Below, one piece after another: positions 1 through 64,000 of a stretch of 64,000 bases of DNA. The notes below the pieces were generated by a model, which saw nothing but the letters and a program-made list of their open reading frames with translations, did no database searches and was not told the DNA's origin. The first letter of the stretch is position 1; each line of letters begins with the position of its first letter. This stretch comes from Eledone cirrhosa (Eukaryota), in assembly GCA_964016885.1 (NCBI GenBank), contig OZ024741.1:136462001-136526000 (forward strand), in the 5' to 3' direction. The translations under genes and the position numbers were made by a program.

Positions 1-282
1 TGTTATTAAACCATGCTGTGACCACACTGTATAGGATATATACAATTTCTTTGCTATTCTACCATGCTGTGACCACACTGTCTAGGATATATACAATTTC
101 TTTGCTATTCTACCATGCTGTGACCACACTGTCTAGGATATATACAATTTCTTTGCTATCCTACCATGCTGTGACCACACTGTCTAGGATATATACAATT
201 TCTTTGCTATTCTACCATGCTGCGACCACACTGTCTAGGATATATACAATTTCTTTGTTATTAAACCATGCTGCGACCACAC
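1..282. repeat. 51-bp minisatellite, about 5.5 copies, runs off the left edge
   Basis: The motif ccatgctg(t/c)gaccacact recurs at 11, 62, 113, 164, 215 and 267. This explains the 17-aa periodic ORF 18..332. Confidence 0.95.
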
Positions 283-785
283 TAAGATACAGATATATTA
301 CTATAGAAGTAAATATATTTGGTGTTATATAAAATCGAAAATTATAACAAATTTAGAAAATTGTCTAATTGTTCTGCCATGCTAAACAAGTTAGTTAAGG
401 CGTAGTTAATCTATTTACTTGATTTGGGTTCAGCAACATCTTTAAGGAATGTGAGCTGACTTTAAATTATCTAATTCTAATAATTCAATGTTTCGATATG
501 ATCGATGATGCCACATATACATCAATCGATATTTGACAAGCATACGATTTACGTTCTACTACGTTTGTCTCTGCTTTGAATTGTTTATAGTAATTAGTAA
601 TGCAACATGTTGAATAAGCAATGCCGTCAGGGTCTCGGAATAAATCATTGATGAGATTAATTCCAGTTCTCTGCACTTTCGTTCAAATTCTACCAAGGTC
701 AACTTTGCCTTCCATCATTTCGAGATCGATAAATAAAGTACCAGCTTCAATACTGGGTGGAATTTTCCTCCATATATATTTCCCA

Positions 786-816
<31 letters not shown>

Positions 817-824
817 GCTCTCTA

Positions 825-912
<88 letters not shown>

Positions 913-942
913 TATACATATATATATATGTGAGTGTGTGTG

Positions 943-1131
943 TATCCCGGCTTCAATCGGGGGTCATCACAGTAAGTAAAGTACTCAATACATAGCAGAG
1001 TATACATTTTTAATATAGAAATGGCTTCTACAAGGACTAAAATTGTTTCATTCGACGGAAATCATCAGGGCTTTCCTGGTGATTTCCTTCGAATGAAACA
1101 GTTCTAGTCCTGTAGAAGCCATTTCTATATT
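943..1131. mobile_element. Fold-back mini-element family A, copy 1, with HHR motif in both arms
   Basis: Inverted arms ~1012-1070 / 1074-1131 plus a ~65-nt one-sided tail. Homologous to 8794-8988 and 45514-45685. The - arm has CTGATGA; the + arm has CTGGTGA...GAAACAG...CTGTA-GAAGCC. Confidence 0.8.
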
Positions 1132-1144
1132 GAATATATATGTG

Positions 1145-1182
<38 letters not shown>

Positions 1183-1696
1183 ATGGGTGCGTGCGCGCGT
1201 GTGTGAGTGTGAGGGAGAGAGAGAGACAGAGACAGGGAGAAAACGAGTGAAAGAAATAGAGATGTACCTATTCCAAAACATTTAAACGTATATGTTTTCC
1301 GGAACATCAATTGTCGTCCGGTTTATTCTACCATATTTAAACATTGCCTTATATTTATTTACAGAAAAAACTTCAATATTTATTTAATAAATCAACCAAA
1401 AATATGTTGTTTTACTGTCATTCTTGTTGATATGTATAAATATTTGACTGTTTTCTTTTTCAATAACTGATTAGCAACTCTACGAGTTTCCTACTCTCTT
1501 TTTTTTTTTGCCCTATTTTCTGTGTTTGTTTGTTTGTTCTTTTTCCTATTCTCCTGTTTCTTCTTTCTCCAACACATCCTCTCATCTTTCTGTTATCTCA
1601 ATATTTCGAAAAACTTTCAGACTTTTTCTAATTCTATTAAGCGTTGTATCAATATATACTAATATGCCATTATTACTATATTGTGATAGGATTAAT

Positions 1697-2291
1697 GGTG
1701 GATTGGTAGTATCGGTAGAGAGTCGGACACCATAGAGTTACGGCCCTTTACGATATGAGTTCAAATCCCGCCGAGGTTAACTTTTCCTTTCAGCCTTACG
1801 GGGTCGATAAAATAAAATACCAGTAATGCACTGGGATAATTGCTGGCCTTGTGCCAAAAGTAGAAACAATTATTATATTGCGATGTTGGATTGGCAATAT
1901 CGGTAAAACGTTGGACACCATGCTTTGCAGCATAGAATTATGGCCCTTTATGACCTGAGTTCAAATCCCGCGAGGTTACCTTTGCCTTTCATCCTTATGA
2001 TGTAGATAAAATAAAGTACCAGTAACGCAATGGGGTAATTGCTGACCTTGTGCTAAAAGTAGAAATAATTATATTGTGATGTTGGATTGATAGTATCGGT
2101 AAAACGTCGGAGACTATGCTTTGTAGCATTCAGTTACGGCCCTTTATGTTCTAAGTTCAAATCCCGCCGAGGTTAGCTTTGCTTTTCATCCTTACGGGGT
2201 CTATAAAATAGAGTACCAGTAATGCACTGGGGTCGATTTAATCGACTTTCCCCTACCACAAATTTGCTGGCATTCGGCCTAAATCAGAAAT
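1697..2291 (+). mobile_element. Three tandem tRNA-derived Meta-domain SINE copies
   Basis: Each ~190-nt unit has an A-box-like tggNagtatcggta, a B-box gagttcaaatccc and a central ttgcctttcatccttacggggtcgataaaataaagtaccag resembling the MetaSINE domain. Confidence 0.85.
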
Positions 2292-2334
2292 CATTATATT
2301 GTGATGTTGCTTTTCTACTGTTATTTTTTACATG

Positions 2335-2371
<37 letters not shown>

Positions 2372-2374
<3 letters not shown>

Positions 2375-2519
2375 AAGAGGAAGACCAAGGTTAACGTATG
2401 TTGATGCCCTAAGGACAGACACTGGTCTGTTGGAGATGCAGGACATGGCAGCGATAATGAGGGACAGAGACCGCTGGAGAGAACTCGTCCATGGATCTCG
2501 GGAATTTTACCCGCCTTAG
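2372..2519 (+). mobile_element. 3' end of an RTE-like LINE ORF
   Basis: Translates as RRGRPRLTYVDALRTD...MRDRDRWRELV, the GRP..T(W/Y).D / DR..WR C-terminal pattern of RTE-type LINEs. Confidence 0.65.
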
Positions 2520-2541
2520 ATATATATATATATATATATAT

Positions 2542-2950
2542 AAATTAATAAAATCAATGAAATAAACACAAAGAACAAGTTACTTATATTAAAAAATTCA
2601 TCATTTTACGATCGTTTCTGGGATGTATATGTATGTTGGTATGTATATCATATAGATCTATGTAAAAATATTACAAATTAACAGAGGAAATATACATACC
2701 TTCACATATACATGCCGTCCTCAGAAAAGATATATATGATATACATGATATATATGATATACATACCAACACACATATACATCCCAGAAACGATCGTAAA
2801 ATGATGAATTTATCTTGACTCTGTACTCCTATGATTTTTATCGTAAATTTTTGAATGCATCTTCTCTTTTCATATCTTCTATATTTGGATTACATTGAGT
2901 TCTTCATACGGATTGGACACTACCGTATATTTTGGTAGATTTATCTACAT
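2542..2950. mobile_element. Fold-back element (family C) with a long-stem-II HHR on the - strand at 2604-2728
   Basis: Inverted arms ~2594-2652 / ~2752-2811 between (TA)n tracts. The - strand reads ttt CTGAGGA [long hairpin] GAAA CGATCG TA aaa. Confidence 0.7.
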
Positions 2951-3163
2951 ATATATATATATATATATATCATAGATTGAGTTAGAAACTCAAAATAGTC
3001 TTTTACAATTAAATAGCTCAAAGAAGGGAATCTTTCTGAGCCGTCTAATATAATTGAATATATGAGAGGGATGAACAACTATATAAGTATACATGTGTTC
3101 CAATTGCAAATTAGTATTTTTTCAACCTAGCTAACTTGGTCATTTGCAATTGGAATACATGTA

Positions 3164-3242
<79 letters not shown>

Positions 3243-3925
3243 TCTGTTCGCTTTAACGCCTCTTGTAAAATATTATTAAATATTCTCTTTGCGCAAATAA
3301 CGCGCTATAACGCGTGTGGATTTTAATGTTTTCTTAATCACAAATATATATATATATAATTCTTCTATAGAAACTTATAGTAACAGAAACTTATATGTAC
3401 GTATGTATATAATATGTGATGTTATATTTGAGGTTGTTGTTTATACCTGAAAATGAAGGTAACGTATCAGAATAGCAAGATATTATAAATACAAATGTTT
3501 TAATGATTCTTAATACTCCTCTACTTAGGTCTTTTATCAGTTGACTCGTGTTATGTCACAAAACCGAACCATGTACCAATGGCTTATATAAGAGGTATAG
3601 TAAACTGAGCACTAGTTGCAGTAGTTTCCCTCTCTCCTACAGCACATTCTATACATTACTATAATTACTATAGAAATTTTGTTTGTCTCTTTGTTCCTAT
3701 CGTTTATTTTTTTTTATTATATTTTATTATATATATATATATATTGTAATTTTCATTAATATGGTTATATTACAGCCTACGTGTTGCCAATAAATAACAT
3801 TTATATCTCATCTGCTCAAACTCACCTGCACATATCCATATGTGCCTACTCAGAAATGCATTATAAATTCTATTGTACACAATGAAACAGTACTAGTCCT
3901 ATAGAAATCAATTTTTTTTAAATAA

Positions 3926-4040
<115 letters not shown>

Positions 4041-4200
4041 AAAGTATGTGTTCCTGCATGTAAATAATACACATAGGGATTGGGATCTGAAACCACGGTA
4101 AAGGCACATATAGTAAGTACAGTGAATTTTTTGAAATTTATTTTAAAATGTTTTCTTTATTTGCTTTTCCTTGATTTTATATATATATATATATATATAT

Positions 4201-4537
4201 TAGAAAGTGAGGTTTTTTTTACAAAATGAAAATAACCGAGGTGTCCTACACGAGTGAAGGTATAAAGAAAAAGAGATGAAATCGAAAATGCAACTGGAGT
4301 CTTATTTTAAAAAAATATATATATATTTATTTGGTTCCTTTACCGGTTTCGCAGTTCTTCTGCTTTTCAAAAGGTGAGTTGAGATGGAGGGTCTGTGGTT
4401 TAAAAACCACAGACCCTCCATCTCAACTCACCTTTTGAAAAGCAGAAGAACTGCGAAACCGGTAAAGGAACCAAATAAATATATATATATTTTTTTAAAA
4501 TAAGACTCCAGTTGCATTTTCGATTTCATCTCTTTTT

Positions 4538-4544
<7 letters not shown>
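4201..4544. mobile_element. Fold-back mini-element family B, copy 1, with U3-A8 HHR in both arms
   Basis: Near-perfect palindrome 4261-4544 with apex ~4401 and a 60-nt left tail, flanked by (TA)n on both sides. HHR on + at 4431-4468 and on - at 4337-4374. Confidence 0.85.
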
Positions 4545-4591
<47 letters not shown>

Positions 4592-5393
4592 TTCAAGGGT
4601 AACCAATCTTAAAGAGAGAGATGGAGATAGTAGAGGAGATATGAGAGGAGAGATTGGTGAGTTAGTTAGAAGCCAAAGCGTAAAGGCATGTGCTCAATGT
4701 GCAATATGCAGTAGAAAGCAGCTACGTGGTTGGGTTCATGCAGAATTTAGGTGGGCAGAGCTGGAAATATTCATTAGTTAAGCAAAACAAGACCACAAAC
4801 TTCACAAGGAAGACATTATTAAAAGATTGTCAACATATTTTAGTTTGATGTAAGGAATGTAGAGAATAATAATAATAATATTAATAATAATAATGTCCGT
4901 TTACAATTGTTTCGCTGCTCCATATAATATTTCTGGATCAGATGATTATATATCATAATTGATCTGGTTCAGTTGAAAATAATTAACATATTTAAAAAAC
5001 AGAGTGGCTCATCGGAACTCAAAGGAATATAAATTAAAATAATGGGATAATGTTACATAATATAATGTTCCATATATTGGTTTTTACTATGGTGTCTTGG
5101 TTGCATCAGCTGTCATCCATAATCAAGCAGTATTCATCTGTCGAGGCTGCATTGTGTGAGATCTGCCTATGGGTAACAAGATGGCTGCCAAAGGGCATAT
5201 TTACCTTACTAATTAGAGGGTGGTTTCAGGGGAAGTAACTTCTCGAGAGATTAGAGATTGTGAGTATTTATAGTTAAGTGCTAGTTTTAAAATTTTTTTA
5301 ATTGAGAGACAATGTAGGGGAGGTAACTTATAATTATCGAGTTGTTCATAGCAATTTAACTTATTAGCTACAAGTAGAAATGGAGCTACATGA

Positions 5394-6350
5394 CTAAGTT
5401 GGGTCAAAAACTCTATTGGCGAAGGAATTAGCCCTTCGATGTTGACAGCTAATGGTTAACTCCGTTCTATCGTTAATCGGTAGAGGTCGTGATAGAGTTA
5501 TGTAATATGCTTCCGTAACACAGAGATCACAAGATTTTCTTCGTCTATTAAACGGTTGGGCCCTAGCCACGATATCCCATTTTAGTGAGTGTTGAACGTT
5601 GTTTAATTTAAGGTTTTTAATGAGCCTAGCTAGCGATGTCGAACATCTGTTGCTAGGGTCTCGGAAGGAAAACGAGTGAGCGTTATAGCGTACCTTAAAA
5701 GGGTTAGAGGTAGACCCGATATAAGAGCTGGTATTCGAAGCAGTCTCAACCGTGCACCTATAGACTATGTTGGGTGTCAGGCAGTGTCCATTTAATGGGC
5801 ATGCATTGGGGTAACGGCAGTTGCAGTTGCTTCTGCGGTTAGTGAGAGTAGGGTTGTTTAACCTAAGCAGTAGGTCCGTGCTAGAAGGATTAGAAGGGGG
5901 AGGTGTGCTACTAGAGTCATTATTGGTGTAGTGGCGTGGTGTATTTGATAGGGGTGGTGGTACCGCGGTGTGGGAGTTATACTGTCTTAGCTTATGATGG
6001 TTACTGAACGCGATGTGGCTAGCTAGGTTAGGTGTTGTGGAGAATGAGATTTTAATGTTATTTTTATTAAAGAGTTTGTAATATCTATGGTTGGGGGGGA
6101 AGTGTTTGTATAGGATAGAGAAGAAGCGTTTGGGGATATTAGTGGCTAGATTAGATGAGAATGGTGGGTTGAGCCAGGTGATATTTCTAGGTCTATTCCT
6201 TCTAGGGGTTCTAGTGGAGTTGGTAGGGGTCTTCCTATGGTTATTATTACCTGGGGATTTGTTATTTGTCATCCCATTTCTCATTCCTATTCTAGGGTTG
6301 ATTTTTAGTTTGCTACTTGGAGTGGGGAGCAGGCCGCTGCCACCATTAAA
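5394..6350 (-). CDS. PLE ORF C-terminal part: linker plus GIY-YIG endonuclease (5'-truncated)
   Basis: WLNPPFS...KHFP..H..KLFN linker, CNC..CPLNGHCL Cys motif, IVYRC...YIGST (GIY-YIG), FK.RY..H, and C-terminal CDLCVTE. Confidence 0.85.
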   Translation of the reverse strand, partial: FNGGSGLLPTPSSKLKINPRIGMRNGMTNNKSPGNNNHRKTPTNSTRTPRRNRPRNITWLNPPFSSNLATNIPKRFFSILYKHFPPNHRYYKLFNKNNIKISFSTTPNLASHIAFSNHHKLRQYNSHTAVPPPLSNTPRHYTNNDSSSTPPPSNPSSTDLLLRLNNPTLTNRRSNCNCRYPNACPLNGHCLTPNIVYRCTVETASNTSSYIGSTSNPFKVRYNAHSFSFRDPSNRCSTSLARLIKNLKLNNVQHSLKWDIVARAQPFNRRRKSCDLCVTEAYYITLSRPLPINDRTELTISCQHRRANSFANRVFDPT

Positions 6351-6355
6351 TCTCA

Positions 6356-7658
6356 ACAATTGATCTCACCAATAACCTTTATAACTCTTACCATAAACCA
6401 GGTGAAATACTCACATATATTAGCCCACACTCTAATTACCCACCGGCAGTCATCAGAGCAGTAATCAAATCTATCTCCTATAGGATCTCAATGCTATCAG
6501 CAAATGAAGAGATATGTATAAACCACGCCCAATATTATAATAAGTCTCTCTCTGAATCTGGTTATAAACAATCAATTTATTACATACCTAAATGCCATAA
6601 CACAGCAACTCACCATAATAAACTTAACACTAGAACTAGAAATACCTTAGCATATAGCCAGATTCGCCGGAATTTTAGCAGTAACAGCACCTATACAGGG
6701 AACTTTAATGGTGGCAGCGGCCTGCTCCCCAGTCCAAGTAGCAAACTAAAAATCAACCCTAGAATAGGAATGAGAAATGGGATGACAAATAACAAATCCC
6801 CAGGTAATAATAACCCTAGGAAGGCCCATACCAACTCCACTAGAACCCCTAGAAAGAATAGACCTAGAAATATCACCTGGCTCAACCCACCATTCTCATC
6901 TAATCTAGCCACTAATATCCCCAAACACTTCTTCTCTATCCTATCCAAACACTTCCCCCAACCATAGATATTACAAACTCTTTAATAAAAATAACATTAA
7001 AATCTCATTCTCCACAACACCTAACCTAGCTAGCCACATCGCGTTCAGTAACCATCATAAGCTAAGACAATATAACTCCCACACCGCGGTACCACCACCC
7101 CTATCAAATACACCACGCCACTACACCAATAATGACTCTAGTAGCACACCTCCCCCTTCTAATCCTTCTAGCACGGACCTACTGCTTAGGTTAAACAACC
7201 CTACTCTCACTAACCGCAGAAGCAACTGCAACTGCCGTTACCCCAATGCATGCCCATTAAATGGACACTGCCTGACACCCAACATAGTCTATAGGTGCAC
7301 GGTTGAGACTGCTTCGAATACCAGCTCTTATATCGGGTCTACCTCTAACCCTTTTAAGGTACGCTATAACGCGCACTCGTTTTCCTTCCGAGACCCTAGC
7401 AACAGATGTTCGACATCGCTAGCTAGGCTCATTAAAAACCTTAAATTAAACAACGTTCAACACTCACTAAAATGGGATATCGTGGCTAGGGCCCAACCGT
7501 TCAATAGACGAAGAAAATCTTATGATCTCTGTGTTACGGAAGCATATTACATAACTCTATCACGACCTCTACCGATTAACGATAGAACGGAGGTAACCAT
7601 TAGCTGTCAACATCGAAGGGCTAATTCCTTCGCCAATAGAGTTTTTGACCCAACTTAG
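6356..7658 (+). pseudogene. PLE ORF, RT thumb to GIY-YIG, with a frameshift near 6955-6960
   Basis: The frame from ~6356 reads TIDLTNNLYNSYHKP...SNYPP...RISMLSANEE...LSESGY (RT C-terminus). A poly-C run is 5 nt here versus 7 nt in the other arm, which shifts the frame. Stop at 7656-7658. Confidence 0.85.
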
Positions 7659-8033
7659 TCATGTAGCCCCATTTCTACTTGTAGCTAATAAGTTAAATTG
7701 CTATGAACAACTCGATAATTATAAGTTACCTCCCCTACATTGTCTCTCAATTAAAAAAATTTTAAAACTAGCACTTAACTATAAATACTCACAATCTCTA
7801 ATCTCTCGAGAAGTTACTTCCCCTGAAACCACCCTCTAATTAGTAAGGTAAATATGCCCTTTGGCAGCCATCTTGTTACCCATAGGCAGATCTCACACAA
7901 TGCAGCCTCGACAGATGAATACTGCTTGATTATGGCTGACAGCTGATGCAACCAAGACACCATAGTAAAAACCAATATATGGAACATTATATTATGTAAC
8001 ATTATCCCATTATTTTAATTTATATTCCTTTGA

Positions 8034-8153
8034 GTTCCGATGAGCCACTCTGTTTTTTAAATATGTTAATTATTTTCAACTGAACCAGATCAATTATGAT
8101 ATATAGTCATCTGATCCAGAAATATTATATGGAGTAGCGAAACAATTGTAAAC
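8034..8153 (+). ncRNA. HHR-like motif in the PLE 3' region (mirror copy on - at 4899-5018)
   Basis: gtt CCGATGA gccactc [81-nt loop] gagtagc GAAA caattg TA aac. Confidence 0.6.
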
Positions 8154-8493
8154 GGACATTATTATTATTAATATTATTATTATTATTCTCTACATTCCTT
8201 ACATCAAACTAAAATATGTTGACAATCTTTTAATAATGTCTTCCTTGTGAAGTTTGTGGTCTTGTTTTGCTTAACTAATGAATATATATATATATATATA
8301 TAAAGGGAGTAAGGTTCTATACAAAACAGAGGTTATAGAGAAAAAATAGAATTAGAAACATCACGAAAAATATATTTAAAGGATCTGTTTTTCTTTTGTT
8401 CTTCTTTGATCCGTCAAAGCGACCTTATTGAAAAGTTGAGAGGAACATTTTTTTTTTTTTTAAAGGAGTTTTATACTCTATGTAAAATATATA

Positions 8494-8543
8494 GAATATA
8501 ACTGGTTTCGATGTATCAGTGTAATCCATCTTATCAAATGTTC
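8494..8543 (-). ncRNA. HHR-like motif, U3-A8 variant
   Basis: gaacat TTGATAA gatg-gattacactgata-catc GAAA ccag TT atattc. Confidence 0.55.
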
Positions 8544-8673
8544 AATATTATATTTAAAAAGAATTAAAAATTAAAACTTTTAAATAAAATGTTGAAGGTC
8601 TGTTAATTTTTCTTGTTGAGAAGAAGAGTGGCTCTAAAGGGGAACGTTATATAGAGAGAGGGAGGGGTAGTCA

Positions 8674-8714
<41 letters not shown>

Positions 8715-8793
8715 TTTATGTCTTTTCACAGAACTAAATTATTTTTAGGGAGAGGACATTTTTCTGTATATATATGTGTGTGTATCTCAATAA

Positions 8794-8988
8794 TGTTTAA
8801 TATAGAAATGGCTTCTACAGGACTAGAAATGTTTCTTTCGAAGGAAATCATCAGGTAAGCTTTCCTAATGATTTCCTTCGAATGAAACAGTGCTAGTCGT
8901 TTAGAAGCCCTGTCTATATTAAACACCGTATATACTCTATGTATTGACTTTACTTACTGTGGTTACCCCCCGATTGAACCCGGGATAC
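8794..8988. mobile_element. Fold-back family A, copy 2 (opposite orientation)
   Basis: Arms ~8794-8856 / 8863-8925 with the tail on the right, ending ...gaacccgggatac. The - arm carries CTGATGA tttc cttc gaaa GAAA. Confidence 0.8.
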
Positions 8989-10997
8989 ACACACACACAC
9001 ACTCATCGCTAGTACAGCTGTTAAAACAGCTAAATGCTCTCAAAGACAGTGATGGGAAAAAATGCACCAGTGGTCAGAGACCAGCGGCCTGTGGTCAACA
9101 GAGAGACAATCCACAAGGTAGGCGACAGGCAGATCAAATTTAGTAAATATTGAAAGAGGACAAGGACAAGGAGAAGTGCGCTGGCTCACAGAAGTAAGTG
9201 GAATAAGGAAATAAAGAAACTTTACTTTCTCGTCGTGTAACAGAATAAGATCGGATCTATTCTCTTTGGATTTATATTCCACAGTCACATTAATTTTTCA
9301 GTGCCATATTTCTCATAAAAGGTGTAACATTTAAAAAATAATCAAGAATTTTGATGAATTTAGTAATATAACTCATCTCCTCGTAATTAAGATGGTGTTT
9401 GGTACATAATTTAACAAAGCATCTTACTTAAAATTATGAGGGAATGTTTATAGATACATATATACATTTTCTAACTAAGAATTTTATATCATAGAACAGG
9501 TGGTGGTTTCAGCTAGTTTCGTCTCAAAAGAGTTAAATATTATGCATTATTTCACAGCCCTTTACAATCTTCTTAAACTCTACATGTTCCACTGAACTCC
9601 ATTCACACAAATATTTCGCTTCATTGTCCAACTTCTATTCTACAGATGCAACGAAAACATGAACAAGAACGATCTCTTTGGTGGTTAAAAAATTTAAAAT
9701 TCAAAATCTACGTTTACTCTTATATATAGATAACGGTTTTCGATTCATCTTTTCATTATTACATTGCTATTGCAAGAATCTTGTAGAATCTTCCGCTTCA
9801 TGTCTTTAAAATACCTATATATATATATATATATTATATATATATATAATAGCTTTCTATAGCCTTCACAGGAGTGGTTTAGGCAATACTGAACACATTT
9901 TGCACGCCTTTAAAATGCAATCATCCCCAACATTCCGCTTGTTTTCTACGCCACTGAAGACAATAATGATAGTGGACACAAATAGGCATATATGCACATG
10001 CACATACGCACACACACGCACACAAACATACACACATAGACATATGCATCCATACACACACATAAATATGTGTATGTATGTATATATATATATACACTAA
10101 CATATATATACTAATATAATGTGTTTATAATTGCAAATGAGAAAATATTTTTTTAAAGGTGCAGACACGGCCGTGTGGTTAAGGTGTGTGATTCGAAACC
10201 ATGTGGTTCTGTTTTCGGTCCCACTGCACGATAGCTTAGACTCGACCAATGCCCTTTGATTGCAATTTGGTAGACTGAAACTACAGAATCCCGAAAAATA
10301 AGACAATATATACTTCCAATACATATTTCTACAAAGATGAGCAAAAATAAATAAAGTAAAACGAAAATGGTAAAAAGCCTTGCTCAAGTTCCATTATTCG
10401 TATATAGATATATCTGTATATTAAAATCTGGGCATTGACTCAAGTAATTAATTATTAGTTATTCTCATTCTTGTGTCATCAGAGAATTTATGTGCTATAC
10501 ACGTATATATCACGTATATATCACTTATGTATATATGTATATATATATGCATATACTTATATATATATATATATGTGTGTGTATGTGTGTGTCAATGTTT
10601 ACGTTTGCGTCTGTGTTTATGCCCTGTAACTTAGCGAATCCACAAAAGTGATAGATAAAATAGGTACCAGATAAAAAGAAAAAAAATTACTGGAGTCGTC
10701 GTGAGCGACTAAAATCCTTTTAAGGCGATGCACCAACATGTCCACATTCTAAGGAGTGAAACGGTAGGAGAAAGAAGAAACGATTAACTCTACTACATTA
10801 TTCTTCAACTACATCCTAGTGGATATTTTTGGATTCCTCAACATACTGGAACCCACTTATACCAATAGTATATACTTATACAAAAGAATATTTTCTAAAA
10901 TTTTAAATCCATATAATATTAAAATTTCCTATAACAAAGATTATTACATTTTCTTATGTACAGAAATTATTAATGTTCTCTGTCGTTCTTCTCTCTC

Positions 10998-11094
<97 letters not shown>

Positions 11095-13089
11095 TTTCTC
11101 TCATCTTCTAGCGCTTTTTTCTTTCTTAATTCTCTCTCTTCACCCCCTTTTTCTTTCCTTCCTTCTCCCTCTTTTCTCCCTCCTTCTCTCTTTTCTCCCT
11201 TTGTCTTTCCTTCTGTCTCTTTCTCCCTTTATCTTTCCATCTCTTTTATTCTTCATATATTTCTATTTTCCTGCTAGTTCATTGCTAAGAATATCTTAAC
11301 ATGTTAGTTCCAAGTAGCCAAACATAAAAACTCTATACTAATGAAATTAGTAATTTTCGCGAAAAGTTATTTAAGTCAATGTTTTCCTAGTATTTCGTTG
11401 GATTTTTGTTAGCGTAAAGAATGGTGAGATTGAGCCAAAACTTGATTGGTAGAGAAGTGACTTCAAGAAATGGATAGGATATGGTTTGGAAGGGGTGCAA
11501 TGTTTGTAAATTTGATTACATTTCGCGTTTGGCACATGGATATGAAGGTTACTTAACCTTCATGGTGCTCGTGTCAACTTTCATTTTTCTTATTACATAT
11601 AAATTCATTGAAAGAGTCGCAGATGGCTAAGACCATTGAATTGCAATAATACAAATAATCCAAATCCACAAGTCTGCGCTATTGTCATATCATGTCACCG
11701 ATACTGTGTTGAGTTCAATGCCAATATATATTTAACTCCCGGCATCCCAGTCTTGTCATGCTATGCTATAGACCCTTAACTCATAATGAAGTCGTAGAGG
11801 CGCCTTCGTGACATTCGGCGTGTTGACTAGTGAATACTGATATGTGACTATAACGCTATCATATTTATAATCTATTTCATAGTTTGGTTCGTCAGTTTAT
11901 GTAGATGGTATATCGATATATTTATGTATCCATGGGGCCTTATCTCCTAAATGTGCTAGGGACGCCTTCATGTCAATCTGCGTGTCTTGAGCATTTAAAC
12001 CCAGCTAAATACTGCAGATATCTTCCAGAACCAATAGAAGTGAAAAAGAAATATAGACAAAGAATCAATTTAAGTACTGCACTGGTAAGGATGAAAGGTA
12101 AAGTTGACCTCGGTTGAACTTGACTGCAACGCCGGAACAGATACCGCAAAGCTTTCTATCCAGTGTTGTAACGACTCTGTCAATTAGCCACCCTATCCCA
12201 GCTTTACCTGGCTGTACATTTTTATTACAAGAAGGGATCCCTGTGAGGTGAAGTGGCTGTTGCAGCGGATGTCTCTGGCCCCTCTCTGCAGTGACGTCTT
12301 TGCCATTTTGTCCACGGGGCATGGCTGAGGTAGTGTTCAAACTGGGGTGTAGTATCTGTCCCTCCCTTCTCCCTTTCTTCCGTTCCTGGTTTTCATTTCT
12401 TTTTTTGTTGTTGTTCCTTTTAATGGTGTGTTTTATTTTTGTATAAACAGCTTTGTAAAATAAAATAAAATATTTTAAAATAAGGGAATAATGGGGTCTA
12501 TGTAAGCAGCTGGAATACGAGGAGAATATTTTATTCCTTATTTTTAGGTACTGTGTTCAGATGTTTCTGTGGGTATTACTTTGAAAGATTGAAGTTCGTC
12601 AGCGTAACTTCTAGATACACTACAGATTCAGCCAACAAATTAAATTCCTGATAGCTAATTGGGATTTTTTTTTTCGTTTTCTTTTTATCCGAGAATCCTC
12701 TACAGCTTACCTCAATTGATAGGTGCTGTCCTTTAACCCTGCCGTCCTTTCTTCCGTGCAAGAGGTTGACCGTACTGTTCTACCCACGGAACTGTGAGTT
12801 GAACTAGGATGATTTTCTTCATTTTTCAGACCACAGAACCATACCTGGTCTCAAAGTTGTCTAGAAGGCCTGGGGAAACTGCAACCTTTATCCTACCTAG
12901 ATCAACGATAAAAGTAAGACAAACTAAACAAAACTATAGTTCAAATTTTTAGCTTTTATTCCATATTTCGAGGTGAGGATCTCTTTTTCAAGAGAGAAGT
13001 AAAAGAATTGGAGTATGGTGTTGAAATATTATTTTAAATAAACTCTTTAGCCGTTTAAATGTATCTTTAAATGTATCGTGTTGTTTCAG

Positions 13090-13299
13090 GACGTACAGCA
13101 AGCCGCCAACGCTTAGGTTCAAAACGTAACTCAATCGCCGATCGCCGACGACCAAGTGACGTTTCATGTATGTCTGGTAGTGATGACGATGATGGAATTG
13201 GGATTGTGGAGCTTTCCGCCGAGAAGGCTAGTCGGGATATGATCGATGCATCAAGTGAATTGGACACGAAAAAACGAGAATCAATCAGTTCCATTGCAG
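13090..13299 (+). CDS. Internal coding exon of the host gene (putative KCNH/erg-like channel C-terminus)
   Basis: Acceptor ttgtttcag|, donor cag|gtact, 210 nt, open frame GRTASRQRLGSKRNSIADRRRPSDVS...KRESISSIA, phase 1 at both ends and compatible with the exon at 30739. Confidence 0.7.
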
Positions 13300-13857
13300 G
13301 TACTAATACTAATATACTATCCAATACTTATTTATATTTATTATGATAGGAGAAAATAATAATTTTGTTCTTAATATGTTAATCATTCATATATATGTAT
13401 ATATGCAGGGAGAGAGAGAGTTAATTCCACAACAAATTAACAAACCATTCTTGAGAACACGCGTTCTATCCTAAGGAATTTTCAACTGGTGTATGGTTAT
13501 AGCGAGAACAGTAACACACTATTTAATTGACTTTCCCTTCCCACAAAAGTGTTGTCCTTGTACCTAAGTGAGAAACTGTTATTACTGTAATTCATTGGTT
13601 TTACTTTCATTCCTCTTCAGTACATTTGAGTTCCTGCCTCATGATATAGTGTTTTATATTGTAGCGTGAATTACACCACATACATGTAATAGTTGACCCC
13701 ACGAATTTAACCTTAAAAAGTAGTCTAAAAGCATTTGACTTTTCCATAAGTATATATGGAATATATATATATATATATATGAATGAGGGTAAATATTATT
13801 ATCGATATATATTATTACACTTTGAAAATCTAAATAAGTGTTAGAAGTGTAATATCG

Positions 13858-13929
<72 letters not shown>

Positions 13930-14667
13930 GCACATACACATACACACACACACATGCACATGCGACCTTACATATATAAAGTGCCTTTCTGAATGACACA
14001 GCGCGTCACTGTGAAAAGAGAAAAATTTTAGTAAAATACAAACCTATACTATACATAATACGTCACAAAGCAGACGATCACTGATGGACGCTATGCCCAT
14101 AGCTAAAAAAAACTCACAGATAATATAGACAGATCAAAAAAAAAAAAAAACGAAAATAAACCTCCCGACTGATGAGATGTAAAGTTTCAATCCCGCCGGT
14201 AATATCTATAGCAATGACAATGATCCTAAATAATATTATGAGGCAATAACAAACACCAGCGTCACTTCATCCTGGATATAAGACTGTGAAGGTCAAGAAA
14301 TGTTGATGAGGAATTATCGAACTTTTTTTATCGATCGACATGATCCCAGACCTCATTCAGACCAAGGAAACAATGTTTCTATTGGTCTTTTAATTGCTGA
14401 TATTATCTACTGGTTGTAACTCAACGAAGAGTCTTGCTCAAGGACATAAACACATCGCCCGGTTTGGGAATCGAATTTGCAACCTCTCGATGCGAATCCA
14501 ATTCTCTAAGCCACGTGCCTTTTCTTTACTATTACAAATGGCAACAATTCCATACAAAATTAGAAAATATAATCTTCATGAATATAAAACCGAAAACATA
14601 GTCGTGTTTTAAATACAACGACACTCACATACACTCAGAGGCACGTACATACACACACACACACACA

Positions 14668-14784
<117 letters not shown>

Positions 14785-15259
14785 ATGTGTGTGTGTCACT
14801 TGAAATACTGAAACATATTTCTAAAGTTTAATTCAATGTTTTGCTGTTATTTTACATGCCCAATTTTCTAATGAATATGTCTCTTAAATGCATTTTTGTT
14901 TCAATTGAATTGTATATAATATTGTATATAATATATTAACGACGTTATAGTTAAATAATCATAACGTAAGTTTTTTTTTTTCTTTTTTTTTTCTTTAATT
15001 TTGGCAAATATTTGTTTGATTTTTGTTATTAAATTTACACTTAGAGCGAGAGATACATAGTCTGGAAGTTTCCGCTGCTCTCGTAAAATTTCGACTGCCA
15101 CTGCTCGGACGTGTCTATAATAGCAGTTATCTGTGTATCTAATTCTTCTAAGCTTTTTTCCCTGAGGAAATTTCGTCAGGAATTTAGATATACGATCATG
15201 GGGCTTAGGAGAGGGAGTTATATGAGCTTTATCGTGAGCATACGTTTGAAATGCGAGCT

Positions 15260-15441
15260 GATGGATTGGCAATATCGGTAGAGGGTCTGACGCCATGCTT
15301 TGCAGCAAAGAGTTACGGCCCTTTATGGTCTGAGTTCTAATCCCGCCGAGGTTAACTTTGTCTTTCATCCTTACGGGGTCGATAAAATAAAGTACCAGTA
15401 ATGTACTGGGTAATTGCTGACCTTGTGCAAAATGTAGAAAC
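15260..15441 (+). mobile_element. Meta-domain SINE copy
   Basis: Same consensus as 1697-2291. Confidence 0.85.
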
Positions 15442-15493
15442 AATTATTTTGACAGCTTAATTCAACCATATACATATATACATGTATATATAT

Positions 15494-15985
15494 ATATTGT
15501 TATACTTGGGGAGGGTCATATTTGTGTAATAATATTGCCAGAATTAATAACAGAACACACTCACTGTTTGGTTGGTTTTCGGTTCTGTGTCTTTTATATC
15601 GGTTAATTTAATTTATTCGGTCCTCAGTGTTACAGACTAAATAAACAGACTAAATAAAGATGGCGTAGGCATACAATGCAACGGGAGGAAACGTAATAGC
15701 ACGACTGACGATGTTGCAGATGTGCAACGAAAGAAGTTTGTTAGACTATATATATGTGTTTGTGTCTATATTGTATCTGTCAGTCAACGGTAACATTGAG
15801 GACCGAATAAATTAAATTAACCGATATAAAAGACACAGAAGCGAAAACCAACCAAACAGTGAGTGTGTTCTGTTATTAATTCTGGCAATATTATTACACA
15901 AATATGACCCTCCCCAAGTATAACAATATTTGTTTCGACACACGATTTTATATCAAATACCTCGCAAAACTAATTCATCGCCGTT
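15494..15985. mobile_element. Fold-back element (family D) with an HHR-like core in the spacer
   Basis: Arms 15494-15633 / 15790-15929 with a right tail, TA-flanked. The spacer has CTGACGA t gttgca gatg tgcaac GAAA at 15705-15732. Confidence 0.7.
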
Positions 15986-16166
15986 ATATATATATATATA
16001 TATATATATAGATTTTGAGTTTATGTTGGTTGTATACCAACACCTCAGTATGCAGGCTGGAGCACTCGACGAAGTGCGCAGGTTGGTTTGGTTACTCCGC
16101 AGTAGTGTAAAATAAAGTTAAATAAAAGTCAAATGATTAAAAAATCATTTGAATTTTATTTAACTT

Positions 16167-16244
<78 letters not shown>

Positions 16245-16295
16245 ATATATTATATATATATATATATAAATATATAAATATATATATATATATAA

Positions 16296-16339
<44 letters not shown>

Positions 16340-16652
16340 GGGTGTGTGTGCGTGCGTGCGTATATTCATATAATATCTATCTATATATGCGCATATATAT
16401 AAATCAGTGAAAATATTTGATAAGGTATGATGTTGTGAATGAAGAAAACCGACGTTTTAAGCGCAAGTCCCTCATCCCGGAAAAGAGAGCAATGAGCTTC
16501 CTTTTAGAAAAGGAGTTAGAATAAAAAGTTGTGATGGATGATAGTGTGCGCTGAATTGCCCTTGTGTGGAAGGGAAGGGAATTGATGAGTGAAAGAGATG
16601 CTTAAAAAGATTGCGAAGGGGAGATAGAATGTGTCCGAGTGGATAGAGAGTG

Positions 16653-16689
<37 letters not shown>

Positions 16690-16800
16690 TGAATATGTAT
16701 AATAAAGCCAAAACAATGCAGGTATGGACATAGAAAAAAGAATGCAATTGCAAAAGATATTGTTGACAATTCGTCTTTTACCTTAGATTTATTTAAATGT

Positions 16801-16835
16801 CCTTAATTTTCGAGATAATATCTCTTCTTCAGAGG
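16801..16835 (-). ncRNA. Minimal type I HHR motif
   Basis: cct CTGAAGA a gagat-att-atctc GAAA at TA agg. Stem I cct/agg, palindromic stem III AATT. Confidence 0.65.
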
Positions 16836-17052
16836 GAAATAAAGGTCTCAAACCAGCGTTCTAAATATCTTGCCAAGCCATGCTAACAGGAGATAGTATA
16901 GAGTATCTGTTCTATCTCTAATGTCAAAGAGTTAAAATTAGGTGGATAAAGAGTAGTCTCCCTTTAAAAGGGGTTTGTTTATTGTTCTTTTTATATATAT
17001 ATACATGCCTGTTTAAGTGTGTGGGAGAATGCATGAAGGTGTAAGTATGTGA

Positions 17053-17107
<55 letters not shown>

Positions 17108-17311
17108 GCGAGAGAGATGAGGGGGCGATGGAGAGAGAGAAATAATGGTAAGAGCATTTGTGCAAGAAGGCAGGTAAGGTTCAAAATTACCGGAAAATAT
17201 TAAGGAAACATTTTGCGGCGGCAACAATTTGCAAGAGGACGAAAGATCAACGAAACCCCAAAAATAGTAAAGCAAACATTAAAAAAGTACACATACATAC
17301 ACATATATATA

Positions 17312-17351
<40 letters not shown>

Positions 17352-17382
17352 AGTGTGTGTATGTATATAATGTATGTATTCA

Positions 17383-17415
<33 letters not shown>

Positions 17416-17857
17416 TTAAATATAATTGGTGTTGGATGCTTAAAGCGTCCGTATGCGGTAGGCCGTATAAGCACTCGATGCTCTCATAGAGTAGAGTATG
17501 ATATCACAGAAAAAAAGAGAATCAGTGTTGCGACGAATGGAATTTATTGGACATATTACAATCGTTTCTCTGGCGACCAGCTCGAGGCATGATCGATGTG
17601 ATGATCGAACCTGACACTCAAAATCGCAAGGTTCACAGATACGTCTTGATTCTACGAAGCAGATTTTCCTAGGAAAATCTGCCTCGTAGAATCAAGACGT
17701 GATTCTACGAATCAAGACGTGAACCTTGCGATTTTGAGAGTCAGGTTCGATATCATCACATCGATCGTGCTTCGAGCTGGTCGCCAGAGAAACGATTGTA
17801 ATATGTCCAATAAATTCTATTCGTCGCAACACTGATTCTCTTTTTTTCCTGTGATAT
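17416..17857. mobile_element. Fold-back element (family E)
   Basis: Arms 17501-17670 / 17671-17857 with apex ttcctaggaa and an ~85-nt left tail, flanked by (TA)n. Confidence 0.8.
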
Positions 17858-17880
17858 ATATATATATACATATATAAGGT

Positions 17881-18088
17881 AAACAGAAATAACAACGCAA
17901 ATGGTACAATATATGGAAGGAATATATTAGTTTAACGCTTGAAATAGCAGGAAGAGGGTATTAACGTTTCGGACGCTAGTCCTTCATCAGAAGAAAGAAT
18001 GAGAAATTAGAAAGATTGAAGGGACGGACAGGGCGAATCAGAAAATCTTTTTTTAGAGAAAAATAACAGGTCCATTCATGTAGCCATC
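17881..18088 (-). mobile_element. PLE-like 3' fragment (family F) with HHR core at 17963-17992
   Basis: Diverged homologue of 53056-53278. The - strand reads CTGATGA a ggac tagc gtcc GAAA cgtt. Confidence 0.7.
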
Positions 18089-18146
18089 ACATAGTAAATT
18101 AATGAATTAAATTAAATGAACTATTAAGTGAAAGTAAAAGTTTCGC

Positions 18147-18410
18147 CTCACAACTATGTAGCTTAAGCTGGCCTTCTACGAGGTTGTACCTCTTAGTATA
18201 TTTTAATGATAGGACCTTTAATCCTACTATGTTGTTGTTCCAGCTCACACCTATGTAGGTGTAGCTGGCCTCTGATGAGGTTATCTCATGGAAGCCTTTT
18301 GGAATGTTTTAATAATAGGTGTTTCAGTCCTATTATATTGTTGTTCCAGCTAATACCTACATAGGTGCATCTGGCCTCTTACAAGGTTGCATCTCATAGA
18401 AGCTTTCTTG
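18147..18410. repeat. Degenerate ~100-bp tandem repeat (about 2.5 units), with a related solo unit at 58270-58363
   Basis: Units start at ~18147, 18244 and 18350 and share ct(c/a)a(c/t)a(c/a)cta..tag...ctggcct; the first two end in ttgttgttccag. Confidence 0.7.
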
Positions 18411-20217
18411 TGTGTTTTGATATTTTAATCTCAGTCGCCAGAGAGGTGTTTTCACTGCTCAACTAAGACGACACTGACTAACAGACTGCTAACTGCTGAG
18501 GGCCAGAGGCATGGTTTCATGGATCAGTTAAGGTGAATTCCATTTTCGTCAATATTTATACAGCAGCTATGACTTCATCTTGATGTGCCATTGTTTTCAG
18601 CTGTATATTTTTAAAGGGTGGATGAACTCCTCAGGGTCAACAGCTATCCACCTTCACTATCTGTTAAATAACTTCACCAACTCGCAATTGGCCAAGCGTT
18701 GTGAGTACAGCTACACACTTGAAAACATGTCCAAATAAAGGAGGGGCGGAGGTCAACCAAGGTTAGGTTACTCTAACAGGAGTAAGAAAGCCTTAGATCG
18801 GATAATTTTGACCAGCACAACGGCCACGGGCGACTATCTAAATGCACGCATAGCTATTCTGCCTCTGCTTGATACCTTATTTCAAGCAAAAGGTGTGTCA
18901 TATATGCATGGAATGCAGGATACTATCATTTAAACATGTTTATCTTATTGAAAAGACAGAAAAAGAACAAGGCATACATGACAAAAATATATTGTATATA
19001 CAAATGATATATACTATCTAAGTTTATATATCTAAGATTACTTTTCTGTACATAAACCCCTTTGATCAGAGCTAACCATGAGTATCCACTCGAGAGATAC
19101 CTCACCGATGCAAGAAGACAAATATGCCAGTTGCCCTTATCCACGACACCGCTGTTGCACATGGAAAGGGAATATCTGATACAGCTTTGTACCAGCATCG
19201 TCTCAAATATTTTTCTTTCAGCTGAGTGGGCTGAAGCAACATGAAATATAGTGTCTTGCTCAGGCGGACAATGCGTTGTTATGTTCGAAAATCAAAATCA
19301 GGACCTTAACATCGTGAGCCCAATACACTAACCACTAAGCCACTCTCTTTCTGTAGATAATAAAAAATTTAAAAATACACTAGTTATGTTGTTATATAGC
19401 TTAAAATAATATTACTATAAGTGAGATTAAATACTACTGCGAGACAGAACACTGCCCGACCAATGTAGATTCATTCAGTCAGGTTTGACAGCAAATCTTC
19501 GTGATGTTTTGTAATAAAATAAGTAATGTAGATCACGACATTGACATGTAACTGCCGCCAGTAGAAATAGCTTCTTGTTAGGAATAAATCATTGGCTGTA
19601 CCAGTGATGCAACACTTCTGACAGCAGCCATTATCAGAGAGAAAAACAATGAAACATGTTGATTAAGAATGAAAAGCAACTTACCATGGAAATCGAAGCG
19701 GCAACAGCGATGTCCCCAAGGAGTCAATTTCATTAAAGCTAGTGTATAAACATACGAGCACATAATACAAATATCGATCATCCATCATATAGGAGCAGTG
19801 TATATTCCTCCTCAGCGTTGAGAAACAACAAATTTATCACCATTAAAGCAAGCAACTAACATAAGTGTTAAAAGTACAGATAAATCTCTTGTATTTAACA
19901 CAAAGACAGTCTGTTGAGCTGCTATAAAAATCCTAATCACCACATAATGAATTTTCCTTTAGCTATCGTTTTCTGTCTGTTTTCCATGCTTGCTGGAGTT
20001 TGACGAAACCCGGAGCTTATCCATCCTGTTCATAAGGTCACAGGTTCAATACACAGACCAGCAGACGCATTGTTTTTTTTAAGTTCACTTAACTGAAAAT
20101 GAGTACCAGCAGCAACTGAGAATTAGGCTTTTGAAGAATTAGAGTATGTCTGAGCTTTCTTTAACCTGTGTAAGCATGGAAAATGGAAACAAATTAACTA
20201 CTCTAGGTAATAAAGGT

Positions 20218-20420
20218 TTCTAATTTAGGCACAAGGCCAACAATTTTGGGGGAGGGGAAAATCGATTAAATCGACCCCAGTTTGTTATTGGTACTTATGT
20301 TATCGACCCCGTAAGAATGAAAGGCAAAGCCAACTTTGGTGGCATTTGAACTTAGAACGGAAAAGGACATAACTCTATGCCGCAAAGCATGTTGTCCGAA
20401 ACTCTACTGATACTGTCAAA
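20218..20420 (-). mobile_element. Meta-domain SINE copy
   Basis: Reverse complement of the SINE consensus (ggtacttatgttatcgaccccgtaagaatgaaaggcaaag). Confidence 0.8.
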
Positions 20421-20799
20421 TCTCTCTACACATGTCGAAATACTTTAATTCGCAAATGACTGTTATTCTTCTCTTAGTATTCCTTATTAAACAAGTTCTG
20501 TCTCTCAAGTGTTATCAAATTATTTATATACCATCATATTGTCCCTGACTTATTAATGACGTGAATCAAACTTACTGCAATAACACGAAAGAGGAAACAT
20601 CTATGTGACTGCTATACTTGTTAGAAATAGCATCTAAATTGATCTCAAATTACACCTTAACTATTATTCTTCAAGACCGAACACCTTGACTAGTTGGACA
20701 TTTAGTGCACTGTCTAGGAAAGGGGTTGCATAGTCACAGCTGTAATCAAAACCTCAAACAAAACAAAATGCTAAATTTCACACACGTCTAGCCACTGAT

Positions 20800-21770
20800 T
20801 ATAGACGCATAACAGAAATTGATTCCAAATAGAAGCATAATCTAACAATCTAACTAAATAATGACAACACTAAAAGACAACATTCCAATGTTTTATACAC
20901 ACTAAAACTTAGGAAAAATAACAGAAAATAGGAAATATTTTATATCTACCAAAGACCAATACACAATGTAAAATTATTATACAAATAATTAACGTCAACC
21001 ACTCAGAGAGACCATAACACATCATAAACAGACGTAGCTGCATCAACTGGCATAAAAGTATATCGATTAATATTCTAATCAAGCAATTCAATAAAATCAA
21101 TGGTCACAAACTAAAGAAGCAATATCACAAGCCACGCTTAAAAACAGCCATTGCAAACTACAGTTATATACATTATATTTACTCCATATGTTTCTAGTAT
21201 TACGTGCAATATATAGAATTAGGCAAATGAAGTATGGAAACCAAACGAAAGCCCAACATACCTACCAATTAGCTTCCCCTAGAACCATTGAAATTTCTCG
21301 AGAAACACGTTAACTGCTCTCTTCCCGACACCCACCACGTGTTCTATCCCGTCTGTTCAGCCATTGATCATTCTCAACGAATATTGAATGCATTCAAAAG
21401 ACAGAATGCCCATTATCCACTTTTCCAACCCCAAACCACATCAATAAAAATGTTCATCAATACTGCTATATTGCTGGCACACACTCTCGAGCCTTATATT
21501 CCATCATTCTTAGAAAAACCACAAATCGATGACTGATCAATGGACACCATGTACTCCTCCAATCAAACATATTCATTAAAATAACGCTATCTAAACCCAT
21601 GGAGGACAGGGCAAACATCACAGTCAAACAATATCCCGTGCTCGTATGTGAGCACATTTTAAGGCATTGCATTAAACTCGTACAAATCATCCAAACAAAG
21701 CAATCTAGATACTTTAGTAAAAGAACTATCACGTTTATCCAACCACAAACTAGGGTAGATTTGACCAGAA
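20800..21770 (+). mobile_element. Highly degenerate LINE RT remnant
   Basis: A/C-rich strand bias and a KPNESPTYLPISF-like stretch near 21238 resembling the K....YRPISL RT motif. Many stops. Confidence 0.3.
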
Positions 21771-22089
21771 TAAGGAAACGTAGGACTAGTTTAAGGCGGC
21801 AAATTGGCAGAGTCATTAGAACATCGGACAGAACACTTTGTGATATTCGCTTCGGCTTTCTGCACACTTAGATCAAATTCTGCCGTAGTAAACTTTCTCT
21901 TTCATCCTTTCTACGTCGATGATTGAAGTACCAGTTCAGTACTGGGGTTAAATTATAATTATATTTATTTCACACTTCTCTCTCAAATAACAAATTCGAA
22001 TATTTTAATTTATAATTTCAACAATATTTTTCGTTAAAATAGTTCCTTACTCTCTCTATCTATCTATCTATGCCTATCTCTCTCTCTCC

Positions 22090-22187
<98 letters not shown>

Positions 22188-22675
22188 GGAAGAAATTCGC
22201 TATGTTCATACGTGGAGAGTAATGAGTTCCGCCAGGTTTAAATACCCAAGACATGTCATATATCGCTACGGCACAATCAACAGCTAAATGCTAGGTGGGT
22301 GTAGAGTCACAGCAGCTAGTTTAGTAACATTTAATCACATCAATTTCGCGAACGTAGACAGAAAACTGGTGCGAATATTTATCCAAATTAAGAAGAACAA
22401 ATCAGTTTTGTCCGTGTTTCTATTTGCTATATATAGCTATCTATCCATGAGCTCTTAACGTCTGATGGAATCTCAGGCGCACCGTTGTGATAGACACATC
22501 AGAACCCAAGAATATAACAAAGAACAGTTAATGATGAATTATTATACAAATAATTAAGGTTAACTACACAAACAGGGCATAAAATATGATAAATGAAAGT
22601 AACAGCTCGTACAGTCATAAAGAATATATGAGCATTTAAACTTAGTGCAGCCTATACACTCTCCAAGTCTCTCTA

Positions 22676-22724
<49 letters not shown>

Positions 22725-22882
22725 GAATTATTGGTGGACATGAGAAAAAGTACTCAATACCGAAGTAGAGTTTAAATATACATTTAATGGCTAAACTAAA
22801 TGGTCAGCCGTTTACGAATGTGCAGGTGAAACTCCAGAATAACAAGGCTCACCACTTAGCCATTAAGTGAATAGATATATAC

Positions 22883-23085
<203 letters not shown>

Positions 23086-23465
23086 TACACAGATCTATCA
23101 GAAATCCTTGCCCGATATTACCCGCAAAATTAATAACGAATAATTAGAATTAATAAACTAATGCATTAGTCTTTCAATAATTCGTAGAATTATAATTAGT
23201 CAAAATCGATAGAGAATATTTAATTATTTTTTTTACACTGAACGATTCAACTAGTATGATTAATTCACGAACATAATTACCAAAAAGTAACACTAGAAAT
23301 CTGTTTTATATAAAATGTTTAATGTATTGAATTCTGATTATATGAATGTGAAAAATAAAATAGAGCATTTGTTAATTTGAATTTATACATATGTATATAT
23401 ATGTGTGTGTGTATATATATATGTGTGTGTGTGCGTATATGTATGTATGCATATATATATATAGT

Positions 23466-23725
23466 TGGTGCTACTGGTAACATGTATTCCAGTACAACCT
23501 GTCCCATGGTCGGGTCGTTGCTGACTAAACTGGCAACCCCACCAAGGTTTCTTGGTGAGGAGGGTGACTTTGGACGTCCTGCAGGACTAAAAACAAAACC
23601 TGTCAAAGGGCAAAGGAGCTCTTAAGAGTCAATGGCCATCCAAAATCATCGGGAGAGATGACCCCTTAGCCTTTGTCAAGGCAGAATTCTAGGAGAAGGA
23701 AAACTCTGATATAACACCTGCAACC
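23466..23725 (+). mobile_element. Probable RTE-type LINE 5' UTR fragment
   Basis: Contains aaactggcaacccc and tctaggagaaggaaaactctga, recalled as RTE/BovB-like 5' motifs. Not verified by search. Confidence 0.4.
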
Positions 23726-24054
23726 CTGATGGTATCCAATGATGTTGACTTGTTCTTCTTTTTGGTAAATATCATCTTGGTTAAGAGAGTGGGACTGGCT
23801 TTGTGCAGTACCTTTGCTCACTATAAAAGCTTCACGGCACAGGCATTGCTTTATTTCTGGAGATCTCCCTTTACTTGTCGTCACATGTTACCATTGGCCC
23901 AGCACTATGTGTCAATAATTGTCACAAGCGTAGTGTTTGTACCAGAGTTTTCAAGTCAATGGCTGGACTAAAAATCACACTCGTAGGGGTTCGGTAGGGG
24001 TTCTCCTATATGGATATAAGGTAGTGGCCGTACTCGAAAACGAGTTGGCAGCCA

Positions 24055-24110
<56 letters not shown>

Positions 24111-24112
<2 letters not shown>

Positions 24113-24689
24113 GGAAAAAATGAAACGAAATTTCATTTCTCACTCTTAGTACGGCTGTTACTTAAATATAAGTATGTATACGTACATACATATATGTATA
24201 TATATATACATACATGCACACATATATATATGTACGTATGGATTTACCGAACATTTACTATAATGCTCGGTTTGTTTGTAAACAAACATCCCGAATTAAG
24301 CCGTACAGTGTTTAGCAACCATCGTTGCCTTTTTGTTCAACACTGACAAAGGAACGATGTACTAGTTTCAAGCGTATTAGCTATAGTCAGCACCGTATAC
24401 CTTCCTTCCAGATGATTGAACGTCTGAAAGTATATACTTTCCTTATGCATATTAACGGCTGAGCAGCCTAATTTGCATATCGAGTGAGTTAATCGGCCGG
24501 GCGCACCGAAAACGATAAATGGAAAAGAATGAAACGAAATTTCATTTCTCACTCTTAGTACGGCTGTTACTTAAATATAAGTATGTATACGTACATACAT
24601 ATATGTATACAGACGTACAGTAGTATGTATATATATACATACATGCACACATATATATATGTACGTATGGATTTACCGAACATTTATTA

Positions 24690-24693
<4 letters not shown>
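24111..24693 (-). mobile_element. Partial-tandem (retrozyme-like) element with an HHR motif at 24355-24395
   Basis: Direct repeats 24111-24264 / 24519-24693, TA-flanked. The - strand reads cggtg CTGACTA t agc taatac gct t GAAA ctag TA catcg. Confidence 0.7.
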
Positions 24694-24740
<47 letters not shown>

Positions 24741-24748
<8 letters not shown>

Positions 24749-25608
24749 GAATAATCGAGTATCGAAAAATCGGCGCACGAGTTCACGATAAACAAAATTC
24801 GATATGAGCGGCAGAGGGCTCAATAATTTAGATAAATCAGAGCTATAACTATTGTTAAAATACCGTCACACATAGAACAAGTCTATAATCAACCATACAA
24901 CCGAAAAATTGCGATCTGGAAGATTCGGGACACTCAGATAAAATATCAATAAATCAATAAATCAAATGAATGTAAAAAGCATACCCGGACCCGCTAGAAA
25001 GATGGTAAATCTAGCTTCTTGGGTTTCTGTAAATCCTTAAACTGTCCTCTATCAGCTCACATAAAAATATATAAGACTTCTAGGTGCCAGCGGACGGGAG
25101 TTTACTTCCTCAACGAGCTTTGTCCAAACGAATGAAAAGGCATAACCCAGGCTAAATACGCACATGGAATTCAGCAAGGGAGATAACCTCTATATCCGCG
25201 AAAAATATTCGGGAAAATGTGGAAATACACATATCAAATAAGAGTGCTCAATAGACATGTTAAAATAAACAGGAGCTATTCGTCATTTAATAGAATCGAC
25301 AAAAAATGAACAATAAAATTAACTGGTCAATAGCTAGGTCTAGAGCTAAATATAGTAGAATAATCGAGTATCGAAAAATCGGCGCACGAGTTCACGATAA
25401 ACAAAATTCGATATGAGCGGCAGAGGGCTCAATAATTTAGATAAATCAGAGCTATAACTATCGTTAAAATACCGTCACACATAGAACAAGTCTATAATCA
25501 ACCATACAACCGAAAAATTGCGATCTGGAAGATTCGGGACACTCAGATAAAATATCAATAAATCAATAAATCAAATGAATGTAAAAAGCATACCCGGACC
25601 CGCTAGAA

Positions 25609-25612
<4 letters not shown>
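24741..25612. mobile_element. 872-bp non-coding element with 263-bp near-identical direct terminal repeats
   Basis: 24741-25003 versus 25350-25612 differ at one position by eye. Both ends merge into (TA)n and there are no TG..CA termini. Confidence 0.8.
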
Positions 25613-25648
<36 letters not shown>

Positions 25649-25811
25649 GCAAATGGTCTATAATTATATTATTCTTATTCATTCAATCGGAATTTTATAC
25701 ATTAAATATATGCCTGCCTCTCCCGCATTGGCCTTGACAGTATAGCATGTCTGCGGTCAACGTGGGCCGCCCGTTTCTTAATCTTCTTCGTTCGTGAAGC
25801 CAAGCTATGAA

Positions 25812-26735
<924 letters not shown>

Positions 26736-27818
26736 ATCTGAACTCTCAGCAACATACGCAGCCTCCAACATATGTCAAAGCAAATAAATTCATAATCTCT
26801 TCACGCCGACGTTTTATTTTTCTTAGTGAAACACTTGCTTATAAATTTGTTTAGCGAATCTTTCCTGAGACATTCTCAGCACATGCTCTAATATCAGAGA
26901 TGTGATCTCTCAATCCCAAGAAGTAGTGGCTCTACCTAGCACAGAATAACTCTCTGGTCTCCAAGCTACGCACTCTATCGAGTAACGTTACTTCAAAACC
27001 CTTCGGAGGAGCCGCTGTTCACAAAATAATTCTTACTTCATTCTATAGTCTCAATCAATTTTAATTAATTCAAATTTCCGGATTGATCTCGTTTGCTATT
27101 CTTGACCAAAGTTAGTCATTAAAATAACTATTGTTACTTTGTTTGTTTCTTTTTCACTTTGTGTGTGATTTTAATTAATTGAAGTTTTTTGATCCGATAC
27201 ATTAAATATACCAGCGCCAAATTTAGGGGACATTATTTTAATTATGGTTATTTTTCATAATTCCATATTCAAATTTCGATTCTTGAACTTTAACATCAAA
27301 ATTGATTATAATTTGAGATTTAAGCAAATGGTTATTGCTAAGACATTGAATAGTTATAATTATAGATATTTCACGACAAAAGGAACGGGTGTCCGTATGA
27401 TGAAATTATTAGGCTGGTATGAATGTAACTGAAAGAGCCTGCTTGGTTTCCCACGTGTATTTAATACGGTAATGAATATTTGAAACATACAAATTTCTCG
27501 CAGCTTCGGATAAAAAGCGTGACGTTCGTACATGAATATATATATATTATATATATTATATATATATATTATGTACATTATTTATGAATTCATTCTTGAT
27601 TTCTCGAAATTATCTCCCCTTTTCTTTGGGAATCTTTAACAGTCGTTTTCCAGGTCCCATAAAGAGAAGTTTTAAAAATCAGGAATATATCGGTATGTTG
27701 TACACGACTTGCAGTTTTAAACTATCAAAATTCTTGCCATTAGCTCCCTTGAACTATATCTCTTAGCTAATTAATTTTACAAACATGCACATATATATAT
27801 TTATATACACACACACAC

Positions 27819-27867
<49 letters not shown>

Positions 27868-28004
27868 ATGTATGTGTATATATACAGACAGGTGTATATA
27901 TAGATATGTATTTAATATTTATCTATATATATTTATATATAGAGAGAGAGAGGAGAGAGAGAGAGAAATTATTAGAAAACATGCAAAACACAAAGTCTTA
28001 TTAG

Positions 28005-28061
<57 letters not shown>

Positions 28062-29377
28062 AGTATATCTATTTATTTTATATGTATATATATAATGGTA
28101 GAATTAATAGCTATAGCTAAGATTGGATTGATAAATACTATTTATCGCCATTGATATGTGTATAATGCTTAGGCTATGCTTCATTGTCTTTATTTTTGAA
28201 GTATTTTACTGATATGATAACTATATGAGTGATGGTTTAAAATTACGAAGAGGGGCGTCTATTAACTTATTTAATGTTGAACCGATCATAACTTTTAATG
28301 GCTTTGGAAACGTCTCGAGAGTGAGACATTAAGTTGATTTTAAATATGTGGTGATGCGGTTATGGTTGAGTTTTGCGACTTCCAATGGATAATACCTCAT
28401 TTAACTCTTAACAAACATCCTCTAATCATTTAGCAAAAAATATCGAAAATTCAAATACTTATAATACCTTTACTAGTGGATAGATGGTCTAGAAAATTTG
28501 AAGTATTAAATATTATAGTATTTAGTATGATACATTTATAGCACTGTTTTGAACTAAATGTTTATAATATCTTTACTGGTGAAAGTTTGCTGTATTGGAA
28601 TGACTGCTTTAATATTTAATGAGATGCAGTCATAGTACTTCAGGACGTTAAAATTTCCGATTTATTTAAATATCTAATATTCAATGTTTCTTCTTGGTTA
28701 TGCTTGAGAAAATGAAATGTGTTGACTATACTTTGGAAAAATTGTTTCAATTGGCAATGGTGTTAGTAAGGCACTTTATCGTAACGATTAGAAATTCTGA
28801 AGAATTATCATTCCTCGAAAGTCTAATATAAGTTTTAATCCTCTGATACAAATTTTCCCCAAAATTTTCGAACGGTCCTCTCTCCTTTTAGAAAATATAT
28901 TTCATCTGCACCCCAGTAGTTACAGCGCCTCCACTCACCCGTAAATTTTATTTTTTTTAAATATATTGAAAATTAAATTTTAATCATTCTTTTTGTTTAG
29001 GCATATATTCATAATTAGTAGACAGTTTTATGAGCTAGTACTAATTTTTATTCTGTCCTATTGTTCCCTAACCACACTTTCCAACAACCTTCAACTATCA
29101 TCTTACCTTCCAGTGCCTCATCTTGTGTTTCTCAACAACCTCCAATATGCCTGACGCGTCTAAGTTGATAATCAGTGCTCCCATATACGCAATATTCCAA
29201 TTGATGGCACGTGAAGAAGCTAAAATCTAAACCAATAACTCAGACAAATTAATACATTTTTACAGACTAAGTCACATGACGCTAGGGTATACAAATAGTT
29301 GAAAATGGCGCTGCTTAATAGACTTTCTTTGGTTAAATATGGACTTGTGACTGTATGTATATATATAAAATAAATAA

Positions 29378-29471
<94 letters not shown>

Positions 29472-29665
29472 GTGTGTGTGTGTGTGTACACTTGCCAGTG
29501 CCTGTGTACTATGGTGACGTGTATATACGATGAATGATAAAGTGTATTGGGGAAAACTTATGCATGTGTCTCAGTATTTATCTTCTTTTGTCTTTCATTA
29601 ATGGATACTAGATTACATATGACTTGCGATAGGTTTGTTTATATAAAATATTCAATAAAAAGAAA

Positions 29666-30140
<475 letters not shown>

Positions 30141-30472
30141 GAAAATGATAAAAAGAGGGATTTGAAAAGAGCACCTGGTATATATATATATTCATATATA
30201 TATATATATAAAGGATCTTTACAAGATATACAAAAATTGATGTTTAGCAAAGCCTGCTTTCTCTGTATTGGATTATCAAAACATCTGATTATCCAATACG
30301 TAGAAAGTCGGTTAAAACATTTATTTTTAACATCAAGATCTTTTATATATACCAGGTGCGCTTACCAAACCCGTTTTTTTAGCCTTTTGCTTTTATAACG
30401 TGATCTGTATAAAACGTTTTCTTGCGTCCATACTTTTTTCAATATAAATATATATATGTATATATATGTATA

Positions 30473-30523
<51 letters not shown>

Positions 30524-30738
30524 GCAGATCGATAGATAGACGTTGGGTGCGTGATTCGAAACAGAAAAATATTTGTTTGCGGTTGTTAGTAATTGTGGTA
30601 AATATGATGTGGATATTGCGGTGACTTTAGGAGTCACACCGATGATGACGTACAAGTCACGTTCGTTAGTTTAGTGTTACACTAATACGTGCAGAGTTTT
30701 AGCAAAACTCTTAAGCATGCTCCACAACCTTTTTGTAG

Positions 30739-31264
30739 GCGCAGTGGCAGGCATTGTATCGTCCGTAAAAGGACGAGAACACAAAGCACAACCTATAAAA
30801 CAACAACAAGCAAAACCACAGCATCAACACCAACAACAACAACAACAACAACAACTACCATATCACCATCACCATCAACAACTTCTACCACAAGTACATC
30901 AACATCAACAGCAGACTCCCTCCAGTAGCAGTCACGAACAGGTGGTGTGTTCTGGGAGTGGCGGTCAGAAATCTGTTGTTGACAGCAAGTCCAAAACGAT
31001 GGACACCAGCAGAGTGTCCCAGTTGGGACAGGCCCGCCAGCCTATAAAGTCCGAACATTTATTGGATTCTCCACATGTCCATCACCCTCCAGGTCCGTCC
31101 CCTCTGGATTCCAGCGGAACATCCTACACGCCCAAGTCATCATCAAGTGCCGGGCCAATGAACAAGTATGTCGGCGGCTTAGATTTCGAGATCCATCATT
31201 ACCAAGACAAAGGCAACATTCAATCGCTAAATGATATAGACGTTCGACTGGAAAACATTAATCA
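30739..31264 (+). CDS. Coding exon of the host gene, Q/H-rich, ending in the first half of a coiled coil
   Basis: Acceptor ccacaacctttttgtag| (phase 1; an alternative ttttag at 30702 is also in phase) and donor ca|gtaagt (phase 2). Open frame GAVAGIVSSVKGR...polyQ/H...SLNDIDVRLENINQ. Confidence 0.8.
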
Positions 31265-31608
31265 GTAAGTAGGCCTTTCTTTAATGTTATTGTTGTTGTT
31301 ATTGTTGTGATTATTATCATTATTGTTGTTTTTATTATTATTTGTACTTCTCTGTGTTCATTCTTATATGTAAAACTATGTCACTTCATTGTTAAATATT
31401 CTGTAAGCATGCTGGTGTAATTGACATATATATATATACTGGTTTCAGTCATTAAACAATGGTTATGCTATGGTACCACTTTGATTTAGTCGATAATAGC
31501 GAACCCAGTACCACGTGACTGCGAAGCAAATTCCTTGACTACACTGATGTTTCCATTTGTTATTTAGTAAGATTTATTAAGAGACACTGAATTATTAACT
31601 TGTCACAG

Positions 31609-31965
<357 letters not shown>

Positions 31966-34900
31966 TATATATATATATTACAGCACAATGATGACTGAAA
32001 CCAGTAAAAGAAAAATATGTGTATGTATGGATCCTCATGTGCATGATATTTCTATTATATAAAAACATATGGTTATATAAATATTATGTGTAAAATTATA
32101 TTTATATTATGATATCAATTTTTATTTAATGTATAGTTCTTTTATTTGGTTAAATCATGTAGTGTTATATTCATTGTATGTTAGACTAAAAGATAGAAAG
32201 CAATAGAAAGACTTAAGGAAACTTGATTACTTAATCCGATCAGACAAACTCTCTCTCTATCTATCTATCTAGCTATATCTTTCTCTCTCTCTTTCTCCCT
32301 CTCTCTCTCTCCTTATTTATTTTGTCTGGGTTCCAGAGATGTTTAAATGATAAAATTGGTAGATTACCGGACTAAATGTTTCATATTATTTCATTTTATT
32401 CGTCTTTATAGTAGAATGATGAAATAAGAAATTGACCTCGGAGCTATTCGAATTCAAATTGCAAAGTATTTGTCTGACGATTCTGTCAATTGATCGACGT
32501 TTTAGTTAATATTTTTTTAAATATAAAAATAATTATATTCCAGTAGAAATATTTTACTTGTTAATTCGAATATACGGAAAATAATTGGAACTTTTCTGTT
32601 GCCATGTAGGAGGTTGTATATGAGAAATAACTAAGGGCATTACGAAATGTGAAGTATTAGTGTTAGGGTAGGGACTTGAATTCTCATCTGTTGTTATTCT
32701 GCTTGTTTGCTCTGTATGTTTTCTCCTTCATTTAGTAACAATACGCATGAATTCACACAATCAAAATCACATAAGTGTTGAATTATTGTAGTCTTTCTTC
32801 TTGTATATTAATAATCTGCTAATATTTACTTCAATCTGATAGGATTATTTCACGTTTGTGGGAAGGTGGATTGGCAGAATCGGGAAATCGTCGGACAGCA
32901 CGCTTTGCGGCGTAGAGTTACGTACCTTTACGTTCTAATTTCAAATCCCATCGAGGTAGTTTTGCTTTTGTCAATAAAATATAGCACGAGTAACACACTG
33001 GGATCGATTTAATCGATTTTACCCTTCCCCCAAACCATTATTTCAAGTTTGTATCTTTAATAGTTGAAGGCACTTGCAACTCAACCACTAAGCAAGTGGT
33101 TGAGTTACTAGTGCTCACGATCGTAAGGTCATCAGTTCGATTTCCGAAGCAAGCGGCACACTAGTTCGTTCAGCTATTGAAAATAGGTTCCAAACTCACT
33201 GGTGCCAAGTTAAATCAACCTTTGCTTTTCACTTGTACGGCTTATATAGTATATAGTGTTTATAGGGTCTTTCTCTTGGACAACAGCTTATATAATATAC
33301 TGTATATATAGTGTATATATGAACTGCTACGACATTAGTGCCAAGCTGTATCGGCAGCCACCTTTCCCTTAGACAACTTCGGTGTTATGGAGAAGGAAGA
33401 CTTGCATACATAAGTGATTGTTGATCTTCTGCACAAGCTTGTGTCTTAGAGAGGCAAACTCATGACCGGTTAATCCTGGGCACAAAATCCATGGCCGATC
33501 ATGACCGAAGGAGCCCCTTTTTTTTCTTTCATAACTCATTTGATATCAAACTGTCTGGGACCACCTCTCTTCTATGATATAAAGCTGTCTATTCTAAAAT
33601 ATTGATATATCAATGAAATACTTCCAGCATCATTATATGTAAAAAGCAAAATGTTATATTATGTCTCAGACAGTAGATTCATAAGAATTTCTAATTTAAA
33701 CACAAGGCCAGCAATTTGAAAGACGGATACACCGGCGACCCAAATCCCTCTTTCTACGTTATTTCATCGAACTCGAAACGATAAAAGACAAAGTTGACCG
33801 GATCCGGATTTAAACACAGAACGTAAAGAGCCGGAACAAGCAGTGCTGTGCATTTGTTCAACGTTCTAATGACTCTGCTAACCACCACCCTCAGAAACCA
33901 GATTTATAATGAAAATCGTTAATATTTTGCTAACCACCTCTCAATGCTGTATTATTTTCAAAAATTAATTAAAACCTAGACAGTGTTTTTCATTAGAAAT
34001 CTAGTCTCTACGGGGTTAAACAAAGACTAATATTTAAGTTAATTCTTATTTTTATGTCCATAAAAATTTATAATTGTAGCAAATATTTCCTTTGTTAAAA
34101 CATTTCTCAATAATTATTGTCTCAAGTAAACATATTTTGATTTTAATCAGAAATTTATGTCATTTATAAAATATTTTGTAACTTTTGAAATTACATGTTT
34201 TTTTTTAATCTCTTGATGAAGTGTTCTTCGTCAGTTTTGACGATGATCATTCAACTGTTTAATCAACTGAATTTCCAATTAACGGGTAAGTGGTTGAGTA
34301 TTCCACAGAGATGTGAACCTTTAATGTAATTCTCAAGCCGTATCAATGCAACACTATGTGACAAGACTGGAAACTTGAATTACAGGTATTACAGGTATAG
34401 TCCATCAGACTTAGTTTTCATTTGGTTTTTATTTACGTAACTTCACTCACAAAGCTTGGGTTGAGAGGTGAAACTAGGCTAAAAAAGCTTACGCGGGATA
34501 TCATGCAAGGGGATCAAACCTGTAAGCTCCATGGCTGCAAACAGAATTTCTTAACCACTAGTTCATATCTGTGTTCACTCTAATAATCGTAAAAGCCATA
34601 TGAATAGTCACTCTACATTAATTTAGCATCCCTGCTCACTACTGTCGCAGCGGAGCTGGCTACTCACAAGTATTTTCAGAATATTTCCTGATACGTTCGA
34701 TAATGTAATATCAGATATCCCAAACGATAGATGGTCATGGTTGGAATACCTTTGATCATATGTCTGCTGAATCAGGTCTAAGCTGGAGCTTAGCAACAGT
34801 AATAACAACATTTGTTTTAGATTTGTATTGAAAAGATGACTTTCGTGAAATATTGGATTTCAGAAATTCATAAGTTTGGTAAACCTGCTGTAATTTCCAT

Positions 34901-37194
34901 TATTCTTTGTGCAATTCCATAATTTGATAAAATTATTTTGACAGATTTGAAGAATTTTGTCATTTTTTTAAACCCGTTTCAATATCGATAAGGAGAAAGA
35001 AACATATTGAAAATTCGATCGATTTTCGATGTTTCAATTCGATACTTGCATCAAATTTGGATTATCATGGTTTTCTTTTTGTTTAATTCTAAAACGATCT
35101 CTCTTCAATTGAAATTTAAAATTGCCAAGTTAAGAATTGCAAGGACGACTCCTTTAATTTAACAGATTGGAATTAATGTCATGTACTGGAATTGATTTGC
35201 GATACTTCGATTCTACCTAATTCCCTCTGTTATTGATTCTCTGTGTGCTTCTATTTTGATATATTAATGGCACGTGTTATAAAGTGACTGAGACTGGTAA
35301 ACTGCTGATGCAATTCAACTTAATTGTCTTCATTTAAATCTTTATCCATTGTATTAGTAAGCTTTCTTTTCAACTAACATTCTTAGTGGAATCGTTTCTC
35401 TCGTCCGTCTCTTCGCCTTTTAACTAAGAGTAACAATACGCCAGCTGTCAAGAAAAGACCGGTAACCAGTAATCACTCACAAGATATCCAATTCAGTTAA
35501 TCTTAGCTAGAGATTCTCGTGTTAATTTCCAGATTTTAAGATTTCGAGTAGCTCATTTGGATAAACAACCTATACACATAATCTGGATATTCTTAGTTTA
35601 TTACTTGCAACATAAATCAATGATAGAGGAGGTCAGTGTCGTTTGTAAGGAACATACTAGAGCAGTAGTTCACAGAATCCTAGTTCATATTCATCCTTTT
35701 ACGATCCCAGATTTTTTCAATTCCTTCCACATTTTGAATTGTCATCTAGTAGATTTTCCCCCGTGCACCACATTAACCTAAGCAAGGTATTCAAACCTCA
35801 ATAATTCTATATTAAAGTGGTTCTAAGAGACTCAGCTCACATTCCTCTCCTAAAAGTTCCTGATTTCAAGTTCTCTCCATTTTGAATTGCCATCTAGTAA
35901 TATTTCGTCCAAGAACCATATTAAAAGGCCAAATTTAGTCTTACAGATGACCGTACTTAATCTTTTAGAAGACTACTTGTAATCTTAATGCCACAGGATA
36001 ACCCCCACCCCCACTCCTGAACTAAGTTCATTACTTATTAGAAGGCTATAAAAATAGTGGATGCAATAAAATGAACCATTTTAACAGGGTAGCTGCAAAT
36101 CAATTTCATACAAGGATTATCAAGGAAGGAAGAGTTTTTTTTTTTTTTACTTTCTTGAGTTGTCGGGGGGGGGGGGGCTCTCAGACAATATACCACGGTA
36201 TTTTTTTCCGGTTCATTGTGTTCAAATCTCATTAAGGTTAATTATATTTTCGAAGTCGATAAATAAAGTACTAATCTAGACGACAGACTAGCAGAAGTTT
36301 TAAAGAAACGTCATCAGAAATAGAGAAAACAGAACTGTGTGTTGATAAAAATAGGGAAAAGATTAAATGGTCTCTTCAGAAAGAAGCACAAAGCACAATG
36401 TTCAAAGACAAACCTTCTTCATATTGGAATATATTTTGTTGATTTCATTTTATTTAATGTCTATCTTTTCAGCTAATTATGACTCGTAGAAAAAACCTTG
36501 TAGAAACTCGCTTGTATTTCTTTCTATCTATTCGTAATTATAGTTTGTAAAATAATAAGTGAGGTTTAACGATACATTTTTTAATGTGACCTTATTGAAT
36601 GTCAGTTAATTTCAATGCAACCTTCTGTCATGAAAACATTCCCAACTCCTGATTTAACTCATACAAAAATGACCTGATCGATTAATTCTGATGAATATCT
36701 GTTGAGTTAATGATTTCAATAAGATGAAGGAATATTTCAAAAATTATTAAAGAGAGGAAAACATATATTACGTAGCTTTAATCTCTTGTAGGTAAGTGAT
36801 AAAAATATATAGCATTGATGTTTATTGGCTGTGTTTGAAAATAATGTAAGAATTAATGATATCACGTACTACTACTGATATGCATCTTTTAGATTTTCGA
36901 ATGTGTTTGGGGCATAAAGTATGAACACAGTTAATAGTTGTAAAAGTATTTTTTTAAATGCAGCTCAGATAGTATTTGTAACCGAAGAAAAACCCTGCAG
37001 CTGTGTGCAGTGGCTTCTATGTTTTGCAATACTATTCAAATGTTTGCTTCGTCTATTTCCTGCCAAAGCTGGATAGAATTATACATGGCTTGTTATTTTT
37101 TGGGGTTTTGTTTTGGATTTAGGTTGTTTTTTCGTTTTGCAAAGTTCTTTATGTGAATATGTGTGATGAAGCAGATATTTATGGATTTTGAGGA

Positions 37195-37426
37195 GGGTCA
37201 TGCTGCCAATCAAAACACACGCATCTAATAAGCTCACTCCAGTTTTCAGTTTTATTATTTATCATTTCATTAATCAACTAATTAGGTAGGTGATTATGAC
37301 AAAAGGCCATTGACAATTAATCAGCTTGTTAATTAATTAACTGACTGGTGGATTAATTATCTCATTAATAATAAAACTGAAGTGAAACTCAACGACAGTG
37401 TGTGTTTTGAATGGCAACATAACTTT
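37195..37426. mobile_element. MITE-like element with imperfect TIRs
   Basis: tgctgccaatcaaaacacac ... gtgtgttttgaatggcaaca, with inner arms ttcagttttattatt / aataataaaactgaa. Confidence 0.65.
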
Positions 37427-40207
37427 TATAAATGGCGTTAAGTCTAGAATAACTTATAATCAATCTTTCTGCGAGAATGTTTTAACAAGATACACAGCAG
37501 AAGTCTTAATCTGTGATATTTCACATTTAGAATTATTACCTGGGAATACTTTCTATAAATGTTAAGCTTCTCAGTCGAAAGCAGTGACTGTAAAAATGTA
37601 CTGTTGGAATATTTATAGTACACATCTATTTTCTTTAATATATTCTTGTAGATGAAGCTTGGGCAAATGGGTTCGATCCCACTGTGTGACATCTTGAACA
37701 GATGCCATTTACCATTTACTTCGACTTGACTCAAACTTGTGAGAGAAATTGGTTGAACGGAAACTGTATGAAAACCCGTCGTGTGCGTATGTGTATGTAT
37801 GTATGTAGTCTTCGTTGTCCAAATTCCTTTCACAATGTATTATTGAAAGGGAGACTATAATAGAAGACTCTTGCCAAAGGTGACGTGACGCGTACCGTAA
37901 TCGAAACTTGTACTGTCCCCATACCTTCTCTCATACCTTCCCTTTCCTTTGAAGTAAAATTCAATACAGGTATATTTTATCCTACCAGATAGAATGATAG
38001 GGGGCGGTTTAGCGGTCTACGGCACATCTTGGGCATTTTAAAACTGTTGAAACTAATCTCATCTCCAGATCTGAACATAACCAATTACTTCCAGAGAAAC
38101 ATTGAGGGAGGGGTGGAGGATGAATCCCAGTACTGGAATCGTATTTCATCAACTTTTAAAACATGTAAGACAAAATTGGCTTCGGCAGGAGTTGAACTCA
38201 GAGCACAGAGAACTGAAATGAATAACGCGAAGCATTCTATTTGACGTTCTAACAACACCGCTGATTCGTTACCTATACTTATTCCATACATGATTAAATG
38301 CTTGTCTTATATTTAATAGCACCTCACCATATTCTAATTCAACAGCCATACTTGCATCCATGACTGTACACAAAAAATAAAATGTAAGACTGGCAGATTT
38401 TAATTATGTTTTATAAGGCGAACTGCAAGAGTCGTGAGAGTGTCGGAGTATTTGTTCCAGCTCACTGTACTCAAATCCAGCTGAGGTCAACTTTCCATTC
38501 CATCTTTTTGTGAACAATAAATAGAATACCAGTCCAGGTGGTGGTAATTTGGGGGACTTGTTAAAGACTCGAATGTGATCTTTTGCAGTATCTGATCCGG
38601 CTGCGTGCGTTCTGAGTTCAAATCCTGCCTTCTGCCAAGAATTGCAACCGACAGATAGTATCAGTAATGGAAAGACCAATGAAAACATTATTTCTATCCT
38701 TTGATCTGGCAACTAGCTCCTTTCTTTTATATATATAAATTGAAGGTATGTTAAATAGATAGTGTCTGCAATGGAAAAACTAATGAAATCATGGTTTCTT
38801 TGGTCCGATCTGACGATTGATTCCTTTCCATTCCTTTATCACGTACTCTCCATCCAGATTATTTTAGTTCCACAGTAATACCTTCGCTCAAGTCTATATA
38901 TACACAAGAAATTAAATATGTTGCAGGTATATTTTAATGAGGGTTTTTCAAGTAGATTCTCCATACAAAATATTGGGCAACATTTCGCTACATTTCACCT
39001 TTCTAATTTCAATTACATCGAGTGTCGAGAGAAAAATACCTAGCCGGAGTGCTCTAGCCTAAGTCCATCCGACTATACTCATATATCTAAGTAGGAAACG
39101 AGTATTTAGTTACTAAGAAGAATTGTAATACTTCTGGGGATAAATACAATAGAGAAATTAAACTAAAACAATCGTTTTAACAACGTATGATTGATTTTCT
39201 TTAGTATAATACATAATCAGATTTAATACATTTCAATATATTTAAAGCGATTAATTCTATTGTTTAAATTATAACTGCGAGATATTCAATAGCGATTTAT
39301 TTACGACAATCTAATTTATTCCGACTTGGTAAATAATATAATGTCTTATAAATAGAGACTGTAAAATAGAATTAATCTATGAATTCAGAATAGACAATTC
39401 ATAATACTGAAGTGAGAATCTTGTGTTCAACTTCGTTACATAAACTGTGAGAATAGTTATGGCAAGGTAGGAGGTGCAGTGGTTAATATGTTGGGCTCAA
39501 GATCGTTAGGTTGTGAATGTGATTGCCGGACCGGACGACACGCTGTGTCATTGTGCAAGATACATCATTACATATTGCACCAGTTCACTCAGCCGGAACA
39601 ATTGAGTTGCGACGACATTAGTGCCAACCTTCATCGACCTTTGTGTTTCCTTTGGACAACATCTTTGACGTGGTGGGGGGATATTGGCACGCACAGTCAA
39701 CTGCTGATCATCCACATAAATACCTAGTCAAGAATTGCGCCTTGGCGAAGAACTTTCTGTGTGCAACCCCGTATTCGGTCCTGATAGTTATTTATAGTTA
39801 AATATTTATCAAATCACTGATAAGTGGCGGGGAGTTCCTATAAAACCGCAAAGCATTCTATCCAACGAATTAACAACTCTGTCAATTCTCTTCCTGATAG
39901 TTATTGTTAAATATATATAAAATCACAGATAAGTGGCTGATTAGATTTATCTCCCAAGTAACCCACGGTGAACTCAGAGCACAAAAGCTCCCGAACAAGT
40001 ACTGTAAAGTATCTTATCTGAGGTTCTCACCATTCTACCAAACCTCGACGGGATCTTTATTTTGAGATGACAGAAGACAGAAACGTTGCAAAAACCCATC
40101 GGATGAACTGAACCTGTTCTTAGACTGTAAACCTAATCCATCCCTCAGTTTAACATTAATTGAGTCCACTTTCTTGGTTAATCGTTTGGTAGACTCTTTA
40201 TTTTTGT

Positions 40208-40430
40208 TTAACTCTTAACATCCTGTACCACATAAAACTGCATTAGCAAGACATTCTCGAAAAGTACAAAACAGCGCTATAACTTCATCCCATTACAACT
40301 TTTAAATATTTTTACTTTAATATCGCATATTTTCACAACGATCTGTCCGCTAGTAAAGATATTATAAACAATTGAATTGATGAACCTATGTTTGGAAATT
40401 ATAGAATAAACATAGAATGTTAAGAGTTAA
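40208..40430. mobile_element. TTAA-flanked MITE (piggyBac-like ends)
   Basis: ttaa-ctcttaacatcctgt ... atagaatgttaagag-ttaa. Confidence 0.65.
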
Positions 40431-41365
40431 TCATTATGTGGTCCACTTTATTGTTTAAAAATTTGGTGAAGTCCAGTTTATTCTTAAATAGCGTCCAATT
40501 TATTGTTTAATCCTTTGATGGAGTACAGTTTGTTGTTTAATCATTTGGTAAGGTCAACTTTGTTACATTTGAAAAAGGTATCTAATTTGAGGATAACCCA
40601 AGTCCTGTGAGTTGTTCTTTTCCCAATAAATCCGGAGGCACCTCTCGAAAAACGGTAATAGGTTGTACCACTCCTCGTCCCACAAAGCCATAAAAAAATT
40701 ACAAAAACATTCAACAGACTTCTTTTAATTCCTACCATGGACCGACCTTTAGAAAAAAAAACGCATTCACCATTAAAAATTGTACCGTGACAATATTATA
40801 GAGCAGAGAGCAGTAACGATCCCGTGATATCTCTTTTGGTAATTGAAGTGAAAGAGAGAATTGATGATCACGGTGTCCAGATAAATGACTTTTCTCTGTC
40901 AGAATTAAATAATTGAAGACTTAACTTAATTAATATCTGAACATAGCGACGTAGAGGGACTTGTACTAATTCAGTGGACATTTCTAATTCATATTAATTA
41001 GCACATTTAGTTAACGATATAATTATGCATTTCAATGGAGATAAAAATCACCTGCTATCATGTTAGGTAGTACTTTAAAGTAATTAAGTGATTAATACAC
41101 GCACAAGTATATATATATATGTGTGTGTGTGTGTATGGATCTATGCATATACATGCACGTATATATATGTGTGTGTGTATAAATATACACACACACACGC
41201 ACACACACACATATATATACTTGCAGTAACACGAAGGCAGCGTTTAAACCTATCAGAAGTGTATAATGAAAGCATATACAATGTGATAGTGTCGCTATCG
41301 AAAAAAAAATTGTTTTCGTAACGAAAAAGTTTTTCTCCATCGCTGATTTTATCAGTAAAGGTTTA

Positions 41366-41417
41366 GAATGCCAAACAGCGCTGTTTCAAATTCGTTAATC
41401 TTTCATCAGTGGCATTC
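41366..41417 (-). ncRNA. Type I hammerhead ribozyme with canonical core
   Basis: gaatgcca CTGATGA a agatt-aacg-aattt GAAA cagcgctg TT tggcattc. Perfect 8-bp stem I and palindromic stem III. Confidence 0.85.
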
Positions 41418-41748
41418 AGTCAACCGGTAGTGACATGGGAATTGATTAAAGTTTATATATATTTAGCATGATAAACATTTGCTGGAGATGCTAATTTGCA
41501 TATAGCACATAGAAAACATCAGCCGAAAAAGTTTCATTTGCATATACTGTAATCTTCGTTGGTTTTAATTAATTAGCAGTATTCCTATGACAGCATTTAT
41601 GCATAAAAAGGGGTGTATATGAAAGTACATCTTATATGGTAGCCTCGGCAATTAATTATATACCAGCCAGGCTTGCATGAAGATATATAATGAATTATCT
41701 TAATGCTTGAATGAGTTGAAATTCGAAAATGTGGGATTCCAAACGCAG

Positions 41749-41802
<54 letters not shown>

Positions 41803-41806
<4 letters not shown>

Positions 41807-42132
41807 GTAATAATATATTTGAAGACTAAAATCAAAAGAGGGCTCGATAAGGATAAATATATATCAAATATATAAGAACCGTAGAGCAAATATTTATTAA
41901 AATAACAGATTAAAGTTTAAGCAAAGAATCGCTGCTTTCACCCTTAACGGGATCTTCTGAAACTAACAAAGTCAATCTGTAAACGCAGAAGTGCATATTT
42001 CAAAAAACATTGCAACCGTGGGAAGACAGGAAGACGATACTTTGGTTCGTGGAAACGTTTTTGTTAGTTTCAGAAGATCCCGTTAAGGGTGAAAGCAGCG
42101 ATTCTTTGCTTAAACTTTAATCTGTTATTTTA

Positions 42133-42140
<8 letters not shown>
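41803..42140. mobile_element. Fold-back element (family H) with an HHR-like motif in both arms
   Basis: Perfect arms 41890-41970 / 42060-42140 with a left tail. On + at 42066-42116: agttt CAGAAGA t ccc gttaa ggg t GAAA gcag...ttgc TT aaact. Confidence 0.8.
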
Positions 42141-42539
<399 letters not shown>

Positions 42540-42548
42540 GTGTGTGTC

Positions 42549-42592
<44 letters not shown>

Positions 42593-42620
42593 TGTGTGTG
42601 TATACATATATATATGTGTG

Positions 42621-42651
<31 letters not shown>

Positions 42652-43117
42652 TTGTGTGTAAAATCTAGCACCTAACAAAAATATTTTGGATTATATATTC
42701 CATATGGGTTCATCATTCGATATACAGAATTCCATAAAATAGTACTAGACAAAGTGGTCGGATAAATTCAATTGAATACACTCTTTGAAGGGTGGGATTG
42801 ACTCAGAATGGATGCTGTCCAATGAGTGAAACTAGTAAAATAAACGTAAACCACAACATCTCAACCCCAATTTAACATATAACGAAATAGAAATAGACTA
42901 AAATTATGGATCCTCCATCAGTTTCAAAGATGATCATTCCAGTTCGTGTAAGTAATATCTATATTATAAAAATTGTGTATTACAAATTAGCATTCCCTGT
43001 TCTTTCTATACGCGAAAAAAATAACATAATAAGCTAAGCTTATTCTAAATACAAATAATACAAATGTGATGAGTAAATATATATATATATGAATATATAT
43101 ATATATATATATATATA

Positions 43118-43190
<73 letters not shown>

Positions 43191-45513
43191 GCATAACCTG
43201 TCAAATAAATCAGTCACACACGCATATACACCAGGTTCGAACACTAAACTCCCACCGCCTCGTGGCCTCGGCAGACAGAATAGAGAAGGCGTTTCCCGGA
43301 GGATGTAAGTTGTTCAATATTCCATCGAATCGCCTGTCTTAAAGATAGTTCTGCAGCAGAATCAGTGTGACACAGTATGTGACAAGGCTAGGACTATGAA
43401 ATACAGATACAATCCATCTGATTGGCTTCCATGCAGTTTTCATCTACTCAATTTAACTCACAAGGATTGGGCTGACCCTGGGCCTATAGTAAATCACATT
43501 TGCCCATGGTTACACGCAAGCTTGGAATGAGCCAAAGCTATGGTAAATGACATTTGTCCAAAATTCCCCCGCAGTGAAAACGAACTTGGAATCTTTTGAG
43601 TGCCAAGCGAATTTCTTAACCACTTAGCCATTCCTGCGTTTATGTAAACTTAGTGTGATGCTTTGATAGAATAATTCTGAAAAGAAATGCAGATTTATAT
43701 TGATATCAAATGTGATAAATTTCTAGGGTAGCGATTATCTCTAAAGATAACTCTAAACTCCATTGTTTATTTTAACATTGTCTTACAAAGATTATTGTTT
43801 TACAACATATAATTACGATAAACATGATTAAGTATAGTTTAAAGTACAGCACACAGATGGCGGTGTAGATAGCCTGGACAACCACAATTGCTATAGAAAC
43901 CCAATTTATGGTGACAGCTGAAGCTTGATGAAGTTTGCCAGCTCTATACTGTAATATCTTCGGTAATTTTAATTTTATAATGGTAAAATGTAAAAAATTT
44001 AATAAAATTACTGTAGTTTTCGTGTGATTCAACCAACCAACAAATAAACATCTTTCTTTTATATCCTCATCGTATAAATGACATAAATACATATCTATAA
44101 CAACTGAATATTAGAATGAATTATTGTGGTTATGTTCATCATCTATAGATGATGAACATAACCACAAGGATATGGTCTGAACGTGGAAGAGCCGAACTCC
44201 TACTGTCATAGCCTCCATCTCTCCCACCCTTCCCATCTCTCTGTATGGTGAGCAAATAGGGTCCGGCGGACAGAATGGAGAAGGTGTTTCCCCGACCGTA
44301 TGTAGAACTTCAACATGTAACTTAATATTATTTAACAGGATATATGAGGTATATATAACCAATCAAATCATTGAAAATATTAATCTTCAATCTTGTGCCA
44401 GTGAATTTACTGCGTAAATAGATTAGTTAAATCTTCTCTGATTCAGCAGACTTTTATATAAGTCAATGTGGTCGCCATCTCGTCTTGTGTTTAGGAATAG
44501 TTACTCTATGAACACATTATCGAGCTTGATTTTTAAGACTTGATATTTATGTAGAATTTCTAGAAGATAGTTCGACTACATGGAGCAGGGAACACAAATG
44601 TTTTTGACCATCGAATCCTTCATGGAATCTTTAATCCCTCAACTGTCTTAGGCATGTACAAAAACAAATGTGTAAATAGATAAATAAATTATTAAACAGA
44701 ATATAAAATAAATACTTTTTGTTGCTAGATTGGTCATGACTTTAACATTTTCATGATCTCGTTGTCCTTCATATTATCTTGTCTTGTTGACAGATTTTCT
44801 TAGGCAGCTCATTTCGCAGGTCGTGACTTTGAGTTCCAGAGACGTATTCAATCTCCAGGTTTGGCAAGGATTTATGAATCTGGTGATAGATATAAAATAT
44901 GATAATAAAGGCATGTATAAAAATGTCTTTGGATGAGTGAAAAAAAAACATAAGTGAGAATGACGGAGAAGATCATTCTCAGATTTTAATAAATATCGGA
45001 ATTTCGGAAATCTACTCGTTTGACAAGTGACATGATCTTAGATCATCTGTTGAAAATGAAAAAAAAATGGAAATTTCATCATGCGGAGAAGAAATTCAGC
45101 CATTTAAGGACGCACAAGAGCAAAAGATCTGCTTCGGTCTCTTTTTTTTTATTCTTGATGAAATGACAAGGTTATGCTGCAATTCTGGATCTGTTAAAAA
45201 TCAGTTACTGGCGAGAATATATAAATCTCGGTGATTTTCATGCTTTCTCTTCTCATTTCTTTTTTTTATTTTGTTTATAACTTTTTTTTTCTGCAGTTAA
45301 TGTCAGTCTCGTATGTGTTATAATTATTGTATACCATACATTCTTACACAAACAGTACAGGATTTAACCGATGCTGCGAGAAATGTGTACAGGCACACAA
45401 ATGCACATACATACACACACATACATTCATGCATACATACATATATACGTACATACATATACACACATACACACATACATGCATACACACACACATACAT
45501 ATATATATATGTA

Positions 45514-45685
45514 TATCCTGGGTTCAATCAAGGGTAACCACAGTAAGTAAGGTACTCAATACATAGCAGAGTATAAATATTTAATATAGATATGGCTTCT
45601 ATATTTCGGAGGAAATCATCAGGAAAGCCCTGATGATTTCCTCCGAATGAAACAGCTCTAGTCCTGTAGAAGCCATTTCTATATT
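45514..45685. mobile_element. Fold-back family A, copy 3
   Basis: + arm CTGATGA tttc ctcc gaat GAAA cag ctctagtc ctg TA gaagcc (45630-45674). The left arm has an internal deletion. Confidence 0.8.
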
Positions 45686-46524
45686 ATATATATATGAAAA
45701 TAAAACATATTTACTCGTATGTATGCATGTATGTATGTATATTTTCATATTTTTCCGTAGATTGTAAAAGATAAACAGGTTTACTTGTTTGTTGAGACTG
45801 AATATCGAATCAAGCTGTCCTCATTTTCAATCTACAGAGAAATATCTAAATAAGACTTGGTTGCACATATATAAATGTGTATGTGTCTCTCTGTGTGCGT
45901 CAGTATACTTACACGTTTCTCACAACTTCAGTTAAATCCTGAACTGTTTGTGTACAGATAGGGATTTATAACATACTTCAGCTTTTTTTCTCAATTTATT
46001 ATTTAACTGAATTAAGTATTTCATATGAATGTATGTATTGTTTATTTAATAATGTAAAACATGTAAAACATTTGTTTATTTAATAATGAAAAACATTTGG
46101 AAGGCATTTCACTATGAATTTTAAAGTTGTGACGATCGTCACATACCTAGCTTTAGCGAAAGCAGAAGGAAGTAATCGACGATGCCACCGTTTATAACGT
46201 ATTAGTGGTTATCAAGACTACATATCTCCCTGTCTTTGCTGAAGCTAAATTAAGCTAGATTCTTATAGAATTCTGCTTATGTTTATGAGCTGATGAAACT
46301 CATTTGCATACGGCACGGTAGCCGGCCCGACATAAATTAAATTTGATCAGTTGCCCTTTTGTGGGTGAGTGGTTTTACGTTTTTCTTAAATATGATCTGC
46401 TGTGTCCATTGTATTGTATTCCTGCTTTATATACTCTAGGTTTTGTTGTTTTCTGTCTAATTGTTTGTCTTCTCTTTTTTTCCTCTATCCAACATTCTAA
46501 TTTTCTATCCAGAATATTTGATGA

Positions 46525-46822
46525 AGGCATGTGGCTTATTGGTTATGTCGTGAATTCGAGTCTTGGTGTCGCGCTGTGCCCTTGGGCTAGGCATTTTACT
46601 TCACAGCGTTCCACTTCATACAGCTGGAAAAAAATGAATTGTATTTGTTGTTCAAATGTCCTTTCTTGGCAAAATGTTTTACGCTGAATTTCCCTGGGAA
46701 CTATATTATTGGTGCACGAGTCTGTGGAATGTCCAGCCATTTAAACGTTCATTTCACGAGGAGGTTATTATGTTGATCGAAATCCCTGGACCACTCGTCG
46801 TTAGAACCGACGGAGATCCAAC
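46525..46822 (+). mobile_element. Second SINE family (tRNA head, CORE-like centre); relatives near 14400-14520, 19200-19345, 33100-33510 and 39470-39780
   Basis: gtggctta(g)tggtt head, ttcga B-box-like motif, and gtgcccttgggc(t/a)aggca centre. Confidence 0.5.
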
Positions 46823-46997
46823 ACACAACGTTAGATTGTCAGACAAATATATTTTGTTCCGAGTCTTCACACTATAAGTTCAAATAAAATAAATAACACT
46901 CAAATACCAGGGTCGATGTAATCAACTTTACTCTCACCATGAATTGCTGACCTTTTGCTTAAGTTAGAAATCATTATCATTATTAATAGTAATAAGG

Positions 46998-47210
46998 GTG
47001 GTGGATTGACAGTATCGGTAGAATAACGGACAACATGCTTTACGGCATATAGATACGTCCCTTTACGTTCTGAATTCAAATCCCGCCGAGGTTAAATTTG
47101 ACTTTCATCCTTACGGTGTCGATAAGATAAAGTACCATTAACGCATAGGAGTCGATTTAATCAACTTCCTCCTCCCCCAAAATTGTTGGCCTTGTACCTA
47201 AAACAGAAAC
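46998..47210 (+). mobile_element. Full-length Meta-domain SINE copy; further copies near 680-750, 12065-12195, 21795-21950, 32865-33035, 33690-33890, 38100-38640, 50245-50550, 57393-57780 and 63345-63400
   Basis: Matches the consensus from ggtggtggattgacagtatcggtaga to ggccttgtacctaaaacagaaac. Confidence 0.85.
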
Positions 47211-47331
47211 CCTTATTAATAGTAATAGTTATTATGATTAGTGTTTTCTTTCTCATTAAACGATTGAGGACGTCGTTTGCTGTGTATCTATAAATTGTCT
47301 CGAAGTATGGAAATGTGGGAATACCAAACAT

Positions 47332-47524
47332 AGAAAATAACTGTAACAAGGGTTGATCGCTATAAATAGTAGCTTAGAATATCGGGTAATATACCCCCGT
47401 AGACGAAAGCAATAGCCAGTTCGATTCTCCATAGCGGCTACTGATCACTTGTTTCCGTCTATAGGGGCATTTTGCCCCATTGTCTAAGCTCTTGTTTAGT
47501 GATCGAGTGTTACAGTTATTTTCT
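47332..47524. mobile_element. MITE-like fold-back with perfect 17-bp TIRs
   Basis: agaaaataactgtaaca ... tgttacagttattttct, with imperfect pairing continuing inward (agcttaga/tctaagct, tagacg/cgtcta). Confidence 0.7.
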
Positions 47525-49425
47525 GCGTTGATAATTCACAGGTATTTAAATTTCAAATCACCCAGCGTTTTGATAATTTATAAAATTTGTCTCAAAGTCT
47601 AATTAAATTTTGGACTATAGTATAGATCTCATTTTTGATAAATTTCTAAGTTGAAGAAAATAATTTAATTCTTTTGTTAGCATATATTTAATGAATAACA
47701 CCGTCTCGTCTATGATTTTCAAATAATTCTGAAAATAACCACGAATTTCGAGGGATTTTGTAACATAACTGACTTTCTCATTACAAAGCCAGCGTTTGGA
47801 ACATAATTAAACAAAGGTTCTTATATTAAATTATGATAGAAGATTTTTATTCAAATTTGAATACGTTAAAACAAAAGGCTTTGTGCTGACGAGCTAGGGT
47901 CGGCGGTTTCATGTAGTTTTGTATTGAAAGAGTAAATATTAGTAAATAAAATTGCTTAAAAAGTAAAAGAAAGAAAATACAGGAAGAAAACAATCCTCCA
48001 ACCTGATCATTAAAGGATTTTCAATGGATGTAGTGAAACTTTATTACTGAAAACGTCGCAGATGTGTCCCGAAGCTTTTTAACACATCATGGTACGTGTG
48101 CTGTTGAACCAATGTTGTTTCTGCTGACGAGTTTACCTGGTGTTCGTTCAACGGATAACCTGAGTGTGAAATGAGCGTGGAAATAGCTGAGCATTGCACG
48201 AGTACGAGTAACTATAACATAGTTCTCGGGGGAGATTCAGCATAACGTATTGTATGACAAGACTGGCCATTTGAACTAGATATACAACTCATTTTTTTCA
48301 GTTGAGTGAAAGGAGACATCATGATGTAAAATGTTCAAGAACAAACTCGCTGCCGGGAATCAAACTAACGATCTTACCATCATGAGTCAAACACCCAAAT
48401 CATTAAGATGCATTTGCACCACTCACCATATTAGTTACTATTAAAATGTTGAAATAAATCTTCAATATCGGTTAGTCGCAGCTGCGTCCAACGAGATTTT
48501 ACTTAAACATACAAGAAAGGATATAAAACAGAGAATTTCTTTTAACAGTGTATACTTTATTTATTAAATATGTCTTACATTTGGTCCTCAGAAATAATAT
48601 AACATGTTTCAGTGGAGGGTTTTCTCCCTGCATATGTACGATTGGCACACCCACCAATTATTGAAAACATTTGTAAATTCAAGTTAAGAAGTCTTTATCC
48701 GAAATTCCAAAATCCAAACGTTTTCTAGTGCTGAAATGACACTCCACGAATGGAAAATGTCACACAGAATACCTAACATCATTACCTGCATCTGTATGTA
48801 TAGTATGAACTTCCGTTGTTTTTGACGATGCGTGTTCCAATGTTTTCGATTAACAGAACAGCCTCCTCATGATATTAGGTGTATATAACTGAGCATTCCA
48901 CAAACACGTATAACCTAATTCTCAAGAATATTCAGCTTGACACAGCCTGTGACAAGGCTGTTCCTTTGAGTTACATGTACAGACAAGCCGACGAGCTTCG
49001 AAAATGTTTCCATCTACTTGCTTTCATTCAGTAAATGACACTTAGCTAAGAGTCTACGATGTGGGATCAAACCCGAAACCTAATGATTGCGAAGTGAACT
49101 TCATAGCCATTCGGCCACGCTGTTTGTATACATCAGGGTAACTGCATATGTATTATGACATAGAAAGGGATATCTTATTAAGACTAGGTTTCCATCGCCA
49201 ATCTATCCTATTCTATAGACGTTGTATATAAATATTCCAAATTTTGAAAGCAATTTCAAACTCCAAAAAGCACTTTCAGTCCCAGGCATATCTGATAAAG
49301 GATTTTCAAACTATGTATGTTTCCACAAAGCATTTCAGATCAAATATTTTACAAAATATGTAGAAGAAAATCCATAAAAATTGCATTTTTAATATTCTTA
49401 TTTATTGTTTTGTTTTAAATTGCAG

Positions 49426-49627
49426 GCGAATGCATAATTTTGAAAATGAATTATGTAATACAGTAGACGCCATTCTTGAAATTCTTGGACACAAGCCAAC
49501 AGTGGGGCGTGAATGTGAAATGATTCAGCACAGCGGCCCCCGAATGGAAAAACCGGCGCGACAGAAAGGTGTCAGGACTATTCGGTCTCCCAGTGAAGGA
49601 GAATTACACACATTCCATAAACAATAA
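49426..49627 (+). CDS. Terminal coding exon of the host gene (KCNH/erg-like coiled-coil end)
   Basis: Strong acceptor tttattgttttgttttaaattgcag|, phase 2 matching the donor at 31264. The join reads DIDVRLENINQRMHNFENELCNTVDAILEILG, similar to hERG [31 protein letters not shown]. Stop TAA. Confidence 0.75.
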
Positions 49628-50930
49628 CTAAAACTTATCTAAAAATTGATTTTTCGTTTCATATTATCCCTTATTACCTTAATAATTGCTTATGGTGTAT
49701 ATTTATATAACAGCTGTATCGCTAAAATATTTGTTTTTTATATAATATATATAATAATTTACAATGATGATACTAAACATAAATGATGATAATTCAGAAA
49801 AAAAGAAAAATAAGAAACTAAAATTATATTAAAAAAAAAAGAAATATAAAAACAGATTGGAGGATATGTACAAAAAAGTGAAAAAAAAAACAAAGAACAA
49901 GCTGAAGAAAAGACATTGGAACCAAAGAAGTTTAAGAAATAGAAGAATCGTTGCTGTTGTTATTGTTACAGAGTGTATAAATATATATAAATATATATAA
50001 ATATATATATATATATATGAATTATAAACATGTTTATTTACGTTATAATTTGCTTTCATACGAATTTACTGATATTCAGTTTTGTTAATGTTAAGTTTAA
50101 TATTTTAACGAATTGGTTTCATCTCTTTGGCAAAACTAAACTAAACATGCGAATTGGCTTTCACGTTAAACCTATGAAATAACTATTATTATTGTTGTTG
50201 TCATTGTTACTATTATCGTTATCATTATTATTATTATTATTATAGACTGGCAGTATCGGTAGAGCGTCGGACGACATGCTTTACAGCATAGAGATACGGG
50301 GTCGATAAAATAAAATACTAGTAAAGCACTGGGGTTCGATTTAATCGAATTTCCCCTCCCCCAAAATTGCTGGCCTTGTGCCTAAATCAGAAAAAAACTG
50401 TTATCATTACAAGGGCAGTGAATTGACAGTATTGGTCCTTTACATTCTGAGTTCAAACCCCGCCAAAGTTAGCTTTTTCTATCATCCTTGCCGGATCGAT
50501 AAAATAAAGCACCAGTAACGCACTGGGGTCGTGCCAAATGTAGAAATTATTACTACTACTACTACTACTACTACTACTACAACCACCACCGTCACCACCA
50601 CCACTACTTCTACTAATACTACTACTACTACTACTCTCTTTTATAACTACTACAGGTAAAAGAGCACTGAGTTAGCCAAAGTGATTGAACATCGATCTCA
50701 ATGCCTTAGATTATAAAATTCGTCCTTTTGTACGTAATTTCAGATAGCGCAGGTGTTGAATTTGCCTAGCATCCCTCCAACATTGAAAATACAGTAATAT
50801 ACTGAGTGATTCGTTTGACTGTGTCTTTCAACTATGACATTTCGCCTTATGCATACTAAAACAAAAATATTGTTCTATTTGAAACAACACACACAAACAT
50901 ATATGTGTATGTATGAACATGTATATATGC

Positions 50931-51024
<94 letters not shown>

Positions 51025-51125
51025 ATATATATATATGTATGTATATATATATATATGTATGTATATATATATATATGTATGTATATATATATGTATGTAT
51101 ATATATATATATAGAGAGAGAGAGA

Positions 51126-51156
<31 letters not shown>

Positions 51157-51572
51157 TATGCAGAAGATTATTATGCAACCAGTGAGACATCTTCGAAATA
51201 CGTATAACAAAATTATGTAATAAAAAGATGTACGCATAAAACCCTCTCCCTTATTCATAATATGTGTGTATGTGCGCGCGCGCGCGTATGTGTGTGTGTG
51301 TGTGAAAAATGTTTTTTTATTAGCAGATTAGTTCACAGAATCAATTCTGTTTCGGTCCTATGTGAACTTGCAAGTGGTTAATACCTTGACTAGGCTAACG
51401 ATATATGAAACAGACTTTGCTTTTCGAAGTATCGTGCGCTTTATTTCGTATGTTTAATCTTTCTCCTTACGAATAAACGCACTTGAATATTTACGTATTC
51501 TTGTATGTTTATATTCATATATATATATATATATGTGTGTGTTTGCAAGTATATGTATATATCATATGCATG

Positions 51573-51665
<93 letters not shown>

Positions 51666-52105
51666 GTGCGTAAGTATGCGTATGTGTGTTTGTGTGTGTG
51701 TGCCCTCGCTTGGTGATATGTATGAAATTTGCTACGTATTTTTCCTGAATTTAAAATGAATAAAAGTATATTTCACACCCTGCTCAACCCTTCATATTCC
51801 ATAGCGCGTTAAAATAGACTTCCTCGGGCATAGCACTACCGTATTTTTGTGGAAACCTTCTAATATCAAAGAATATAAATGGAAAGATAAATAAATTATT
51901 TGCATATTTTGCTTTAAAAAAAATTTAGCTTCACAATTCACTCTTTTAGCAAAATTTATTCATTTCTATTATCTTAGAGCGTTTTAACCTACAATAAGAT
52001 AATACGCTATTCACTGCATAAACACTTATCTATTTTATGAAACAAAACCCGATCGCTGCTTTACACAAACATTTGCGTGTGTATTTATATATACACACAC
52101 ACGCG

Positions 52106-52214
<109 letters not shown>

Positions 52215-52635
52215 TGTTATTTTCATTTGGTGGTGTGGGTGTTGTATCTAAAAGATTTTTGCTATTAAAATATAGATATCTATTTTTTTATGTTTACTCT
52301 AGGGTATGTTAAATATTGATTCTTTAATATGCTGGAAGACGTTTCTCTTATAATGATCATTTCGACCTTACCTCATGAACATTGATACTACTCATAACAA
52401 AGCCAAAAATATTTCCTACGTATTTTAGATTAAATTAAGGTGTTGCTATGAAGCAAAGAATCTCGTATAGGGGTATGTGTGAAGCATTACTTGAAAATAT
52501 ATAGTTTATATTTAGGTGAATTGAGAGCGCGTAGAGTAATATATAAGGCATATAGAGAATAAATATTAAAGAGACTGATCTGGTCGTCCAATATGCTTAG
52601 ACACGCGTCTCTACATATATGCCTAACGTACATAG

Positions 52636-52995
<360 letters not shown>

Positions 52996-53055
52996 CTATG
53001 TATGTATATATGTATGTTTGTATGTATGTATGTATTTATGTATGTGTGCAAAAGC

Positions 53056-53700
53056 AAACAGAAATAACAAAGCAAGCGACACAGTACAATGAAGAAATAT
53101 ATTATTAGTTTTACGCTTTATATAGTAAGGAAAGATTCTAAACGTTTCGGACGCTAGTCCTTCATCAGAAAATAGAAGGACAAATTAAAGAATAAATAGA
53201 AAGATTGAGTAGACGAGCAGGGCGGAAACGAAAAAAAATGTTCTTAGTGAAAAAAACAGATCCATTCATGTTGCCATCTTTGGAAAAATGTTGATGTTGG
53301 CATTTTGTGTATGATAAACTTTTTTGAAAAGGTGGTGTTCGAGCACGTTCTATACTGCTATTTATGTTTTTGATATTAAATTTATTTCTGATTGAAAATT
53401 TTAAGTATTTTTGAAGGTATAAAACCCCTGAACATTCGGTTATTGGAGCAGGATTTTAAGTGGGAACTTTTGATAGTTAATAGAACATTAGAATCATTTA
53501 AAATCCTTAGCATCTTCAGATATAGATTCTCTCTTCTGGTATTATTTATAGTGCTGATATTAAATCTGATATGTGCATCAAAATATATGTTGGCATGTAT
53601 ATCTTTGTGTGTGCCTATATATTTTGAAAAATTATACATAAATGTATGGTAATATATTTGAGAGACTTTACATGTTAATGTAAGCACTGGGTAGGGGCGT
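53056..53700 (-). mobile_element. Family F PLE-like fragment with HHR core at 53141-53170 and a possible decayed GIY-YIG upstream
   Basis: 30 nt identical to 17963-17992. ORF 53382..53687 has TCK..IYY...KYIG, a weak GIY-YIG resemblance. Confidence 0.55.
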
Positions 53701-55896
53701 AAGTTTATTAAACAAACGTCTATATATTCTAACTATGGTTATAAAAGTTGCTGTTTGCCTTTGATTTGTTTTTGTTTTTGTTTTTGTTGTGTTTTATAAT
53801 ATTCTTCTAACTCTGTTTTAAGTTTAATGCAAGTAAATTATTTAAATCTTCCAGTAAGATTATGAAACTATTATTATTAAACCATTATTATTATTGTTGT
53901 TGTTGTTGCTGGCCTTGTGTCAATGTTAGAGAGAATTGTTATCTTTATTATCCATATTTGAGAACTATATCAATTTCTTAAAACAAATAATGAATACACA
54001 TTTTAGGGAACATATATAAAACTATTCAATGATGTTCTCAGTTAGCAAAAACATTATTATTGTTGTTATTGTTATCATTTATTATTATTATTATTTAAAG
54101 CAGTAGCAGCGGCAGCAACAAAAGTAGTAGTGAAAGCCAAACAGTAAATTTTCGATGAATATACATGATTTGTTTTTTGTTTTGTTGTTTTTTAATATGG
54201 TAAAGAAAGGGCAATTTCAATTTTCTATTTAAAATTTTGTATTCAACAATTGAATATATCGATAACAATATATGTCCAATTGCTTTCCGATTTATATGAC
54301 CCGTTCTTCATGCTTGTTTTTTGAATATATTATAAAAGAAGACTTAATAATTTAAAAAATAAATTACTAAATATGCACTTTGTGAGATTTCGCTCGCAGC
54401 AAATGCGACAACAAAAATGATTTATAAAACTTTGCGCGTCCTTTAAAGTAATGTGTTTAGGTTTTGTAACGCATATTCTATTTGCTATTGTTATTATTAT
54501 AATTATTATTATTATTATTATTAGTTTATATTATGTAGTACTTACACCATATAACAGTAATGTATATTGACTGCTTTTCTTATTGCTTTATGAACAAACA
54601 TATCTTAATAGAAAGATTCATGAAATGAAATATTTTTTTTACACTATGTTCAAAAATTTAAAAAAAAAACTGTTGATGTCAATTGTATATGACGTAATGG
54701 AGGAGAACTATGTGTCGGCTGCTAGCAACCTCTATAACCGACCGAAAATTACCTGTGAAACCTAAATTCAATAATTCACCAATTTCTACTCTTTCTTCTC
54801 TTTTTTTATATATTATCTTCTGTACAAACTCTCATATGAACTGATATAAATTTATATAACATATATATATATAACATTAAAAATCATTGATTAATCGAGA
54901 AATGAAATAAATGGAAAACGAAATTCATTTAGCGGATGAGAGTTAGTGTGCAATCTTTTGATTTTTACAAAGCTGTTTCCATAAAACGTATTTAAAAAAC
55001 AACAACATATGATATCTGAAATGCTTGAATATTTTAAGAAATTTTAAGAATATTTTAAGAATTTATTTTAAAAAATATGATATATGAAATACTGAAATTT
55101 CTTGACGCTTTCATTCGAAACTATATTTTGGATTATAGAATGAATAGACAAGTCTTGTGAATATTTTATATACAATTTCCAGAAAATGCTTTAGCTACAC
55201 ATAAATGAAGTGTTTTTGACTGTAGCTAACAGTAGAAGGTTTCTGTTTTTTTATATACACATATATATATAAAAATATATAACCTAACGTTGCCTTTATT
55301 TTCCAAAGCAATGAGTAATTGCATCACCACAATATATTCAGCACACAAAGTTCAAAACCTTCCACTTCATGGTGGAAATTCCAGGCATATGATTCAAGTG
55401 CCAAAAGTAATAAAGGTTCACCTACAAAAGCAAAAGAAGTGAAAATAAAATTTTCATTTTCTTTCATCTTATATTTACATTTATTATTAATATTTTCTGT
55501 TAATATTTTTAAATAATATTTTATAGACTCTGGAAATTGTAATAAATAATGATATAGTAATTATTTATTATAATTCAGGAATCTGAAGACTGCTTAAAAT
55601 ACATATGATTATTTCTTTTTAGCACAAACGAATGTGTATGCTGGATTTTAGCATATTTCAGTTTGTAAATGTGACGGTTTCATTAGAACCAATAACAACT
55701 ACACTACAAAGCAACGTGGCCCTATTACGCTGCTAAAGGAAATTTTACTTTCTCAAATGTTCTGTAATTACCTAACAGCAAGATGTGTATATATGCATCG
55801 CTGAAAAGAGATATTCTCGTCTGTTGTAAATGAGGAATTTGTTTAAAAAAAACAAGGAGTATTAATGCTACAGTGAAACATGCGTATGCTGAAAAG

Positions 55897-55927
<31 letters not shown>

Positions 55928-55981
55928 ACACGCATATGTGTGTGTGTGGGTGTACACATACTCTATCTTACACACGAACTC

Positions 55982-56012
<31 letters not shown>

Positions 56013-56040
56013 GTGGTGTACATTCTATCTTGCACACGCA

Positions 56041-56096
<56 letters not shown>

Positions 56097-56097
56097 G

Positions 56098-56162
<65 letters not shown>

Positions 56163-56406
56163 TTCGTGTGTAAGATAGAGTATGTGTACACCCACACACA
56201 CACATATGCGTGTATATATATATATATATATTCAAGACGTTAATTCTGTTCATTGATATTATCAAAACGAAAACATTGTAACAATTTATTGTTGATTCTT
56301 ATGTTCCATCTGTATTAGAATAATCAACAAAAGTTTAATTATAACTACTGTATTTTTCGAAGAATATGACGCTCTGTTTCACCTAAGGATTTCATGTCAA
56401 AACTTG

Positions 56407-56470
<64 letters not shown>

Positions 56471-56606
56471 TGCGTGAATGTATAAATATTTTTAGAAAGA
56501 ACATTTCTGCTGAATATTTACAAAATGTCATCCTAGACAATTTCAAATCCCTACTAATGTGCCAAGGAATGTTTAGCTCTAGTTCTTATATATATATTTT
56601 GATATA

Positions 56607-56644
<38 letters not shown>

Positions 56645-56785
56645 AGTATTTATATATACATATGTATATATATATATAAGTATTTATATATACATATGTG
56701 TATATATATACATACATACATTAATATATACATATGTATATATTTATGTATATATGTGTGCGTGTATATACATATATATATATGC

Positions 56786-56842
<57 letters not shown>

Positions 56843-58092
56843 ATATATATGTATATATGTGTGTGTGTTTATATGAATACATATATACAAATATATACAT
56901 ATATACATGTGTGCGTGTGTGTGAGAGTCTGTGTGTGTGTGTGCACAAATCATTTACATTCTCCCTAAACTCTATTACTTCAGAATAAGTGTGCGTCTTA
57001 TATTCCGATAAATACACTATTACACGAGATTATTTTGAATAAATTATATGCTGGTGTTGGAAGGAAATATCATTTATATATCACATGAAGACTATATGGC
57101 AAAATATTGCTAATTTTATTAGCATTTTGTTTTTTATTTTTATTTCTTTAAACTTATTTATCTGAGAAGGAAAACACTCTTATCATTGGTTTTGTTGTTT
57201 CTGTTTTTGATATTCTTGTTTTTCTAATTGTTATAATTGTTAATGTTGTTTTTGTTGTCATTGCTATTGCTCTTATTATTCCAGACATTGCAGTTGTGGA
57301 TATATTTTTTCTTCTTTATCCTGATGACTATAATCATCATTTGAGAAAAATGTACTATTATTATTATTATCATTATTATTGTTGTTTTACAGTCTGAGTT
57401 CAAATCCCGCCGAGGTTAACTTTGCCTTTCATCCTTATGGGGTCGATAAAATAAAGTACCAGTAATGTACTGGGTAATTGCTGGCCTTGTGCCTAAAGTA
57501 GAAACAATTATTATTATTGTTGTTTTTGTTGTTGTTTTGCTGTTGTTGTTGCTGCTGTTGTTGTTGTTGTTTCAGTGGTTATCAGATTCGATGAAATACC
57601 AAACAAATGCGTTGCCGCATTTGTTCCGGTTCTATACGTTCTGTGTGTTCAAATCCGGCTGAGGTTAGCTTTGCCTTTCCTCTTCTCTGGATCGATAAAA
57701 TAAAGAACCATTCACGTATTCCAAGTCGATATAATCAACTTTTCTCACCCTTAAGTATATTGGCCTTGTTACTAAATTAGAAAGCATAATCTGTTGTTTT
57801 TATTTTTTGCATATTTGTATTTTGTTTCTACTTTAGTTCTTGTTATCGATGTGATCCTTGAAATGGTGGTAGATTCTCGGAACAACAATTATTAACTGTT
57901 ACGTTGTTTCAAAGTTTATACTGGGGTAACTAGCACATTGCACATTACCCATAGTCCATTCCTGTGTATAAACTAGCCAAAATGAACTCAACTTGTCTTT
58001 CCATGTATGTGTATACATATATGTGTGTGTGTGTGCGTGTATGCGTCGTGTGTGTGCGTGTGTGTATGTATATGAACATATATAAATAAATG

Positions 58093-58188
<96 letters not shown>

Positions 58189-58789
58189 CACGATATATAT
58201 ATGTATATACACGAGTGAAGGCGCTTTATTTCACGTTGCTACAGTTTACTCAGCTGTAGAAATGAGATGATAGGACTGGGGTCCCTATCATTAAATTACC
58301 CAAGACACCTCCAATGAGATATACCTTGGAGGAGGCCAGCTAAACCTCCAGAGGTGTGAGCTGTCACACACACACACACACATATATACACGATGATTAT
58401 TTATCAAAAATGGGCATGAAGTTGAGAAAACATGCATAACAAACAATATATGATAAAACTGAGTATAGATGTAATTCCATTTTATGACGGCTATCGGTTT
58501 TTCAAAATTCTATTTTAAAAAAAATAATTTCACAAATGTGTATTTCTTCTCTTATAAAGTTTTCGATTATTTGAACAATATATATCAAGCATATAAGATA
58601 GCAAAATCCAAATTATACAGCCAAAATTTATACCTAATATTACGGAGTCAACATCTATATGAATTTTTCCATTTTTTATTTTGATTTTCGATTATATAAT
58701 TTTGCGATGGAGTTTTCCCAACGCCATTTTATTTTCTCTGTCACAAATGACATGAGTGACTCTTTATACATTTGTATACGTACATACAT

Positions 58790-60232
<1,443 letters not shown>

Positions 60233-60809
60233 GCATGTGTGGGTCATTGTATGCATGTATGTTTGTAAGTTTGTATGTATGTGCAGCTTTGAGGAGATTA
60301 CAACAAATATTAAAAATATTTAACAAATATTTAACAAATATTACAGCTTTAAAATAAGCCTGAGCATCTTCTTTAATTTATTACTATTTTGTAATTACGA
60401 AATGGTGTTTGAAATGTGTCATACTCTATGGTTGACTTGGAACAGGTATTTTCGGTCGGTTGAGTTGGCCGGTAGGGCAAGAGTTGTGGCCCTTTGGACT
60501 CCTTCATCCGGTGCTAGGAAAAAACTTTTTTTCACGAAAACAAACTTTTTAAAAAAAATGATTGTTATTGCATCAGAAATATCTGAGTAAAAGACAACTG
60601 AGATATTTCTAATTTCTTTGCAAGGAAGCAAATGATGTACAAATAATATGTGACGAAATAACTATCACAGAAGTATTTATGTTAACATTTTCTGTCTTTT
60701 TTTTAATGTACCACAATGAAATAAAAGCTTAACATAAACCCAAGCCACAGCAAACAGACGCATACACACACACATACACAGAGTCAGAGTTAAACATAGA
60801 CTTATATAT

Positions 60810-60885
<76 letters not shown>

Positions 60886-61134
60886 TAAAATCTATATATA
60901 TTATATATATATGTATAAATATATACATAAATATATATGCCTGGATTAGTAAACACACGTCGGATTTCACACGCACGCGCACACATGCACATGCCTCATA
61001 CGCACATGCACGCACACAAATATATACATATAAATATAGTACATATATCTATATATCTATGTGTGTATTAAGAGAGAGAAAGTGAGTGATATGGATGGTT
61101 TTCTTCTTAGGGTAGTGAAACGATTATATAAACG

Positions 61135-61165
<31 letters not shown>

Positions 61166-61215
61166 GTGAATGTGTGGTTGTGTATGTATGTACAAATACA
61201 TACACATACACACTC

Positions 61216-61248
<33 letters not shown>

Positions 61249-61617
61249 TACACACATATATATATATATGTATGTGTGTGGGGGGGTTATATAAATGAGA
61301 TGAGTTAACATTATGTTAACGAGTTTTTGTGCGTTTATTTATCTTTCCCTTAAATGACGTAGATGTTAAGTCAGATGTTCGAATCGCATTATCTTCCTTT
61401 ACTTGAACAAGAGAAACGAATATATTTATGAGTAAATGAAACAGAGATTAAATAAAACATTATTCAATATATCTGTCGCTTAATAGTGATAGCAGATATG
61501 TGTAACCAAGGATATTAGCTTATATTTTAAGCTTCGTATAAGGAAAATAGCCATACTGCACAATGTCCTACCTATATATGTATGACTGGCGTGTTATACG
61601 TATACGTATACATATCC

Positions 61618-61696
<79 letters not shown>

Positions 61697-61697
61697 T

Positions 61698-61769
<72 letters not shown>

Positions 61770-62052
61770 GTGTACGTGCAGTTATGTATTTCTTCATATA
61801 TATATATACTTATATGCTTATATATATAATACATATATGACCAATGTTTTGTACGAAAAATATAAGAGAAACGATTGCAGATTAACTGACACCAGTTTTA
61901 CAATCGCGATTATTTGTTTAACAATTAAAAGATGCTATTATTTAAATTATACAAACGTAATATTATTAGTAAATATTTCTTTGGCTTCGTAATTTATATA
62001 TTAAATACACACACACACATACACACACACACACACACACATATATATACAT

Positions 62053-62155
<103 letters not shown>

Positions 62156-62157
62156 CA

Positions 62158-62205
<48 letters not shown>

Positions 62206-62209
62206 CATA

Positions 62210-62251
<42 letters not shown>

Positions 62252-62389
62252 TTCTTTTTCGTAAATAATTTATATTTTATCATATCCTTTCTTTTCTTCT
62301 ATTTAAAATGTGCCTCTCTCATGTTTATCTATCTCTATCTCTCTCTATCACTTTGTTATTATGTCCCTTTCTTTCCCTCTCTCTCCCCT

Positions 62390-62430
<41 letters not shown>

Positions 62431-63142
62431 CCCCTATCTCTCTTTCTCTTTCTCTCTCTCTCTCCTTTTCTCTCATATGGATATTACATGAACATCTCTT
62501 ACAAGGGAATAGAAGTGAGCCTATAATCCTAACAACAACATCCAGCCATTTTGGGAAATATTTTCAAATAATGATAAATCTCCTGAAACAATTTTTTTTA
62601 GGGCCAAAGAATGTTTCTTTTAGAAATGCCTTTCATAACCTTATTGTTAAAAGTATCACAATTAAACGATAAATTATTTTCTGGCAGCAGCATTATAATT
62701 GTCAACTCAAATCATTTTGAAGTTCGATAAAAAAGAATGTCTATATATTTGTAATTGCTTCTGTTTTAACGTGTCTACATATAACTTTATATGTATTCAA
62801 ATGTTTTCTAAATATTTATACAAACAATTACTACAGTCTTACACATTACTTATTCCTATATATCATTTACTGGAAATTTGTAGCAAATGTGTTTCTTTTA
62901 ATTTTCTACATCTACCCTACTTCAGTGTAGAACAATTGTATCTTACAATTGATAAAATTATATTCGGATGTGCTGATCTCTTTGACTATGTACTGTATTT
63001 ATATATATGTATATATATATATGATGATGATGATGATGATGTTTATATATACTCATGAAGTCATCAGCGAAGTATAGCTTTACATTAAATGCATGAGGTT
63101 TGATTATATCAAATATACCACTTTTTCCTAGGCCCCGTCTAC

Positions 63143-63201
<59 letters not shown>

Positions 63202-63265
63202 CTGTAGTACTTTGCACGTTAAATACATTCGTTTATTTCCTATTTAGCAACAAAAACCAAATCAA

Positions 63266-63344
<79 letters not shown>

Positions 63345-64000
63345 AAGTACCAGTAATGTACTGGGTAATTTGTTGGCCTTGTGCCTAGAGTAGAAACAAT
63401 TATTATTATTATTATTATTATTAGAAGTACTAAATCCGAAAGGCATTCAACAATTGTAGGCATTATAAATTACAGTCTTGGCTATTTCCTTCATATTTCT
63501 TATTAAATACACTCCATGTCCCACTCCATTTTGAATAAATTAATGGGCGTTGAATCCTTTTTTTAATTCATCTGATTCTATACATGATAAACTTATTGGC
63601 AATTAGTTACAAGCTGAAATATTTTCGATGTTTCGTGCTTTTTTTCAAATTAATTTCGAATATAATCTTAATTATTTTATTAACATTTGGAAAACAACAT
63701 CAAGAAGTCAATTTAAAATGAATATTTTAAAATATGATGACGTAAGTGATATTACATCAGAATTATTTCTCTTTTTATTTGTGTATTTATTACATTAATT
63801 ATAACATCAAAATTAATGATTCATTGCAATCTCACAGAGTAATATGAGCTTTCAATTTATTTTCTGTACGAGGTAGAATTCTTTAAACATTCTGGTAAAC
63901 ATTTAATAATCAAAACGTATGTCTAAATCTTTCCCTTTATATTGTTAGATTTCTTTCAGTAATTTAATGACATTTGAATGAAATTTAATGCCGTTAGATA

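What the first reader, a model, noticed from the sequence alone, without database searches (positions are those of the whole stretch)
943..1131. Family A hairpins: all three copies fold back immediately 5' of the ribozyme core
Copies at 943-1131, 8794-8988 and 45514-45685 have apices atcatcagg-gcttt-cctggtgat, atcatcagg-taagcttt-cctaatgat and atcatcagg-aaagc-cctgatgat. All lie within ~10 nt of CTGATGA, at the 5' strand of stem I (ggctttc pairing with gaagcc, one bulge). Random 5' truncation would not recur at one spot. This suggests a defined ~130-nt RNA that begins with the HHR and is copied by self-primed fold-back, or a hairpin master element. No single copy is fully intact; the fold comes from the consensus.
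Basis: partly seen in the sequence, partly recalled or inferred. Interest (0 to 1): 0.75.

Follow-up and report, generated by a model that had tools for sequence, protein, structure and literature searches.

The report
Twin-primed stubs of Hydra-clade Penelope element
The three hairpins are short head-to-head stubs of the end of a very common Penelope-like jumping gene, likely made when two separately started DNA copies of its RNA both ran to the RNA's predicted start and were joined, so they are old debris of a known kind that records how these elements likely insert.

Summary
The hairpins and apices are real. They are the pLTR/hammerhead end of a Hydra-clade Penelope-like element (PLE): the same sequence flanks an RT plus GIY-YIG ORF elsewhere in G000. 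In 57 of 63 sampled hairpins the innermost reach lies 1-9 nt before CTGATGA (29 at -7), 30 nt behind a TATA box, so -7 is probably the mRNA start. The tail runs on into the ORF, so no separate 130-nt RNA is needed. 58 of 63 hairpins pair one long with one short arm. The loop sits on either arm equally (28:26), some arms do not overlap, and arms share their subfamily but no excess of later mutations. This argues against one hairpin master and against simple fold-back, and fits two cDNAs primed from both cut target strands at two internal start sites. Head-to-head pLTRs with a one-sided tail are published, explained there by self-priming. My searches found no paper proposing twin priming for PLEs, but this scan reached that reading before on other DNA, including this genome. 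No RNA start or cleavage was shown.

The parts
943..1069 (-). Copy 1 long arm: hammerhead core to the end of the tail (-1 to about +125 relative to the C of CTGATGA), ending in a (CA)/(TA) tract
1069..1135 (+). Copy 1 short arm (-7 to about +59); carries the loop and stem I 5' strand; core substitution at 1079; predicted cut after 1114; runs into (TA)/(TG)
1061..1083 (.). Copy 1 apex, the commonest form in the genome (three G, 5-nt loop), loop on the short arm
8790..8860 (-). Copy 2 short arm (-6 to about +65)
8859..8988 (+). Copy 2 long arm (-6 to about +125); core substitution at 8867; ends in (CA)n
8847..8872 (.). Copy 2 apex, a near-perfect palindrome centred on AAGCTT; both arms reach -6
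45514..45629 (-). Copy 3 long arm (-7 to about +125); carries the loop; 16-nt deletion removes stem III
45629..45685 (+). Copy 3 short arm (-1 to about +55); intact core, stem II and stem III but no stem I 5' strand; runs into (TA)n
45615..45637 (.). Copy 3 apex, reverse complement of the copy 1 apex, loop on the long arm; both arms share the +13 loop II variant
3881..3941 (+). Fourth, decayed solo fragment of the family (stem III to the short end), not in the finding

Best explanation
The hairpins are the shortest insertions of a Hydra-clade Penelope-like retrotransposon, likely formed when both cut strands of a (TA)n target each prime a cDNA on the element's mRNA, one at about +55-60 and one at about +127, and the two cDNAs run to the predicted capped start at -7 and are joined head to head. 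Shown: the link of this sequence to an RT-EN ORF, the long-plus-short arm rule, the hot spot at -7, loops on either arm, and a shared source subfamily. Inferred: the CCAAT/CCAAT/TATA region of the pLTR starts transcription at -7; the two initiation sites lie in the 5' UTR, so priming there leaves only about 65 and 135 nt to copy; the join uses the terminal CC/GG microhomology, often with one extra G that may be the copied cap. The hammerhead marks the apex only because its stem I begins at the RNA start. Its predicted cut site (+38) is not the apex.
For: ORF link: of 30 loci found with the endonuclease end, 6 have family A downstream on the same strand and 4 have it inverted upstream. L372 reads inverted short pLTR, truncated ORF, 3' pLTR with tail; L378 reads pLTR, tail, ORF. 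Five copies show the tail running into 5' UTR and ORF. Hot spot: 57 of 63 hairpins and 18 of 27 other loci reach -1 to -9 (90 of 681 exact-core matches). An independent DNA run shows loose ends at -7, -3 and +50 to +55. TATA starts at -37 and CCAAT at -89 and -70. Arms: 58 of 63 are long plus short; the long arm reaches further in 28, the short in 22, tie in 8. With the apex held fixed, the loop is on long vs short arm 16:14 and 12:12. L207 has a long arm of +64 to +127 and a short arm of about -480 to +54, with no overlap; L186 overlaps by 20 nt. Arms share subfamily class in 21 of 31 pairs (null 7.8 +/- 2.3) but private changes are not shared beyond chance (7 in 1779 columns; arm-to-arm difference 11.2%, equal to shuffled pairs), so loops were not flipped with lasting gene conversion. 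Extra G: three-G apex 213 vs two-G apex 53; 8 of 14 hand-picked junctions outside a CAG context have three G. In vitro, a Poseidon PLE cuts and extends both strands and starts at two internal sites that bound the tail (PMC11167929).
Against: No RNA evidence for the start: the two RNA runs are contigs holding one hairpin at depth 2.4. In ORF-bearing copies the inverted 5' arm is the short type in 7 of 8, an asymmetry that fold-back of a long first cDNA also predicts. A loop inversion at or soon after insertion would equalise symmetric apices without leaving shared mutations. Palindromes delete easily, so some truncated arms may be later deletions. The core pattern starts at -1, so copies cut inside the core were excluded, and about 9 loci occur in both the core and the apex sets. 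The three-G apex also fits a 1-nt microhomology without any cap copy. Short ends spread from +48 to +74 because of TA microhomology, and no TSD signal exceeded shuffled pairs (8.9 vs 8.65 +/- 0.41 nt). The Poseidon work reports initiation without homology to the target, whereas both sites here are TA/CA-rich like the target.
Confidence: 0.7

Rival explanations
1. One cDNA, primed at the tail end, reaches the RNA start, folds back on its terminal CC/GG, and copies itself as far as the TA-rich site, which anneals to the other target end; loops are later inverted between the arms.
For: The commonest apex is a neat 2-bp stem with a 4-5-nt loop; arms share subfamily; 7 of 8 inverted arms on ORF-bearing copies are short; self-priming is the published reading (PMC3846280).
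Against: It predicts the loop always on the long arm; observed 28:26. In 11 strongly asymmetric cases the short arm reaches further, against 4 the other way. L207 arms do not overlap. There is no sign of exchange between arms.
Confidence: 0.15
2. Twin priming is right, but -7 is not a transcription start; it is another RNA boundary, such as a splice acceptor next to helix I or a processing site.
For: A CAG lies at -12 to -10, and in D. virilis Penelope an intron ends at the 5' end of helix I (PMC4209133). The D. virilis promoter is internal and TATA-less (PMC2377424).
Against: No shared upstream exon is joined at -9 in the 90 loci, ends pile at -7 rather than -9, there is no pyrimidine tract, and TATA and CCAAT sit at standard spacing (standard spacing recalled).
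Confidence: 0.09
3. Self-priming on an antisense RNA that ends near the hammerhead.
For: Proposed for head-to-head PLE palindromes in Adineta (PMC3846280).
Against: Nothing here defines an antisense 3' end at -7, whereas a sense TATA box does. It does not explain non-overlapping arms or loops on either arm.
Confidence: 0.04
4. A hairpin master element or MITE that spreads as a unit.
For: One exact apex occurs 213 times.
Against: That apex has the long arm on either side of the loop, occurs across subfamilies, and grades into solo arms, long spacers and ORF-bearing copies. The outer ends are not TIRs and no TSD signal was found.
Confidence: 0.02

Closest known systems
Hydra clade of C-terminal EN+ Penelope-like elements (Craig et al. 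2021, PMC8557442; e.g. Hydra-1_Obim, Penelope-13_HM)
   Same: RWR (RWK-like) motif, DKT, YRDD, CxCX5C linker, C-terminal GIY-YIG with CxxC and CxH, about 3 kb, (TA)n targets, hammerhead with ctgatgat...tgaa core as in File S2, inverted 5'-truncated copy.
   Different: Five short family-specific terms were not found in the supplement, and the Hydra-1_Obim hammerhead differs. Stem II is 3 bp and loop III 8 nt here, against mostly 4+ bp and 1-3 nt in File S2. The tail is about 65 nt rather than 30-40. Most sampled copies are stubs of under 200 bp.
Inverted pLTR with one-sided tail in EN+ PLEs (PMC3846280; PMC8557442 Fig. 2; opposite-strand hammerhead pairs in PMC4209133)
   Same: Head-to-head palindrome at the inverted junction, tail on one arm, TATA plus initiator-like motif in the pLTR.
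   Different: Published reading is self-priming. Here loop orientation and non-overlapping arms favour two primings, and the junction has a sharp hot spot at the predicted start.
Poseidon_Ac in vitro reaction (PMC11167929)
   Same: Both target strands cut and extended; two internal RT starts that bound the tail; hammerhead cleavage not needed; 5' truncation of the RNA shortens the product.
   Different: Other clade; starts lie inside the ORF and are described as non-homologous to the target; joining of two cDNAs was not reported in the parts read.
L1 twin priming (recalled, not read here)
   Same: A second target strand primes internally and yields a 5' inversion joined by microhomology.
   Different: In L1 the two pieces do not overlap. 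Here most arms copy the same 60 nt twice, which needs strand displacement, sequential use of one RNA, or two RNAs from one source.
Animal non-LTR retrozymes (bioRxiv 10.64898/2026.07.22.740005)
   Same: Type I hammerhead, PLE pLTR origin, non-coding copies.
   Different: Retrozymes are head-to-tail tandem arrays; these are head-to-head, promoterless and not propagated as units.

Membership tests
EN+ Penelope-like element | Single ORF with RT and C-terminal GIY-YIG endonuclease linked to the repeat | tested here: met
   L265, L263, L372 carry RT (YRDD), EN and family A on one strand. Pfam GIY-YIG hit is weak, E 0.006, below cut-off. All ORFs seen are broken.
EN+ Penelope-like element | pLTR at both ends or partial tandem, with tail continuing into the 5' region | tested here: met
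   L310/L378, L290, L301, L307, L308. No single copy with both complete pLTRs and a whole ORF was seen.
EN+ Penelope-like element | Inverted 5'-truncated copy with the tail on one side | tested here: met
   58 of 63 hairpins; L372
EN+ Penelope-like element | Target-site duplication | tested here: inconclusive
   No excess over shuffled flanks in 56 hairpins; microsatellite targets hide it
Hydra clade | RWK motif, DKT for DKG, CxCX5C linker, CxxC and CxH around the EN end | tested here: met
   RIRWR in 4 and DKT in 4 of 5 copies scanned, CxCX5C in L303, L307 and L269, CCDLC and CPNCxH; RWK is RWR here
Hydra clade | (TA)n insertion preference and length under about 3 kb | tested here: met
   Flanks; predicted start to 3' end about 3 kb in L372-type copies
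Hydra clade | Placement in an RT phylogeny | not tested
   No tree was built; likeness to the Hydra-1_Obim protein was judged by eye
Type I hammerhead ribozyme | CUGANGA, GAAA, UH core with stems I-III | tested here: met
   Present in the majority letters of 157 arms. Loop II varies 24.8% against 5-9% in stems, core and loop III; a CpG at +14/+15 inflates this, but +11 and +13 alone vary in 90 of 312. Energy folding gives no excess over shuffles.
Type I hammerhead ribozyme | G10.1-C11.1 pair closing stem II | tested here: not met
   T...T flanks a 3-bp stem starting with T; the T...T frame is common in Hydra hammerheads of File S2
Type I hammerhead ribozyme | Self-cleavage | not testable with these tools
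   Needs an in vitro assay
MITE / DNA transposon | Terminal inverted repeats with fixed outer ends and TSD | tested here: not met
   Outer ends differ (short vs long site); no TSD signal
Non-LTR retrozyme | Head-to-tail tandem monomers each with a hammerhead | tested here: not met
   No tandem array at the three copies; the sampled loci are head-to-head or solo

The most novel reading that the evidence does not exclude
PLE integration is symmetric double target-primed reverse transcription: a dimeric RT-EN cuts both strands, each subunit starts at its own hairpin-marked site on one capped mRNA, both run to the cap, and the cap-derived extra C seals the head-to-head join. This would explain the inverted pLTR and the one-sided tail of the whole class, and make the stubs a genomic map of PLE transcription starts.
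Probability: 0.35. Interest if true: 0.65.

Novelty: new member of a known kind. Interest (0 to 1): 0.4.

Why it matters
How PLEs, the sister group of telomerase, make their inverted ends and one-sided tail is an open question named in PMC8557442 and PMC11167929. A family with thousands of candidate copies gives countable predictions: loop on either arm, two fixed priming sites, run-off at a TATA-defined start with an extra G. These can be checked by 5' end mapping and in the existing in vitro system. The three window copies themselves are old, promoterless and probably inert.

Tried and rejected
Rfam scans of the window (150 of 250 rows shown) and of copy 3 (15 rows) showed no hammerhead family. 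The repeat finder was swamped by microsatellites. Walking upstream from L067 led to an unrelated LINE-like 3' end. Sequence after the long ends of stub copies gave no shared continuation. I first called the clade Neptune and corrected it to Hydra. A gapped test of subfamily sharing at +59 to +68 was negative (11 shared, below null), probably because short arms run into TA tracts; the ungapped class test that replaced it was positive and used only the 31 pairs with a readable site in both arms. TSD test negative. Energy folding of six stretches gave z between -0.74 and +0.93. RNA runs X1 and X2 were small-share contig sets and say nothing on start or expression. The sigma-70 scan is not suited to this promoter and found nothing. 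Pfam did not recognise the RT pieces. PMC4209129 was opened by a wrong id and is unrelated. Look-ups of earlier findings near this place and by sequence were empty.

Full report
Positions are given relative to the C of CTGATGA (0); -7 is the first G of GGCTTTC.

Observation. The three apices are present as described. Each copy has one long arm, ending at about +125 in a (CA)/(TA) tract, and one short arm, ending at about +55 to +65 in (TA)n. No arm is a complete hammerhead on its own strand. The apices of copies 1 and 3 are reverse complements: the same junction, with the loop on the short arm in copy 1 and on the long arm in copy 3. A decayed fourth fragment lies at 3881-3941. Rfam listed no hammerhead among the rows shown.

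Copy number and census. G000 is a 3.0-Gb genome. The long arm gave 4066 first-look candidates and a 33-nt core pattern 681 exact matches. I examined 90 of these, from contigs C1 and C2: 63 hairpins and 27 others. The innermost reach was -1 to -9 in 57 of 63 hairpins (29 at -7), -11 or -13 in 2, and -50 to -131 in 4. Among the others, 18 of 27 end at -1 to -7, 1 at -15 and 8 beyond -90. The pattern begins at -1, so junctions inside the core were excluded. DNA run X3 (13,620 contigs laid) independently shows loose ends at -7, -3 and +50 to +55.

What lies upstream. Longer copies continue for at least 460 nt (candidates: 1233 for the proximal part; 119 for the distal part). They carry CCAAT at -89 and -70 and TATAAAT starting at -37, 30 nt before -7. 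That spacing is standard for a polymerase II start (recalled). The commonest exact apex has three G where the template has two (213 vs 53). In junctions not preceded by CAG, 8 of 14 hand-picked cases have three G. RT copying of the cap as an extra G is discussed in PMC4038843. A 1-nt microhomology gives the same three-G apex, so this is only suggestive.

The parent element. ORF fragments next to family A led to a query from the endonuclease end (1222 candidates). Of 30 loci, 6 have family A downstream on the same strand, 4 have it inverted upstream and 2 inverted downstream. L232 reads endonuclease end, 3' UTR, degenerate TG/TA tract, promoter, hammerhead, tail. Walking 5' gave five copies in which the tail runs into a 5' UTR and the ORF, with ATGs at +175 and +205 in L310. 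L372 has the textbook PLE layout: inverted short pLTR, 5'-truncated ORF, 3' pLTR with tail. The protein has RWR, DKT, YRDD, CxCX5C, YIG, CxxC and CxH, the marks of the Hydra clade (PMC8557442 section 11). Hydra hammerheads in File S2 often share the ctgatgat...tgaa frame. So the RNA that starts at -7 is most simply the element's mRNA, and both arm ends lie in its 5' UTR.

Hammerhead. In 157 arms from loci selected on promoter, ORF, upstream or apex sequence, loop II varies 24.8% against 5-9% for stems, core and loop III; the CpG-free loop positions alone vary in 90 of 312. This suggests that source elements kept the fold. Stem II is only 3 bp without the G-C closing pair, energy folding is unremarkable, and cleavage is untested. 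The predicted cut at +38 is not where the apices lie.

Mechanism. One long plus one short arm occurs in 58 of 63 hairpins (3 short-short, 2 long-long). Fold-back of one cDNA predicts that the long arm always carries the loop. Observed: long further 28, short further 22, tie 8. With the apex fixed, the loop is on long vs short arm 16:14 for the three-G form (30 of 213 examined) and 12:12 for the two-G form (30 of 53 examined, 6 scored short-short). About 9 loci are common to the core and apex sets. Among strongly asymmetric junctions the short arm reaches further in 11 and the long in 4. L207 joins a long arm of +64 to +127 to a short arm of about -480 to +54 with no overlap, and L186 overlaps by 20 nt. 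The arms come from one source: same subfamily class in 21 of 31 readable pairs, null 7.8 +/- 2.3. They were not homogenised later: 7 shared changes in 1779 columns (null rate 0.0030, p 0.28) and arm-to-arm difference 11.2%, the same as shuffled pairs, in 70 pairs. Two cDNAs primed from the two target strands explain all of this and match the Poseidon biochemistry (both strands cut and extended, two internal starts bounding the tail, cleavage dispensable; PMC11167929).

Results against. The inverted arm on ORF-bearing copies is short in 7 of 8, so the reaction may be ordered rather than symmetric. Early loop inversion or later deletion could mimic part of the pattern. No TSD signal was found. 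A gapped subfamily test was negative. RNA data were uninformative.

A lead from earlier scan notes. They report paired bulged hairpins just beyond the two ends in Hydra elements. In family A a stem ACTC...GAGT with an inner hairpin begins near +66. Among 119 arms the common variants keep the inner pairing (31 with a G-U pair, 30 with A-U, 16 shortened). A second 4-bp stem lies about 14 nt beyond the long end in three or four of five 5' UTRs (by eye). I count this as partly tested.

Comparison and novelty. Head-to-head pLTR palindromes with a one-sided tail are described (PMC3846280; PMC8557442), as are opposite-strand hammerhead pairs from truncated PLEs (PMC4209133). The published explanation is self-priming. 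Searches for PLE with twin priming, with head-to-head or self-priming, with palindrome and transcription start, and for mechanism papers since 2023 (listings only) showed no paper proposing twin priming or start-site run-off for PLEs; the library lacks most subscription papers. This scan has reached the twin-priming reading before in this and other genomes; those notes were read after my reading was recorded and are not independent support. The host looks like an octopus from recalled repeat likeness and earlier notes; no call established it.

What I saw of each paper. PMC11167929: parts 1-2 of 4 (main text, start of methods). PMC8557442: passages, section 11, supplement part 2 of 59 and search hits. 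PMC4209133: parts 1-2 of 4. bioRxiv 10.64898/2026.07.22.740005: part 1 of 5. PMC3846280, PMC2377424, PMC4038843, PMC6962438: passages. L1 twin priming and promoter spacing: recalled.

Verdict. Real feature; new family of a known kind; first reading partly right. Twin priming with run-off at the mRNA start, confidence 0.7. Interest 0.4.

Noticed in passing
window 4767-8285: 5'-truncated PLE of another family with a 99%-identical inverted arm; RT-thumb and GIY-YIG frames at 6350-7658 with a CxCX5C linker (Hydra type). Young, so a good test case for junction rules.
   Followed up: partly
window 4261-4544, 31677-31978, 52792-52892: Hairpins of a second (TA)n-inserted family with apices at different depths; 4261-4544 is 99% self-complementary.
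   Followed up: no
window 42240-42422: Hairpin of a third family with CTGAGGA cores on both arms, the same T...T frame around a 2-bp stem II, a palindromic loop III and a spacer of about 30 nt.
   Followed up: partly
window about 17940-17995 and 53120-53170 (minus): Two solo copies of a minimal hammerhead with an extra A and a 4-bp G-C stem II.
   Followed up: no
window 17501-17857, 15494-15929, 41890-42140, 2594-2811: Further inverted repeats not examined.
   Followed up: no
L232:1500-2500, L063, L197: The 3' UTR of the parent element holds a degenerate TG/TA microsatellite and, in some subfamilies, a duplication of about 130 nt before the promoter.
   Followed up: partly
L367/L368 (G000:C5:100843787-100843950): Two exact apices 140 nt apart in opposite orientation: a double hairpin.
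   Followed up: no
L211, L212: Long family A copies facing away from each other 6-8 kb apart with other elements between them.
   Followed up: partly
L269:1309-3570: Another Hydra-type family with long open frames (RWK, DKT, CxCX5C), more intact than family A's parent.
   Followed up: no
L097; runs X1, X2: The one contig laid from each RNA library is a family A hairpin whose flank matches L097, at depth 2.4; it may be DNA or intronic RNA.
   Followed up: no
window 8775-8795: The outer end of copy 2's short arm is followed by a stretch resembling the long end, so it may be a long arm with an internal deletion.
   Followed up: no
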